Part shown: positions 1-64,000 of the stretch, piece by piece
Position numbering within the stretch: position 1 is the first letter of the stretch
Layout of the letters: each line of letters opens with the position of its first letter
From: an uncultured Actinomycetes bacterium
Lineage (GTDB): Bacteria; Actinomycetota; Thermoleophilia; UBA2241
Direction of reading: 5' to 3'
NCBI GenBank assembly: GCA_963725665.1
Contig: CAVRZA010000004.1
Location: 32,001-96,000 of the forward strand
Length of the DNA: 64,000 bases
The notes under the pieces: model-generated
What the model was told of the DNA's origin: nothing
The model's input: the letters and a program-made list of their open reading frames with translations, nothing else
The model's database searches: none
Position numbers and translations under genes: made by a program

Positions 1-4
1 AGGC

Positions 5-512
5 ATGACTGAGAACGGGCTCTACCTCTATCTGGGCGTCTATCCGACGGCGGAGGCCGGCACAGGCTGACTACGAAGACCTCGTGAAGCTGCACCATGA
101 GGGGCTCATCGGTACCTACGACGCCGCGGTCGTCACCAAGGACGCCGAGGGCAAGGTGCACGTGAACAAGCACGAGAAGCCGACGCAGCATGCCGCCTGG
201 AGCGGCATCGGCGTCGGCGCCGTCCTCGGCGTGCTCTTTCCGCCCTCGATCATCGCCACCGCCGTGGTCGGCGGCGTCGCCGGCGGGCTGGTCGGCCACG
301 TCAGGAAGGGCATGTCACGAGCCGACGTCAAGGAGCTCGGCGAGGCCCTGGACGAAGGCCAGGCGGCGCTGCTCGTGGTCGCGCCGCCCGAAGTCGAGGA
401 GCAGGCGGAGCGGATCCTCTCGCGCTCGCGGCAGAGAGTCGTAAAGCAGCTCGACGTCGATCACCACCAGTTCGCCGAGGCGCTCGCGGAGGCCGAGAAG
501 CAGCAGGGCTGA
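5..512 (+). CDS. DUF1269-like membrane protein (frameshift near 58-62)
   Basis: ATG at 5 gives MTENGLYLYLGVYPTAEA; one extra base joins it to the 84-512 frame (YDAAVVTKDAEGKVHV, Gly-rich TM hairpin, ELGEALDEGQAALLVV). Confidence 0.7.
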
Positions 513-655
513 AAGGCGCGTGCTGGGTCAAGACCGCTGCTTGCGCCCTCAGGCGGAGTCGAGCAGCCGCGGCCCGGCGTTCCTCGTGGAAGTCTGTCTC
601 GCATCGTCATCCGTCAGCCACCCGCGGCGTCCTTCTACGGGGCGATGCTGTGGGG

Positions 656-702
656 TATACTGAAGTAGTCACCAATGACTGGAGAAAGTAGTCACAATGA
701 CA
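656..702 (+). promoter_or_regulatory. -10 box and duplicated operator of vapBC
   Basis: TATACT at 656-661, then AAGTAGTCACCAATGACT (663-680) and AAGTAGTCACAATGACA (686-702), each with a GTCA..TGAC dyad. Confidence 0.55.
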
Positions 703-957
703 AGCGTCGGGATCAAGGAGCTCAAAGCCCATCTCAGTCACTACGTCCGCCTCGCCGCTGGCGGTGAGAAGGTCCTGGTCACCGATCGAGGACGCGAGGT
801 TGCCGTGATCTCCTCAGCGGACACGAGTCTGGGAGGCCTGCGCGCGCTGATGGACAGCGGCCGGGTCAAGTGGTCGGGCGGCAAACCGAAGGGGGGACGC
901 GGCGTGCGGGCCAGGGGTGAGCCGGTCGCCAAGACCGTCCTTGACATGCGCGGGTGA
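697..957 (+). CDS. vapB: Phd/YefM-family antitoxin
   Basis: VGIKELKAHLSHYVRLAAGGEKVLVTDRGREVAVI motif; 4-nt overlap with the PIN gene. Confidence 0.85.
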   Translation: MTSVGIKELKAHLSHYVRLAAGGEKVLVTDRGREVAVISSADTSLGGLRALMDSGRVKWSGGKPKGGRGVRARGEPVAKTVLDMRG

Positions 958-1376
958 TCCTCTATCTCGACACGAGCAGCCTGCTCAAGCACTATCTCGA
1001 CGAAGAGCACTCAGACGACGTGCGGGCGTGGACGCAGGCGGCGGACGCGGTCGCGACGTCCCGGGTCTCCCTGCCTGAGGCCGCAGCAGCGCTGACGCGG
1101 CGTCGCCACCGCGGCGATCTCGGCAAGGCTGAGTTCGAGGACGTCCTCGCGTGCATGAGGGCCGACTGGCCTCAGTACGTCAGGGTCGACATCGATGAGC
1201 TGCGAGCTGCCGATGTGGCTGTGCGCCGCGGCCTGCGCGGTTTCGACGCCGTGCAGCTGGCTGCGGCGCTGACGCTGGTCGCGGCGACCGGGCCTGAGCA
1301 ACTCGCCTTCAGCTCGTTCGACGCCGCCCTCAACAGTGCGGCACGTCGTGAGGGAGTGCTAGTGGTAGAGCCATAG
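954..1376 (+). CDS. vapC: PIN-domain toxin
   Basis: YLDTSSLLKHY and LRGFDAVQLAAA motifs. Confidence 0.9.
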   Translation: MILYLDTSSLLKHYLDEEHSDDVRAWTQAADAVATSRVSLPEAAAALTRRRHRGDLGKAEFEDVLACMRADWPQYVRVDIDELRAADVAVRRGLRGFDAVQLAAALTLVAATGPEQLAFSSFDAALNSAARREGVLVVEP

Positions 1377-1474
1377 GCAGCCCGAGGTCCGCGTCCTCCG
1401 GGGGGATTTAGTTGCGCTTCGCCTCCGCAATCGCGTTGGCGGTCTGCCCTTGGCGCGTCGTTCGGAACGAGTCG

Positions 1475-2236
1475 TCACCCCAGGATCAGCCGTTGCGGGT
1501 CGACCTCGGTGCGCAGGATCTCGAGCTCGCGCGCGGTGGGAGGCTCCGCCTCGACCGCGCGCGAGACGTCGAGCGCGAAGCCCGTGTTCTCGACGATCTC
1601 CTCGACCGCGACGCCGGGGTAGCGCTCGGCGAGGTACATCTCCTTCGTCTCATCGTCGAACTTCAGGACGCAGAGGTTGGTGACGACGGCGATCGGCCCG
1701 CCGCGCCGGTAGCCGGCGCGGCGCCGCGAGTCGCCGCCGTCGAGCCAGCCGGGCGTCGTCAGGTAGTCCAGCTTCTCCACGAACTTCTGCCTGCCGTGCT
1801 GCATGAAGACGATGTAGCCGCTCGCCAGCGAGCCCGCGTCGCAGGCGCCGCCGCTGCCCGAGAAACGCACCGTGGGGTGGTGGTAGTCGCCGATGACGGT
1901 CGAGTTCATGTTGCCGTAGCTGTCGATCTGCGCCGCGCCGAGGAAGGCGATGGTGTGCAGGCGGCGGTTGGCGACGTAGGAGAAGGCCTCGATGAGGCCG
2001 GCGTTCAGGTTCGCGTAGGCCATCACGCGCGTGTCGGAAACGGCCATCGGCAGCTCGTCGAGCTGCGGTCCGATGCCGCCGGTCTCGAAGAAGACCGTGG
2101 CGTGCGGGGCGTGGATGCGCTTGGCGACCGTGGCCGCCAGCATGGCGACGCCGGTGCCGGCGAAGAGCACGTCGCCGTCGTTGATGAAGCGGCCGGCGGC
2201 GATGGCCATCATCTCGCGCGGAGTGTAGGCGCTCAT
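1475..2236 (-). CDS. Family I CoA-transferase beta subunit (GctB-like)
   Basis: FFETGG with catalytic Glu, LGAAQIDSYGNMNST, GSGGACD. Confidence 0.85.
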   Translation of the reverse strand: MSAYTPREMMAIAAGRFINDGDVLFAGTGVAMLAATVAKRIHAPHATVFFETGGIGPQLDELPMAVSDTRVMAYANLNAGLIEAFSYVANRRLHTIAFLGAAQIDSYGNMNSTVIGDYHHPTVRFSGSGGACDAGSLASGYIVFMQHGRQKFVEKLDYLTTPGWLDGGDSRRRAGYRRGGPIAVVTNLCVLKFDDETKEMYLAERYPGVAVEEIVENTGFALDVSRAVEAEPPTARELEILRTEVDPQRLILG

Positions 2237-2240
2237 GCCC

Positions 2241-3215
2241 TCACCTCCGGTCGAGACCGGGCGCGTAGCCGGCCACGGTGTTGGCCCTGATGCGCGCGAG
2301 CTGAGCGCCGCCGACCTTGTCGAGGTAGTCGTCGCGGCTGTTTACGCTGTAGATCCACTCCTCGAGATAGGCGGCCCACTGCTCGTCGTCCTGGGCCGCC
2401 TTCTTGTAGAGGTTCAGGTGCGCCGGGTCGTAGTCGTAGAAGTAGGGGCAGGCGGTCGGGTGCGCGCCGTAGGGCACGCACACGACCGCGTCGACGAGGA
2501 ACGGCGGCAGCGCGTTCTGGTCGGGGTCGAGGCGCAGGTACTGCTCGGGCACGATCTCCTCGCACGAGACGATCACGGCGCTGGCGGCCTTCGACTGTTC
2601 GAGGTCGGCGAAGGTGAGGCCCTTGACGCGCACCGTGCCGTCCGTCGAGACCTGCTGAGCGTGGATGAGCGACACGTCTGGCTGCAGCGCGGGGAGGAGG
2701 ACGACCTCGTCGTCGGGGTTGCCGAACGGGTCGTCGATGACGATCGCCTTCTTGCGCGCCACGCCGTCCTCGCCGCGGATCTCGGGCGAGAAGCCCTCCT
2801 GGTTGAGCACGTCGGTGCCCAGGCCGGACTTGCTGGGGATGAAGGGCACGTTCAGCGAGCCGGCGAGGAAGCGCAGACTCATCTGGTTGTTGGTGTAGTC
2901 CTCGACCTCGACCTCGCCCCGCTCCACGGCCTTGCGGAAGCGCACGCACGTGGGCGCGAAGCGTCCGTTGCCGCCGTACGCGATCTCGATGCGGCGCACG
3001 CAGCCGGCGCCGACGAGCACGTCGAGCGCCTGTCCGTTGGAGTGCGCCACGAGGTGCAGGTCGGTGATGCGCTGGCGTGCGATCTCGTAGACGAGGGCCA
3101 TCGGGTTGCGGTTGATGGTGAAGCCGCCGAGCGCGATCTGTGCGCCGCTTCTGACGAAGCGGCGCACCGCCTCGCTCGGCGTCATGAGCTTGTCGAGCAC
3201 GGGTTCGGGGCTCAC
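2241..3215 (-). CDS. Family I CoA-transferase alpha subunit (GctA-like)
   Basis: IALGGFTINRNPMALVYEIARQ, PDVSLIHAQ, PYGAHPTAC; GTG start after a purine-rich RBS. Confidence 0.85.
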   Translation of the reverse strand: MSPEPVLDKLMTPSEAVRRFVRSGAQIALGGFTINRNPMALVYEIARQRITDLHLVAHSNGQALDVLVGAGCVRRIEIAYGGNGRFAPTCVRFRKAVERGEVEVEDYTNNQMSLRFLAGSLNVPFIPSKSGLGTDVLNQEGFSPEIRGEDGVARKKAIVIDDPFGNPDDEVVLLPALQPDVSLIHAQQVSTDGTVRVKGLTFADLEQSKAASAVIVSCEEIVPEQYLRLDPDQNALPPFLVDAVVCVPYGAHPTACPYFYDYDPAHLNLYKKAAQDDEQWAAYLEEWIYSVNSRDDYLDKVGGAQLARIRANTVAGYAPGLDRR

Positions 3216-3483
3216 GATCCTTCCCCCCGATCTGACGCCCAAGTCCTCGTCATGGATGCTGGCTGCGTTACCTCTCCCATCGCGTCCCTCCCTCTAAGAC
3301 GACGACTGCGCACGAACGGCGCACGCAGAGGTGGCGACCTCCCAGAAGCGACGAAAGCCTCCAGGAACGGCGCGTCCGCGCGCCACCGCTGGAGGCTCGC
3401 AGCCGCTGTGGCCGGCACGTCGGTGTCGGCCGAGGCCGCGGGTGCAGCGCGGCAATGATACTCCCTTTGCTAGACTACGCGCC

Positions 3484-3876
3484 ATGAACAGCTTTCTGTT
3501 CTCCGGCTACGCGCGGTTGCCGCAGGATGTCTCTCACCAGGCTCTCTACAAGCGCGTCGGGGTCGTCGTCGAGGTCGACCAGAAGGGGCGCATCATCCAC
3601 TGTTCGTGCACCCTCATCATGGACCTCGCGCGCGACTTCCTGAATCGCCTGCTCGCGGGCCGTTCGGTGATCACTGAGCGCGACGTGATCGAGAGCGAGC
3701 TGCGCTACCGCTACCGCGGACACTCGCAGAGCGCCCTTATCTTCGCCTTGCGCAAGGTCTTCGAGGCCGTCGACCAGTCGCCGCTCGTGCTCGGCGAGGC
3801 CGCCGACGGGGCCGAGGGCGACCAGAACAGCCGGTCGTCTCGCGGTGTGCAGGCCAGCCAGCAGGCGCCCGCCTAG
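3484..3876 (+). CDS. DUF3870-like protein
   Basis: FSGYARLPQD, CSCTL and RYRGHSQSALIFAL pattern. Confidence 0.6.
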   Translation: MNSFLFSGYARLPQDVSHQALYKRVGVVVEVDQKGRIIHCSCTLIMDLARDFLNRLLAGRSVITERDVIESELRYRYRGHSQSALIFALRKVFEAVDQSPLVLGEAADGAEGDQNSRSSRGVQASQQAPA

Positions 3877-4210
3877 AGACCGACCGCGCTCACCCGTTTT
3901 GCTCGCCAGCTTGAGCTCTTGGTCGTCGTCCTGCCTAGTGCTCCGAGCCACCGCGGCGCAGTGCTTGCCGGCTTCTGCACCCGAGCGGCGCACGACGACC
4001 TCCCGGCTGTCGACGTCGTCCCCAGGGCCACCTCGTACGGCTCCTTGTCTTCGCACACTGGGCAGGGCTTACCCGTTGTTGACAGGGACGCGAACCGCCA
4101 CATAGGGTAGATTCTCATTAAAGCGCATAGAAATTATCATGAATCGCCCTCGGATTGGGAAGACTGTGGCTGCATCACCTGCCACGGGTCAACGACAAGG
4201 ACAGGAGAGC

Positions 4211-5158
4211 ATGGCCATCGCGGACAACATCTCGGATCTGATAGGTAGCACGCCACTCGTGCGCCTGCGGCGGGCGTCGGAGGAGACGGGTGCGATGATC
4301 GTCGGCAAGCTGGAGTCGTTCAATCCCGGTGGGAGCGTGAAGGACAGGATCGGCCTGTCGATGATCGACGCCGCCGAGAAGGCCGGGGTCATCACGCCGG
4401 GCAAGACGACGCTCATCGAGCCGACTAGCGGCAACACCGGCATCGCGCTGGCCATGGTGGCCGCTGCACGTGGCTACCACCTGGTGTTGACCATGCCCGA
4501 GACCATGTCCATCGAGCGTCGCAGCCTTCTCAAGGCCTACGGCGCCGCGCTCATCCTCACCCCCGGCGCGCAGGGGATGAAAGGGGCCATTGCGAAGGCC
4601 GATGAGCTGCTGGCAGAGACGCCGGACTCGTTCGTGCCGCAACAGTTCGAAAACCCGGCCAACCCTGAGGTGCACCGTCAGACGACAGCGGAGGAGGTCT
4701 GGCGGGATACCGACGGCAAGGTCGACATCTTCGTCGCTGCTGTCGGGACGGGAGGCACGATCACGGGTGTAGGTGAGGTCATCAAGGCGCGCAAGCCGGG
4801 CTTCTTGGTCATAGCCGCCGAGCCCGACGCGTCGCCTGTGCTCTCCGGTGGGGAGCCCGGGCCGCACAAGATCCAGGGGACCGGAGCCGGCTTCGTGCCC
4901 AAGGTCCTCAACACCGACATCTACGACGAGATCATCCGCGTGCCCAACGAGGTCGCCTTCGAGACGGCGCGCAGGTTGGCTACCGAGGAAGGCATCCTCG
5001 TCGGCATCTCCGCCGGGGCCAACGTGTGGGCGGCCACACAGGTGGGCCTGCGCTCCGAGCACGAGGGCAAGCTGATCGTGACCGTTCTCTGCGATACCGG
5101 GGAGCGCTACCTATCCACCCCGCTGTTCACAGAGCCCGAGGAGACGGCCAGCCCGTAG
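4211..5158 (+). CDS. cysK: Cysteine synthase A
   Basis: [13 protein letters not shown] (PLP Lys), [22 protein letters not shown]. Confidence 0.95.
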
Positions 5159-5236
5159 GGACGGTGGTCAGGGCCGCGCTGTCGGCGCCACGATTGCGGG
5201 GGTGCTGGCCGACTGGCTAAGGTCGCCAGCAGCAGA

Positions 5237-6672
<1,436 letters not shown>

Positions 6673-6763
6673 GCGCCAAGCATACGTGAACGGGAAACGG
6701 TTGCGGGAACGAGGCTCGCCGGGCAAGAGGACTCTCATCCGTAGTACTGGCAAGGGAGTCTCC

Positions 6764-7062
6764 ATGTCCGCGATCAGCGCACCCCGCGCCGACCTCTCAG
6801 GGTACGTCGCGCGCGCGGCTACAACCTCATGGCCGTCGCACTCCTCTTCCTCGGCGCCCTCGCCGTAGCCGCGGTGGTCCTGCAGGTGATCGGCGTCATC
6901 GCGGAACGGTCCGACTCGGCGGAGCCGCGCGACAACATCGGCGGCATGATCCTGTACGTGCCGCTGCTGGTATTCCTCCTCATGCAGTACTCGCGCACGC
7001 GCGACATACTCGATCGGGCGGAGGTCGAGGAAGGCCGGCTGATCCAGTTCCCAGCCGCCTGA
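6764..7062 (+). CDS. Small two-TM membrane protein (probable frameshift near 6810)
   Basis: GGGAG RBS with ATG 6764; hydrophobic segments in the 6829-7062 frame. Confidence 0.4.
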
Positions 7063-7346
7063 GCGGGGGATGCGCGGGCGGCGGCGCGCATCTTGCGCGC
7101 CGCCGCCCGCCTTACGATAGAATGCAACCGCTGCACGAATAGCTTGGTCCGCGGTACCGTCTCTGCCGCTCCGTCTTCGGCTATGAGCCTCCAGCAAGCG
7201 CAGAAGCGTGCCCTGGAGGCTTCGTCTTTTCTTGGGGCAACGACCGGGACCGCTCCGCCGCGGGCGGTCTTTCGCGAGCGGCCAGCGCGCCTGCCGGCGC
7301 GCGCCGCTCGCCAACGCATAGGGTGTCTCGGCGAGAGAGGAGCAGC

Positions 7347-8576
7347 ATGGACTTCAGGTACACCACCGAGCAGGAGCTCTACCGTCAGTCGATCCGTGAG
7401 TGGCTGAGCAAGAATCTCGAGCCGCGGGCGCGCGAGATCGACGAGAAAGAAGACGGCATCCCCGACGACATCACCGCCGGCATGGCCGAGCTGGGGATGT
7501 TCGGCGTCACCATCCCGGAGCAGTACGGCGGCTTCGCCGTGCCCGGCGAGGAGCTCATCTACGCGATGATCACCGTGCACGAGATCGCGCGCGCCGACCT
7601 CTCGATGAGCACACCCGTCTACACGCTGCTCACCATCGGCTGGTCGTACCTGGTGAACAAGTACGGCACGGAGGAGCTCAAGCAGGAGCTACTGCCGGCC
7701 GTCGCAGAGGGCAAGGCGTTCGCGGGCATCAATACGACCGAGCCCGGCGGCGGTTCCGACCTCGCCGCCATCAAGACGACGGCGCTCTGGGACGAGGCGA
7801 AGAAGGCCTACCTGCTCAACGGCGAGAAGGCCTACGTCTCGGGTCCCAAGGAGTGCATGAAGTGGGGCGCCCCCAGCGGTCACTGCACGCTCGTCATCAC
7901 CCACCCCTCGGCCGGCTACAAGGGCATGACGTTCATCTGGGTGCCGGCGCACCTCGACGGCATCACGTGGACCGTCTACAAGGACATGGGCCGCATGGGT
8001 CTCTCGACCGGCGGCTGGATCTACAAGGACGTGGCGCTCTCGCCGCACTACGTGCTCGGCGAGGAGGGCAGGGGCTTCTACGTCCTCATGGACGGCTTCA
8101 ACGCCGCGCGCATCCTCGTGGCCTCGGCTTGCCTCGGCGGCGCCGAGAAAGCGCTCGAGATCAGCGGCGAGTACACCGCGCAGCGCCAGACCTTCGGCAA
8201 GCCGCTGGGCAAGTGGGAGGGCATCTCTTTCGAGATGGCCGACGACTGGATGCAGCTCGACATGCTCAAGCTGAACCTGCAGCGCGCCGCCTGGATGTAC
8301 GGTTACGAGCAGGAGAACCCCGGCTCGTTCAGCCGCAAGGACATCAACCGCATCGTCGCCACCTGCAAGTGTCTCTCCCCATCGCTCACGCACGACATCG
8401 CCCGCCACGGCATGATGTACCACGGCGCCTTCGGCTACACGAGGGAGACGCCGCTCGAGATGCTGCTGCGCGGTGTCATGAGCTACGAGGTCGGTGCTGA
8501 GGGTGGCCTCATGATCATGCGCGGCATCATCGCCCGCGACACCTGGGGCGACACGCACAACCCGTTCAAGGAATAG
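7347..8576 (+). CDS. Acyl-CoA dehydrogenase
   Basis: IPEQYGG, TEPGGGSD, LNGEKAYVS, RQTFGKPL, HGAFGY. Confidence 0.93.
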   Translation: MDFRYTTEQELYRQSIREWLSKNLEPRAREIDEKEDGIPDDITAGMAELGMFGVTIPEQYGGFAVPGEELIYAMITVHEIARADLSMSTPVYTLLTIGWSYLVNKYGTEELKQELLPAVAEGKAFAGINTTEPGGGSDLAAIKTTALWDEAKKAYLLNGEKAYVSGPKECMKWGAPSGHCTLVITHPSAGYKGMTFIWVPAHLDGITWTVYKDMGRMGLSTGGWIYKDVALSPHYVLGEEGRGFYVLMDGFNAARILVASACLGGAEKALEISGEYTAQRQTFGKPLGKWEGISFEMADDWMQLDMLKLNLQRAAWMYGYEQENPGSFSRKDINRIVATCKCLSPSLTHDIARHGMMYHGAFGYTRETPLEMLLRGVMSYEVGAEGGLMIMRGIIARDTWGDTHNPFKE

Positions 8577-8646
8577 CTCGGGACGGTCCGGCTGATCCGC
8601 AATCGTCAACCAGATGTCCGACTCCGATCACCTGAGGTGGTGAGCT

Positions 8647-10068
8647 ATGGAGAAGGTTGAGTGCATCGTCGTCGGTGGCGGCCTCGCCGGCTTGTCGGCG
8701 GCGTACGGACTTGCATCCGAAGGGCTCGAGGTCATGCTCCTCGAGCGGGGCGACTACGCCGGCGCGAAGAACGTCACCGGCGGCCGCCTCTACCTGAGTC
8801 CGATCCGGAGCATCTATCCGGAGCTCTGGGAGGCGGCCGCCGAGGCCCCCTTCGAGCGCCCGGTCGTACGCGAGCTCGTGACGATGATGAGTCCCGGGGC
8901 GCAGACGACGGTAGAGATCGCCTCCGACCGCTTCGGCGGCGCGCGCCCGCAGTCGTACACGGTCGTGCGGGCGCGCTTCGACCAGTGGCTCGCCGACAAG
9001 GTGACCGAGAAGGGCGTCATGGTGGTGCCCAAGATGAAGGTCGACGAGCTGCTCGTTGAGCCCTCTGAGGCGGGCGCACCGGAGGCTCCCGTCGGCGGGA
9101 CTGTCCCGGTGGCAGCAGGGTCGGACGCGACCGGCGCGTCGGTCTCTGTCGGCGGTGAGGACGCCGTCCCCGCCGCCGGCCGGCGCCGCAAGGTCATCGG
9201 CATCCGCGCCGGCGGTGACGAGATCGGCGCCGACGTAGTGGTCGTCGCCGAGGGTGCGCTCGGGCTGCTGGCGAGCGCAGCGGGTCTGCGCGAGGAACCG
9301 CAGGCCGAAGACTACGCGCTGGGCTACAAGGAGGTCATCGAGCTTCCCTCGGGCACGATCGAGGACCGCTGGCACCTGAACCCCGGCGAGGGTGCCGCGC
9401 AACTCTTCATGGGCTCGCTCACGAGGGGCATGACCGGTGGCGGCTTCCTCTACACCAACAGGGACTCGATCTCGCTCGGCATCGTCGTCGCCATGCACCA
9501 GATGAAGAGCCGTAGCGACGAGCTCGAGAGCTGGCAGCTCCTCGACGAGTTCAAGGAGGTCGCGCAGATCAAGCCGCTTCTGGCCGGCGGGACGGTGGCC
9601 GAGTACTCGGCGCACGCCATCCCCGAGGGCGGCATCGAGAAGGTGCCGCCGCTCTGCGGCGACGGCTACCTGCTCGTCGGCGACGCCGCGGGCCTCTCGC
9701 TGAACGCCCTCGTCACTGTGCGCGGCATGGACTTCGCGATCGCCTCGGGCTACTACGCCGCGAAGGCGATCGCCGCCGCCAAGAAGGCGGGCGACTTCTC
9801 GGCCGCTCGGCTCGCTCAGTACGAGGCCGCGTTGAGCTCTAGCTTCGTGCTCCAAGACCTGCAGACTGCGCGGGCCTATCCACAGATCATCGAGAACCCG
9901 CGCCTCTTCACGCGCTACCCCGAGCTCGTCTCACGCCTCCTGCAGGACGTGTACACCGTCGGGCCTGGTCCCACGGCCGGCCTCGTGAAGAAGGCTCTGC
10001 GCAACGTGCGCGGCGATCTCATCAGGCCGTCGACGTGGCGCGACGCCTGGAAGATGAGGAAGCTGTGA
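8647..10068 (+). CDS. fixC: FixC-type FAD-dependent ETF oxidoreductase
   Basis: IVVGGGLAG, ERGDYAGAKNVTGG, GGGFLYTN, VGDAAG, RGMDFAIASG. Confidence 0.9.
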   Translation: MEKVECIVVGGGLAGLSAAYGLASEGLEVMLLERGDYAGAKNVTGGRLYLSPIRSIYPELWEAAAEAPFERPVVRELVTMMSPGAQTTVEIASDRFGGARPQSYTVVRARFDQWLADKVTEKGVMVVPKMKVDELLVEPSEAGAPEAPVGGTVPVAAGSDATGASVSVGGEDAVPAAGRRRKVIGIRAGGDEIGADVVVVAEGALGLLASAAGLREEPQAEDYALGYKEVIELPSGTIEDRWHLNPGEGAAQLFMGSLTRGMTGGGFLYTNRDSISLGIVVAMHQMKSRSDELESWQLLDEFKEVAQIKPLLAGGTVAEYSAHAIPEGGIEKVPPLCGDGYLLVGDAAGLSLNALVTVRGMDFAIASGYYAAKAIAAAKKAGDFSAARLAQYEAALSSSFVLQDLQTARAYPQIIENPRLFTRYPELVSRLLQDVYTVGPGPTAGLVKKALRNVRGDLIRPSTWRDAWKMRKL

Positions 10069-10144
10069 GCGGGAGCGACGCGCGGGAGATGGGGAAGCTG
10101 TGAGCGGGCGCGACACCCGAGAGACGAGGAAACCATGAGCGAGA
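10040..10144 (+). repeat. Three degenerate 35-bp tandem repeats across the fixC/fixX junction
   Basis: GCGACGCCTGGAAGATGAGGAAGCTGTGAGCGGGA / GCGACGCGCGGGAGATGGGGAAGCTGTGAGCGGGC / GCGACACCCGAGAGACGAGGAAACCATGAGCGAGA. Confidence 0.8.
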
Positions 10145-10428
10145 CGGTCAGGATGAGCGTCGACGCCAAGCTCGGCCTCGACGTGTTCAAACTGGACAAG
10201 GAGCCGCACATCGCGATCCACAACGAGGTGTGCGAAGCGAAGTGCAAGACGAAGCCGTGCCTGTATGTCTGCCCCGCCGACCTCTACGAGCTAGACGATC
10301 AGGGGCAGATGACGGTCAACTGGGAGGGCTGCCTGGAGTGTGGCACGTGCCTGATCTGTTGCGAGCACGACGCACTGGAGTGGAAGTACCCGCGCGGCGA
10401 GTTCGGCGTGCAGTACCGGATGAGCTGA
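10135..10428 (+). CDS. fixX: Ferredoxin-like FixX
   Basis: CLYVCPADLY, GCLECGTC, WKYPRGEFGVQYR. Confidence 0.92.
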   Translation: MSETVRMSVDAKLGLDVFKLDKEPHIAIHNEVCEAKCKTKPCLYVCPADLYELDDQGQMTVNWEGCLECGTCLICCEHDALEWKYPRGEFGVQYRMS

Positions 10429-10485
10429 GCGCGCCGAGACCGAGGGTGAGGAGGCCAGTGACGACAAGGAGTGAGGGGTGGTGAC

Positions 10486-11265
10486 ATGGACATCGTCGTC
10501 TGCGTGAAGACGAATCCCGACCTGCAGATGATCCGCATCAAGGATCGCCACCCCGTCATGGAGGCGATCCCCTACAAGGTCGGCGACCTGGAGAAGAACG
10601 CGCTCGAAGCGGCGATCCAGATCCGCGACGCGGTGGGCGGCAAGGTGATCGCCCTGACCGTCTCGGAGGGCAACCGCAAGGTCAGGGAGACGATGAAGGA
10701 GGCGCTGGCGATCGGCGCCGACGAGGCCGTCATCGTGAACGATGACGGCCTCGAAGCGACTGACCAGGCGGGTGTGGCCCTGACCTTGGCCAAGGCGATC
10801 GGCAAGCTCGACCACTACGACCTGGTGCTCTTCGGCGAGGGATCGACCGACGGCTACTCGGGGCAGGTCGGGCCGCGCGTGGCCGAGCTGCTGGGGATCC
10901 CCGAGATCGGCTACGCGCGCAAGGTCGAGGCCGGCGGCGCCGGCGTGCGTGCCGAGCGCAGCATGGAGGACGATATCGAGGTCCTCGAGGCGCCGCTGCC
11001 GGCGGCGGTGACGGTCGTGAGCGAGATCAACGAGCCGCGCATCCCGTCGCTGATGCAGATCATGAAGGCGGGCTCCAAGCCGGTCGCCGAGTGGGGACTG
11101 GCCGACCTGGGGATCGGGCCGGCGGCCATCGGGCGCCTGAGCAAGGTGGTCTCGAACCTGGCCGAGGAGCAGGACCGCAAGCACATCGTGTTCGAGGGCG
11201 GCCCGGCCGAGCAGGCCGAGGCGCTTGTCAACGCCCTCATCAAGGAAGGCGTCCTAGGGAGGTGA
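10486..11265 (+). CDS. fixA: Electron transfer flavoprotein beta subunit (FixA/EtfB)
   Basis: MDIVVCVK, ALAIGADEA, GEGSTDGYSGQVG, INEPRIPSL. Confidence 0.9.
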   Translation: MDIVVCVKTNPDLQMIRIKDRHPVMEAIPYKVGDLEKNALEAAIQIRDAVGGKVIALTVSEGNRKVRETMKEALAIGADEAVIVNDDGLEATDQAGVALTLAKAIGKLDHYDLVLFGEGSTDGYSGQVGPRVAELLGIPEIGYARKVEAGGAGVRAERSMEDDIEVLEAPLPAAVTVVSEINEPRIPSLMQIMKAGSKPVAEWGLADLGIGPAAIGRLSKVVSNLAEEQDRKHIVFEGGPAEQAEALVNALIKEGVLGR

Positions 11266-11267
11266 CC

Positions 11268-12218
11268 ATGGCCGAGATGCTCGTGTACTCAGAGAAGCAG
11301 CAGACCGCCCTGGAGCTCCTCTCCAAGGGTACGGAACTGGCCTCGGCGCTGGGGCTCACGCTGACGGCTGCCGCCCTGGGGCCCGGTGCGGCGGCCGAGG
11401 CTGCTGCGCTCGGCGCCGCAGGCGCCGAGCGCATCTACGTATGCGAAGACGCGGCGCTGGAGGGTCTGCAGATCGACGTCCTCGCCGACGCCCTGGCGCA
11501 GATCGTCAAAGAGGGGGAAGCGAGCCACGTGCTCCTCGGCTCCACACGTCGCGGACGCGAGCTCGCCGGCCGACTGGCGCAGAAGCTCGAGGCCGGCTGC
11601 GTGACCGACGTCAGCTCCCTCGCGCTCGAAGACGGCGCGCTGGTCGCGGGGCGTTACGCCCTCGGCGGCAACACCGTGCAGCGCGAGACCGTCGACACAC
11701 CGGTGAGGGTGTTCGCCGTCATGTCCAAGACCTTCGAGGCCGGCGAGGGCGCCGCCGGTGCCGGTGAGGTCGTCACGCCGTCGCTGCAGCTCCTACCGTC
11801 GTTCGTGAAGGTGGCCGAGCGGCGGCCGAAGGAGGGCGCCGCCGTGAACCTCGACGCCGCCGAGCGCATCGTCTGCGTGGGGCGCGGGTTCGCCAAGCGC
11901 GAGGACCTGCCGATCGGCGAGGAGCTCGCAGCGGCCATAGGAGCCGAGCTGGCGTGCACTAAGAGCCTGGCCGACTTCCAGTGGCTGCCCGAGGAGCGCA
12001 TCATCGGCCTCTCGGGCGCCAAAACCAAGCCCGAGCTCTATCTGGCCGTCGGCATCTCGGGACAGATCCAGCACACCGTCGGCATCAGCTCGGCGAAGCT
12101 GATCACGGCGATCAACAAGGACAAGGACGCGCCCATCTTCGCCCTTGCCGACTACGGCATCGTCGGCGACCTCTACCAGGTCGTGCCGGCGCTCGTCGAG
12201 AAGCTGAGGTCGATGTAG
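11268..12218 (+). CDS. fixB: Electron transfer flavoprotein alpha subunit (FixB/EtfA)
   Basis: KPELYLAVGISGQIQHTVG, AINKDKDAPIF, DYGIVGDL. Confidence 0.92.
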   Translation: MAEMLVYSEKQQTALELLSKGTELASALGLTLTAAALGPGAAAEAAALGAAGAERIYVCEDAALEGLQIDVLADALAQIVKEGEASHVLLGSTRRGRELAGRLAQKLEAGCVTDVSSLALEDGALVAGRYALGGNTVQRETVDTPVRVFAVMSKTFEAGEGAAGAGEVVTPSLQLLPSFVKVAERRPKEGAAVNLDAAERIVCVGRGFAKREDLPIGEELAAAIGAELACTKSLADFQWLPEERIIGLSGAKTKPELYLAVGISGQIQHTVGISSAKLITAINKDKDAPIFALADYGIVGDLYQVVPALVEKLRSM

Positions 12219-12410
12219 ATGTGCGAGGCCGGCGGGCGTGCCCGCCGGCCTCGCCTGAAGGCGGCCCCGGCCGCGAGAGACGGCGCGCGTCGGGGCTGAC
12301 TGGGGCGGGGCGCCGTGCACGGCGCCCCGCCCCGACTTGTCTGCGCACGGCGTGTCCCGTGCTCCGGCGGGCCGCCCTCGGGCGGACCTTCGAAACGCCG
12401 GCTCCCGCCC

Positions 12411-14081
12411 TCAACCCAGGATCGTGAGGCTCACGCACGACGGAGTCTCGCCGCCAGTGGCGAGCGTCTGCTGGTTGGCCTTTCCGTCGGTTGCGAACCA
12501 GGGGTTCTCGTCGGTCCCGGGGTGCCAGAGGTAGAGGGGGAAGTCGCTCGAGGCGACGTGCAGCCGCAGGCGATGGCCCGGCTGCAGCCGGTACCCGGTG
12601 TGGCTCATCGTGATCTCGATCGGCTGCCCGAACTCCGATGCCCGGACGAGCCGCTGGCCGCGCACCAGCATGTGTGTCGCCCCGTCGGGATCGACGTCGC
12701 ACAGCTTGGCGAAGACGTGCATCGAGGGACCGCTCGACCCGACGGTCAGCCACGCCGAGACCGGGCCCGCGAGGTCGAGCGCGCTCAGAGACGGGCTCAC
12801 CCGTGAAGGTGAGCACGTCGTCGCGCCGCTCGACCTCGCGCTCGTCCGGCCACTCCAGCAGGAACGCGAACGGGTTAGCGACCGACGAGGGCACAAGGTC
12901 GGCGGGGTCGTGCACCCAGCGGGCGACCGCCGCCCCGGCCTCCGCGGAGGCTGCGAGCGCGCCGCCTTCGGGTCCCGAGGCGGCGCGCTCGGCCGCCCCA
13001 AGGTACAGCCGCAGCTCGCGAGCACCCGGCGGCGGCCATGTCGGGGAGCTGCGCCACTCCTCGTGGCCGAGGAACCACTCCGCCGCCGGGATGTTTGCCG
13101 CGTCACCCTCCCCTTTGAGGAAGACGTCGAAGAAGGTCAGGCCGGGCCCCAGGTACACGGGCAGCATGCGCGCCAGCGCCTCGTCGTTGGTGTCGTGGTC
13201 GTCCTCGCGGCGAGACGGGCACCTCGCGCAGGTGGTAGTTCTCGTGGTCGGTGGCGTCGGCATTGAGGTACTGCATGCCCGCTACCTCCGCGTGCCCACG
13301 CAGCGCCGTGTAGTCCTCGAACGAGGCCGGCGCGATGTTGTCGAACCAGCCCACCGAGTGCAGCACGGGGATCCTCAGGCGGTCGAACGGGTGGCCGGTC
13401 GGGTACTGAGCGATGCCCTGCGGGCCGGTCATGCGCGTCATGAGGTCGAAGCTCGCCGCGCGCGCGCCGATCGCCGCGAAGCCTTCGATCGAAGGCCTCC
13501 GCCAGCGGTCTGTGCCCGTAGTCCCCCTCGTAGAAGTGGATCATCCGGTCGACCCAGTAGTGGGCCAGGTAGTCGGCGCCGTAGAGCTCCACGACGCTGT
13601 CGCCCCACCACGAGGTCAGCACCTTGAGATCTGAGCTCGTCACGCGCGGCACGATGGCCTTGAGAGCCGGGTGGCCGCTGGCCACGGCCGCCCACTGCGT
13701 GAAACCGTAGTAGGAGTCGCCGAACATCCCCACGAGGCCGTTGGACCAGCTCTGGGCGATGACCCACTCCAGCGTGTCGTAGCCGTCGTCGACCTCGTGC
13801 ACGAAGGGCATGGTCTCGCCCTCGGAGCGGAACTTGCCGCGCACGTCCTGCACGACGAACGCGTAGCCGCGCTCGGTGAAGTAGGGCGCGCACTGCGGCA
13901 TGAACGTGTAGCGGCCGCACTTGTCGTAGGGCAGGCGCACCAGCACGGCGGGGAGCCGCCCGGGCCGGGCGGGGAAGTAGACGTCGGTGGCGAGGCGCAC
14001 GCCGTCCCGCATCGGCACCATCACCTGCTCGGCCGCCGGGTCGAGCGGCGCGGGCCGCAGGGTCTCCAGTGCGATCGCCAT
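12411..14081 (-). CDS. CocE/NonD-family hydrolase (several frameshifts)
   Basis: MRDGVRLATDVY, VQDVRGKFRSEG, GDSYYG nucleophile, VGWFD, GHRLRLHVASSDFP. Confidence 0.85.
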
Positions 14082-14107
14082 CACGTCTCCTTCGTTCGGA
14101 CGAGTCG

Positions 14108-15067
14108 CTATCCGGGGTGGCTGCCTGCCGGCGGCTCGGCGGCCTCGGCTGTCGCTTCCTTCGGTCTCGCGGGCGCTCGCCGGGCACTCTCGGCGGCCAG
14201 GTCGGCGCTCATCGAGTCGAGGAACCGCGTGCGCACCGGCTTCCATCCGCGGCGCGGCACCGCGAGCAGCAGGGCCTTCGTGTAGGGGTGTTGCGGGTCG
14301 TCCAAGACGCTGTCGGTGGGTCCGCGCTCGACGATCGCGCCGCGGCGCATGACCACGGCCTCGTCGCTGACCTGGCGCACCACCGCCAGGTCGTGTGAGA
14401 TGAACAGGTAGGTCACGCCGGTCTGCTCGCGGATGTCGGCGAGCAGGTTGAGCACCTGGGCCTGGACCGAGACGTCGAGCGAGGCCACCGCCTCGTCGAG
14501 GATCAGGACGCGGGGCTGCGAGGCGAGGGCGCGCGCGATGGCGACGCGCTGCTGCTGGCCTCCAGAGAGGGCGCGCGGATAGACGCCCGCGTGACGCTCG
14601 TCGAGGCCCACCTGGAGGAGGAGCTCCATGACCCGCGCGTCGCGTTGCGGGCGGCTCAGGTCGAAGTGCAGCCGCAAGACCTCGTCGAGGCAGTCGCGCA
14701 CCTTCTGTCTCCGGTCGAGGGAGGAGTAGGGGTCCTGGAAGACGATCTGCACCTCGCGGCCGAGCCGCCGCCGCTCCTTGGAGCCGAGACGGCCCGAGCC
14801 GCGTTCGCGATCGCCGATGTAGATGCGCCCCGAGGTGGGCTGCTCGAGGCCGATGATCATGCGTGCCGTCGTCGTCTTGCCGGAGCCGGACTCGCCGACG
14901 ATGGCCAGCGAGCCGCCCGGCGCGACGGCGAAGGAGACGTCGTCGACGGCGACCACGTCGCCGCCGTGCCGTCCGCGGAAGACCTTGGTGAGCCCCTCGA
15001 CTCGTACAGCCTGGTCGAGTCGCGGGTCGGTGCCGCCTGCCGCGGCTCTCGTCATGTCGTCAGCCAT
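14108..15067 (-). CDS. Oligopeptide/dipeptide ABC ATPase (OppF-like)
   Basis: GESGSGKT, LSGGQQQR, ILDEAVASLD, HPYTKALL. Confidence 0.9.
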   Translation of the reverse strand: MADDMTRAAAGGTDPRLDQAVRVEGLTKVFRGRHGGDVVAVDDVSFAVAPGGSLAIVGESGSGKTTTARMIIGLEQPTSGRIYIGDRERGSGRLGSKERRRLGREVQIVFQDPYSSLDRRQKVRDCLDEVLRLHFDLSRPQRDARVMELLLQVGLDERHAGVYPRALSGGQQQRVAIARALASQPRVLILDEAVASLDVSVQAQVLNLLADIREQTGVTYLFISHDLAVVRQVSDEAVVMRRGAIVERGPTDSVLDDPQHPYTKALLLAVPRRGWKPVRTRFLDSMSADLAAESARRAPARPKEATAEAAEPPAGSHPG

Positions 15068-16101
15068 CGATGTCACCGCCTGGGGCGTCATCGCTGCCGA
15101 GAACGCCGTCGCCCGTGTAGGCGTCGGCGAGTCGCCCGCGGAGCTCCTCGGCGCGAACGCAGCGCACGCGCCCGCCGTCGAGCTCGCGCAGCGCCGGCAG
15201 CTCGTCGCGGCAGCGCTCCTCGACGAAGGGGCAGCGCGAGGCGAAGGGGCAGCCCTGCTCGACCTCGAAGGCCGAGAGCGGCCGGCCGGGGATGGCCCAC
15301 AGCCTCGCGGGTGCGCTGTGTCGGGCTGGGCCGCGAGGCCATGAGGCCGGCGGTGTAGGGGTGGCGGGCTTCCTCGTGGAGGCTCTCGGCACGCCGGTCC
15401 TCCACGAGGAAGCCCGCGTACATCACGGCGATGCGGTCGCAGACGGCGGCGGCAAGCTCGAGGTCGTGAGTGACGAAGATCATGCCCAGACCGCGCTGCC
15501 GCCGCTGCTCGTCAAGGATGGCCATCACCTCGGCCTGCGTCGTCACGTCGAGCGAGGTCGTGGGCTCGTCGGCCAGCAGCAGACGCGGCTTGATCGCCAG
15601 AGCGGCGGCGATCATGACGCGCTGCAGCAGGCCGCCCGAGAGCTCGTGCGGATACTGGGCGAGGCGGCGGCTCACGTCGCTGATGCCGACATCCTGAAGG
15701 ATGCCGGCCACCGTCTCCCGCGCCTTCGCCGGCTGCACGCCGTTGTTCGTCACGAGCGCCTCGGTGAGGAAGTCGCCGATCTTGCGCACCGGGTTGATGT
15801 GCGTGGTGGGGTCCTGAAAGATCATCGCTGCGTCGGAAGCTTGGAAGCGGCGCATGGCTTCGCGATCGAAGCCAAGGATGTCGGCGCCGTCGAAGAGGAT
15901 CTCGCCGCTGGTAGTGGCGCCCAGAGGCAGCAGGCGCATGATGGCGCGCACTGTCATCGACTTGCCGGCCCCGGATTCGCCCACCAGCCCCAGCGCTTCG
16001 CCGGCGTCGACCGACACCGTGGTCTCGTGGATCACCGGACGCGGCTCGTCATCGACGAGCAGCTCCACGTGCAGGCCCCTGATCTCGAGCAGAGCGCTCA
16101 T
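15060..16101 (-). CDS. Oligopeptide/dipeptide ABC ATPase (OppD-like; frameshift near 15310)
   Basis: GESGAGKS, LSGGLLQR, ADEPTT; C-terminal GCPFASRC lies in a shifted frame. Confidence 0.88.
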
Positions 16102-16153
16102 CCGAGGTCTGCCCTCGCGTGGAGTACCACGGCGCGCTCGTCGAGAAGGCCGC

Positions 16154-17014
16154 TCACTGTGCGCGCACCGAGAAGCGCGAGGCGAGGCGGTCGCCCAGCA
16201 GGTTGAAGGCGACCACGGTCGCCACGATCAGCAGTCCGGCGTAGAGCGACTCCTCCGGGTAGCCCGTGAGGATCGAGGCTTGGCCGTTGGCGACCATGAG
16301 CCCCCACTCCGGTGTCGGCGGCGCCACGCCCAAGCCCAGGTAGGACACCGCGGCGAGATCGACGAGCGCGTAGCCGAACGACAGCGTCGCCTGCACGAAG
16401 ACGAACGGCAGGATGTTGGGCAGCAGGTGCCGCGCCGTGATGGTGCGCGTCGGCAGGCCCTCTACGTAGCACGCCTGGATGTAGGGAAGGTTGCGTTCCC
16501 GCAGTGCGACGCTGCGCAACACGCGCGCGTCGTAGGGCAGGTAGGCGATCGATAGGGCGATCACGGGGGCGGCGAGGCCCGGGCCGAAGATGGCCACGGC
16601 GAGGATGGCGAAGATCAGCCCCGGGAAGGCAAACAGGATATCGAGCACGCGCGAGGTCACGCCGTCGAACCAGCCGCCCATCCAGGCCGCAAGGATGGCC
16701 AGGGTGGTGCCCACCACGGTGGCGATGACGACGATCAGTGCCGGGCCGAGCAGGCTCAGACGGGCGCCCCAGATCAGCCGCGAGAGCAGGTCTCGCCCCA
16801 AGGCGTCGGTGCCAAGCAGGTGGCTGGCCGATGGGCCCTCGTGCGCGGCTAGGATGTCGACCTGGTTGGGGTCGTGCGGAGCGATCCATGGCGCCAGCAG
16901 GGCGACCGCCACGATGACGACTATGAAGGCTGCACACCCGAGCAGCACCCAGTCTCGGCGCCGGGGCTTGGTCGTAGGCCGAGCACGTGCGGAGATCGCC
17001 GCCTCGCCGGCCAT
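16154..17014 (-). CDS. ABC permease (OppC/DppC-like)
   Basis: HLLGTDALGRDLLSRLIWGAR, SYLGLGVAPPTPEWG. Confidence 0.92.
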   Translation of the reverse strand: MAGEAAISARARPTTKPRRRDWVLLGCAAFIVVIVAVALLAPWIAPHDPNQVDILAAHEGPSASHLLGTDALGRDLLSRLIWGARLSLLGPALIVVIATVVGTTLAILAAWMGGWFDGVTSRVLDILFAFPGLIFAILAVAIFGPGLAAPVIALSIAYLPYDARVLRSVALRERNLPYIQACYVEGLPTRTITARHLLPNILPFVFVQATLSFGYALVDLAAVSYLGLGVAPPTPEWGLMVANGQASILTGYPEESLYAGLLIVATVVAFNLLGDRLASRFSVRAQ

Positions 17015-17015
17015 C

Positions 17016-17954
17016 TTAGCTTGACCTCGAGAGGCGCAGGCGTGGGTCGAGCAGGCTGTTCACCAGGTCGACGACCGCGTTGGCGATGACGAAGGTAGCC
17101 ACCAGTAGCAGCGAGATCGCCTGGACGACGGCGAAGTCCTTTTGCGAAGCGGCCTGTACGAGAAACGACCCCAGGCCGTTGAGCCCAAACGCCTGCTCGA
17201 CCACGACGGCGCCGGCGATGAGTCCAGCGACAGTCAGGCCGGCAACCGTGGTGATGGGGATCAGGGCGTTGCGAAAGACGTGGCGACGCACGATGAGCGG
17301 CCAGGGGATGCCGCGGCTACGGGCCGTCTCGACGTGCTCGCGGGCGAGCTCCTCGCGCACGGACGCCTTGGTGATCTGCATGACGTAGGCGACCCAGGCA
17401 AAGGCGAGCGCGATTGCCGGCAAGGTGAGATGCCACAATCGATTCACGAAGCCTGTGCCCGAGCCGAAGACGGGGAACCAGCCGAGGTTGACGGCGAAGA
17501 CCGTGATCAGGACGATGGCCGCGACGAAGGCCGGGGTCGCCATGCCGATCGCCGTGCCCACGGTGACGACGCTTCCGAGACGCCGCCGCAGTGCCGAGAA
17601 GAGTCCCAATGTGATGCCGATGCCGAGGATGAGGATGGCGGCGTAGAGCACGAGGAAGACCGTGTTGCCGACGCGCGGCCCAAGCAACGTGGTGACGTTC
17701 TGGCGGTAGACGAAGGACTGTCCGAGGTCGCCGTGCAGCACACCGGTGAGCCAGGCCCAGTAGCGGCTCCAGACGGGGTCGTTGAGGTGATTTTGGATGC
17801 GGATCTGCTCGAGGACGGCCGGCGTCGCGTGCCCCCCGGCGAGTATCGTGGCCGGGTCGCCGGGGGCGAGGTAGAGGGCACCGAAGATCAGGAAGCTGGC
17901 GACGAGCAACGTGACGATCAGGGCGCCGAGACGCTGGGCGACGAAACGAGCCAT
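17016..17954 (-). CDS. ABC permease (OppB/DppB-like)
   Basis: PGDPA, GDLGQSF, TARSRG, RHVFRNALIP. Confidence 0.92.
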   Translation of the reverse strand: MARFVAQRLGALIVTLLVASFLIFGALYLAPGDPATILAGGHATPAVLEQIRIQNHLNDPVWSRYWAWLTGVLHGDLGQSFVYRQNVTTLLGPRVGNTVFLVLYAAILILGIGITLGLFSALRRRLGSVVTVGTAIGMATPAFVAAIVLITVFAVNLGWFPVFGSGTGFVNRLWHLTLPAIALAFAWVAYVMQITKASVREELAREHVETARSRGIPWPLIVRRHVFRNALIPITTVAGLTVAGLIAGAVVVEQAFGLNGLGSFLVQAASQKDFAVVQAISLLLVATFVIANAVVDLVNSLLDPRLRLSRSS

Positions 17955-18016
17955 TCAGCTAGACCTGCTCAGCTCTTCACACCTGCTTCGCGGCGTCCCT
18001 CTCGTCGGTCAACTCG

Positions 18017-19708
18017 TTACTGCGTTCCCCCGATCATCGCGAGGCCGGGGATCCACATGTAGGCGAACGAGGCAGGAGCCCCGCTGATGCGGTTGTTCAT
18101 GAAGAGGATCTCCGCGTCCATGGCCAGGGGGATCGCGACCATATCGTTGGTGTAGATCTTCTGTGCCTCAACGATGAGGTTTGCCCGCTTCACTGGGTCA
18201 TAGGTCTGACGCGCGAGCTCAAGGTTCTTCTCCACCTGGGTGTTCCTGTAGTTGATCCAGTTGAACAGGGCGCCCTCACCGATGAAGAGTGACGTGTAGT
18301 CGAGCGGATCAGGTACGTCGAGCCAGCCGAGGGTCATGGCCATGTCGATGCCCTTGCGGTACGACGGCACGTAGAAGTAGTTCGAGAGGTCCATCGGCTG
18401 CATCTGCTTGAGGTTGATCGTCATGCCGATGTCTTTCGCTGCCTGCTGCACGATGCTGGCCAACTCGAGCTCACGTTGGTCCCCGGCGAGCACTGCCATC
18501 ACCATCGGCTTGCTGGCGCCCGTCTGGCCGGCGACGATCTGCTTGGCGCCGGCCACGTCGGGCGTGCCGCCGGGCAGTGCGTCGAACGCCTGCTTGTAGA
18601 CGCTGAGCGCCTCAGGATCCCAGGCGGTCGGCGGCGTGAGGGTCTTGTTGACGACGGCCGCCCCATTGAAGACCTTCTCGACGATGGCCGGCCTGTTGAT
18701 GGCCATGGCGAGGGCCTTGCGCAGCTGTGGGTTGCCCATGGGGCCCTTGTTGTTCGAGATGGCGATCTCGGAGACCGAGAGGCTGGGGCCGAAGTACAGC
18801 TTGCCGTTCGAGGTGGACTTGAGGGGCGGGATGCTGGTCGGCGGCACCTCGTAGGCGCCGTCGATCTCGCCCGAAAGCAAGGCGTTCGTGATCGTGCTCG
18901 TGTCGACGATGAACTTGAGAGTGACCTTCTGCACCTTGGGCTGCAGATTCGGGTCCCAGTAGCCTGGGTTGGCCTCGAGCACGATCTCGCTGCCAGACTT
19001 CCAGCTCACCAGCTTGTAGGGCCCGCTGCCCATCACGTTCGCGCCCGAGCCGTACTTGGCCTCGCCGACCTTCTGCACGTAGGCCTTCTCGACGATGCCG
19101 CCCGCGTCGGTGCCCATCTCTTTGTTGAAGAGTTCGTCGGGCTTAGCGAACTTGACGGTCATTTCCCAGGGTCCGGTCTGCGTGATGCTCTTCACGTTGC
19201 TGTAGAAGGCGATCCAGATCGATCCCGTCTCGGGGTCCATGTTGCGCTTGAGGCTGAAGATGACGTCATCGACGGTGACCGGGTTGCCGTCCCAGAACTT
19301 GGCGTCCTGGCGGATGGTGTAGACGATCGTCAATTCGTCAGGCTGCGTCCACGATTCGGCGATCCCGGGACCGAGCTTCCAGTCCGGCGAGTAGCGCACC
19401 AGCGTGTCGTGAAGCTGCGAGCTCACGAAGCAGGGGCTGTAGTCGCCCGCCTTCAGAGGATCGAGCGTGGTCGGCTCACCGAGGGTCAGGTCCCAGGTGA
19501 TCTGGTCGACCGTGCCTGTGCCCGGCGGCGTCGTGCTCTGCAGCGTGACGCCGGGCGTCGTCGCGCCCGGAGAGGGCGACGTCGCTTTCGACCCGCACCC
19601 TGCGGTCGCCGCCGTTGCCAAGAAGAGAACGACGACGACCCCTGCGATAAGGAAAGCCCGCGACGTGCACTTGTTCGGGGCCGTCCGGCCCTTCACCCTT
19701 GCGCTCAT
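18017..19708 (-). CDS. Family 5 ABC substrate-binding lipoprotein
   Basis: Signal peptide with lipobox-like TAGC; AKFWDGNPVTVDDVIFS, GSGPYKL. Confidence 0.9.
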   Translation of the reverse strand: MSARVKGRTAPNKCTSRAFLIAGVVVVLFLATAATAGCGSKATSPSPGATTPGVTLQSTTPPGTGTVDQITWDLTLGEPTTLDPLKAGDYSPCFVSSQLHDTLVRYSPDWKLGPGIAESWTQPDELTIVYTIRQDAKFWDGNPVTVDDVIFSLKRNMDPETGSIWIAFYSNVKSITQTGPWEMTVKFAKPDELFNKEMGTDAGGIVEKAYVQKVGEAKYGSGANVMGSGPYKLVSWKSGSEIVLEANPGYWDPNLQPKVQKVTLKFIVDTSTITNALLSGEIDGAYEVPPTSIPPLKSTSNGKLYFGPSLSVSEIAISNNKGPMGNPQLRKALAMAINRPAIVEKVFNGAAVVNKTLTPPTAWDPEALSVYKQAFDALPGGTPDVAGAKQIVAGQTGASKPMVMAVLAGDQRELELASIVQQAAKDIGMTINLKQMQPMDLSNYFYVPSYRKGIDMAMTLGWLDVPDPLDYTSLFIGEGALFNWINYRNTQVEKNLELARQTYDPVKRANLIVEAQKIYTNDMVAIPLAMDAEILFMNNRISGAPASFAYMWIPGLAMIGGTQ

Positions 19709-19883
19709 GTCCCCAAACCCCCTTGTCGGCCTCGACACCTTTAGTAGAGGAGTCTTGGCAACGGTACCTAACACATCGAGGCAGTGCAACGAGCCGCACA
19801 TGCGGCAGTAGGAAGCGGCGGCTAGACGATCGTCAACGTGCGTGGGAACACGGCCGGCAACTCGATCCCTTCGTCGGTCATGA

Positions 19884-20237
19884 TCATGGTGTCAACGATG
19901 CCGCAACCTTCGTGCAGCACTCGGCCCTCTCGAGAAAGCCCATAGCGACGCCGATGTGGTGGCGCTTGCTCGCCTCCAGAATGCGGTCGACGTACTTGCC
20001 TTCACGCGGCTCGCTCTGCGACGCGAGAAGCTCCTCCCCCTTTAGGATTCCCGTGAGGTAGAGCTCGGGGAACAGGATGAGATCGGCTCCCTGGGCGGAT
20101 GCTTGACGGATGGCCTCAGCAGCCCTCTCTGAGTTGCGCTCCTTGTCACCGTCGTTGCAGCGCAACTGCGCCAGCGCGATCCTCAGGACTTCGCCGGGTT
20201 GGTCCGTGCGCGAGTCGTCGTCGACTATCGCTTGCAT
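19884..20237 (-). pseudogene. Carbon-nitrogen hydrolase (nitrilase family), N-terminal third only
   Basis: LRIALAQL and ADLILFPELYLTG present; the ORF ends before the catalytic Lys and Cys. Confidence 0.7.
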
Positions 20238-20311
20238 CGTGAGCCCCCTTCTGGTGAGAGACGAGCGCGGGACCGTGACACTGCGAGGTTAGACCACCTT
20301 GGCGAGCGGGG

Positions 20312-21877
20312 CTATCCAGCAACTGGCTCGCCACCCACCAACGTAAGGTCGACGGGGATACCGGGAAGCTCATCCTCGCCGAGCGCGAAAGGATCCTCCC
20401 CGAGCACGATGAGATCGCCGAGCTTCCCGCGTCCGAGGATTCCTCGGTCATCCATATGACAAGCGTAGGCCGCGTCCCGGGTGAACATGCGTAACGCCGC
20501 AGACAGGTCGATGCGTTCCTCAGGGTAGATGAGATTACCGCTTCTCGTACGGTGGGCAAGAGCACAGCGAATGGAGTGCCAAGGGTTGATCGCCTCGGGC
20601 TGGGTGCCGGTGGCGTCCGAGTTGCCCGGAGGGCGAAAACCGAGGCGATGCAGGGTAGCCAGGGGTGTAGCCGCGCTCTCCGGGGCCTGGTCGCCGTAGC
20701 TCCACGTGAATTGGGGCGTGGTTACCGGGATGATTTCCGAGCTTCTCATGCGTTTCAGCAGGTCGGGCTGCGGTTCCAGGTCGCCGACGTGCTCGATGCG
20801 GTGACGATGATCCTTCCTGGGCGACTTGGCGAGGGCGCGTTCGAACGCAGTCAGGGCCATCTCCGCGCCGTTGCGCGTGGGAGCGGTGTGGATCCACACC
20901 TGGAGATTGGCCTCGTGGCTCTTGTGGACCACCTCATCTAGCTCTTCCTGCGTCCACTTGACGTCGCTGACCTCGTTGCCGCTAAGGTCGAATCCCGCGC
21001 CGTCCACGAAGAGCTTGATGCCCCCCAGGGACAGCCATTCGTCGCCGAAACCCGTTTCGAGCCCCACGCGGAGGAGTTCGTCGATGGATCCCAGCCGCGG
21101 CACGTGCAGCCACATGCCGACGCGCACTGGCAGAGCTCTTTCACGATGGAGAAGTTGGAAGGCGTGGATACCGTCGCGCGTGAAGGGTAGCTCGGCAACT
21201 GTGGTCACCCCTCGCGAGCTCCACAGCGCGCGGGCCAAGTCCCGGATCGCATCCGCCGTGGCTTCGCAACCGTACCGAGGTAAGGGCAGCCAGTCCCAGA
21301 GCTCGGTCGCTCTCCCGCTCTCTACGTCAACGACAGACCCTTTCGGCGGCTTTGCTCTTCCGTCGAGAAGGCCGGCCTCTCGCAAGGCCAACGTGTTCAT
21401 GGTGACCGTGTGCAGTCCGGAGAAGACCACACAAGGGTGGCTCCCAACAGCGGCGTCCAGGTCGCCACGAAGGAGCGGCCGGTGTTCCTCGACGAACAGC
21501 TGCAGGGCGAAGTCTGCACGGCCCACGATCCACTGCCCGGGTGGGGTACGGCTGGCCGCGTCGGCGAGCACTCGACAGATTGCCAGAAGAGACGGGTAGG
21601 TCGATGACTGGAGTTGCAGCGCATAGGCAAGGTGCGTTGATGTCAGCTCCAAGTGGGCGTGGGCATCCACGAAGCCCGGAATTGTCACCCTCCCCGCAAG
21701 CTCGATGATGTCAGCGTCGGGGCTGGCGAGCTCTCTGACACCGGCGTCACTGCCGACGGCGACGATGCGACTCCCGCGGACCAGTAATGCCTCGGCCTCG
21801 GGCTGGTCGTCGTTCATCGTGAGCACCCGGCCACCCACGAGTAAGAGCTCCCTGTCGGCGATCGTCCCAGATCCCAA
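20312..21877 (-). CDS. Amidohydrolase family 3 (YtcJ-like)
   Basis: PGFVDAHAH, GIKLFVDG, HRIEH, GILGRGKLGDLIVL; TTG start after GGGAGG. Confidence 0.88.
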   Translation of the reverse strand: MGSGTIADRELLLVGGRVLTMNDDQPEAEALLVRGSRIVAVGSDAGVRELASPDADIIELAGRVTIPGFVDAHAHLELTSTHLAYALQLQSSTYPSLLAICRVLADAASRTPPGQWIVGRADFALQLFVEEHRPLLRGDLDAAVGSHPCVVFSGLHTVTMNTLALREAGLLDGRAKPPKGSVVDVESGRATELWDWLPLPRYGCEATADAIRDLARALWSSRGVTTVAELPFTRDGIHAFQLLHRERALPVRVGMWLHVPRLGSIDELLRVGLETGFGDEWLSLGGIKLFVDGAGFDLSGNEVSDVKWTQEELDEVVHKSHEANLQVWIHTAPTRNGAEMALTAFERALAKSPRKDHRHRIEHVGDLEPQPDLLKRMRSSEIIPVTTPQFTWSYGDQAPESAATPLATLHRLGFRPPGNSDATGTQPEAINPWHSIRCALAHRTRSGNLIYPEERIDLSAALRMFTRDAAYACHMDDRGILGRGKLGDLIVLGEDPFALGEDELPGIPVDLTLVGGEPVAG

Positions 21878-22073
21878 AGTACCCTCCCTTGCTGCACGCA
21901 TTCGGCCGCCGACGAGCGATCGGGATCGACGCCGGCGACAGTCGAGCCGAGGCCGACGAAAACGTGCCCTCACTCTGATGCTACCATTGTGACCACGAGT
22001 TTCTTCGTGGCCGGCGGGTCATACGTGCGGGCAACGCCGGCGACGCGCGGTGTCTTCGATTCGGAGGTGGGGA

Positions 22074-23841
22074 GTGCATCTGATCGCCGACGCTCACTGG
22101 TCACTGCATCGCGCCTGGCAGATCCTCGAGAAGGAGCTGCTCACCCCGGCCCGCGAGCTGCCCACCGCCTCGCCCGAGATCCTCCCCCGTGTCACCATCG
22201 AGCGCGATGTGCCCGTGACCATGTCGGACGGGGTGCGGCTCTTCGCCGACGTCTACCTGCCCGACGGCCCGGGAGCGGCGGCGCCATTCCCCGCGGTCCT
22301 CATCCGCATGCCCTACGGCAAGCAGGAGGCCTACTGCTACATGCCCTCGCACGGCAAATACTGGGCGCGGCGGGGCTACGCCTGCGTCATCCAGGACGTG
22401 CGCGGCCGCTGGGGTTCGGAGGGCGTCTACGAGCCCTTCGTCAACGAGGCCAAGGACGGCTACGAGACCCTCGACTGGGTGGCCGCACAGCCCTGGTGCA
22501 ACGGTAAGATAGGCATGACGGGCGAGTCCTACTACGGCTACACGCAGTGGGCCGTCGCCCCTTTGGGGCACCCTAACCTCGTCTGCATCGCGCCCGGCGA
22601 CACGGCCGCCGACATCTACGCCTCCTGGGTCTTCAACAACAACGCCTTCTGTCTGCAGACGATGGGCGGCTGGGCTTACGTGATCAACGGCTCGCAAGAC
22701 GTCAACCAGTTCCGCTTCGACCCCTGGCGCCTGCCGCTGGCCGACATCCCCGCCGCGGCCGGCGGCGAGAGCAAAGCCTACTCGGAGTGGATGGCGCACC
22801 CCGCGCGCGACGCCTACTGGGACCGGATCAACGTCTGCCAGCGCTACGAGGACGTGAAGATCCCGGTCATGCACTGGGGCGGGTGGTACGACGTCTTCTT
22901 GAACGGCACCATCGACGGCTGGCGGGGCGTGCGCGAGGCGAGCCCGGAGGCGCGCGGGTACCAGTGGCTGGTGATCGGCGCCACCGACCACGAGCTCTCG
23001 CCCGAGTTCACGGGCAAGATCGGCGCCGTGCCGATCGCTGGTCACGGCTACGCCCACGATCGCGTCAAGGAGTTCATGGACCACTGGCTCAGGGGAGAGG
23101 ACAACGCCCTGACGCGTGGCGGCCGGGTGCGCTACTTCACCATCGGCCGCGACGAGTGGCGGACGGCCGACGAGTGGCCGTTGCCCGAGACCGAGTTCAG
23201 GCGCTACTACCTGCACGGAGGCGGGCGCGCCGACACGCGCGTGAGTGACGGTGTGCTGAGCACCGAGGCGCCGCTCGACGAGCCGGCCGATCGCTTCGTC
23301 TACGACCCGCGCGACCCGGTGCGCTACTGGCTGGGCAAGGACCTCTGGGAGCTCGCCAGGCACCTGGGCGATCGGCGGCCGGTCGAGCGGCGCCCGGACG
23401 TACTCGTCTACACGAGCGAGCCCGCTCGCGGCCGACCTGGAGGTGACCGGGCCCCTTTCGGTGACCCTCCAGGCCGCCACCTCGGCACGCGACACCGACT
23501 TCACGGCGGCGCTCGTCGACGTCTTCCCCGACGGCTACGCGCACCTCGTGCGCGAGGGCATCGTGCGGGCGCGCTTTCGTGAGTCAGATGCACGCGAGAG
23601 CCCGGTCGAGCCGGATGCGGTGTACGGCTACGAGATCGACCTCTGGGCGACGAGCTACGTCTTTGCCGCCGGACACCGCATCCGGCTCGAGATCTCGAGC
23701 AGCAACTTCGACCGCTACGATCGCAACCTCAACTCGGGGCGCTTCGCGCACGACGACGAGATCGTCTGGGCGCGCCAGGTCATTCACCACTCACAGCAGT
23801 ATCCGAGCTACCTCACGCTGCCGGTCATCCAGGGGCCGTGA
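22074..23841 (+). CDS. Second CocE/NonD-family hydrolase (frameshift near 23425)
   Basis: MSDGVRLFADVY, QDVRGRWGSEG, GESYYG, GGWYD, GHRIRLEISSSNF. Confidence 0.88.
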
Positions 23842-23919
23842 CAGTCGTGCGACGGGGCCGCGGCGGTCCACGAAGCACCTCGTTTCGGATCCGTCGTTTC
23901 GTCGGGTATCCTTGTCAGC

Positions 23920-24783
23920 GTGGAGGGTGCGCCTGACAAGTGGGGCGTGCGACCGATGCCGGAGCGTGGATGTCCGGCTGGGGAGGTCGTCGCCGGGGCC
24001 TCCCTCGATCGACGGGCGACCTACCGTTCCGCCGCAGTCGTGCGTCTTCGGCGGGGCCGTTCTCCCGTCCTCGCCTGGCAGGGCTCGCCCGCCCCGCGCG
24101 CGTACGCGCGTCGGCTCATGCTCCCGGCGGCTGCCGTCGGCCTCGTGGCTCTGGCGATCGGCGTCACCCTTCTGTGGCTGTCGTTCCGTGGCGGCGCCAT
24201 GTTCGTCTATCCGCTCGTCGGCGTGCTCGCGACTGCGCTCGGCGTGTACGGCCTGCTGGTGCGTCCCGTGCTCGTCGTTCGCGCCTGCCGCCGCGTCCGC
24301 TATCGCATCGACCAGCGGGGCGTCGAGGTGCTGTGGTCACCCGAGCGCAGGATCCTGATACCTCCCGACCGTGTGCCGCCGTTCAGTGTGCTGCCCACCG
24401 GCCGCTCTCCGGCTGCGGGCGACAAGACAGTCGCGGGCGACAAGAGCGCGGCGGGCGACAAGACCGCGGCGGGCGACTCTGCGAACGACCCGACGGCCGA
24501 TCCGGCGGGTGATCACACGTCAAAGGCCCTCACCGACGTGCTCTTCGCCGGCCGCCCGCCATGGGTCAGCCCCTGGGGCGCCTGGCGCATCGTCGACGAT
24601 ACGTGGGGCCTCGTCGGCCTCGTGCGTCCCGACGAGGCCATCGCCGCCCTCGAGCAGCTCCGGGCGGCGAGCCCGACGCCGACGGCCTGGGCCGTCGGCG
24701 TCGCGACGCCACCCTTCGACCACGTCTTTGTGCCTTGGCTCACGCATCTCCTTCGTCGTCTTCTGCCCTGGCGCGAGAGGTGA
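23920..24783 (+). CDS. Hypothetical membrane protein (start uncertain)
   Basis: Two hydrophobic helices followed by RYRIDQRGV; internal AGDK repeats. Confidence 0.45.
   Translation: MEGAPDKWGVRPMPERGCPAGEVVAGASLDRRATYRSAAVVRLRRGRSPVLAWQGSPAPRAYARRLMLPAAAVGLVALAIGVTLLWLSFRGGAMFVYPLVGVLATALGVYGLLVRPVLVVRACRRVRYRIDQRGVEVLWSPERRILIPPDRVPPFSVLPTGRSPAAGDKTVAGDKSAAGDKTAAGDSANDPTADPAGDHTSKALTDVLFAGRPPWVSPWGAWRIVDDTWGLVGLVRPDEAIAALEQLRAASPTPTAWAVGVATPPFDHVFVPWLTHLLRRLLPWRER
24415..24477 (+). repeat. In-frame 18-bp tandem repeat, 3.5 copies
   Basis: GCGGGCGACAAGA core repeated, encoding AGDKTV/AGDKSA/AGDKTA/AGD. Confidence 0.8.
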
Positions 24784-24792
24784 GCGCACCTC

Positions 24793-26338
24793 CTACGCCC
24801 GCCGGGTGTCGTCGGCGACAAGCGGCGGCGCGTCCAGCGGGCAGCTGAAGCCGGCAAGCTTCCTCAAGACACAGACGCTCTCCATGGTCGCAAAGGCCGC
24901 CACACCGCCGGCCGCACACAAGGCGGCGGCGAGCCACATGGCGTGCTTGTACCCGGTGGCGAACGTCGTCGGCTCCAGATAGGCGGCGCCGGTCAGCCCC
25001 ACGGCTACCGGCAGTGCCGCTACCGCGATGACTCCCGCCGCGCGCGCGGCGGTGTTATTGATCGCCGACGCCAGCCCGGCGTGTTCCCCGGGAGCCGCGG
25101 CGAGCACGGCGGCGGTCAGCGGTGAAACGGTCAGGGCCAGGCCCAATGAGAAGACCGTCACCGCCGGCAGGAACGCCGTCACATAGCCGCTGCCGTCCTG
25201 GATCAGGGAGAGCAGGATGAGCCCGGCCGCGGCCAGGAGCGGGCCGGCCGTCATGGGCAGGCGTGGGCCGACGCGCTGCGAGAGGCGTCCGGCCCAGGGC
25301 GAGAGCACCAGCATGACGGCCGTGATCGGCAGCAGCGCGATACCGGCCTCGAGTGGCGAGTAGCCGAGAACCTGCTGAAGCTGGAGCGGGATGAGGAAGA
25401 GGGTCCCGTACACGGCGGCGTAGATGAGCAGGGTCGCGGCGTTGGCGCCGGCGAACTGCCGCGAGCGGAAGATCGACAGCGGCAGCATGGGGTGCTGCAG
25501 GCGCGACTCGAGGGTTAGGAAGCCCAACAGTGCGGCGGCGGCGGTCACGAACGCGGCGACGACGAGGGTCGAAGACCACCCCTAGCCGGCCCCTCGATGA
25601 CGCCGAAGACCAGAGAACCCAACCCGATCGCCGCGAGCGCCGCTCCCCAGGTGTCGAGACGTCCTGCCGCAGAGTCATCCCGCGTCTCGGGCACGTGTCG
25701 CAGCGAGATCCACACCACAGCCAGCACGAGCGGCAGGTTGATGAGGAAGATGAGGCGCCACGACACGGCTTGGATGAAGTAGCCGCCCACGAACGGGCCC
25801 AGCGCCGTCGCGACACCCGCGAGCCCCGACCAGAGGCCGATCGCCGGCGCGCGATCCTCGCGACGGAACGTCGCCTGCAGGATCGCCAGGCTGCCCGGCA
25901 CCAGGAGGGCGGCTCCGACTCCCTGTAGGGCTCGCGCCGCGATCAAGATCCAGATCGACGGTGCGAGCCCGCAGAGCAGCGAGGCCGCGGCGAACCACAC
26001 GACGCCGATGACGAATATGCGGCGACGACCGTGCCGGTCGCCGAGCGAGCCGCCGACGAGCAAGAACGCCGAGAGGGTCAAGGCGTAGGCGGTGATCGTC
26101 CACTGCAGGGCCGCCATCCCCGCCCCAAACTCGCGGCCGATGGCGGGCAGGGCGACGTTCACCACCGTCCCGTCGATCATGACGATGCCCGAGCCAAGGA
26201 CCGTGGCGACGACGACCCAGCGCCCGGCCGCGCTCTTGAGACTCAATCGCAGTCGATGCCTCGCCCGTCGCGGTCCCGGCCATCGCTACTTCGCCGTCCG
26301 CTGCCGGCGACCTGGTGGGCACCGGTTCGCTTGCCACC
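24793..26338 (-). CDS. DHA2-type MFS transporter (frameshifts near 25585 and 26250)
   Basis: DGTVVNVALP, GDRHGRRR, WRLIFLINLP, about 14 TM segments over two frames. Confidence 0.85.
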
Positions 26339-26536
26339 CGCCTACCTCCCAGATCCTGGTGCTCGGGCGTCTCGGGACGCCGCGCGGCTACCGCCTGCGG
26401 CTCCCGCCGCCCAAGGACTGCTATGCCCGCAGACAGGCGCGGGTGACCGTTGGCGGACGGCGCGTGACCCCAGACGTCTCTGCGGCCTCGGGAATCATCG
26501 GTGGTCGTATGGCGCCGCGCGTGGTAAATAGCCTCC

Positions 26537-27334
26537 ATGGACCGGCTTCGCTTTGGCACGTACCTGGCGCCTAACATACTGCCGGTGTACCGGGCGGTCG
26601 CCGAAGAGGTTGGGCGACGGCTGGGGATCGCCACAGAGCTCGTGGTAGAGACCGACTACGAAAGCTGCGCCCGAGACGAGAATGAAGTCTGCTTCGTGTG
26701 CAGCCTGCCCTACGTGGAGTTCGAGCGTCGCGGCATCTCTCCGGCCGTTCCGATCGCTGCGCCGGTCCTCATGGGCGACCGCTACGGCGACAGACCGATC
26801 TACTTCTCGGACGTCATCGTCCACCGTGACAGCCCCTTGCAGCGGTTCCTGGACTTGCGCGGTCGGTCCTGGGCCTACAACGAGCCGCTGTCGCACTCGG
26901 GCTACGGAGTCGTGCGCTATCACCTGGTGGAGCTGGGGGAGACGCGCGGGTTCTTCGGCGAAGTCGTCGACGCCGGCTTTCATGAGGAGTCGGTACGAAT
27001 GGTCGCCGACCGCAGGGTCGATGCCTCCGCCATCGACTCTCAGGTGCTGGAGGTGGCCATGCGCGACGATGCGTCTCTGGTCGAGTCGCTGCGCGTCATC
27101 GACACTCTTGGTCCGTCCACGATCCAGCCCGTCGCTGCGTCGAAGCGACTGCCACTCGAACTGCGTGACCGCATCCAGAGGATCCTGATCTCCCTGCATG
27201 AGGATAGCGATGTGCGGCAGCGCCTCGCCTGGGGGCTTGTGAAGCGGTTCGTGCCGGTGGGTCCCTCGTCCTATGACGATATTCGCATGATGCTGCAGGC
27301 CTGCGAGGCCGCCGGGTTCATGCGCATCCGCTGA
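26537..27334 (+). CDS. PhnD/SsuA-like binding-fold protein lacking a signal peptide
   Basis: YFSDVIV, DLRGRSWAYNEPLSHSGY, HEESVRMV, DASAIDS. Confidence 0.75.
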   Translation: MDRLRFGTYLAPNILPVYRAVAEEVGRRLGIATELVVETDYESCARDENEVCFVCSLPYVEFERRGISPAVPIAAPVLMGDRYGDRPIYFSDVIVHRDSPLQRFLDLRGRSWAYNEPLSHSGYGVVRYHLVELGETRGFFGEVVDAGFHEESVRMVADRRVDASAIDSQVLEVAMRDDASLVESLRVIDTLGPSTIQPVAASKRLPLELRDRIQRILISLHEDSDVRQRLAWGLVKRFVPVGPSSYDDIRMMLQACEAAGFMRIR

Positions 27335-27408
27335 CTGTCTGGCGCCGCCCCGCCCGGGGTACACAACTCCTCAGTGGGCCACGTACTACGACCCTGGGGA
27401 GGCGTGAA

Positions 27409-28440
27409 GTGAAAGCGGCGCGGCTGCATTCTTACGGCGACGATTGGCTCTACCTCGACGAGGTGCCCGACCCCCAGATCGCCGGTCCTCACGACGTGAT
27501 CGTCCGCATCGGCGGAGCCGGCGTCTGCCGCACCGACCTGCACGTTATGGAGGGCATCTGGCGAGGCATCCAGGACCCGCGACTGCCCTACACGCTCGGG
27601 CACGAGAACGCGGGGTGGGTCGAGGAGGTAGGCTCGTCGGTCACCACGCTGCGGCCGGGCGACGCCGTCATCGTGCACCCGCTGATGACCGACGGGGTCT
27701 GCCCCGCCTGCCGCAGAGGCGAGGACATGCACTGTGAGCACGGCAAGTTCCCGGGCCTCAACGTCGATGGCGGCTTTGCGCACTACCTCAAGACCGTCGA
27801 GCGCTCGACCCTCAAGCTCGAGGAGGGTCTCGCGCCCAAAGATGTCGCCGCCTACGCCGACGCCGGCTTGACCGCCTACCGCGCGGTGAAGAAGGCGACG
27901 GGCGTGCTGCCGCCGGGGGCCCGTTGCGCCGTCATCGGCATCGGCGGCCTCGGACACATCGGAGTCCAGTGCCTGAGGGCCATGAGCGGCGCCGAGATCA
28001 TCGCCGTCGACGTCTCCGATGAGGCCCTGCAGCTGGCCAAGCGCATGGGCGCCGACAGCGTGGTGAAGGCCGGCGAGGACGCCGTCGCTCACGTTCGCGA
28101 GCTCACCGGCGGAAGGGGAGTAGAGGCCGTGCTCGACTTCGTGGGCGAGCTGGGCACGACGGCGCAGGGCCCGGCGATGCTCGCGGTGGGCGGGACGTAC
28201 TTCGTCATCGGCTACGGCGGCCGCGTCGAGCTCCCTGCCATCGAGATCATCTCGCGCGAGATCAGCGTGGTCGGCAGCCTCGTGGGCAGCTTCACAGAGC
28301 TAGCCGAGCTCATGGCCCTGGCCGCTCGCGGCAAGGTCAAGCTCGAGACACGGGACTACAGCCTCGACGACGTCAATGAGGCGCTGGCCGACCTGCGGGA
28401 CGGCCGCCTTCATGGCCGCGCCGTGCTTGTGCCGGCGTGA
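27409..28440 (+). CDS. Zn-dependent NAD(P) alcohol dehydrogenase
   Basis: GVCRTDLH, GHENAG, DGVCPACRRGEDMHC, GIGGLG. Confidence 0.92.
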   Translation: MKAARLHSYGDDWLYLDEVPDPQIAGPHDVIVRIGGAGVCRTDLHVMEGIWRGIQDPRLPYTLGHENAGWVEEVGSSVTTLRPGDAVIVHPLMTDGVCPACRRGEDMHCEHGKFPGLNVDGGFAHYLKTVERSTLKLEEGLAPKDVAAYADAGLTAYRAVKKATGVLPPGARCAVIGIGGLGHIGVQCLRAMSGAEIIAVDVSDEALQLAKRMGADSVVKAGEDAVAHVRELTGGRGVEAVLDFVGELGTTAQGPAMLAVGGTYFVIGYGGRVELPAIEIISREISVVGSLVGSFTELAELMALAARGKVKLETRDYSLDDVNEALADLRDGRLHGRAVLVPA

Positions 28441-28495
28441 GCACGGCGCGAAGCAAGGCTCAAACGACCAACCTACGCATCGAAGGAGGAGTGAC

Positions 28496-28846
28496 ATGAG
28501 CAACCAGCGCACCCCGGAGGAAGTGTTCGCGCACCACGGCCAAGTCTTGGGGGCCGGCGACATCGAGGGCATCGTCAGCGACTACTCCGACGACGCCATC
28601 TTCATCAGCCCCGATGGTATCTTGCGCGGCAAGGAGGGTGTCCGGCAGGCGTTCGTGAAGCTCGTCGGCGACGTGCCCAACGCGCAGTGGAAGCTCGACA
28701 CCAAGTTCGTCGACGACATCTTGTTCCTCGAGTGGTCGGCGGAGTCGGCACACACGCGCGTAGAGGACGGCATCGACACGTTCGTCTTTCGCGACGGCCT
28801 GATCCGGGTGCAGACCGTGCGCTACACGCTGCAGCGCAAGGACTGA
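28496..28846 (+). CDS. NTF2/SnoaL-like protein
   Basis: GGAGG RBS; DYSDDAIF, LFLEWSA, DGIDTFVFRDGLIRVQT. Confidence 0.85.
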   Translation: MSNQRTPEEVFAHHGQVLGAGDIEGIVSDYSDDAIFISPDGILRGKEGVRQAFVKLVGDVPNAQWKLDTKFVDDILFLEWSAESAHTRVEDGIDTFVFRDGLIRVQTVRYTLQRKD

Positions 28847-28876
28847 AGCGCGCAGTTCGGGCGGCACGAGGCGGCC

Positions 28877-29461
28877 CTGGTCTTCGCGATCTCCTACGAG
28901 CAGGCGACCTGGTTCCTCGTCGTCGTCGCGTGGGCGGCCTGGATCTTTCTGGGCAGCGGTCGCCGGCGCCCCGAGGTCGGCGACAAGCATGAGGACCAGG
29001 GGACGCTGGCGTGGGCCTGGGCTGTAACGGGCGGTTCGCTCGTGCTGGCCATCGCGGTCGCGCTCGTGGTGCCGTGGGCCGGCCTGCCCGGCGAACCGTG
29101 GGTCGCAAGGCTCCTCGGCTCGCTTGTGGCGCTCTCGGGGGTAGCCCTGCGCGAGTGGGCGATCCTGACGCTCGGCCGCCTCTTCACGCAGAGCGTCATG
29201 ATCCGTGAGCAGCACGTGGTCGTCGCCACGGGGCCCTACCGCTGGCTCCGCCATCCGTCCTATACCGGGACGCTCCTCACGCTCGTCGGTCTGATGCTTA
29301 CGCTGGACAACTGGCTGAGCGTCATCGTGGTGATAGTGGGGTTCCTCGTCGGCCACATCCCGCGCATACGGTTGGAGGAGCGGGTCCTGGAGGAGAACCT
29401 CGGCGAGTCCTACAGGGAGTTCGAGCGAGGGCGCAAGCGACTCGTGCCGGGGGTCTGGTAG
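28877..29461 (+). CDS. Isoprenylcysteine carboxyl methyltransferase family membrane protein (start uncertain)
   Basis: TGPYRWLRHPSYTG and IRLEERVL motifs; frame is open upstream to 28847. Confidence 0.8.
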   Translation: MVFAISYEQATWFLVVVAWAAWIFLGSGRRRPEVGDKHEDQGTLAWAWAVTGGSLVLAIAVALVVPWAGLPGEPWVARLLGSLVALSGVALREWAILTLGRLFTQSVMIREQHVVVATGPYRWLRHPSYTGTLLTLVGLMLTLDNWLSVIVVIVGFLVGHIPRIRLEERVLEENLGESYREFERGRKRLVPGVW

Positions 29462-29580
29462 TCCGCGTTCGGCGTGCGGCCACTGCGGCCTTGGCGCGTA
29501 GCTCGCACGCCTCGTCGCCGAGTCTACGTCCGCCGACGACAAGGACGAACCTTCGCGCCAAGCGGGAAGAACCTCGTCGT

Positions 29581-30574
29581 GATGGATGAGCTGCTCCTCC
29601 TCGAGCGTCTCTCGGACAGGGACCTGACCGTGCTCGCGCAGGCGGGCGGCGAGCGCGGCGGCGACGCCGCCGCGCTCGCCGCCCGCCTGCGCCTCCAGCC
29701 GGAACGCATCGACGACCTTCTCGGGCGGCCGGAGGTCTTCGCAGCCCTCTTCGGCTCGACTCAGCAGGATCCGCTGCTGGTCGTCGCTCCCTTCCTTGCC
29801 ATCTCGGTGCTGCTGGCGCGCACGGCCTCCGTCCTTGAGGAGGTCGCCTACGTGCCGGAATGGGTCGGCAGCCGGCAGCGCGTGCCCGTCTTCGAGGTCG
29901 AGCCGCTGCGAGAGTTCCTGGCCGGTCCGCTGCGGCGTATCTTCCTGGCCGACCTGCTTGCCTCCTACACGCACGTCGCGAGCGGGGCGCTCTGGGTGAA
30001 GAGCCGCCGTGGCTGGCGGCACCGCCGCTTCAGCGAGCTCGACCCGGCGCAGTTCGCGACGCTCATCCTGTCGGTGCCGCCCGAGGAGCGGCTGGCGCTC
30101 TACCGGCGTCTCGGCGACTTGGCTCTGTTCCTGACCGGCGTGTTTCCCGACTACGTCGAGAAGAGGACGATGACCCCGATCGCCGTCGAGCGGCTGCGTC
30201 GTGCGGTCGCCGGCGACAGGTGGGTGAGCGATGGCGGCCGAGGGGACAAGAGGGCGGCCGGCAGCCGAGGGGTTCAGACGGCGGCCGGCGTACTGCCTGC
30301 GGATCTGCCGGCGGACGACTCAGACGACTGGCCGGGCGAAGGCTGGGGCCGTGAGACGAGCCGCGGCGTGCCGGGCAATGTGGGCTTGCTCGAGTGGATC
30401 GGCCGGCGCTCGTACTGGCTGGCTTGGCAGGGAGTCGAGTATCGCCAGCTCGGCCTCGCGCCAGCCCTCGGCGACGTCGCCCGGCGCTTCAGGCACGCGC
30501 GCATGATCCTCAACTTCATGACCGAGCGCTACCTGTTCGAGCACCGTCAGCGCTGGTTCCCGCTGGGGTCGTAG
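29581..30574 (+). CDS. Conserved hypothetical protein
   Basis: Long ORF with coding-like codon bias; RRLGDLALFLTGVFPDY segment. Confidence 0.65.
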
Positions 30575-30624
30575 TAGGAGCGCGCAGTCCCGCGCGACGG
30601 CGGCCGCGAGCGACGCCCGCGGGC

Positions 30625-30891
30625 TCATCCGACCTCCCGCATCATGTGCTCCATCGACTCCACCTTGGCGCGCAGCTCGGCGAGGTCGGCCTTCATGGCT
30701 GACTGGACCTCACGCGTCTCCTTGGCCAGGCCCTCGTAGTCGGATACGAGCTTGCGGTACTGCTCCGTGCTTGTGCCCTTGGCCTTCTCGGCGTCGACGC
30801 CGGCTCTGCTCGCGACGAGGGTCGAGATCAGCGCGACGACGCCGATGACGATGATCGCGAGGATCAATGCTTCTGGCCATCCGATGTTCAT
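30625..30891 (-). CDS. Small membrane-anchored coiled-coil protein
   Basis: N-terminal TM helix then heptad pattern; 4-nt overlap with the ArsR gene. Confidence 0.7.
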   Translation of the reverse strand: MNIGWPEALILAIIVIGVVALISTLVASRAGVDAEKAKGTSTEQYRKLVSDYEGLAKETREVQSAMKADLAELRAKVESMEHMMREVG

Positions 30892-31226
30892 CTCTTCACC
30901 TTTCCGTCCGGTTGGTTCCCGTCGCTGAGTGTGGACACGGCCTCGATGACCCGTGCTGGTGTGAGGCGCTCGTCGAAGTCGGTCACCTCGTAGAAACGCA
31001 GCGCCTTGCCTTCGGCCGACACCTCGTGGCGTCCGACAATGAGTCCCGCCTTCTCCAGAATCTGGAGGTGCATGTGGAGCAGCGGCCGGCTGATGCCCAG
31101 CTCGCGTGCCAGTTCGCTCACGTACGCTTGGCGCTGGCTCAGCGCCGCGAGGATACGCAGGCGATGGGGGTTGCCCAGGGCGCCGAGCATCGTCAAGAGC
31201 TGATCGCCTGTGCGGTCTTCAGTCAT
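30888..31226 (-). CDS. ArsR-family transcriptional regulator
   Basis: ALGNPHRLRIL, VSELARELGISRPLLHMHL; AAGGAG RBS. Confidence 0.88.
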   Translation of the reverse strand: MTEDRTGDQLLTMLGALGNPHRLRILAALSQRQAYVSELARELGISRPLLHMHLQILEKAGLIVGRHEVSAEGKALRFYEVTDFDERLTPARVIEAVSTLSDGNQPDGKVKR

Positions 31227-31420
31227 GCTGCTCCTTCATATGTCAGAAATACATTACACATGAAGGAGAGGGCTGTCAACAAGAAGATACGGGAGTGGTG
31301 GCACGCAGTGCGTTGGCTGGTGGGAGATGCAGTGGGGTCGTGCGCCAGCGACGCGTTCACCTGAGGGCACTGTGGGTCCTGCCCCGGGGCGTCGACCGCG
31401 CGATATGATGACTGGCGCGT

Positions 31421-31497
31421 GGGCCTATAGCTCAGATGGTTAGAGCAGCCGACTCATAATCGGCCGGTCGCAGGTTCGAGTCCTGCTGGGCCCACCA
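31421..31497 (+). tRNA. tRNA with CAT anticodon, most likely tRNA-Ile2 (lysidine)
   Basis: Cloverleaf: acceptor GGGCCTA/TGGGCCC, anticodon arm GCCGA-CTCATAA-TCGGC, T-loop GTTCGAG, encoded CCA; G1-C72 pair and C4-G69/C5-G68 favour Ile2. Confidence 0.93.
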
Positions 31498-31581
31498 CGT
31501 TGTCAGATTGACAACGTTTCTCCCTGCAAACCGCTAGCTTCTGGCTACCCGGTCGCCGACCTCCCGCCGAGCGCCGCCCGA

Positions 31582-31992
31582 TCAGTCGTCAATTGGCTCA
31601 AGAGCCAGCTGCTCAATCCTGTCCTTCATGGCTTTGACCACTTCGGGGGAGTGCCCCTGCCAATCCGTGCACTCGCCCGTGACCCGCAGCGGCTCCCGGG
31701 AGCGGTATGACTTCGTCGGATTACCCGGATATTTCTTGTCCGTCAGATTGGGGTCATCCATAATCGGGCCGGTCGGTTCCACCATGTAGATTCTGCCGGG
31801 ACCTTCGCCGAGTGCCAGCTCCGCCCCCCAGGCGGCTGCATCCAGGGTGCCGGTCAGGTAGACGTAGGTTGTCATCCTATCCCGTTTACCGAAGTTAGGG
31901 GGATGGCCGGGCTCGATCAGGTCTCCTGGCTTCAGGTCAGCCCGTGTGCCATGGTAGAACCGCTGCGAACTCAGGTCGTCGATGGCTGCCAT
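31582..31992 (-). CDS. arr: Rifampin ADP-ribosyltransferase
   Basis: FYHGTRADL, AAWGAELA, RIYMVEPTG, DDPNLTDKKYPGNPTKSYRS. Confidence 0.92.
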   Translation of the reverse strand: MAAIDDLSSQRFYHGTRADLKPGDLIEPGHPPNFGKRDRMTTYVYLTGTLDAAAWGAELALGEGPGRIYMVEPTGPIMDDPNLTDKKYPGNPTKSYRSREPLRVTGECTDWQGHSPEVVKAMKDRIEQLALEPIDD

Positions 31993-32179
31993 CGGCTCGC
32001 TCCTCATACTGTTCGGCTGCGCTGCCGCGCGCCGGGGCAGGTCCGCCGGCGTCGACAACACACGCATTTCGAGACTCCTGTTTCCGTACCTTCCGGCTTG
32101 CGGCCGTTGATTATGCGGCACGACCCGGGACTTGCCGCAAGCCCCCACCTGCGCTGTATATTGAAAGTGGAAAGGAGGG

Positions 32180-32342
32180 GGGTACCGTCCTTTCCCTCTT
32201 CGCGGCACGAGAGGTTCTTCACCCTCTTCAGCAAGGCCGGCTCGATTGTCGTCGAGAGCGCCAGCATTCTCATCGAGTTCGTCGCAGCGCTGCACGGAGC
32301 TCTCCAACCGCATGCACGACACCGAGCACGCCGACGACGCGG
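32180..32342 (+). pseudogene. DUF47 (phosphate transport regulator) N-terminal fragment
   Basis: ERFFTLFSKAGSIVVESASILIEF, then ELSNRMHDTEHADD in another frame; truncated. Confidence 0.5.
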
Positions 32343-32458
32343 GTTCGAGAGTTGTCCACAGAGTGCACCTGAGGAGATCGGCGACCGTGCCGCCTGTGGC
32401 TAATGCCGGGCCTCACGCCGAGAGATCAGTATCCACCAGGCGCTGCAGTTCAATCCGA

Positions 32459-32489
32459 AAGTTCGAGAGCTGTCTGGTTAGATCCACCA
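32459..32489 (+). repeat. att-like repeat copy 1
   Basis: AAGTTCGAGAGCTGTCTGGTTAGATCCACCA. Confidence 0.9.
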
Positions 32490-32632
32490 AGCATTAGCAC
32501 GATAGTAGGGTCATTCAGACCTTGGTCTTGAGCCTGTCACCCCTGTTGGGCGGCAGGCTCTTTTCGTTGAGTTCGAGCTGTCAGGGAAGGCACCCAAACA
32601 GGACTCGAACTCACCGACTGACGCCGTCTTGT

Positions 32633-32839
32633 CTACCTGACGGGTTCGGACTTCGGCGGTCGCCCTCTTCGTGGCAACTCGCCGACGTTCTGTGGCAGAC
32701 GGCCTGCACGGAAGAGGGCGCTGCGCAAGAGGAGTTCGATGTGTGCGTTGGTGCTGCGTAGCTCATCGGACGCCCAGCGAGCCAAAGCATCGTGAACGGC
32801 CGGGTCCACGCGGATGAGCAGACTCTTTCTCTCAGGCAT
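32633..32839 (-). CDS. Arc-like ribbon-helix-helix protein
   Basis: RKSLLIRVDPAVHDALARWASDELRSTNAHIELLL. Confidence 0.8.
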   Translation of the reverse strand: MPERKSLLIRVDPAVHDALARWASDELRSTNAHIELLLRSALFRAGRLPQNVGELPRRGRPPKSEPVR

Positions 32840-32981
32840 TGACTTGAGCCTCACAGGAGGTCAGGGCTGACTCGCTCAGATCGGCAACCTCGATTTGTTT
32901 GTCTACAAGACGCAACTGTAATAAACTGATATCAGATTATAGGCCCAAGACCGTGCCCAGTCTAGGGACCAAGGAAGAGCA

Positions 32982-33977
32982 GTGAACCAACGAGCGTCGG
33001 TGAAGAAATCAGCGAGAGCGAGCCAAGCAAAGGCCGGCGCAGAGGCCGTCCAGGCTCTTGTTGTTGAGCATCTTCGCAAGACGTACGAGGGGACGGTCGC
33101 GGTCGATGACGTCTCGTTTACAGTCGCCGAGGGCGAGATCTTCGGCATCATCGGTCCCAACGGCGCCGGCAAGACGACGACGGTCGAGTGCGCCATCGGT
33201 CTGCGGACGCCCGACTCCGGAACCATCCGCGTCATGGCATTCGATCCTCACGTCGACCGTGCCCAGGTGCACGCGATCGTGGGAGCGCAACTGCAGACGA
33301 GTGCACTCCAACCCAGGCTGAGGGTCGGTGAGATCCTCGATCTCTACCGCTCCTTCTACCGAGATCCAGCCGATGTGGGCGAGCTGCTCGATGCGCTCGG
33401 GCTTCGTGAGAAGCGGAGCGCCTACTACAAGTCGCTGTCCGGCGGGCAAAAGCAGCGGCTCTCACTGGCCCTGGCGCTGGTCGGCCAGCCCAAGATCGCG
33501 ATCCTTGACGAGATGACGACGGGCCTCGATCCACAAGCCCGGCGCGATACATGGGAGTTGATCGAGGGGGTTCGCGATCGGGGCGTCACTGTCGTCCTGG
33601 TCACGCACTACATGGACGAGGCGGAGCGGCTCTGCGACCGCGTGGCACTCATCGACCAAGGACGCGTCGTGGCCATCGACAGTCCGGCGGCGTTGGCCGA
33701 GCAGGCTGGCGGTGGCAAGCGTGTGCGCTTCGTGCCATCGCAGCCTTTTGACGACCGTCTGCTGACCGCTCTCCCTGAAGTGACGAGCCTCGAACGACAG
33801 GGCCGCCACGTGCTTGTGAATGGCACGGGCGATCTGGTCAACACCGTGATCCTCACGCTGGCGACCGCCGGGGTGACGGCGAATGAAGTCGAGGTAGAGT
33901 CCGGGACGCTGGAGGACGCCTTCGTCAAGCTCACGGGTCGCCACCTCCATGAGGGAGACGAGGTGGCGGCGGGATGA
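32982..33977 (+). CDS. ABC-2 exporter ATP-binding subunit
   Basis: GPNGAGKTT, LSGGQKQR, ILDEMTTGLD. Confidence 0.92.
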   Translation: MNQRASVKKSARASQAKAGAEAVQALVVEHLRKTYEGTVAVDDVSFTVAEGEIFGIIGPNGAGKTTTVECAIGLRTPDSGTIRVMAFDPHVDRAQVHAIVGAQLQTSALQPRLRVGEILDLYRSFYRDPADVGELLDALGLREKRSAYYKSLSGGQKQRLSLALALVGQPKIAILDEMTTGLDPQARRDTWELIEGVRDRGVTVVLVTHYMDEAERLCDRVALIDQGRVVAIDSPAALAEQAGGGKRVRFVPSQPFDDRLLTALPEVTSLERQGRHVLVNGTGDLVNTVILTLATAGVTANEVEVESGTLEDAFVKLTGRHLHEGDEVAAG

Positions 33978-34753
33978 ATGCCTCCGGGGAAGGGCTTCCC
34001 GCCTCGCCGCCGCGGGCCGCGTTCGGAAGGCTCGTTGCTTGTGAAGCCAGGCTGGCGTGGAGGGAGCCGATCGGGCTGGTCTTCGGTCTTGCCATTCCCG
34101 TGGTGTTGCTCGTGATCTTCGGCGCCGTGCCGAGTTCCCACGAGCAGCAAGCACAACTCGGCGGCCTCACCGTCATCGCGGTCTACGTCCCGATTCTGAT
34201 TGCGTTCTGCATCGGGATGCTCGCGCTCTTCAGCCTCCCGCGTGCCTTGGTCACCTACCGCGAGTTGGGCATCCTGCGGCGTCTCTCGACGACGCCGCTG
34301 CCACCGAGCTGGGTGCTCGCCGCGCAGCTGGCCATCAACTTCGTGCTCGCCGTGTGGGCGCTTATCATCCTGGTTGTGGTGGGCGTCGCTGCCTTCGGGG
34401 CCGCTGCTCCTAAAAGTCCAGCAGGATTTGCCTTGGCCTTCCTGCTATCGGTCGCCGCGCTGTTTGCCATGGGCTTGTGGGTCGCGGCGGTGGCCCGCAG
34501 CGCCACTGCTGCGAACGCAATGGGAGCCGCACTGTTCTTCCCCCTGGTTTTTTTCGCCGGTCTGTGGTATCCGCAGGAGTTCATGCCGGCGGCTTTGCGC
34601 CACCTCGGTCAGCTGACGCCGCTCGGCGCGTCGGTGCAGGCCCTGCAGAGCGCAAGCCAGGGCAACTTTCCTCCGACCGGATCGCTGTTGGTCCTGGCCG
34701 CCTACGGCGTCGTTTTCGCTCTGCTGGCGGTGAGGTCGTTCCGGTGGGAGTGA
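33974..34753 (+). CDS. ABC-2 type permease
   Basis: YRELGILRRLSTTP, six TM helices, terminal RSFRWE. Confidence 0.9.
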   Translation: MNASGEGLPASPPRAAFGRLVACEARLAWREPIGLVFGLAIPVVLLVIFGAVPSSHEQQAQLGGLTVIAVYVPILIAFCIGMLALFSLPRALVTYRELGILRRLSTTPLPPSWVLAAQLAINFVLAVWALIILVVVGVAAFGAAAPKSPAGFALAFLLSVAALFAMGLWVAAVARSATAANAMGAALFFPLVFFAGLWYPQEFMPAALRHLGQLTPLGASVQALQSASQGNFPPTGSLLVLAAYGVVFALLAVRSFRWE

Positions 34754-34877
34754 CAATGGGGGGCAGATACCGCGTCGCCGCGGCATTCTGGATGCTCTCG
34801 GACACCCACAGGCTCTGGCTCCTGTTCTGGATGGGGACCGCCAACACCACCACGCTCGTGTGTGATCGGGCCGAAAC

Positions 34878-35096
34878 ATGAAACATCCCGCCGACAAACC
34901 GGGCCGCAAGCTGTTTCTGCTGCGCATCGATTGCGAGCTGTGGAATCAGGTCGAGACGCGTGCCGCGGATGATCTCCGGTCGATCAACGCGGAAGTGGAG
35001 TGGCTGCTGCGCGAGGCGCTTCGCGGCCATGATGACAGTGGCATGATGCCGAGTCGGCCCGAGCCCAGAGACGCAGAGGAGCACGAGACGCGCTGA
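34878..35096 (+). CDS. Second Arc-like ribbon-helix-helix protein
   Basis: RKLFLLRIDCELW, ADDLRSINAEVEWLLREAL. Confidence 0.75.
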   Translation: MKHPADKPGRKLFLLRIDCELWNQVETRAADDLRSINAEVEWLLREALRGHDDSGMMPSRPEPRDAEEHETR

Positions 35097-35252
35097 GGAC
35101 CGAGATGCAATTCAGTGTCGGCTTGTAGGCCGGAGGCGACGACGGGTGCCGCGATCCCCACATGTCAAACGAGCCTTCCCCCGAGTATCATTCGGCGCGC
35201 AATCCACTTGCTACAACGTCATTGGCCTAGTAGGCGCTGGACTTCGAGGCGT

Positions 35253-35283
35253 AAGTTCGAGAGCTGTCTGGTTAGGTCCACCA
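35253..35283 (+). repeat. att-like repeat copy 2
   Basis: AAGTTCGAGAGCTGTCTGGTTAGGTCCACCA. Confidence 0.9.
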
Positions 35284-35554
35284 GCGTTGACAGTTCGCCA
35301 ACGTTTTCCCTGCAAATCTTAAGCTTCTGTTGTCCGGTCGCTCACCGTAGATCCGTATCCGGCTGCTCCCCCAAACCCGGGTCTCGGTTGAAGCACCCGT
35401 TCCTGGGCAATGAGACGGGGGGCCGGGAAGGACGACGGAGCTAGCCAGATTGCCGATGACCTATACGGTCCAGGGTCAGGCGTCAAATGGTTTAGCGTCG
35501 ATGATCCGGAGAACAACCATTGGATGATTGTGCAGGAAACAAGAAGGGACGGCC

Positions 35555-35926
35555 ATGAATCCTAGTGAAGAAATTGACAATTTGATCGCGCAGAATCAGG
35601 ACTGGCGCGGTGCCACGCTAGCGAAGCTCCGCAAGACCATCCTTGAGGTTGATCCCGAGATCATTGAGGAGTGGAAATGGATGGGGTCACCAGTCTGGTC
35701 ACTCAACGGGATTATCTGTGTTGGGAATATTTTCAAGAATAAGGTGCAGCTCGTCTTCATGGACGGTGCGGCACTCAGTGATCCTGACAAACTCTTCAAT
35801 GCCGGACTTGAAGGCAACAAAAGGCGAGCTATTGACGTCTATGAAGGGGATCACATAGAAGAAGGTTCGCTAAAGACTCTTGTTCGTGCTGCCATAAGCT
35901 ACAACCAGGCAAAAGGCAAGAAGTAG
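35555..35926 (+). CDS. DUF1801 (YdhG-like) protein, low GC
   Basis: DWRGATL, IIEEWKWMGSPVW, DPDKLFNAGLEGNKRRAID. Confidence 0.88.
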   Translation: MNPSEEIDNLIAQNQDWRGATLAKLRKTILEVDPEIIEEWKWMGSPVWSLNGIICVGNIFKNKVQLVFMDGAALSDPDKLFNAGLEGNKRRAIDVYEGDHIEEGSLKTLVRAAISYNQAKGKK

Positions 35927-36212
35927 GTCTGTCGATGGGGAAGATGCGGGCGGACCTTCCGTGAACGGCGGCGCACGTATCCGTGCTCGTCATCTGAGCC
36001 TGCGTGCGTTGCCCGGGTAGTCGTAGGTAAGCCCGTCTCGGTCGAAGAGGATTTCGGCGCGAAAGTCGTCATCGAGCAGCCAATGGCTCGCGCGGGCGCC
36101 GGTAGCCGACTGACGGACTCTTCCCGCCGGTTTGGCCTCTCAATCATCGGAGTGAGGCTCCGACGCTTGTGCTACACTATTAGTATCAACCAGACTCTGA
36201 ACTTCAAGGCGT

Positions 36213-36243
36213 AAGTTCGAGAGCTGCCTGGTTAGGTCCACCA
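36213..36243 (+). repeat. att-like repeat copy 3
   Basis: AAGTTCGAGAGCTGCCTGGTTAGGTCCACCA. Confidence 0.9.
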
Positions 36244-36525
36244 CCGTTGTCAATTCGACACGCCACGCAGCGACTCGTGGTTCTTGCGCACGAGTCGCTC
36301 AAGCCGTACCTCAAGTAGCGGCGCTCGCTGGCGACTCCGGTGCCGGTGAGCCGCCCGATCGCGGCCTTGCGTGCGCTTCCACCACTTGTCCTCGCAGCCG
36401 AGAGGAGTAGGCTCAACCTGCGTGCGACACCCTCGCCATGGCTCCGCTGGCGGTCTGAGCGCGTGCGAGCCGGGGGCAGGACCACCGTGACCCGGGCGCC
36501 GGCCGGCCCGGCGAGGAGGCAGCGG

Positions 36526-39500
36526 ATGACGGCTGCGGTGAGACAGCCGAGCACGACTTTCAGGGTCTTCGTCAGCTCGACCTTCGAGGACTTCCGGGCC
36601 GAGCGGAACGCGCTCCAACGGTACGTCTTTCCGCGGCTGGCGGAGCTGTGCGCGACCCGGGACGCGCGGTTCCAGGCGATCGACCTGCGCTGGGGCGTCG
36701 GCGAGGAGGCAAGCCTCGACCAGCGCGCCATCCCCATCTGCCTTACCGAGATCGAGCGCTGCCAGCGGGTCACGCCGCGGCCCAACTTCATCGTGCTCAT
36801 GGGCGACCGCTACGGCTGGCGCCCGCTGCCCGCCCGCATCGACGCTGCGGAGTTCGAGCTGCTGCTCGCGACGATCCCGGAGGAGGATGCCGCGGTCCTG
36901 GCCTGGTCGCAAGGGCAGGCGGCGGGAGCCGAAGGCTGGTACCGCCGCGACGACAATGCGGTGCCTCCCGAGTACGTGCTACGGCCGCGCAGGTTAGTCG
37001 TGCCCGAGGGCGCGAGCGAGGAGGAACGTGAGGACGCCGCGGAGGCCGAGCGCCGGGAGTGGACGACGGTCGAGGCGCGGCTGCGGGCGATCCTTCTCCG
37101 CGCGGTGGATGCGCTCGGCTGGGCCGAGGCCGAGCCAGCGCGGCGTAAGTACGTGGCCTCGGCGACCGAGCAGGAGATCGTGCTCGGCGCCCTCGAGGCC
37201 GACGGCGCCGCCGAGCACGTCTTCGCTTTCTTCCGCACCATCGACGGCCTGCCCGCGGGCGAGTCCGCCAAGAGGTTCTGCGACCTGACGGCGTCGCCGA
37301 AGGGACTCGTCCCCGACGCGGACGCGCGGGCCAGGCTCACATCGCTCAGTGCGGAGTTGCGGGACGTGCTCGGCAGCCACGCGCTGGACTCCTACCGGGC
37401 GAGGTGGACGGGCGAAGGGATCACCACCGATCACCTGGGGACGCTGCCCGAGGATCTGAGCGACTGCTTGGGCCTGCTCGACGAGCCGGATGCGCCGCAT
37501 ACCCTCTGCGCCGATGTCTGGCGCAGCATCGCCGGCGTGATCAAGAGCGAGCTCGACCGGCCGGAGGCTGACGAGGCCATCGACCGGGAGATCGCGCGCC
37601 ACGCGAGGTTCGGCGAGGCGCGGTGTCGGGACTTCGTCGGCCGGGAGGAGGTCCGCACGGAGATCGCCGCCTACCTGGCGGGGACCGAGGCTCATCCGCT
37701 CGTGCTGGTGGGCGAGGGCGGCTCGGGCAAGTCGGCGCTCATGGCCAAAGCGGTGCAAGAGGCCGTGAGCGCACATCCGGGCGCCGTCGTCGCTGCGCGC
37801 TTCATCGGCGCCACACCCGCCGCCTCCGACGGGCGCTCGCTGCTCGACGCCGTCTGCCGCCAGCTGGCACGGGCCACCGGCGGCGACGAGGCGACGCTCC
37901 CGGCCGGGCTGTCGGACCTTTCGGTCGAGCTCGCCCGGCACCTCGCTCGCGCCACGGCGGAGCTGCCGGTCTTCGTGTTCCTCGACGCGCTGGACCAGCT
38001 CGGCGCCACCGACCCGGCTCGTGGCCTCGCTTGGCTGCCCGCGAGCCTGCCCGACCACGCCCGGCTGGTGGTCTCCACCGTGCCGGGCGCCTGCGAGACC
38101 GCTCTGCGGGCCAGGCGCCCGGAGCCGCGGTTCCTCAGCCTCGACAGGATGTCGCGCCGGGAAGGCGAGACGGTGCTTGAGATCTGGCTCGACAAGGAGG
38201 GCCGCACGCTGCAGGAAGGGCAGCGGGCGGCGGTGCTCGATGCGTTCGAGCCCGAAGGCCGCCCGCTCTATCTCAGGCTGGCCTTCGAGGAGGCGCGGCT
38301 GTGGCGCTCGTTCAGCGCGCCGGCCGAGACGAGGCTGCAACCCGGCATTCCCGGACTCATTCGAGGCAACCTGCTGGCCCGTCTGGAGGCGCCCGAGAAC
38401 CACGGCCGGCAGCTAGTGGCGCGTGCGCTCGCCGCCCTCGCCGCCTCGCGCCACGGCCTGGCGGAGGACGAGCTCGTGGCGCTGCTGTCGGCGGACGCCG
38501 ACGTGATCGCCGACTTCCGCCGCCGCTCGCCGCGCTCGCCCGCCGTCGGGCAACTGCCGGTGGTGGTGTGGTCGCGCCTCTACTTCGACCTTGAACCGTA
38601 CCTGTCCGAGCACGCCACCGACGGAGCCACGCTGCTGGCTTTCTACCACCGCGCCCTCGCCGAGGCGGCCCGGGAGGAGTACCTAGCGGATGAGCCCGAG
38701 CGGCGCGTCGTCAACTCGGGCCTCGCCCGCTACTTCCGCGGGGTGGCCGACCCGAACGGAGACGGCGACTGGCAGCCGCGCGCCCGGGCGCTGGCGGAGC
38801 TGCCGTTCCACCTGGCGGAGAGCGCGGCGGCCGGCGAGCGAGGCGCGGCGGAGGAGCTTGAGGCGCTCCTCACACAACTCGGGTACCTGGCCGCCCGGGT
38901 CGCCACCGGCAAGGCCTACGAGCTGGTCGCCGCATACGAGCTCACCGAGCCGCTGGGCCCGGCGCTCATCGAGTGGCGGGGCTTCCTGGAGAAGCACGCC
39001 CAGCGCCTGTACCAGCATCCGGCCATGCTCGTCGGGCTGGTGAACCACGAAGGCTTCGCCGCCGCCCGGGCGCAGGTGGACGACGTGCCGCACCCAGGCG
39101 TCTGGCTCCGCACGTCGCCGGAGTCCCTGCCGGGGCCCGAGCCCGGGCTCGGGCCCGAAGGCGGCGACGCGGAGGCGGTGGCCGCGGGCGGGATCGAGGT
39201 CGCCGCCAGCCTGTCCTTCTCCTCGCCGCGCGTGCTGGCGGTCGCGCCCGACCGGGAGGCGGGGTTCGTCCTCGATGGCCTCGGCATCCTGCGTGTGCTC
39301 GACTTGCGCGCCATGCGGGAGACGGAGACGACACTGCCGATCAGGCGCGAGCCGCTGCTCACGCTCGCCGCTGCGCCGGACGGCGGCGGCCTCATGGCGG
39401 TCTACGAGTCGGCGGTCGGCGAGCTCTACCGTTGCCACGAGGGCCCGGACGGCCTGCCGTCGAGCCTGGAGGCCGTGACCGCCGTCGAGTGTGGGCTGCC

Positions 39501-41049
39501 GGAGTTCGAGGCGCCGGTCGCCGTGTGGCACCGGCGCCGGTTCTGGTTCCAGGCCGGCTCGGGCGCGCTCGGCAGCGTGTCGCTCGAGGAGCCGGCGGTC
39601 GTGGAGGATCCGCTGCCGGGCGGCGAAGCCGCCGAGCTCGCGGCGCTCGTGCACGACACGGACGCGGGTGCGGCCGTGATCGTGCTGCGGGAGGCACACG
39701 ACACGCTGCTCATCGCGCCCGACGGTTCGACCCTGCGGCGGTCCGGGGTGGAGCCCGCGGCCGCCGTCGCGTGCGGCCCGGCCCGGTGTGCCGTGCTCTT
39801 CAGCGACGGCGAGCTCGTGGTCTACGACTGCGGCGCGGCGCTCACACCCGTGTGCCAGACGCGCGTCGGGGTCGTGCTGGGGCACATCGGCTGGGACGGC
39901 TCTCGGCTCCTCTGGCTGGACCCGGAACACAACGTGACGGCCTGGTCTCCCGGCGATGGCTCGCCCGCCCGGCTGCGGGGGGCCGAAAGCCTGTTCCCGC
40001 GAGGCCTGCTCAAGGTCCCGCTGGACTGGCTCCCCCGGCCCGGCGGCGGGATGCTGGCGGTCACCACGCACGGCGTGGACGCGTTCCGCGTCGCGATTGC
40101 GAAGCCGGGAGGCGCCGGCGTGTTCCAGGAGCTGTTCGGCGGCCAGGCTTGGCTGGCCGTCGACCGGCGGGGGGACGAGTGGTGGCTGGTCCGGGGCCAG
40201 CCCTCCAGCCAGGTGCCGCTCGCCCGCGCCCTCAGCGGCCGCTTCTTCTGCGCCGTGGACGGCCGCGGCAGCTTCTATGCGGCGAACGGCCATGGAGCCG
40301 ACGTCGTGGTCGACCTTGCCTCCCTGGACCGCGCACCCATCGAGGGCTGCCCCTTGGGTCTCAACGCCGCCGCCGGCGACCGGCGGGAAGGCTGCTGGCT
40401 GGTCGACCGGGCGGGCGACATCTACGCCGTCGACCCTGCCGGGCACTGCCGGCCGGCGGTGCGCTGCGAACTGCGGGAACCCTTGGGCGCCCGGCTGCTG
40501 GACTGCGGGGACTGGCTGGTGTGGTCCGGCCTGGCCAGCGCGACCTTCGCCGATGTCGGCGACGAGCCTGCGCCGACGTTGCTGTTCTACCGCAAGCTGT
40601 CGTCGGGGGCCGGCGCGACGCTGGAGCTGGCCGGCCGGTACGTGCGCCACCCGAACGAGGGCCAGTCCTCCGGCCTGTGGTTCGACGACGCCGCCGGCCG
40701 TCTCGTCTCCCTGTGGCTGGCGCCTCGTCATGAGGAGGAGCCCTACAGGCTGCTGGTCGCCCCGCTCGAGGACGCCACGGCCGGGCGCTTCACGGAGACG
40801 CCGGTCGTGGGCTTGGGCAACGTGCGATGCGCCGGCGGCAGCCTGTCTGCCGACGGCGCGTTCCTGGGCCTGCTGACCGGCGTCGGCGAGCTTCACTGTG
40901 TCCGCGTCGCTGACGGCAGGAGCGTCGCCATCCTGGCCGGCAGTCTGCCGTTCACGTCCGTGGCGGCCGGCCCGCGGGCCGCGGAGTTCTGGCTGGCCGA
41001 AGCACAGGCGCAGCCCTATCACTGCAGCGTAATCGGAGGGGACCCATGA
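36526..41049 (+). CDS. DUF4062 + NACHT/STAND NTPase + probable beta-propeller protein (NWD1/TEP1-like architecture)
   Basis: GAGGAGG RBS; RVFVSSTFEDF, IDLRWGV, CLTEIERC, GDRYGW; Walker A GEGGSGKS; Walker B VFLDALDQL; PLYLRLA; beta-rich C-terminus. Confidence 0.85.
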   Translation: MTAAVRQPSTTFRVFVSSTFEDFRAERNALQRYVFPRLAELCATRDARFQAIDLRWGVGEEASLDQRAIPICLTEIERCQRVTPRPNFIVLMGDRYGWRPLPARIDAAEFELLLATIPEEDAAVLAWSQGQAAGAEGWYRRDDNAVPPEYVLRPRRLVVPEGASEEEREDAAEAERREWTTVEARLRAILLRAVDALGWAEAEPARRKYVASATEQEIVLGALEADGAAEHVFAFFRTIDGLPAGESAKRFCDLTASPKGLVPDADARARLTSLSAELRDVLGSHALDSYRARWTGEGITTDHLGTLPEDLSDCLGLLDEPDAPHTLCADVWRSIAGVIKSELDRPEADEAIDREIARHARFGEARCRDFVGREEVRTEIAAYLAGTEAHPLVLVGEGGSGKSALMAKAVQEAVSAHPGAVVAARFIGATPAASDGRSLLDAVCRQLARATGGDEATLPAGLSDLSVELARHLARATAELPVFVFLDALDQLGATDPARGLAWLPASLPDHARLVVSTVPGACETALRARRPEPRFLSLDRMSRREGETVLEIWLDKEGRTLQEGQRAAVLDAFEPEGRPLYLRLAFEEARLWRSFSAPAETRLQPGIPGLIRGNLLARLEAPENHGRQLVARALAALAASRHGLAEDELVALLSADADVIADFRRRSPRSPAVGQLPVVVWSRLYFDLEPYLSEHATDGATLLAFYHRALAEAAREEYLADEPERRVVNSGLARYFRGVADPNGDGDWQPRARALAELPFHLAESAAAGERGAAEELEALLTQLGYLAARVATGKAYELVAAYELTEPLGPALIEWRGFLEKHAQRLYQHPAMLVGLVNHEGFAAARAQVDDVPHPGVWLRTSPESLPGPEPGLGPEGGDAEAVAAGGIEVAASLSFSSPRVLAVAPDREAGFVLDGLGILRVLDLRAMRETETTLPIRREPLLTLAAAPDGGGLMAVYESAVGELYRCHEGPDGLPSSLEAVTAVECGLPEFEAPVAVWHRRRFWFQAGSGALGSVSLEEPAVVEDPLPGGEAAELAALVHDTDAGAAVIVLREAHDTLLIAPDGSTLRRSGVEPAAAVACGPARCAVLFSDGELVVYDCGAALTPVCQTRVGVVLGHIGWDGSRLLWLDPEHNVTAWSPGDGSPARLRGAESLFPRGLLKVPLDWLPRPGGGMLAVTTHGVDAFRVAIAKPGGAGVFQELFGGQAWLAVDRRGDEWWLVRGQPSSQVPLARALSGRFFCAVDGRGSFYAANGHGADVVVDLASLDRAPIEGCPLGLNAAAGDRREGCWLVDRAGDIYAVDPAGHCRPAVRCELREPLGARLLDCGDWLVWSGLASATFADVGDEPAPTLLFYRKLSSGAGATLELAGRYVRHPNEGQSSGLWFDDAAGRLVSLWLAPRHEEEPYRLLVAPLEDATAGRFTETPVVGLGNVRCAGGSLSADGAFLGLLTGVGELHCVRVADGRSVAILAGSLPFTSVAAGPRAAEFWLAEAQAQPYHCSVIGGDP

Positions 41050-41837
41050 ACGATGATGGCATGTTCGAACGCGGGGAGGGGCTGGCCGCCAAAGGTCGCC
41101 TCATGCCAGCCATCGAGGCCTTCGAAGAGGCTGGGCGGGCTGCGAGAGACCCGGCGTTCCAGGCGCTGGCGAGGTACGACATCGGTGTGGCCTATTGGCA
41201 TCTGCTCGGCAACGGCGAGGCCGCGCGCCGCGAGTTCTACGCCGTGGCCGACATCTGCGACGAGCACGGCGACCAGTTCCCCAGGCATCTCCGGGTACTG
41301 CACCCCAACGCGCTGGAGAACGCGATGCTGTGCGCCACGTCGTTCGACGAGTTCGAGGCGCTCGCCGGGCGGCTTCGCGCCCAGAACCCCTATTTGCCGA
41401 TCATCACGCGGCTGGTTCCCGAGGTGCAGCAGGACCGCGAAAACGGGGAACGCTGGTCGTCGCGACTGATGACCATCGCGCACAACTACTACGATCCGAG
41501 CCTGGACACCGGCCGGTACGGGGAGGCGGTGTCCACCTATCAGGTCCTGCTCCACAATCGCCGCGACCTGCGCCTGTCGAGGGATCTCTGGCGCACGGCC
41601 GTCAGCGAGTACTGCGCGGTGGCGCTGCGCCTGTTCACCGACTGCGTCAACCAGCGGGGCGGCGACGACGACCGCGATTCGCCCGAGGAGTTCCTGCCGA
41701 TCGCCACCGAGACCTTCCCGCTGGTGGACGAGTACCTGGCCGCCAACCCGGGCGACGAGACCGTGGAGGAGATACGGCGAAGGACGGGTGAGTTCGTCGA
41801 TCGCTTCCGGCAACGGTGGGCGGCGCTCAGCGGCTGA
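41046..41837 (+). CDS. TPR-like all-helical protein
   Basis: ATGA overlap with the NTPase gene; ALARYDIGVAYWHLLGNGEAARREF resembles a TPR. Confidence 0.7.
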   Translation: MNDDGMFERGEGLAAKGRLMPAIEAFEEAGRAARDPAFQALARYDIGVAYWHLLGNGEAARREFYAVADICDEHGDQFPRHLRVLHPNALENAMLCATSFDEFEALAGRLRAQNPYLPIITRLVPEVQQDRENGERWSSRLMTIAHNYYDPSLDTGRYGEAVSTYQVLLHNRRDLRLSRDLWRTAVSEYCAVALRLFTDCVNQRGGDDDRDSPEEFLPIATETFPLVDEYLAANPGDETVEEIRRRTGEFVDRFRQRWAALSG

Positions 41838-42025
41838 CGGCAACAGAAGCGGGGGGCCCGGCCATCATCGTGAGGGGGATTACGAGCGGCACCGTCTCCC
41901 CCCGGACGCACGTGGCTCCCGACGGTGACCGCTCACAGCATTGGACGAAAGGCGCCCTACCGGAAATCGACCAGCGGGGGAGGCGGTTGCCACCGCTCTG
42001 CTCCGCGATTACGGGCGGGATCGCG

Positions 42026-43297
42026 TCACATCGCAGCGGCGTTGCCTTTCCGCGGCCTGCCGAGCGGGGGTCTGGCTCTCGACGGTCGCAGTGACGTGGG
42101 GTGAACGAACTTGCTTCCGTTCGGGCCCGCCTTCACGGCCATGTGGAGCGCGCTGCCGTGCCACAGGTCGCGCCAGCTCAGGAACCAGACCGTCCAGCCG
42201 TTGCCCCAAGTCCCGCCGCGCGGGCTGCCGGTGATCGTCACCGGGTCGCCGGGGACGGAGAGGTTGTAGTAGGTGATGGCGTGCTCCGGTGAGAGGTTCA
42301 CGCAGCCGTGGCTCACGTTGGCGAATCCCTGGGACCCCACCGACCAGAAGGCGTCGTGCAGGTAGGCGCCGCTCCAGGTGAACCTGACCGAGTAGGGCAC
42401 CATGATGTCGTAGCCAGGCCCCTTCATCTCGGCCGGGTTCTGCTTCTCGATCGTCAGGTAGGTGCCGTTGGGCGTGTCGTCCCCGGGCTTTCCCGAGCTC
42501 ATCGGCCAGTTTCCGAGCAGCCGTCTGTTGAGGTAGACGTGCACCCGGTGAGTGTCCGTGTCGGCCACGGCGATGAGCGAGCGTCCGATGACGAAGCTCT
42601 GCCTCAAGGTGTGCCCTCCGTAGACACCGGGCGCACCCTCGACGCCGTTGAGGTGCCCGACGAAGCGGACTCGCGTGTGCTGGGGCCAGTAGTTCCGCGG
42701 CCGAAAGTAGAGGGTGGACGGTCCGTCCCAGTACCAGGCTCCGGTCACCGGCTTCGAGGTCCAGAGCTGGAGCGAGCGCTCCACGGCGCGGCGGTTCGTT
42801 ATGGGGACGCTGAACGTGAGCATCACGGGCATGCCGACGCCGTAGGTCTGGCGGTACCCCTCGAAGATCTGCGTGACGAACGTCTGGCGGGGAGTGAGGG
42901 TGCGGAAGGTGCTTGTCCCTGTGCTCAAGCGCCCTGCCGCGTCGCGAACCGTGACGCTCACCGTGTACCGCGTCCCCACGTCGAGAGGCCAGCGGTTGCG
43001 CCAGGCGGTGGCTGCGGGGTTGAGCGCGCCCGGCACGGGATCTCCCTTGGTCGTCACCGAGACGTGCACGATCGTCCCGTCGCTGACGCTGATCCTGATC
43101 CCCTTCTGGGGTTTCACCTTGGTGGCGCCGTCGGCAGGCGTGATCGACAGCTGGGCGGCGGGCAGGCTCGGCGTCGGCGAAGCCGACGGAGGCTGCCCGC
43201 CGCCCCCGCACGCCGCGGCGACGAGGCCCAGGCACAAGGTCGCCGCGACGGCCGCCATGATGCGCTTGGTCGCTGCCGTGATCACTACGCCGACCAC
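42026..43297 (-). CDS. L,D-transpeptidase lipoprotein (actinobacterial Ldt type)
   Basis: Lipobox AAAC; YLHDAFWSVGSQGFANVSHGCVNLS catalytic motif. Confidence 0.92.
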   Translation of the reverse strand: MVGVVITAATKRIMAAVAATLCLGLVAAACGGGGQPPSASPTPSLPAAQLSITPADGATKVKPQKGIRISVSDGTIVHVSVTTKGDPVPGALNPAATAWRNRWPLDVGTRYTVSVTVRDAAGRLSTGTSTFRTLTPRQTFVTQIFEGYRQTYGVGMPVMLTFSVPITNRRAVERSLQLWTSKPVTGAWYWDGPSTLYFRPRNYWPQHTRVRFVGHLNGVEGAPGVYGGHTLRQSFVIGRSLIAVADTDTHRVHVYLNRRLLGNWPMSSGKPGDDTPNGTYLTIEKQNPAEMKGPGYDIMVPYSVRFTWSGAYLHDAFWSVGSQGFANVSHGCVNLSPEHAITYYNLSVPGDPVTITGSPRGGTWGNGWTVWFLSWRDLWHGSALHMAVKAGPNGSKFVHPTSLRPSRARPPLGRPRKGNAAAM

Positions 43298-43594
43298 TCA
43301 CCCTCCGATGCCACCGGTGCCCCGAGATTCGGGAGCCGTGTGGTGAGCCCTCTTTTCCCCGACAAGGTGGGTAAGAAGCTGCGCGCTCGTCCCGTCGGCG
43401 TGATCCGGCGTCTACATGGCTGATGCGCACGGAGCTCAGCCCGACCACCCGCTCCATCGTGCTAAGGTCTTGAGTCCGGTGACCGCCTGACGGCGTCGCG
43501 GCGGCGACAAGAGCGACGATCGGAGTGGCAGCGTTCAGTGACCGCCTGACGCCACCGCGGCAGCGGCAACAGCGAAGTTCGGAGTGGTCTGGCT

Positions 43595-44394
43595 GTGCGC
43601 AGCCTCGATCGGCAGCAACTGGATCGCGTCTTGGTTCTGGCGCGCGATGTTCTCGGGCCGGATCTCGTCGGTGCCTATCTCTTCGGTTCGGCCGTACTCG
43701 GCGGGCTGCAGGCGCGGAGCGATCTCGACGTGCTCATCGTGTCCAGTCGAGCGACGACACGCGGCGAGAAGAAGCGTCTCGTCGATCGGCTACTCGCCGT
43801 CTCCGGACAAGACACTCCGCAAGGGCGGTGGCGCCACATCGAGCTGACGATCGTCGTCGAGGCGGACATACGGCCCTGGCGCTACCCGCCACGGTTCGAC
43901 TTCCAGTATGGCGACTGGCTGCGCGACGAGTTCGAGAGCGGCAACGTCGAGCCTTGGCCAACGACGACGAACCCGGATCTCGCGTCGCTGATCACGATGG
44001 TGCTGCTCGGGACGCCCCGTTGCTGGGTCCGCCGCCCGCGCAGGTCTTCGACCCCGTCCCGCACGACGATCTCATCAGGGCGATCGTCGGCGATATAGAC
44101 GCGCTGCTCGATGACTTGGACCGGGACACACGCAATGTGATCCTGACGCTGGCTCGAATCTGGAGTACCGTCGCCACCGGCACTATTCGCGCGAAGGACG
44201 CCGCCGCCGGATGGGCGCTCACGCGCCTCCCGCAGGAACATCGTGCGGTGCTCGTTCGTGCTCGCTCCGTCTATCTCGGCCAAGAGGAGGAACACTGGGA
44301 CGACCTGCAGTCGCGGGTTCGGCCGTGCGCCGAGTACGTTGTCGGTGAGATCGAACGGTGTGTCGCTTCCGACTCGGGCTCCTCTGACGGTTGA
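43595..44394 (+). CDS. Aminoglycoside nucleotidyltransferase, AadA/ANT(9)-like (frameshift near 44015)
   Basis: YLFGSAVLGGL, SDLDVL, IELTIVV, PWRYPP, FQYGDWLR, DTRNVILTLARIW, KDAAAGWAL. Confidence 0.85.
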
Positions 44395-44489
44395 TGACCT
44401 GCTCCCGTGCTCGTGAACTGCCACACTGTGCGGGACCCCGCATCGCGGCCACTTGACCCGTCCGTGATGCTGCGCGAGCATGGCCGGTG

Positions 44490-45028
44490 ATGGCCAAGGT
44501 CGGCTGGAAGACGCACTGGCACAGGCACCCCGGTGTGCGCTCGGGCGATCAGTTGACCCTCGGAGAGCGGGCCGCCGACCGCATGCGCGACGTGATGGGG
44601 TCGTGGCCCTTCGTCTTCTGCTTCTTCGGCGTGATGATCGCTTGGGCGGTGGTCAACACCATCGTCCTGCACCGGGTGCTGCATCACAAGGCGTTCGACC
44701 CCTACCCCTACATCCTGCTCAACCTGTTCCTGTCGATGATGGCCGGCGTGCAGGCGGCGGCCCTGCTGATCGCCGCCAAGCGGGCCGACGCCATCGACTC
44801 GGAGATCGCCATCCACACCGAGAAGAACACCGACGAGCTCAAGCAACTCCTCGAGGAGAACACCGCGCTGACCCTGCAGGTGAAGAAGAACACCGACCTT
44901 CTGCAGGAGATCAGCCACGAGCTGGCCCTGCTGGAGGCCGCCGTGGGCGCGCCCGCAACGGGGGCCGGCCGGGGAGAGTCAACCGACCGTCGAACAGCCG
45001 CCACGCGGCGATCAGCCGCCGCCGCTGA
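44490..45028 (+). CDS. DUF1003 membrane protein (3' end uncertain)
   Basis: TLGERAAD, MGSWPF, FDPYPYILLNLFLS. Confidence 0.8.
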
Positions 45029-45099
45029 GCTGCCACCGAGCGGCGAGGAGCCGCCCACTCCTCCAATTGACGTCGCGCCCCTTTCGCCGGCATGTCCAG

Positions 45100-45640
45100 G
45101 AGAGCTGCGGCGGGGTCGCTGCAGATCTTCGTCGGCGGCGACCCCGCCGACGTCGAGCAGATTCGGCCCGTCCTCGAGCACATGGGCGAACCGCGCACGA
45201 TCTACCACGTCGGCGGCCACGGCGCCGGCTACACGGTCAAGCTGCTCCTCAACCTGCTCTGGTTTCGACCAGCTCGTGGCTACGGCCGAGGCGCTCACCG
45301 TCGGTGCGCGAGCGGGCCTCGACCTGTCGGTCCTGCACAGTGTCCTGACCGAGAGCCCGGCCAGCAGCACCCTCCTCGAGCGCGATCTCCTGCCGCTCCT
45401 CAAGGACGGCGTCTACGAGCCGGGCCTCGCGCGCCAGCTTGCCTGTAAGGACCTACGGCTGGCGCTCGAGCTCGCGGACAGCGTCGGGGTGCCGGTCGAG
45501 CTGAGCGCCGTCGTCGAACGGGTCTTCCAGCAGGCCCGCGCCGACTACGGGGACACCGCCGGGGAGATGACCCCCGTGCGTCTTTACGAGGAGCGCGCCG
45601 GGACGAAGCTGCGCGCCGCCCAGAGGGCCACGTCCGTGCC
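45100..45640 (+). pseudogene. 3-hydroxyisobutyrate dehydrogenase-family C-terminal half
   Basis: GSLQIFVGG, GAGYTVKLLLN, ACKDLRLA; no N-terminal Rossmann fold; frameshifted. Confidence 0.65.
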
Positions 45641-46122
45641 GTACATCACCCGTTCGGGGTCGGCACCGCGAGCACTTCGAGGTCGCGCCAGGCTCCCCTC
45701 GCCGTGTTGCCGGCGGCATCGACGGCGATGGCGCGCCACCGGTAGTCGCCCGGCGCCATGGTGCAGAGGATCCTGGCAAGCAGCCGCCGGCCGACGTGCC
45801 TGCTCCCGAGCTGCCTAGTCGCCACGATCTTGCCGTTCTGCGCGATCACGAGGCGGCAACGTCCGGCTGACTGCCCAGCGGCTCCTGCGCCATCGTTGCC
45901 CGCCGAGCGTCTGTGGATCGCCGTATCGTCGCAGCCGCTCGGCCTGTGCGACCGTGTGGGGCACGCACCGTCACGACGGCGAAAGACTGAAGTCCCGCGA
46001 TACGTGGTATACTGACGCGTCTGTTTGCGGTGATCGTCGTCGTAGGCAGCGCTATAGTGAAGAGCGCGCATCGTTGCTACGACCGTCGCCGCGAACACGC
46101 TCAAGAGGTCAAGGAGAAAGAG

Positions 46123-46320
46123 TTGGCGCAAGGCAAAGTAAAGTGGTTCAGTAGCCAGAAGGGCTACGGCTTCATCGAGCAGGAAGAGGGCAAGGATGTG
46201 TTCGTTCACGCGAACGAGCTCGCCCCCGGTGTTGCTACGCTTGAAGAGAACCAGACAGTCGAGTTCGAGGTGACCCAGGGCCAGAAGGGCCCGCAGGCCG
46301 TCGGCGTACGGCCCGTCTGA
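46123..46320 (+). CDS. cspA: Cold-shock protein
   Basis: [27 protein letters not shown]; TTG start after AAGGAG. Confidence 0.93.
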
Positions 46321-46335
46321 GGACACCGCGCTCAT

Positions 46336-46375
46336 GCCCACCGGCGCGGTTCTCCGCGCCGGTGGGCTTTTCTTT
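46336..46375 (+). terminator. Intrinsic terminator after cspA
   Basis: GCCCACCGGCGCGG-TTCT-CCGCGCCGGTGGGC followed by TTTTCTTT. Confidence 0.85.
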
Positions 46376-46432
46376 CGCGCCGGCCGCATCGAGAGGCACG
46401 CGCCCGGCCACGATGAGCAGCAGGAAAGGCCC

Positions 46433-46495
46433 GTGAGCTATCCATCTGTGAGTAATCCGCCTGTGAGCAATCCGCCTGTGAGCAGCCCGTCTGAG
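46433..46495 (+). repeat. 15-bp tandem repeat x4 at the sigma-factor start
   Basis: GTGAGCTATCCATCT / GTGAGTAATCCGCCT / GTGAGCAATCCGCCT / GTGAGCAGCCCGTCT. Confidence 0.8.
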
Positions 46496-47617
46496 GCGCG
46501 CCCGGCTAGCGCCGCGCCCTCGGCGAGCGACGTGCTCGAACCGGCAGCCGAAGAGGTCGCGAACCTGCTCACCCAGGGCCACGAGCAGGGCTACCTGGCG
46601 ATCGCCGACATCCAGGAGCAGCTCAGAGACTTCGACCTGACTCCCGAACAGCTCGAGGCGATCCTCTTCCTCATGCACGACCACGGCGTCGATGTGATCG
46701 ACACCGAGGAGGGCGCCAACGGCGACGGCGAGGAAGCCGCAGCGCCGGCCGAGGAGGCGGTGACCCCGCTCGACGCCTCAGAGCCGGCGACCGCTACCGA
46801 CTCCATCCGTCTCTACCTCAGGGAGATCGGCAAGGTGCAGCTGCTCACGGCCGCCGAGGAGGTCTCGCTGGCCAAGCGCATCGAGCGCAAGGACATGGAT
46901 GCCAAGCGGAGACTGACCGAGGCCAACCTGCGCCTCGTCGTCTCGATCGCCAAGCGCTACGCGGGGACCCCGGTCCCGTTGCTCGACCTGATCCAGGAGG
47001 GCAACCTGGGCCTGATCCGCGCCGTCGAGAAGTTCGATTACCGGCGCGGCTTCAAGTTCTCCACCTACGCCACCTGGTGGATCCGCCAGGGCATCACCCG
47101 CGCCATCGCCGACCAGGCCAGGACGATCCGCGTGCCGGTGCACATGGTGGAGCAGATCAACAAGCTGATCCGCGTGCGCCGCTCTCTGGTGCAGGACATC
47201 GGGCGCGAGCCGACCCCCGAGGAGATCGCCCTCGAGATGGGCACGACCCCCGCCAAGGTGCGCGAGATCATCAAGATCAGCCAGGATCCCGTGTCGCTGG
47301 AGTCGCCGGTGGGTCTGGAGGGCGACGCCCAGCTCGGCGACTTCGTCGAGGACACGGCGGCGATCGAGCCGCTCGAGGCCGTGGGTGAGACGATGCGCAA
47401 GGAAGAGGTCGATTCGGTGCTCTGCGGCCTCACGTATCGGGAGCGCAAGATCATCGAGCTCCGTTTCGGTCTCAAGGACGGGCGCACGCGCACGCTCGAG
47501 GAGGTCGGCGACAGGTTCGGCGTGACGCGTGAGCGCATCCGCCAGATCGAGTTCAAGACGTTCGCGAAGCTGAGGAGCTGCCGCGAGGCGCGGCTCCTGC
47601 GCGAGTCGCTCGACTAG
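46433..47617 (+). CDS. RpoD-like sigma-70 factor
   Basis: [65 protein letters not shown]. Confidence 0.92.
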
Positions 47618-47829
47618 CGCGGCCGCGGTCGCCCGCTCCGCGGAGCCTGCCGGAGCTCCGCGGTCGAAGAGGCCGCCGGCCACATCGGACTTCGTCAAGA
47701 CCGTCGCTTCACGCATCTCACATGAGCTTGACGTGCGCTTGTGGACTTCAACGGGGGTACACAAGCCATAGCAGGGGGTAGAATGCCCGCGATGCTCTTG
47801 CTCCTCCGCGGACCGTCAGGTAGGGGGCC

Positions 47830-49317
47830 ATGGCCACATCGACCACTGTGAAGGCGCGCACCATTGGTGCGGCGCGCACGAGAAGCCTCAAGATCCGCCT
47901 CATCGAGCCGGCGCCGCCGAGCATCAACATCCTGTCTTACGGGTTCTATCCGCGCCTCGGTCTGCCGGTCATCGGCGCGGCGCTCAAGGCCGCCGGCCAC
48001 GACGTGCTCATCTACTGTCCGCAGGCGGCCCCCATCGACCGCGACGACCTAGCCTCGGCCGACCTCGTCGGCATCTCGACGACCACCTCGACGGCGCCGG
48101 CTGCATTCGCGCTGGCCGACGAGCTGCGGGCCGCCGGCATGCCCGTGATCATCGGCGGACCGCACCCCACCTTCGGCCCCTGGGACGCCATGCCGCACGC
48201 CGACTTCGTGGCCCGCGGCGAGGGCGGCGATGAGCTCATGCTGGAGCTCATCGAGGCGCTCGCCGGCGAGCGCGAGCTGGAGAGCATCCGCGGGCTCTCG
48301 TTCTGGCGCGACGGGCAGCCGGTGCACAACGAGCTGCGCGACCCCCCGGCTGATCTCGACTCGATGCCCGTACCCGACCTCTCCCTGATCGTGGGCGCGG
48401 AGCGCATCTACGAGACGCCCATCATGACCAGCCTGGGGTGTCCGTTCGACTGCACCTTCTGCACGGTGACGCTCATGTTCGGGCGCAAGTACCGCTGCCG
48501 CAGTCCGGAGCACGTGGTCGCCGAGCTCGAGGCCAAGCGGCCGAAGAAGGTCTTCTTCTACGACGACAACCTCGCCGCCAACAAGAAACGGCTCAAGACC
48601 CTCCTGCGCATGATGATCGAGCGCGGCGTGACGATGCCCTGGCTGGCCCAGGTGCGCGCCGACGTGGCGCGCGACGAGGAGCTTCTGACCCTCATGCGGC
48701 AGTCGGGCTGCCGGCGTCTGGCGCTGGGGTTCGAGTCGGTCGATCAGGCGACGCTCGACAGCTACGACAAGTCACAGACCGTCGAGGACATCGTGCACGC
48801 CATCGACGCGCTGCACCGCCACGGCATCAAGGTCCACGGCATGTTCGTCGTGGGCGCCGACAACGACACCGTGCAGACCGCGCGCGACACGATCACCTTT
48901 GCCGAGAAGCACGGCATCGACACGCTCATGCTCAACGTCCTGACGCCCGGCCTCGGCACCAAGCAGTTCGAGATGATGGACGCCGGCAACCGCATCTTCG
49001 AGACGCGCTGGCAGTTCTACGACGGCCAGCACGTCATCTATGTGCCGCAGCAGATGACGCCGTCCGAGCTGCAGACCGAGGTCGTCGAAGGCTACCGGCA
49101 CTTCTACTCGCTGCGCCGAGGGCTGGGCCTCCTCGCGCGCCTGCGCTTCGCCGACCTGCTGCCGCACCTCTGGGGCTGGCTGTTCACCCGCCGCTGGCAG
49201 AAGGACCCGGCGAACCAGGCGTACGTCAAGGAACTGGCGGACGGGTCGTGGCAAGAGTCACTAGCTGCCCAGACGTTCTACCGGGCGGCTGGGGCTCGCG
49301 CCCCAGCCGCCCGGTAG
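47830..49317 (+). CDS. B12-binding radical SAM enzyme
   Basis: IIGGPHPT, CPFDCTFC cluster motif, FFYDDNL, LGFES. Confidence 0.9.
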   Translation: MATSTTVKARTIGAARTRSLKIRLIEPAPPSINILSYGFYPRLGLPVIGAALKAAGHDVLIYCPQAAPIDRDDLASADLVGISTTTSTAPAAFALADELRAAGMPVIIGGPHPTFGPWDAMPHADFVARGEGGDELMLELIEALAGERELESIRGLSFWRDGQPVHNELRDPPADLDSMPVPDLSLIVGAERIYETPIMTSLGCPFDCTFCTVTLMFGRKYRCRSPEHVVAELEAKRPKKVFFYDDNLAANKKRLKTLLRMMIERGVTMPWLAQVRADVARDEELLTLMRQSGCRRLALGFESVDQATLDSYDKSQTVEDIVHAIDALHRHGIKVHGMFVVGADNDTVQTARDTITFAEKHGIDTLMLNVLTPGLGTKQFEMMDAGNRIFETRWQFYDGQHVIYVPQQMTPSELQTEVVEGYRHFYSLRRGLGLLARLRFADLLPHLWGWLFTRRWQKDPANQAYVKELADGSWQESLAAQTFYRAAGARAPAAR

Positions 49318-49356
49318 GTGTCCCGCATCGGCAGTCCGCGTCCGCTTCGTGGCGCG

Positions 49357-49443
49357 TCACCGACGAACGACGTGCACCGCTATCCAGGCCACGATGACGA
49401 CGATGGCGAGGACCAGCAGTATCCACAGGATGATCGCAAGCAT
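49357..49443 (-). CDS. 28-aa single-pass membrane peptide
   Basis: MLAIILWILLVLAIVVIVAWIAVHVVRR; GGAGAGG upstream. Confidence 0.45.
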   Translation of the reverse strand: MLAIILWILLVLAIVVIVAWIAVHVVRR

Positions 49444-49487
49444 GGTCGGGACGACGTTCCTCTCCGTCTAGCTTCCTTGCAGTCCGT

Positions 49488-49760
49488 CTAGCTTTCTTGC
49501 AGCCCGCTGCTCGACAGCACGTCCTGGGCCTTGGCAAGGTCCTCTTCCCACACGCGGACGTGGAAGGGACCATGCGCCTCCGCCGTTCCTCCGCTGGACA
49601 GCTGCTCGTCCGAGAGGACGTCCTCCGGCCAGTACTTGACGAACTCGATACCGGCCTGCTGGAGCGCCGCGCAGATCTCCTGGGCGCGGGCGTGGTCTTT
49701 CACGACGACGAGATCGACTTCTACGCTCACTCTGTTGTCGAAGAAGCTGCCTTCGCTCAC
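49488..49760 (-). CDS. Hypothetical protein
   Basis: GGAGG RBS; 90-aa ORF with coding-like composition. Confidence 0.55.
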   Translation of the reverse strand: MSEGSFFDNRVSVEVDLVVVKDHARAQEICAALQQAGIEFVKYWPEDVLSDEQLSSGGTAEAHGPFHVRVWEEDLAKAQDVLSSSGLQES

Positions 49761-49856
49761 GGTTCCTCCCGTCCGGTTCCTGGCCCTTCGGTCTTCTGAG
49801 GCACATGGGGAGATCGCCCTCAGATTCTACCCTTGGATCTGCGTGGGCGGCTGCCC

Positions 49857-50210
49857 TCACCCCTCGACCCGCTCGAGGCGCACGACGTGCCCGTCGCGTG
49901 CGGCCTCGAGCACGCTTGGATCACCGTCGAGCGCACCCACCAGGTTCACGGGGCTCACGGGCTGCTGGCCGAAGAACAGGCACACGGCCTTGCCCGGAGG
50001 CCAGTAGCCCACCGCGCCCGAGGTCACAGTGGCCTGCGGGTCTTCCTCGCCGCACTCCACGGGGACTGAGAAGTACACCTCGGCACCCCACGTCTGCGCC
50101 GGGCTCTCGAGCGGCAGCGCGCGCCAGAGCGCAGCCGTCGTCGCCGAGTCGTTGAGCTCGGCCGTCATCTCGACGCCGGCTTCCTCGATCAGGATGCGCA
50201 TGCGGGCCAT
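49857..50210 (-). CDS. Cyclophilin-like fold protein (DUF369-type)
   Basis: ALPLES, WGAEVYF, VGYWPPGKAVCLFFG, SPVNLVG. Confidence 0.8.
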   Translation of the reverse strand: MARMRILIEEAGVEMTAELNDSATTAALWRALPLESPAQTWGAEVYFSVPVECGEEDPQATVTSGAVGYWPPGKAVCLFFGQQPVSPVNLVGALDGDPSVLEAARDGHVVRLERVEG

Positions 50211-50252
50211 CTTCGAACCTCCTCGCGCGTGGGGGTGGGTCACACCCGATGG

Positions 50253-51209
50253 TCATGGCTTCGTGGCGGTGAGCAGCCGCTGGGCACGGCCGTAGCAGCC
50301 CTGCGTCGACCGGCTCGTGCACGGCGAAGCCGCGCAGCCCGGCGTCCTCGCACCAGCGGCGGTAGTCCTCCTCTGAGTAGACGTCGCCGCCGCTCGTCGC
50401 CACGAGCATGTTGACGGCGAAGAGCGACGAAGACAGGCCCGTGCCGCGCAGGAAGTCGAAGATGGCCAGGGCGCCGCCGGCGCTAAGAGCGCCGGCGGCG
50501 CCCTCCACGACCGCAGCGCACTCCTCCGGCGACATCGAGTGAAAGAGGTTGCCGCAGAAGACCAGGTCGAAGTCCTGCGCGGGGATGCCCTGCGTCGCGT
50601 CGGCCTTGATGGCGGCGATGCCGGCCCGTTCGAGGTCGCCGGCCATGAGCTCGATCACGTCGGGGAAGTCGAGCACCGTCACCTGCCAGCCGTGGTCCTG
50701 GAAGGCGAGTGCTTGTGTGCCTGGCCCGCCGCCGATGTCGAGCACGGTCTTCGTGTGCGGGAACAGCTCCGCGAGGCGGTCGGCCAGCGGCCCGGCGCGC
50801 TGGCGGGCAACCCCACGCATGGCGCCGATGAAGGCGCCGAGTGACTCCGGCGTGCGCTCGAAGCGCGCCGGGCCGCCGTGACGCAGCACCTCGGGCAGCT
50901 GCACCCAGCGGGCGAGTATGTGGTGGAGGTGCAGCAGGCGGTCACCGACGAAGGCGTCGTCGTGAGGATCGAGCGAGCTCGGACGTCGGGGGCCACCACT
51001 ACGCCATCACCCTGCCGTTCGAGATAGCCGGCATCGACGAGCACGCCGACCACGCGCAGCGTGGCGCGCTCGTCGAGAGCGAGCTCCTGGGCCACCTCCG
51101 CCGGTTGCCGTGGTCGGTCGAGGAGCGCCTCGATCAGGCCGACCTCGAGCGCCGCCATGAGGACGACCTGCGGCTGCCACTGCCCGGGGAAGAGATCAGA
51201 TGCTGCCAC
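50253..51209 (-). CDS. SAM-dependent O-methyltransferase (frameshifts near 50975 and 50295)
   Basis: N-terminal dimerisation/HTH segment; VLDIGGGPG, FCGNLFH, SLFAVNML. Confidence 0.82.
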
Positions 51210-51334
51210 CTTGCCTCCTGTCCTACCCGGCTGTGCCTCAGGAGAATCTTGTCGCTCACGTGCACCGTGCGCTGCCGCCTGGCCGGCGCGGCGGGCTCGC
51301 CGCTCGCGCGGCCGTGCGATAGACTGCCGCCGAC

Positions 51335-52418
51335 GTGGCCACGATTGCCCACACCACACGGCGCCCGACGGCGCGCCGCGAGTGGCTTGCCACCAGTCGC
51401 GCTCGCGAGCGGGCACGGGCGGCGAGCGGTGCGCGTCTCTGGCCCCAGGCCGTTGCCCGGGGCGTGGCGCTGTTCTTCGGCCTCTTCTCCCTGTTCAACC
51501 TGATCGCCGAGCTGCGCCGCCCTGGCTTCGATGAGAACGTGTGGTGGCTCGACCTGCGACCGCTGCCGGCGACGGTGACGACCATCATCCTCGCGCTCGC
51601 GGGGCTCCTGCTGGTGTGGTGGGGGCTGAGGCCGGCGAGGGCAGGCTGGCGTCGCGTCGCGACGCCGGCCATTGCCGCCGGCCTCAGCCTGGTCGCACTG
51701 CACAACGGCGTGACGTTCTACCGTGTCTGGGAGGCGGGGCAGATTCGGCCCTGGATGCCGCTGCCGTTGTCGTTCGTGCTGGCGGCTGCGCTCCTCTACA
51801 TCGCCTGGGCCGCGGCGCGGCCCGCGCCGGCGCGCCGCGGGCGCTCGCACGGCGCTGCTGGTCGCGGCGGCGCTGGTCTTGTGCGGCATCCTCTTTCCGC
51901 TGGCGCAGCAGGTCTTCTTCGGCAAGACGACCTACGTGCGGCCGGCGCAGGTGGCAGTTGTTTTCGGCGCCCAGGTGCACAACAACGGGCAGCCTTCCAT
52001 CAGCCTCGTCGACCGCGTGCGCACGGCCGCGCAGCTCTACAAGGCAGGCCTCACCGAGCGTCTACTCATGTCGGGGGCCCAGGGTCCGGGCGAACCGGTC
52101 AACGAGACGGCGATGATGCGCTCACTGGCGATCCGCTACGGGGTCCCGGCGGCTGCGATCGAGCTCGATCCCAATGGGGTGAACACGGACGCCACGGTGC
52201 GCGACACGGTGGCGCTCCTTCGGGCCGCCGGCTACCGTCGGGTCGCGGTGGTGAGCGACTTCTTCCACCTGCCGCGCGTCAAGCTCGCCTACCAGCGGTC
52301 GGGCTACGACGTGATCACCGTGCCCTCGCACGCGCGCCGCATCCCGCAGACGACGCGGCTCGTCCTGCGCGAGATCCCGGCCTTCTGGGTGTACTACCTT
52401 CGGGCCGTCGTTCACTGA
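51335..52418 (+). CDS. Membrane-anchored YdcF/DUF218 protein (frameshift near 51840)
   Basis: AVVFGA, LLMSG, NETAMM, NTDAT, VSDFFHLPR, LREIPA. Confidence 0.8.
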
Positions 52419-52494
52419 CGAAGGATTGCGCCCAAAGCCTGCGCGCTGAGGTCCAGCTCTGAAGTCTTCTCGACCGGCACCCGCCGGCCTCACG

Positions 52495-54457
52495 ATGCCG
52501 GAGCAAGCGCCTCCGTCGCACGATCGCCGCCGTCAGCTCAGGCTGCTGCTCCTCAGCTTCCTGATGCTCTTCATCGAGCTCATGCTGATCCGCTGGGGCG
52601 CGGCCAACGTCCTCTATCTCGCCTACTTCACCAACTTCGTGCTGCTGGCGAGCTTTCTCGGCATCGGCGTCGGCTTCTTGCGCGCTGAGTCGCGAAGGGA
52701 TCACTTCGGGCAGGCTCCCATCGTCCTCGCGGTCCTCCTGGTCTTCGTCGTCCTCTTCCCCGTGCAGGTGGGTCACGGCGGCCGTGTGGTAGGGCTTTTC
52801 GGGTGGCCCGCCCTGCCGGTGTGGATCAGCCTGCCGGTCATCTTCGTGCTCGTGACGGCAGCCATGGCGCTGGTCGCCGAGGGAGTGGCGCGCACCTTTG
52901 CCACCTTCACGCCCCTCGCCGCCTACCGCCTCGACATCCTGGGGAGTCTGCTGGGGATCGCGGCCTTCTCGGGACTGGCGTTCCTCCATTCGCCGCCGGT
53001 CGTCTGGGGCGCCATCGTCGCGGTGGCCTTCCTCCTCCTGCTTCGCGGGCGCCTTCGGCCCGGGCAGATGGTGGCCTTGCTGGCCATCGTGCTCCTCTTC
53101 GGCGCGGTCTCTCTCACTCCGCGCCAGTACTGGTCGCCCTACTACAAGGTGAGCTTCTCGCACTTGCCTGAAGGGGTGGAGGCGATCAAGGTCAACGGTC
53201 TGCCGCACCAATCGATCTACCCCACGAGCCTGCTGCGTCAGCGCGACGCCTTCTACCTCTATCCTTACCGCCACCTTAAGGGGCGGTCCCTCGGCCGATG
53301 TCTTGATCGTGGGAGCAGGAAACGGCAACGACGTCGCCGTCGCCCTCTCGCAGGGCGCGCGGCACATCGACGCCGTCGAGATCGATCCGGTGATCCAGTC
53401 GATCGGCGCCCGCGACCACCCCGACCGCCCCTACCAGGACCCTCGCGTCAGCGTGCACATCGACGACGGACGAGCCTTTCTCGAGCGCAGCGACCACCGC
53501 TACGACCTCATCGTCTTCGCCCTGCCGGACTCGCTGACGCTCGTCAGCGGCCAGTCCTCGCTGCGCCTGGAGAGCTACTTGTTCACGCTGCAGGCCATCG
53601 AGTCCGTGCGACGCCATCTCCGCGCCGGTGGGGTCTTCACCATGTACAACTACTACCGACCCGACGTGTTCGATCGCTACGCCGAGACGATCACCAGGGC
53701 CTTCGGACATCCTCCCTGGATCGATCTCGGCCCCGACGAGCAGGGACCGCGGCGACAGGCCGTCCTGACCGTGGGACGGGCCGCGGGCGACATCTCCGGT
53801 GCGACGGCGTGGGTCTCCCCGCCGCGCGCTCCCCTGATCGCCACCGATGACTGGCCGTTCCCCTACCTCAAGTCCCGGACTATCCCGCAGTTCTACGTGA
53901 TCACTCTGCTCTTCATCCTCCTGGGATCGGCGGCGCTGACACGGTACTTCGGCGGGCGGTTCGGGGAGATGCGCCCCTACCTCGACCTGTTCTTCATGGG
54001 TGCCGCGTTCTTGCTGCTCGAGACGAAGAACGTGGTGCAGTTCGCCTTGTTGTTCGGGACCACCTGGTTCGTGAATGCGCTGGTGTTCTTCGGCATCCTC
54101 CTGGCCGTCCTGTTGGCCGTCGAGGTCGCCAGGCGCGTGACGCTGCCCCCGGCGAAGCTGCTCTACCTGCTGCTGACGGCGGCCCTCGTGATCGCGTGGC
54201 TGGTGCCCCCGGAGATGCTGCTCGCGATGCCGTTCGTGCCTCGTCTGGCCGCCGCCATCGGCATCGCTTTCGCGCCCGTCTTCCTCGCCAACCTCGTGTT
54301 CGCCCAGCGGTTCCGCGATGTCGGATCCTCAACGGTCGCCTTCGGCGCCAATCTCCTCGGGGCGATGGTGGGAGGACTGCTCGAGTACGCCGCGCTGATC
54401 ACCGGATACCGCGCCCTGTTGGTGGTGGTCTTCGTCCTCTACCTGCTGGCGTCTTGA
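52495..54457 (+). CDS. Polytopic membrane spermidine synthase-like protein (frameshift near 53295)
   Basis: WSPYYKV, IVGAGNGNDV, AVEIDP, DDGRAFL, ATDDWPF, GANLLGAMVGG. Confidence 0.82.
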
Positions 54458-54640
54458 CGGGTCCTGACGAGGCCGGCACTAGCCAAGGCGCTGCCGGGCA
54501 GGGCAGCAGCGGGGAGAGGTGCTTAGCGAGATGCCTCGGCAGCAGTAGGCGCAAGGCTGCGCAGGCTGTCGCCGCTCGCGGGAGTCCGAAACGGACTATC
54601 ATGGTGCGTTCCTGCACCCGGACAGGGAGATGTTGCCCGA

Positions 54641-55111
54641 ATGAAGATCCTCGTCGCCTTGCTTCATCTCGTCTTCGCCACGGCGTGGCTGGGGAGTGCT
54701 TTCTTCTACGTGCTCGTCCTCTCGCCCCGGGTGGCCGTTCTAGATACGGCCGGACAACGCGCCCTCGCCCGCTCGCTGCGCGGCGCGATGAGGCCGCTGC
54801 TCGGAGTGAGCGCCGTTGCGACCATCGTCACGGGGCTGGTGATGATGGTCCAGCTTCACCCGGTGCACCCCGGGCCCTTCGCGGCGAACCGCTGGGGGCT
54901 GTCGCTCATCATCGGCGCGATCGCCTCGGTCGCCGCCGGGGCGATCGCGCTCGGCATCGACATCCTCGTGCGCAGGAGGGGACGAGTCCCCGGCGGAGAA
55001 GGCGCCGTCACACTGGACTGGGTCGACGCGCGTGTGCGGGCGGCGCGCCTGACGGCCGTTCTTCTGCTCCTGGTCGCCCTGGGCACCATGGCGATAGCCC
55101 GCTACAGCTGA
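54641..55111 (+). CDS. Four-TM hypothetical membrane protein
   Basis: LHLVFATAWLGS N-terminus and four hydrophobic helices. Confidence 0.6.
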   Translation: MKILVALLHLVFATAWLGSAFFYVLVLSPRVAVLDTAGQRALARSLRGAMRPLLGVSAVATIVTGLVMMVQLHPVHPGPFAANRWGLSLIIGAIASVAAGAIALGIDILVRRRGRVPGGEGAVTLDWVDARVRAARLTAVLLLLVALGTMAIARYS

Positions 55112-55308
55112 CGCCCGGAAGGACTGGCTCGCACGCCTGGACGCGGAGGTCAAGCACCACACCAAGCCGCAATCGAGCCGAAAGCGGCGAATGACGCGGG
55201 GTGGCCAGCCTGACCTATGCTGAACGGATTGTCATCTTGCTTGGGATTTCGGGTTGCTTTTACAATGGGGTCTAACGTGGGATACTTGTCTTGCCGAAGG
55301 AGGATCCC

Positions 55309-55698
55309 ATGAGCATGCAGGTGACCGACGTCCAGGCGTGTCACGACAAGGCGTGGCACATGCGTTTTCCCCAGCTTGCCGGAGAGCTGCGTGAGCTCCT
55401 GGGCGCGAAGCTGGTCGCCTATATTGGTTCGGTGAGCGAGACGCGCGCCGTGAGGGAGTGGTCAGAGGGTCGGCGCGCTCCGGGCAGCAGCGAGGTGCAG
55501 CTCAAGCTGCGGCTGACCTACGAGATCGCAGCCTGCATTGCCGACACCGACGGACGCGAGATCGCCCAAGCCTGGTTCCAAGGTCTGAACCCGCTCCTCA
55601 ACGATGTCTCGCCGGCTCGGCTCCTGCGGGACGGTGAGTATGAAGAGGTCGGACCACTCATCCTCGCGGCCGGCCGTCAGTTTCTCGCGCAGGGGTGA
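55309..55698 (+). CDS. Xre/MbcA/ParS-type antitoxin
   Basis: LLGAKLVAYI, AVREW, AQAWFQGLNPLLNDVSPARLLR; GTGA overlap with the RES gene. Confidence 0.8.
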   Translation: MSMQVTDVQACHDKAWHMRFPQLAGELRELLGAKLVAYIGSVSETRAVREWSEGRRAPGSSEVQLKLRLTYEIAACIADTDGREIAQAWFQGLNPLLNDVSPARLLRDGEYEEVGPLILAAGRQFLAQG

Positions 55699-56384
55699 AG
55701 CCGGCTTTCCATACAGCCGGGGTACCCAGCGAGCTCTTCAGAGTAGGGCGGCGGCCCGACGTTTGGCACTGGACTGAGTGGGGATTCGTCGGCAACAACC
55801 GTTGGGACGATCCTCGGGCAGCATACAGGGTCCTCTACGCGAGCCTCTTGCGACTGGGAGCCTTCCTTGAGGTCCTTGCTCAGCTTCGGCCGGATCCGAC
55901 CCTTCAGGCGGGCCTTCGCGCTATTCGCTCAAACGACCGCAGCGCGCCGAAGACCACTCCTGCAGGAGGTGTCTCGGCTCGGTGGCGGCACGAACGGATC
56001 GCCGGTCGCGGAATCCCCGATGATGTCGAGGGCGCCATGGTCGTCATCGGCGCATCCGGCTCGATCGCTATGCTTCGCAGCAGGATGGGCCGGGTCGCTC
56101 GCCGGTTCGGGCTTACCGATATCGACGCCGCCACGATCCGTCTGACAGCCCCCCGGGGTTTCACCCAGGAGGTGTCGCGTTTCGTGTTCGATCGGGTCGC
56201 AGAGGATGGCGACCGGTACGGTGGGATCCTGTACCTGTCGAAGCACGGCGATGACGTCGTTAACTGCGCCATCTTCGAGCGGCAGGAGGAGTTCCCGGTG
56301 CACTCCCTGGAGCGAAGCAGCATCGAGGGCGACGACGAAGACTTCCTGAGAGCGTGTGAGATGTTGGGGCTGGTTGCGGAGTAG
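55695..56384 (+). CDS. RES-domain toxin
   Basis: NRWDDP, VLYAS, AFLEVL, GILYLSKHG, CAIFER. Confidence 0.85.
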   Translation: MKPAFHTAGVPSELFRVGRRPDVWHWTEWGFVGNNRWDDPRAAYRVLYASLLRLGAFLEVLAQLRPDPTLQAGLRAIRSNDRSAPKTTPAGGVSARWRHERIAGRGIPDDVEGAMVVIGASGSIAMLRSRMGRVARRFGLTDIDAATIRLTAPRGFTQEVSRFVFDRVAEDGDRYGGILYLSKHGDDVVNCAIFERQEEFPVHSLERSSIEGDDEDFLRACEMLGLVAE

Positions 56385-56421
56385 GAGGCCTTCCTTCCGA
56401 GGACGATCCTTCTGAGGTGGG

Positions 56422-56560
56422 TCACACCACGATCTCGCGACCTACGACCACCTCGCGGTAGCGGTCGCCGAAGGCCTCTCTGAACTGGCCCAGGGTCCAG
56501 TCGCAGCTGTCGTGGGCGGAGATCGCCACAAGCTTGGGGGTCCTTCTCCCTATGAGCGGT
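56422..56560 (-). pseudogene. C-terminal fragment of a probable MBL-fold hydrolase
   Basis: PKLVAISAHDSCD and FREAFGDRYREVVVG; no upstream coding body. Confidence 0.35.
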
Positions 56561-56669
56561 CTTCCTGCAAAGTCGGGGACACTCTGCAAATGTATCGCCC
56601 ACAATTCTCAGAGTTCACCTCACTTTGAAGACGCCGAGGTGAGGAGGGGACTCGAGGGGCCGAAGACGA

Positions 56670-57077
56670 CTAACGGTGTCGTTTGAGCAGCTCCTTTGCC
56701 TCCGCGAGGCTCAGTCCCTTCAGATCAGTCTGGGCGTAGCCCGCCGCCAGAAGCGCTTGCACGAGGCCCAATGGCAGGAGGTCCCCCTCGGGCCGCGGCG
56801 GCTGGTTGTCGGGGCGTTGTGGCGTCTTGCCCGTACGCAACGCTGACCGGAACTCACGCTCGGTCACGCACAGCTCGTGCTTGAGGATGTGGGCCGCCAT
56901 CTCGGGCGTGTACTCGCCGCGCCCCTTGGAGATGATCACGCGGAGAGTCGTGCCGTCGGGGAGACTCCTCGTCCATACCTCGTGCTTACGGGTCTTGCGC
57001 CCCGGCTTGTCTGAGGTGCGAGCCCAGCCGTCGATGCGACAGAACGCGCGCAGCTCGTCGTAGTCGATCGGCTTCAC
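56670..57077 (-). CDS. HicA-like toxin
   Basis: FCRIDGW, KHEVWTR, LRVIIS, HILKHEL; 4-nt overlap with the antitoxin gene. Confidence 0.7.
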   Translation of the reverse strand: MKPIDYDELRAFCRIDGWARTSDKPGRKTRKHEVWTRSLPDGTTLRVIISKGRGEYTPEMAAHILKHELCVTEREFRSALRTGKTPQRPDNQPPRPEGDLLPLGLVQALLAAGYAQTDLKGLSLAEAKELLKRHR

Positions 57078-57520
57078 GCGCTCTCGGTGTCAGCGGACGC
57101 CTCAGTATCGAGGTTAAGCATGGCCACGACCCTCTCCGCGTCGCCCGCCAGCTCGATGCGGCGTACATAGCCGACGTTGCCGCGATGGTTGGGCGTGTGG
57201 CGAAGGCGGTTCTCCCAGTCTTCGGCGTACTCGAGCATCACATCGGCCAGTTCCTGCAGCGCCTCTTCGAGCGTGGCCCCCACGGCGTGGGTGTTGAGCT
57301 CGGGGAGCCATAGACCCACGTCGTTCTCGCCCATCATGACTTGAGGGTGGAAGCGGTAGCCCGCACCGAGCAGCGTGCTGATCTCGTCGGCGTCGGCGAG
57401 AATGACCTCACGCCTGTTGCGCCGGCCGACAAGTTGCCAGTGGCCACGTTGTGCGCTGTCGAGGAGCGATGGGAGCTGTCTGCGGGCTTCGGTCACGGTC
57501 CACGTCTCCACGGAGGTCAC
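57074..57520 (-). CDS. Antitoxin with Phd-like N-terminus and HicB-like C-terminus
   Basis: TVTEARRQLPSLLD; GATLEEALQELADVMLEYAEDW. Confidence 0.75.
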   Translation of the reverse strand: MTSVETWTVTEARRQLPSLLDSAQRGHWQLVGRRNRREVILADADEISTLLGAGYRFHPQVMMGENDVGLWLPELNTHAVGATLEEALQELADVMLEYAEDWENRLRHTPNHRGNVGYVRRIELAGDAERVVAMLNLDTEASADTESA

Positions 57521-57558
57521 CTCTCGTCCAGATCAGAATAGCGTCTGCAGGGCGTATA

Positions 57559-57582
57559 TGTACATGATGTATCGATTGTACA
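57559..57582. promoter_or_regulatory. Probable TA operator
   Basis: Two TGTACA palindromes 12 bp apart just upstream of the antitoxin gene. Confidence 0.5.
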
Positions 57583-57639
57583 CCTGTTGACGTTGGTGTT
57601 GCGATCGGGGGCCTGCAGAGCGGAGGTTCATGCGACGAG

Positions 57640-58275
57640 GTGGCCGCCAAGGTCAGCGCCGCAGACCTGCTCGACGTGGGAGCCGACCCGGCCGCGGTCG
57701 ATCGCCTGCAGAAGGCGATCGCCCCCTTTGGAGCCGCCGCGGCGGCCTATGAGGCCGTCAAGGGGTCGATCCCGGTGTGTGGGCAGCCGAGGGCAAACCG
57801 GATCCTGTTGCACATCCAGAAGCTGCTCAACGGCAACTTCACGGCCCTGACCGCCTGGGACACGACGTGCTACCCGCATGAGCAGGTGTTCGCGGACCTG
57901 CAGTATCTCGAAAGCGCCATCAAGGCGCTCGAGGCGGCGACGCCGGGCTCGCCCGTGTCCACGGCGCTCGACGACTTGAGCAACGTCGCCGTGACCTTCA
58001 ACGGCCTGAACTTCAGCTACGACGTCTACACCTTTGACCTGACTCGCCGGCTGCCGTCCTACTACCGCGCCGACTGGGGCGCCCAGGGACAGCCCGTTCA
58101 CTACCTCGACGTGATCCCGCAGTACCGGGCGATCGAGGGCGGCACCTGGGATGAGCAGACGGTGAGCGAGCTGAAGGCGATGCGTGACCTCGACGTCTCT
58201 GAGCTGAACTGCCGGCTGAAGCGGATGTCATGCGCGCTCGAGAAGGCTGCAGCTCTCGCGGGGTGGCTCGATTAG
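57640..58275 (+). CDS. Hypothetical protein, probably the 3' remnant of a larger gene
   Basis: Coding-like codon bias begins abruptly near 57630; weak start context. Confidence 0.45.
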   Translation: MAAKVSAADLLDVGADPAAVDRLQKAIAPFGAAAAAYEAVKGSIPVCGQPRANRILLHIQKLLNGNFTALTAWDTTCYPHEQVFADLQYLESAIKALEAATPGSPVSTALDDLSNVAVTFNGLNFSYDVYTFDLTRRLPSYYRADWGAQGQPVHYLDVIPQYRAIEGGTWDEQTVSELKAMRDLDVSELNCRLKRMSCALEKAAALAGWLD

Positions 58276-58326
58276 GCCGCGAGACTGACTCGGCCGTCTT
58301 CGACGCAACGGGGTTAGGGAGACGGT

Positions 58327-58369
58327 GAGGGGGCGGGGAGCGAGCGTCACGCTCGCTCCCCGCCCCCTC
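58327..58369. repeat. Perfect 20-bp-stem palindrome (REP-like or terminator)
   Basis: GAGGGGGCGGGGAGCGAGCG-TCA-CGCTCGCTCCCCGCCCCCTC. Confidence 0.75.
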
Positions 58370-58464
58370 CATCTGCACGGCGCGAGTCCCCGCGGTGAGA
58401 AGCGAGACGCCGCGTGAGCGCCGCGACGCTATAATCCTCCTGCGCGGTAGCCTCCTAGCGGGAA

Positions 58465-59244
58465 GTGCGCTTCTTGAGGGTCCTCTTCATCGGCGAGATC
58501 TTCGGCCGGCAGGGCAGCGACGCCGTGCTGCGTCGGCTCCCCAACCTCGTCGCAGAGCGTGGCATCGACGTTGTCATCGCCAACGGCGAGAGCGCCGCCG
58601 ATGGAGCGGGCATCAGCCTGCGAATGGCCGACGCGCTCCTCCAAGGCGGGGTCGACGTCATCACGAGCGGCGAACAGATCTGGCGACGAAGCGACATAGC
58701 GCCCTTCCTCTCCAACAGCGATCGCATCCTGCGACCGGCGAACTACCCGGCGAGCGCTCCCGGCCGTGGGCTGACGGTATGCCGCCGCTGGTTCGGCGAG
58801 GTCGCGGTGATCAACGTGATGGGCAAGCTCTTCATGGGCAGCGGCCTCTCGCCCTTCCGCATCATCGACCGCCTCGTGAAGGAGGCCGGCACGCTGGCCG
58901 ACACCATCGTGGTAGACGTGCACGCCCAGGCGACCAGCGAGAAGGTGGCCATGGGCCTCTATCTCAACGGGCGGGTGACGGCAGTCATCGGCACGCACAC
59001 GCGGGTGCAGACGGCCGACGAGCGCGTCCTCTCCAAGGGCACCGCCTACATCACCGATGTGGGCATGACGGGCGCCGTCGAGTCGGTCTTGGGCGTCAAG
59101 GCCGACGTCATGGTGCGCGAGTTCACGACGCAGATCCCCATGCACCTCGAGGTCGCCGAAGGGGCCGTCAGGATCGATGCCGTGGTGATCCATTCCGAGG
59201 GCGGGCGGGCAACCGCGATCGAACGCCTTCGGGAGACGGTCTGA
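58465..59244 (+). CDS. ymdB: YmdB/TIGR00282 metallophosphoesterase
   Basis: IANGE, ILRPANYP, VDVHAQATSEK, GTHTRVQTAD, TDVGMTG. Confidence 0.85.
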   Translation: MRFLRVLFIGEIFGRQGSDAVLRRLPNLVAERGIDVVIANGESAADGAGISLRMADALLQGGVDVITSGEQIWRRSDIAPFLSNSDRILRPANYPASAPGRGLTVCRRWFGEVAVINVMGKLFMGSGLSPFRIIDRLVKEAGTLADTIVVDVHAQATSEKVAMGLYLNGRVTAVIGTHTRVQTADERVLSKGTAYITDVGMTGAVESVLGVKADVMVREFTTQIPMHLEVAEGAVRIDAVVIHSEGGRATAIERLRETV

Positions 59245-59544
59245 AGCGTTCTACTGGTGGGCTTGCACGATGGCGCGACCTCGGAAGGCGCCGAGCGCAA
59301 TGGCGTACAAGCCGCGCCACTCTGGACTGCCGTTTCGGCCGCGGAGGGCGCGTTCTGAGCGCATTGCGTCGGGGTAGACTTACTATTGCCACCGTCGCCT
59401 GCTGTGCTTCGGATGCGGTACTCGCTGTGCATGGGTGGGACCACAGCAGGCGGCGGGGCGGGGGTGCACAGGTAAGTCATGGGTGGCTCGTCCTCGAACC
59501 CGAAGGTCACACGGCGCCGCTTTCCTGGGGTCGTACGCCGTGTC

Positions 59545-60363
59545 ATGTGGCTGCGGCGGCACCGCCGCTTCGTGGTGGCGCTCACCGCTGCCAGCATCCT
59601 CGCGGCCCTGATCCTCGACATCGTCATACCGGGCTACGCGATCGCGGGCTTCTACCTCTTCCCCGTCATGCTGGTCGCCTTCACGCTGCGCGAGCGATTG
59701 GCCATCGCGGTCAGCGCGCTCTGTCTGGCACTCACGGTCTCGGTCATGGTGCTCCAGGGCCGCTCCAACGGCCAGAACATCCTGCTGATCGTCTTCGGCG
59801 TCCTGGGCGGAGCCGGGCTGATCGCGCTCGCCGACCTGTTCAACCGCGTCGACGAGCTGTACGAGTCTGAACGCTCGACCACGGTGAGGCTGCAGTACAT
59901 GACGGCGCGACTGGAGGCATTGCAGGAGGTCCTTGTGGCGGTCAACAAGCTTGTGACGCCGCAGGCGATCCTGGACCGGGTAGTGAGGTCGGGGGCCGAG
60001 CTTCTCAATGCCGGGTGCGTCGTTGTGACCCGTGATGGTCTCACGTCACGGACCCACGCGATGTGCTCGCCGTATGCGGAGGGCGGGGAGGAGTCACCGG
60101 CCCCGGTCGACGAGGCCTTGTTGTTGCAGTCGATCGGTGATGGCGCGGGCGGCACGCAGGATCGAGCCGCGATCGGCGGCCGCGTGCACCGCGTGTCGCT
60201 GGACGCCCGCCTCCTTGGCGCCGACGACCCTGGAGCTGAGGCGGCCATGGTCTTCGTGCGGCGGCCAGACGAGCCCGAGTTCGACCGAGAGGATGAGACG
60301 CTGGCGGCCACTCTGGCAGCCCTGCTCACTGCCGGTCTCGACCGCACGACGGCGCAGGTCTGA
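59545..60363 (+). CDS. Membrane sensor-like protein (4 TM, coiled coil, GAF-like)
   Basis: Four hydrophobic helices; ILDRVVRSGAELL and FDREDETLAATLA are typical GAF borders. Confidence 0.55.
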   Translation: MWLRRHRRFVVALTAASILAALILDIVIPGYAIAGFYLFPVMLVAFTLRERLAIAVSALCLALTVSVMVLQGRSNGQNILLIVFGVLGGAGLIALADLFNRVDELYESERSTTVRLQYMTARLEALQEVLVAVNKLVTPQAILDRVVRSGAELLNAGCVVVTRDGLTSRTHAMCSPYAEGGEESPAPVDEALLLQSIGDGAGGTQDRAAIGGRVHRVSLDARLLGADDPGAEAAMVFVRRPDEPEFDREDETLAATLAALLTAGLDRTTAQV

Positions 60364-60518
60364 GAGCGCGCCGCGATACAGTCGTCAGAGGGCGACCGGT
60401 CACGGTGTCTGAGGCCCGTCGATCCGACGCGCACCGAAGAGCCTGACGCGTCTGCCTGTAGAATCGGATCGGCGACGCTGGTGCCGGGCGCGTACCAGGG
60501 ACGGGAAAGGTGGCGGTC

Positions 60519-60806
60519 ATGGCCTACGTTCTCATCGAGCATCTGGTGGGCGACTACGAGACGTTCAAGAAGGTGTACCTAGACGACGGCGAGCGTCGCC
60601 AGAGGATCGGCTCCAAAGGCGGGAAGGTCTTTCGGGCGAGCGACGATCCGAACGACATCATCATCGTGCTCGAGTGGGACGACATAGCCCACGCGCGCGA
60701 GTTCGCCGCTTCGCTGGAGCTGCACGAGGCCATGCAGTGGTCGACCAGCAACGTCGCCACTCCGCGGGTCACGGTCATGGAGCACGCCATGGACTCGGAG
60801 GCCTGA
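60519..60806 (+). CDS. Dimeric alpha-beta barrel (ABM/cyclase-like) protein
   Basis: HLVGDYETFK, VFRASDDPNDIIIVLEWDD. Confidence 0.7.
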   Translation: MAYVLIEHLVGDYETFKKVYLDDGERRQRIGSKGGKVFRASDDPNDIIIVLEWDDIAHAREFAASLELHEAMQWSTSNVATPRVTVMEHAMDSEA

Positions 60807-60971
60807 GCGTCAGAGGCCAAGCCTCGGAGGCGTGATCGGGCGGGAGGCCGCGCGGGCGAGATCACGGCGTCGTCTTTTGAGTCGCGCCTCTTTCTCGTGC
60901 CACGAACAGGTGTTCGCTTTGGCATGGCGAATTGATACTCTTCCTGGGTCAACGCAACAGAGGAGGTCGCC

Positions 60972-63101
60972 ATGCCAGCCGAAGGACTACTCTCTGGCAG
61001 GGCGACCTCTGACGGCGCCGTTTTCGCTGCCGAGTACCCCGCGCCCGAGCCCAGCGACGCCGAGCAGATCGCTTTGGCGGGGCTCAACCCGGAGCAGCAG
61101 CGGGCCGCGGCCGACGGCCGCGGCCCGCTGCTCATCGTCGCCGGCGCCGGCACGGGCAAGACGGCCACGCTGGCGCACCGCGTCGCCTACCTGATCGCCG
61201 GCGGGATCGACCCGCGCCGCCTCCTCCTGCTCACCTTCACCCGTCGCGCGGCGGGTGAGATGCTGCGCCGCGTCGACGGCCTCCTGAGATCGCGCGCCGG
61301 CAACGGCGGCGCGGCGGGCGCCGGGGAGCGCGTGTGGGGCGGCACCTTCCACGCCATCGCCGCCAGGCTGCTGCGCCTGCACGCGCGCGACCTGGGCATG
61401 GAGCCCGACTTCACCATCCTCGACCGCGGCGATGCCGAGGACCTCCTGCACGTGGCGCGCACCCAGCTCGGTCTCGGGAGCGGAGGGACGCGCTTCCCGC
61501 AGAAATCGACCTGCCTCGACATCTACTCCCGCTGCGTCAACGCTCAGCTCGCCCTCGGGGAGGTCCTTCCGGCGATCTTCCCCTGGTGTCGCGACGCCGA
61601 GGCCGACCTCAGCCGCCTCTTCGCCCGCTACACGGACCTCAAAGAAGAGCAGCAGGTGCTCGACTACGACGACCTGCTTCTCTTCTGGCACGGGCTCCTG
61701 CGCGACCCGGTCGCCGGCGCGCGCGTGCGCGAGCGCTTCGACGCCGTGCTCGTCGACGAGTACCAGGACACCAACGTGCTGCAGGCCGAGATCGTCTCGC
61801 TGCTGCGGCCCGACGGCTCGGGCGTGACGTGCGTCGGCGACGACGCGCAGGCGATCTACGGCTTTCGCGCCGCCACGGTGCGCAACATCCTCGACTTCGA
61901 GCAGCGCTTCCCCGGCGCCGCGGTGCTGACGCTCACCCAGAACTACCGCTCGACCGGCCCCATCCTGGCGGCGACCAACGCCATCATCGCCGAGGCCGCC
62001 GAGCGCCGAGAGAAGGAGCTCTGGACCGGCCGCGACGGTGGCGGCCGGCCGGTCCTCGTCACCTGTCGCGACGAAGACGAGCAGACGGCCTGGTTGTGCG
62101 AGCACGTCCTCGAGCACCGCGAAGAGGGCACGCAGCTCAAGCGCCAAGCCGTGCTCTTCCGCGCCCAGCACCACTCGATGGCGCTCGAGCTCGAGCTGTC
62201 ACGGCGCAACATCCCGTTCCGCAAGTACGGCGGCCTGCGCTTCGTCGAGACGGCGCACGTCAAGGACCTGGTGAGCTTCCTGCGTCTGGCCGAGAACCCG
62301 CGCGACGGCATGGCCGGTCTGCGGGTCCTCGGCCTCGTGCCCGGCATCGGTCCCAAGACGTCGGCCCTGCTGGCCGAGACGCTGGCGACGGCCGGCGGCG
62401 ACTTCGCCGCCTGGAGCGAGGTCAAGGTGCCCGAACCTGCAGGCAGCGTGTGGCCGGGGGTGGTCGAGCTTCTGCGGGCGCTCTCGGCCGCCGAGCCCGG
62501 CGAGGTGCCGGCTCAGGTGCACGCCGTGCGTAGCGTCTACGCGCCGCTGCTCGAGCGCCGCTACGACAACGTCACGGCGCGCCTGCGCGACCTGGAGCAG
62601 CTCGAAGGGCTTGCTTCACGCTCGCGCGACCGGGCACAGTTCCTCGCCGAGCTCGTGCTCGACCCGCCCTCCTACACGCAGGAGCTCGCCGGCCCGCCGC
62701 TGCTCGACGAGGACTACCTCGTGCTCTCGACCATGCATTCGGCCAAGGGGCTCGAGTTCGACGTCGTCTACGTGATCCACGCCGCCGACGGCAACATCCC
62801 CTCCGACATGGCCGCGGGTTCGGTCGAGGAGATAGAGGAGGAGCGCCGCCTCTTCTATGTCGCCTGCACGCGCGCGAGGAACCGCCTCTACGTGACGCAC
62901 CCGCTGCGCTACTACACGCAGCCCTGGGCCGCATCGGACAGACACGGCTACGCGCAGCGCTCGCGCTTCCTCACCGAGGCGGTGCTGCGGGAGTTCGTCG
63001 AGGCGCAGGCGGCTCCCGCGTCGCGTGGCGACGACGACGAGCCGCTCGAGAGGGCGACGACTGTGTCCATCCGCGCCGGCATCAGAGCGCTCTGGAGCTG
63101 A
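60972..63101 (+). CDS. UvrD/Rep/PcrA-family helicase
   Basis: AGAGTGKT, TFH, VDEYQD, VGDDAQAIYGFR, NYRS, TMHSAKGLEF, EERRLFYVACTRA. Confidence 0.93.
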   Translation: MPAEGLLSGRATSDGAVFAAEYPAPEPSDAEQIALAGLNPEQQRAAADGRGPLLIVAGAGTGKTATLAHRVAYLIAGGIDPRRLLLLTFTRRAAGEMLRRVDGLLRSRAGNGGAAGAGERVWGGTFHAIAARLLRLHARDLGMEPDFTILDRGDAEDLLHVARTQLGLGSGGTRFPQKSTCLDIYSRCVNAQLALGEVLPAIFPWCRDAEADLSRLFARYTDLKEEQQVLDYDDLLLFWHGLLRDPVAGARVRERFDAVLVDEYQDTNVLQAEIVSLLRPDGSGVTCVGDDAQAIYGFRAATVRNILDFEQRFPGAAVLTLTQNYRSTGPILAATNAIIAEAAERREKELWTGRDGGGRPVLVTCRDEDEQTAWLCEHVLEHREEGTQLKRQAVLFRAQHHSMALELELSRRNIPFRKYGGLRFVETAHVKDLVSFLRLAENPRDGMAGLRVLGLVPGIGPKTSALLAETLATAGGDFAAWSEVKVPEPAGSVWPGVVELLRALSAAEPGEVPAQVHAVRSVYAPLLERRYDNVTARLRDLEQLEGLASRSRDRAQFLAELVLDPPSYTQELAGPPLLDEDYLVLSTMHSAKGLEFDVVYVIHAADGNIPSDMAAGSVEEIEEERRLFYVACTRARNRLYVTHPLRYYTQPWAASDRHGYAQRSRFLTEAVLREFVEAQAAPASRGDDDEPLERATTVSIRAGIRALWS

Positions 63102-63247
63102 AAGCCGGGGAGGCGGGCGGCGGGCTTTCGCCGCCGCCCGCGAAGGTGAAGTCCCTGCTCCGCGCGGAACGCGGTGTGGCGCTGCCCGCAGAAGGGCATA
63201 CCTTCGGGAGGTGGAGGGGTCCTGGCTCACAGCCTCGGAGGTCCTGG

Positions 63248-63811
63248 ATGAAAGCCCTGGTAATCATCGACATGTTGAACGATTTCGTCGACGGCGCGCT
63301 GGCCAATCCGCGCGCGCAGGCGATCGTGCCGTCGCTCAAGCGGCTCCTTGATCACGCTCGGCACGAGGGCTGGGTGGTGGTCTTCTCCAATGACGCTCAC
63401 GAGCCCGGTGACCCCGAGATCGCCGTCTGGGGTGAGCATGGCATGGCCGGCACTCCCGGCGCCCAGGTCATCGCCGAGCTGGCGCCTCAGCCCGGAGGAC
63501 GCGAGATCGTCTCGCCGAAGCGCTTCTACGGCGCCTTCGACAGCACCGGCCTCGAGGAGCAGCTGCGTGCTCTCGGCGTGGACGAGGTCGTCCTCGCCGG
63601 GCAGCACACGCACATCTGTGTGCGTCACACCTCCTACGAGGCGTTCCGCCGCGGCTTCACCATCACGGTGGCCCGTGACGCCGTGTGCACCTTCGAGGGT
63701 GTCGACGAAGACCAGGCCCTGGACTATCTGCGCGGGGTGTACGGCGCGCGCATCACCACGGTCGACGAGCTGATCGGCGCCGCCGAGCCGGCACGCGGGG
63801 CGGTCGCCTAG
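63248..63811 (+). CDS. Isochorismatase/nicotinamidase-family cysteine hydrolase
   Basis: IIDMLNDF, KRFYGAF, GQHTHICVRHT. Confidence 0.9.
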   Translation: MKALVIIDMLNDFVDGALANPRAQAIVPSLKRLLDHARHEGWVVVFSNDAHEPGDPEIAVWGEHGMAGTPGAQVIAELAPQPGGREIVSPKRFYGAFDSTGLEEQLRALGVDEVVLAGQHTHICVRHTSYEAFRRGFTITVARDAVCTFEGVDEDQALDYLRGVYGARITTVDELIGAAEPARGAVA

Positions 63812-63891
63812 TCCCGGCGAAATGGTAGCGGTCGGCGTCCTTGGGCGAGGCTCGAGTGTCCCGGCGAGAGGAGCGGGACGCGGTGTAGGGC

Positions 63892-63937
63892 AGCGGGCGG
63901 GGGAGCGAGCGCTCTCGCGCTCGCTCCCCCGCCCGCT
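63892..63937. repeat. Perfect 21-bp-stem palindrome related to 58327-58369
   Basis: AGCGGGCGGGGGAGCGAGCGC-TCTC-GCGCTCGCTCCCCCGCCCGCT. Confidence 0.75.
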
Positions 63938-64000
63938 CCGCACCCGCCGGACAGTCACACTCGAGAAGCGGGGGAGCGCGGGCGAAGCGAAGGTCGCTAC

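Follow-up and report, generated by a model that had tools for sequence, protein, structure and literature searches.

The array behind a tRNA-Ile2 gene in the window is probably made up of three non-autonomous integrative cassettes that are moved in trans, the likeliest enzyme being a tyrosine integrase. We infer both the movement in trans and the kind of enzyme, since no recombinase could be assigned to the cassettes. The window is the whole stretch of 64,000 nt that was analysed (C4:32001-96000; all coordinates are positions in it) and comes from the MAG of an uncultured soil actinobacterium. The comparison genomes are likewise all MAGs, and the window's own genome has 5% estimated contamination.

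Anatomy of the array

A 31-mer was found as an exact pattern match on the + strand at 32459-32489, 35253-35283 and 36213-36243, as the sequence-only reading had reported (chance expectation 0; matches in 0 of 100 shuffles). The length of 31 bp holds for the exact match, but likeness among copies continues beyond it, over about 69 nt, and R2 and R3 are 87% identical. Counted from the tRNA end (31497), the repeats delimit head-to-tail modules of 992, 2794 and 960 bp. Pfam bore out the cargo proposed for them, arr, an ABC exporter with two RHH genes, and DUF1801, with both RHH genes under the curated cut-off (Table 1). The GC content of the island interior is 0.50-0.66 versus 0.70-0.77 in the flanks. 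Most units measure 0.4-7 kb (median about 1.6 kb, n = 70), and each cassette carries 1-4 genes, in both orientations.

The anchor tRNA was called Met(CAT) by ARAGORN and scored 71.8 bits as an Rfam tRNA. The own genome has three CAT tRNAs; the other two resemble initiator and elongator, and the anchor resembles tRNA-Ile(GAT). Elimination among the three thus makes it tRNA-Ile2, as originally proposed, an assignment that depends on tRNA identity rules.

The right end, R (about 60 nt), descends from a tRNA 3' half. Its agreement with the target tRNA is limited to a T-loop-like heptamer and the final 6-7 bases, with a spacing 5 nt longer. One locus (L026) has an intermediate form, GGTTCGAGTCCACTTAGGCCCACCA, whose spacing is tRNA-like. 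Two left ends occur. Type A is a palindrome followed by TTTCTCCCTGCAAA; it lies behind the tRNA or a repeat at many loci and comes next after 93 of the 211 repeats. The five outer pairs of the palindrome are preserved in 88-100 of 102 copies, among which a compensatory signal was absent. Type B contains a -10-like GATAGT followed by a small hairpin; next come a terminator-like hairpin and its T run (terminator-like site at 32542-32557) and, last, the inverted pair GAGTTCGAGCTGT / ACAGGACTCGAACTC (I2). The distal flank of the array is either native tRNA flank or the remnant of a lost unit.

Table 1. Positions of the anchor tRNA, cassettes, ends, cargo genes and micro-ORFs in the window.
Feature	Position	Strand	Details
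Anchor tRNA, anticodon CAT, read as tRNA-Ile2	31421..31497	+	3' end GCCCACCA
Cassette 1, arr-bearing	31498..32489	+	992 bp; bounded by tRNA end and R1
Type A left end, cassette 1	31498..31570	+	palindrome CGTTGTCAgatTGACAACG, then GTTTCTCCCTGCAAA + CCCGGTCGCC
arr, rifampin ADP-ribosyltransferase, cargo	31582..31992	-	Pfam Arr-ms E = 5.7e-46
Decayed extra repeat core (family D2)	32343..32371	+	relic within cassette 1
Micro-ORF 1	32413..32487	-	24 aa + stop, VDLTRQLSNFRIELQRLVDTDLSA
R1, right end of cassette 1, recombination site	32421..32489	+	ends TCCACCA
Cassette 2, two RHH genes and ABC-2 exporter	32490..35283	+	2794 bp
Type B left end, cassette 2	32490..32614	+	about 125 nt conserved, 25-31 copies
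Small RHH gene, HicB-like, cargo	32633..32854	-	Pfam HicB E = 0.002, under curated cut-off
ABC transporter ATPase, cargo	32982..33977	+	Pfam ABC_tran E = 1.5e-28
ABC-2 permease, cargo	33974..34753	+	Pfam ABC2_membrane E = 3.1e-22
Arc-like RHH gene, cargo	34878..35096	+	Pfam Arc E = 0.0054, under curated cut-off
R2, right end of cassette 2	35215..35283	+	
Micro-ORF 2	35219..35281	-	20 aa + stop, VDLTRQLSNLRLEVQRLLGQ
Cassette 3, DUF1801-bearing	35284..36243	+	960 bp; type A left end 35284-35350
DUF1801 gene, cargo	35555..35926	+	Pfam DUF1801 E = 2.4e-19
Micro-ORF 3	36140..36241	-	33 aa + stop
R3, right end of cassette 3, last array unit	36175..36243	+	
Distal flank	36244..36260	+	starts with partial type A palindrome ccgttgtcaattcgaca (I21)

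Insertion point and choice of tRNA

In the own genome, an empty tRNA-Ala(GGC) has CCACCA followed directly by cttcccgctcc. Occupied tRNA-Ala(GGC) loci (L029 and L050) have CCACCA at the end of R followed by cttccgctc and cttctccgctc, respectively. Comparison of empty with occupied sites therefore places the insertion point exactly after CCACCA, supporting the proposal of successive site-specific insertion at this tRNA end. Repeats ending in CCACCA lie behind Ile2, Ala-GGC and Ala-TGC tRNAs, all of which end in CCACCA, and repeats ending in GCACCA lie behind tRNA-Arg(CCG) and tRNA-Glu(TTC), both of which end in GGCACCA. At least five tRNA species are used, in two overlap classes, and in each class the final 6-7 bases of the repeat are those at the end of the target tRNA. 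Tyrosine recombinases require identity limited to a short overlap. A GTTCGA[GC] T-loop common to the targets was also considered and rejected; it fits Ile2, Ala-GGC and Ala-TGC, 3 of the 13 own-genome tRNAs that end in CCACCA, but fails for tRNA-Arg(CCG) and tRNA-Glu(TTC).

These junctions make it quite unlikely that the array arose with no dedicated recombinase, its 30-70 nt ends acting as portable homology for RecA-dependent gain, loss and reordering. Direct repeats of 29-69 nt do bound every unit, so that precise deletions between them are expected, and cassette exchange is described for tRNA-linked 'additive' islands of Alteromonas in the available part of the source (PMC4898812). However, tRNA-Ala(GGC) and tRNA-Ala(TGC) have no more than about 7 bases in common with the repeat, which is far too short for homologous recombination, and the end of the repeat tracks that of the target tRNA in both classes.

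No recombinase found in the cassettes

The window gave no match to PF00589, PF00239, PF01548 or PF01797, nor to a custom HMM built from 9 integrase domains of the own genome, in agreement with the earlier view that it contains no recognisable recombinase. With the same HMM, a tyrosine recombinase or remnant was found in none of 70 complete cassettes. Over the loci scanned, 2 of 6854 frames matched, neither inside a cassette; L220-L232 gave no match, and L235-L244 gave one, within an island at tRNA-Cys. Recombinase families were absent from the 25 commonest of 88 Pfam families in 131 cassette ORFs and from the 25 commonest of 121 in 133 neighbouring ORFs. Since the census covers the commonest families, a recombinase occurring once could escape it.

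The own genome also has classical islands in tandem whose repeats are true tRNA halves. Directly 3' of tRNAs that bear classical islands lies the type A motif TTTCNCCCTGCAAA, and in the own genome integrases were found within 8 kb of four of these. The same arrangement of type A motif and integrase island was found at a tRNA-Cys (L238).

It is highly improbable that a non-tyrosine enzyme is responsible, either an IS110-type DEDD recombinase, with the structured type B left end giving rise to its guide RNA, or a single-strand HUH transposase, which would insert 3' of a fixed target. Terminal inverted repeats and duplication of the target are both absent from the cassettes, and the final bases of each element are those of its target. 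The own genome has 9 PF01548 (IS110) matches. In addition to its promoter-like box and hairpins, the type B left end includes GAGTTCGAGCTGTC, a segment identical to the core of the repeat, and GGACTCGAACC, a complement of the tRNA T-loop. Against this, the type B block is absent from type A cassettes, RNAalifold found no consensus structure in the type B alignment, and no right-end hairpin beats shuffled sequence. Two identical IS110 copies lack an end motif common to the cassettes, and the sole loose type-B-like match near any of the 9 IS110 loci used all 5 allowed mismatches. PF01797 (Y1 HUH) had no match in the own genome.

Cassettes recur in other orders, at other tRNAs and in other genomes

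In the own genome (3.73 Mb) the 31-mer has no copies elsewhere at up to 3 mismatches, and a fourth copy of the repeat, with 4 mismatches, lies on another contig 1.5 kb behind tRNA-Ala(TGC). Eleven of the family's 36 other genomes have the repeat, against none of the 24 from outside it. A scan of a genome collection gave 31 stretches with the repeat, all but one in MAGs titled Thermoleophilia, Actinomycetes or Actinomycetota, and a metagenome scan gave at least 120. Circular and excised forms were absent from the runs compared, all of them assembled contigs, each of which contained at most 0.20 of the sequence words of the stretch. Rather than being dispersed through genomes, the copies are confined to loci behind tRNA genes, in the orientation of the tRNA.

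Presence/absence and order changes among relatives fall exactly at the repeats, an outcome in favour of the sequence-only reading. One cassette at tRNA-Ile2 (L031) is 99.6% identical over all 1099 bp to one at tRNA-Ala-GGC in another MAG (L050). The arr, ABC and DUF1801 cassettes have counterparts 84-93% identical in other orders and positions. Cassette 1 matches the second cassette of L027 (93.4% over 668 bp) and the first of L036 (91.9% over 730 bp); the arr cassette is thus first in the window and L036 and second in L027, where it ends near the equivalent of window position 32164. Cassette 2 matches L025 13414-15816 (84.8% over 2237 bp). Cassette 3 matches part of the second cassette of L036 (91.5% over 517 bp) and L132, L119 and L128 (87-88% over about 1030 bp). 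In L132 the arr and DUF1801 cassettes adjoin without the 2794-bp ABC cassette, and in G001 the order is ABC, arr, DUF1801. These comparisons show that single cassettes are mobile between positions, tRNAs and genomes.

The original interpretation had offered cassettes or eroded relics. That the modules are dead relics is unlikely. On that view, autonomous elements would have inserted serially at the tRNA, deletions would since have removed their integrases and most genes, and the repeats would be fossil attR sites with no present movement. Some decay is present, as in the degenerate repeat at 32343, 377-bp units without ORFs (L129, L175) and degenerate tandem repeats spaced 77-118 nt (L114, L125, L161). 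In G001, the arr and DUF1801 cassettes stand side by side, and a search allowing up to 9 mismatches found no repeat between them or following them. The classical tandem islands of the own genome also fit decay of autonomous elements. Cassettes are nevertheless favoured because none of the 70 complete modules has a detectable integrase fragment, both ends are conserved over 211 copies, and near-identity is found at two tRNA species in two MAGs. The occurrence of the same cassettes in different orders and the conserved micro-ORF length also argue against relics.

For mobile cassettes, the recombinase would be encoded elsewhere and would most likely be a tyrosine integrase like those behind the lineage's classical tRNA islands. 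It would join the R-left-end junction of a circular cassette either to the terminal 6-7 bp of a tRNA gene or to the identical end of a resident cassette. The target sequence would be (T/C)CCACCA, with GCACCA as a second specificity class. Repeated insertion would produce head-to-tail stacks, and excision followed by re-insertion would change their order.

A micro-ORF on the minus strand of the repeat

A feature new to this analysis is a micro-ORF on the minus strand of the repeat. The 33-aa form in cassette 3 also occurs at the ends of DUF1801 cassettes in L119, L128 and L132, and in one Thermoleophilia family 51 of 89 genomes carry the micro-ORF. A length of 19-26 aa was found in 159 of 211 copies versus 33 of 201 and 47 of 199 in two control frames. 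Of single-base codon differences, 62% were synonymous in the micro-ORF frame, compared with 11-54% in five other frames, and the compared region held 1 stop in this frame versus 11-24 in the others. The + strand frame sharing wobble positions with the micro-ORF was itself fairly high (54% synonymous), so assignment to the minus strand comes mainly from stop counts and residue conservation. Third-position entropy over codons 10-19 was 1.4-1.9 bits, and positions 1-2 of the Arg, Glu and Leu codons had entropies of 0.4-0.9. These codon statistics indicate that the micro-ORF, which starts in the crossover heptamer, is under protein-level constraint, and we regard it as a genuine small gene. Its upstream signals would be supplied by whatever joins R, either the next cassette or, in the circle, the cassette's own left end.

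Relation to known systems

Integron cassette arrays without an integrase are termed CALINs. Integron arrays and CALINs resemble the array in their small one-orientation cassettes, conserved end site and recombinase outside the cassettes. The earlier label 'integron-like' holds as an analogy only, and the defining features of integrons are missing: the island lacks IntI, attI and Pc, the array has a tRNA 3' end as its anchor, the site has no attC-like fold better than shuffled, and the 1-4 genes lie in both orientations.

The dif modules are plasmid-borne and lie between Xer sites in alternating orientation, whereas the sites here are direct repeats, chromosomal and behind tRNAs. As described in the available parts of the sources, the Acinetobacter plasmid modules are also small and recombinase-less, carry resistance, toxin-antitoxin or other cargo, and are shuffled between short conserved sites by an enzyme encoded elsewhere (PMC6449649, PMC13141974).

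Tycheposons of Prochlorococcus (10.1101/2020.12.28.424599) and additive islands share successive tRNA insertions, by which older units are displaced inward, and also have variable cargo and cassettes common to distant strains. According to the accessible portions of these papers they carry integrases or partial tRNA copies, whereas the units here have no integrase and their repeat is no copy of the target tRNA. CIMEs, in the part of the source available, are att-flanked, have no integration or transfer genes of their own and form tandem accretion arrays at one integration site (PMC6323972), as do the units here. The same text describes them as deletion derivatives riding with an adjacent ICE, whereas the cassettes here have no linked ICE or integrase. 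Unlike CIMEs, they are mostly 0.4-7 kb in size, possess a conserved, non-tRNA right end of their own that holds a micro-ORF, and occur behind at least five tRNA species in two overlap classes.

An array of three cassettes behind a tRNA gene

The 31-base repeat pattern matched the window exactly three times, all on the plus strand, whilst none of 100 shuffles matched. Likeness among these right-end repeats (R1, R2 and R3) reaches approximately 69 nt, beyond the pattern itself. Both the repeat positions and the module sizes put forward in the sequence-only reading were confirmed, and Pfam bore out the cargo it had named, namely arr, an ABC exporter with two RHH genes, and DUF1801. GC content is 0.50-0.66 in the island, compared with 0.70-0.77 in the flanks. 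We read the anchor tRNA as Ile2 because the other two tRNAs with a CAT anticodon are initiator- and elongator-like and the anchor resembles tRNA-Ile(GAT). This assignment, by elimination among the three in the genome, is reasonable under tRNA identity rules that we take to hold here.

A search of Rfam over 30500-37500 returned nothing beyond the anchor tRNA and its antisense, and predicted promoters and terminators were no commoner than in shuffles. Directly past the array, adjoining the insertion hotspot, lies a large gene whose product has a defence-like architecture.

Features of the array and of related loci (C, contigs of the same assembly; L, loci from genome and metagenome scans)
Feature	Location	Description
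Anchor tRNA	window 31421-31497	anticodon CAT
R1, cassette 1	window 32459 (+)	992 bp from the tRNA end; arr
R2, cassette 2	window 35253 (+)	2794 bp; ABC ATPase and ABC-2 permease flanked by two small RHH genes
R3, cassette 3	window 36213 (+)	960 bp; DUF1801
Type A left end		palindrome GTTGTCA(3-4 nt)TGACAAC, then GTTTCTCCCTGCAAA, often CCGGTCGC motifs
Type B left end	window 32490-32614	~125 nt block; -10-like box, small hairpin, terminator-like hairpin with T run, inverted GAGTTCGAG pair
Gene past the array	window 36520-41049 (+)	~1500 aa; DUF4062, AAA_16/NACHT-type STAND NTPase, NWD1-like winged helix
Relative of the ABC cassette	L025 13414-15816	84.8% identity over 2237 bp
ORF-less units	L129 79-455; L175 3965-4341	377 bp; type B left end and right end only
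IS110-family match (example)	C4:418809-420258
Classical tandem islands	C1:468624-503900; C8:229729-239755; C2:450694-452581	exact tRNA 3'-half copies; at tRNA-Arg(CCT), tRNA-Pro(GGG), tRNA-Lys(CTT)
tRNAs called by ARAGORN	C6:343702-343774; C11:550041-550138	anticodon CTA (labelled Pyl) and tRNA-SeC

Cassettes move as units with exact junctions

Relatives differ in the presence and order of cassettes exactly at the repeats, as the sequence-only reading had proposed looking for. In one metagenome contig (L132) the DUF1801 cassette comes directly after the repeat of the arr cassette, and the ABC cassette of 2794 bp is missing precisely at the repeats; in another genome (G001) the order is ABC, arr, DUF1801. 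The arr cassette of the window is 93.4% identical over 668 bp to the second cassette of L027 and 91.9% identical over 730 bp to the first of L036, and the DUF1801 cassette matches part of the second L036 unit (91.5% over 517 bp). A further cassette of 1099 bp is 99.6% identical over its full length between tRNA-Ile2 (L031) and tRNA-Ala(GGC) in a different MAG (L050). Units with standard ends were found across tRNA species and across genera.

The junction was located at tRNA-Ala(GGC). This gene is empty in the window's own genome, where its CCACCA is followed by cttcccgctcc, and in occupied copies the cassette repeat is followed by the flank (CCACCA then cttccgctc in L029; cttctccgctc in L050). 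Comparison of the empty and occupied sites thus sets the start of a unit at the base right after CCACCA and its end at the CCACCA of the repeat that it carries. Apart from the shared bases nothing is duplicated. In a peat contig, a type B left end lies immediately 3' of the tRNA end. As in classical tRNA islands, insertion is at the 3' part of the tRNA gene, in the tRNA's orientation. The exact junction, the order changes and the near-identical cassette at two tRNAs together support successive site-specific insertion at the tRNA CCACCA, as originally proposed.

Assembled contigs from four sequencing runs gave short pieces of 90-99% identity over each window cassette, with no circle or clean excision joint among them; any one run held at most 0.20 of the words of the window stretch.

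The repeat recurs within one family and follows tRNA genes

Within its own genome (3.73 Mb) the repeat is limited to this array at up to three mismatches. A looser search found a fourth copy 1.5 kb behind tRNA-Ala(TGC), where it ends a cassette carrying a zinc-type dehydrogenase. Of 36 other genomes in the family, 11 have the repeat; none of 24 from other families of the class does. Scanning one genome per species gave 31 stretches, 30 of them in MAGs titled Thermoleophilia, Actinomycetes or Actinomycetota. The remaining one (L059) is on a low-GC contig titled Candidatus Saccharibacteria, where the repeat core is perfect and the left end resembles type B; its place in another phylum's bin reflects either transfer or a binning error. 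Metagenome contigs yielded at least 120 stretches with the repeat and viral contigs none.

Copies, as many as seven to an array, lie downstream of a tRNA and share its orientation, and are thus not dispersed without regard to tRNAs. A profile of the peptide encoded within the repeat (see below) matched 51 of 89 genomes of the family, with all 11 sampled genera represented. Units are present in at least 51 of 89 genomes of these soil and peat actinobacteria (Thermoleophilia), with cargo ranging over resistance (arr), efflux, toxin-antitoxin, redox and regulator genes.

Right ends fall into classes that match their targets

All that the repeat has in common with the tRNA 3' half is GTTCGAG, CTG and the last 6-7 bases, and its length exceeds that of the tRNA half by 5 nt. 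In classical islands the distal repeat copies the 3' part of the target tRNA; here one repeat serves tRNA-Ile2, tRNA-Ala(GGC) and tRNA-Ala(TGC). An intermediate form in L026, GGTTCGAGTCCACTTAGGCCCACCA, has tRNA spacing and is directly followed by a type B left end. Given this form and the common tRNA elements, the most fitting view of the repeat is that it descends, with divergence, from the tRNA 3' half of an ancestral attachment site.

Among 211 copies the repeat ends in GTCCACCA (145), GTGCACCA (14), GCCCACCA (13) or rarer forms. A second form, ending in GCACCA, stands behind two tRNA genes with GGCACCA at their ends, tRNA-Arg(CCG) and tRNA-Glu(TTC). Tyrosine recombinases require identity within the overlap, and a recombinase needing 6-7 bp of such identity would be expected to yield repeat ends that vary with those of their targets. 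From these end sequences we infer that the cassette recombinase would require overlap identity, with two specificity classes. Homologous recombination by itself leaves unexplained how units enter at tRNAs with only about seven bases in common with the repeat, and we regard it as quite unlikely.

An attC-like fold at R1-R3 was no better than in shuffled sequence (z = -0.02 to -0.77), and variation in the repeat tracks codon positions, not base pairing. Degenerate pairs of right ends 77-118 nt apart occur among L114, L125, L161 and L051; these and the ORF-less units are minimal or collapsed cassettes.

A micro-ORF overlaps the right end

On the minus strand, every repeat opens an ORF at a GTG, the complement of ..TCCAC before the final CA. 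Its consensus is V-D-L-(T/S)-(R/G)-Q-L-S-N-(L/F)-R-x-E-(V/L)-x-R-L-(L/V/F)-(D/E), and 159 of 211 copies are 19-26 aa long, compared with 33/201 and 47/199 in control frames. Codons 1-9, which are the DNA site, are conserved at all three positions. In codons 10-19 third-position entropy is 1.4-1.9 bits, and positions 1 and 2 of the Arg, Glu and Leu codons are at 0.4-0.9. The synonymous share of single-base codon differences is 62% in this frame and 11-54% in the other five, which contain 11-24 stops as against one. We conclude that the micro-ORF is, or recently was, translated. One site would be constrained as both DNA and protein, a testable oddity.

No long protein begins with the micro-ORF, all long frames near the motif opening upstream and not downstream of it, and a Pfam search with five of the peptides, at E up to 10, gave nothing meaningful. 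The complement of TTTCTCCCTGCAAA, which is rich in purines, was considered as a Shine-Dalgarno sequence acting across the type A palindrome, a pentamer of this kind being present in 77 of 93 type A copies. We rate this low, since the same motif lies directly behind classical-island tRNAs that have no micro-ORF.

Two conserved left ends

Type A left ends follow 93 of the 211 repeats. The palindrome is kept in sequence, without compensatory change, and its 82% Watson-Crick pairs equal the figure for shuffled pairings. TTTCNCCCTGCAAA also lies directly 3' of several tRNAs of this genome that bear classical islands with tRNA-half repeats; four of the tRNAs it follows have integrases within 8 kb. 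The motif recurs behind tRNA-Cys beside an integrase (L238). Its presence at these tRNAs links cassettes of type A with the lineage's integrase islands.

Type B left ends follow 22 of the 211 repeats, and the window block recurs at 25-31 other loci. One arm of its inverted pair is complementary to the tRNA T-loop. RNAalifold gave no consensus structure on the alignment used, and Rfam had no match to the block. The block may encode a small RNA or act as a protein-binding module.

In L071, L073, L078, L079, L086, L057 and L170/L172 a left end of a third type (TGTCGTGTTCCGGGTGA...GTCACCTGATGCTTGACAG...) comes after tRNA-Ile2 or a repeat. One 2.2-kb unit with this left end (G070) carries a membrane transporter and ends in a true copy of the tRNA 3' half, with no integrase in the part read.

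Search for a recombinase

The sequence-only reading had recognised no recombinase gene in the window. This held for PF00589, PF00239, PF01548 and PF01797, and for an integrase HMM built on nine integrase domains from the same genome, none of which matched. The genome has 18 PF00589 matches, none on contig C4. Among 6854 frames of a first set of loci, two matched the HMM, both outside cassettes: one in G001, 13 kb past the last repeat of the array with no repeat-like site adjoining and not linked, and one a partial integrase in G030 that lies upstream of the tRNA, on a 1.9-kb contig too short to judge. Of two further sets of loci, one gave no match and the other a single match, in G065, 11.5 kb downstream and part of a tRNA-Cys island.

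We defined 70 complete units of 377-6943 bp (median ~1.6 kb) with 171 ORFs. Pfam returned 88 families for 131 cassette ORFs; the commonest 25 are cargo (HepT-like, zinc dehydrogenases, DUF1801, TetR, CMD, Arr, AraC, ABC and others). From 382 neighbouring ORFs a random sample of 133 matched 121 families, and the 25 commonest of these include no recombinase. A recombinase occurring once could be hidden in either census at this depth. No integrase gene was found inside these elements, where a classical island has one. No locus examined held an integrase-bearing element with cassette ends, such as the ICE or IME in the same site from which a CIME derives and with which it is mobilised, an absence that is not decisive in MAG samples.

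The sequence-only reading had offered two explanations, mobilisation in trans or eroded relics. Decay is visible, as relics would have it; however, the ends are conserved, integrase debris is missing and a 99.6% identical cassette occupies two tRNAs, so pure relics are unlikely. An enzyme other than a tyrosine recombinase is very unlikely, as the genome has no Y1 transposase (PF01797) and nothing in its IS110 copies resembles the ends of the cassettes. The latter, nine IS110-family matches (also on C11) that include two 1450-bp copies 99.9% identical, appear active yet unrelated to the cassettes, and were rejected as their mover. We find it fairly probable that the units are non-autonomous cassettes served in trans, probably by a tyrosine integrase. 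The enzyme would insert and excise them at the 6-7 bp common to repeat and target.

Relation to known systems

tRNA-anchored islands are a main route of bacterial gene gain, usually explained by elements with their own integrase. Here very small units without an integrase occur throughout a family, and annotation pipelines that seek integrases will overlook such islands. An integron has intI, attI and Pc beside its array, attC inverted repeats that fold as single-strand hairpins, and mostly single promoterless ORFs in one orientation. This array has no such platform and no such right ends, and its units carry one to several genes on both strands. IS200/IS605-derived elements combine a Y1 HUH enzyme with subterminal hairpins at both ends, whereas here a palindrome occurs only at the type A left end, with no supported hairpin at the right end. 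Xer-dependent modules (dif modules, IMEX) lie between 28-bp XerC/XerD sites; in the repeat core here no inverted-repeat arms were seen by eye. There is a likeness to a CIME, which keeps attL and attR and has lost integration and transfer genes: every unit has conserved ends and no recombinase was found in the 70 complete ones.

The general pattern is already known. Stacking of cassettes at tRNA genes, with strains sharing them, is described for tycheposon islands (10.1101/2020.12.28.424599) and additive genomic islands (PMC4898812), CIME accretion follows the same general pattern (PMC6323972), and the Acinetobacter dif modules are shuffling modules without a recombinase. What sets this case apart is a standard right end that does not replicate the target tRNA and that serves several tRNA species, falling into two overlap classes; the units are also small, and a protein-constrained micro-ORF lies over the site. 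A limited literature search returned no description of such a site. Overall, the original observation was real and its first reading is supported by the repeats, the junction and the order changes in relatives.

Should the trans-acting enzyme and the overlap rule be confirmed, this uncultured lineage would provide a second cassette system, one that evolved independently of integrons. A bolder proposal, which we hold to be doubtful, is a dedicated capture system of one Thermoleophilia family, integron-like in its working but of different construction, in which a portable site of ~60 nt, derived from a tRNA 3' half, would dock cassettes onto several tRNA CCA ends by 6-7 bp overlap classes. The 20-24 residue peptide from the crossover site would then be a working part (e.g. 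a recombination cofactor or switch), expressed only when a right end joins a left end, in a circle or an array.

Other tRNA loci in the genome

The genome also contains classical tandem islands, which include units of 1.15 and 1.8 kb. Directly 3' of several of its tRNAs stands a TTTCNCCCTGCAAA-like motif, after which come paired direct repeats, TTGCCGAC being one example. ARAGORN further called a tRNA-SeC and a tRNA with anticodon CTA, which could be a suppressor or a false call.
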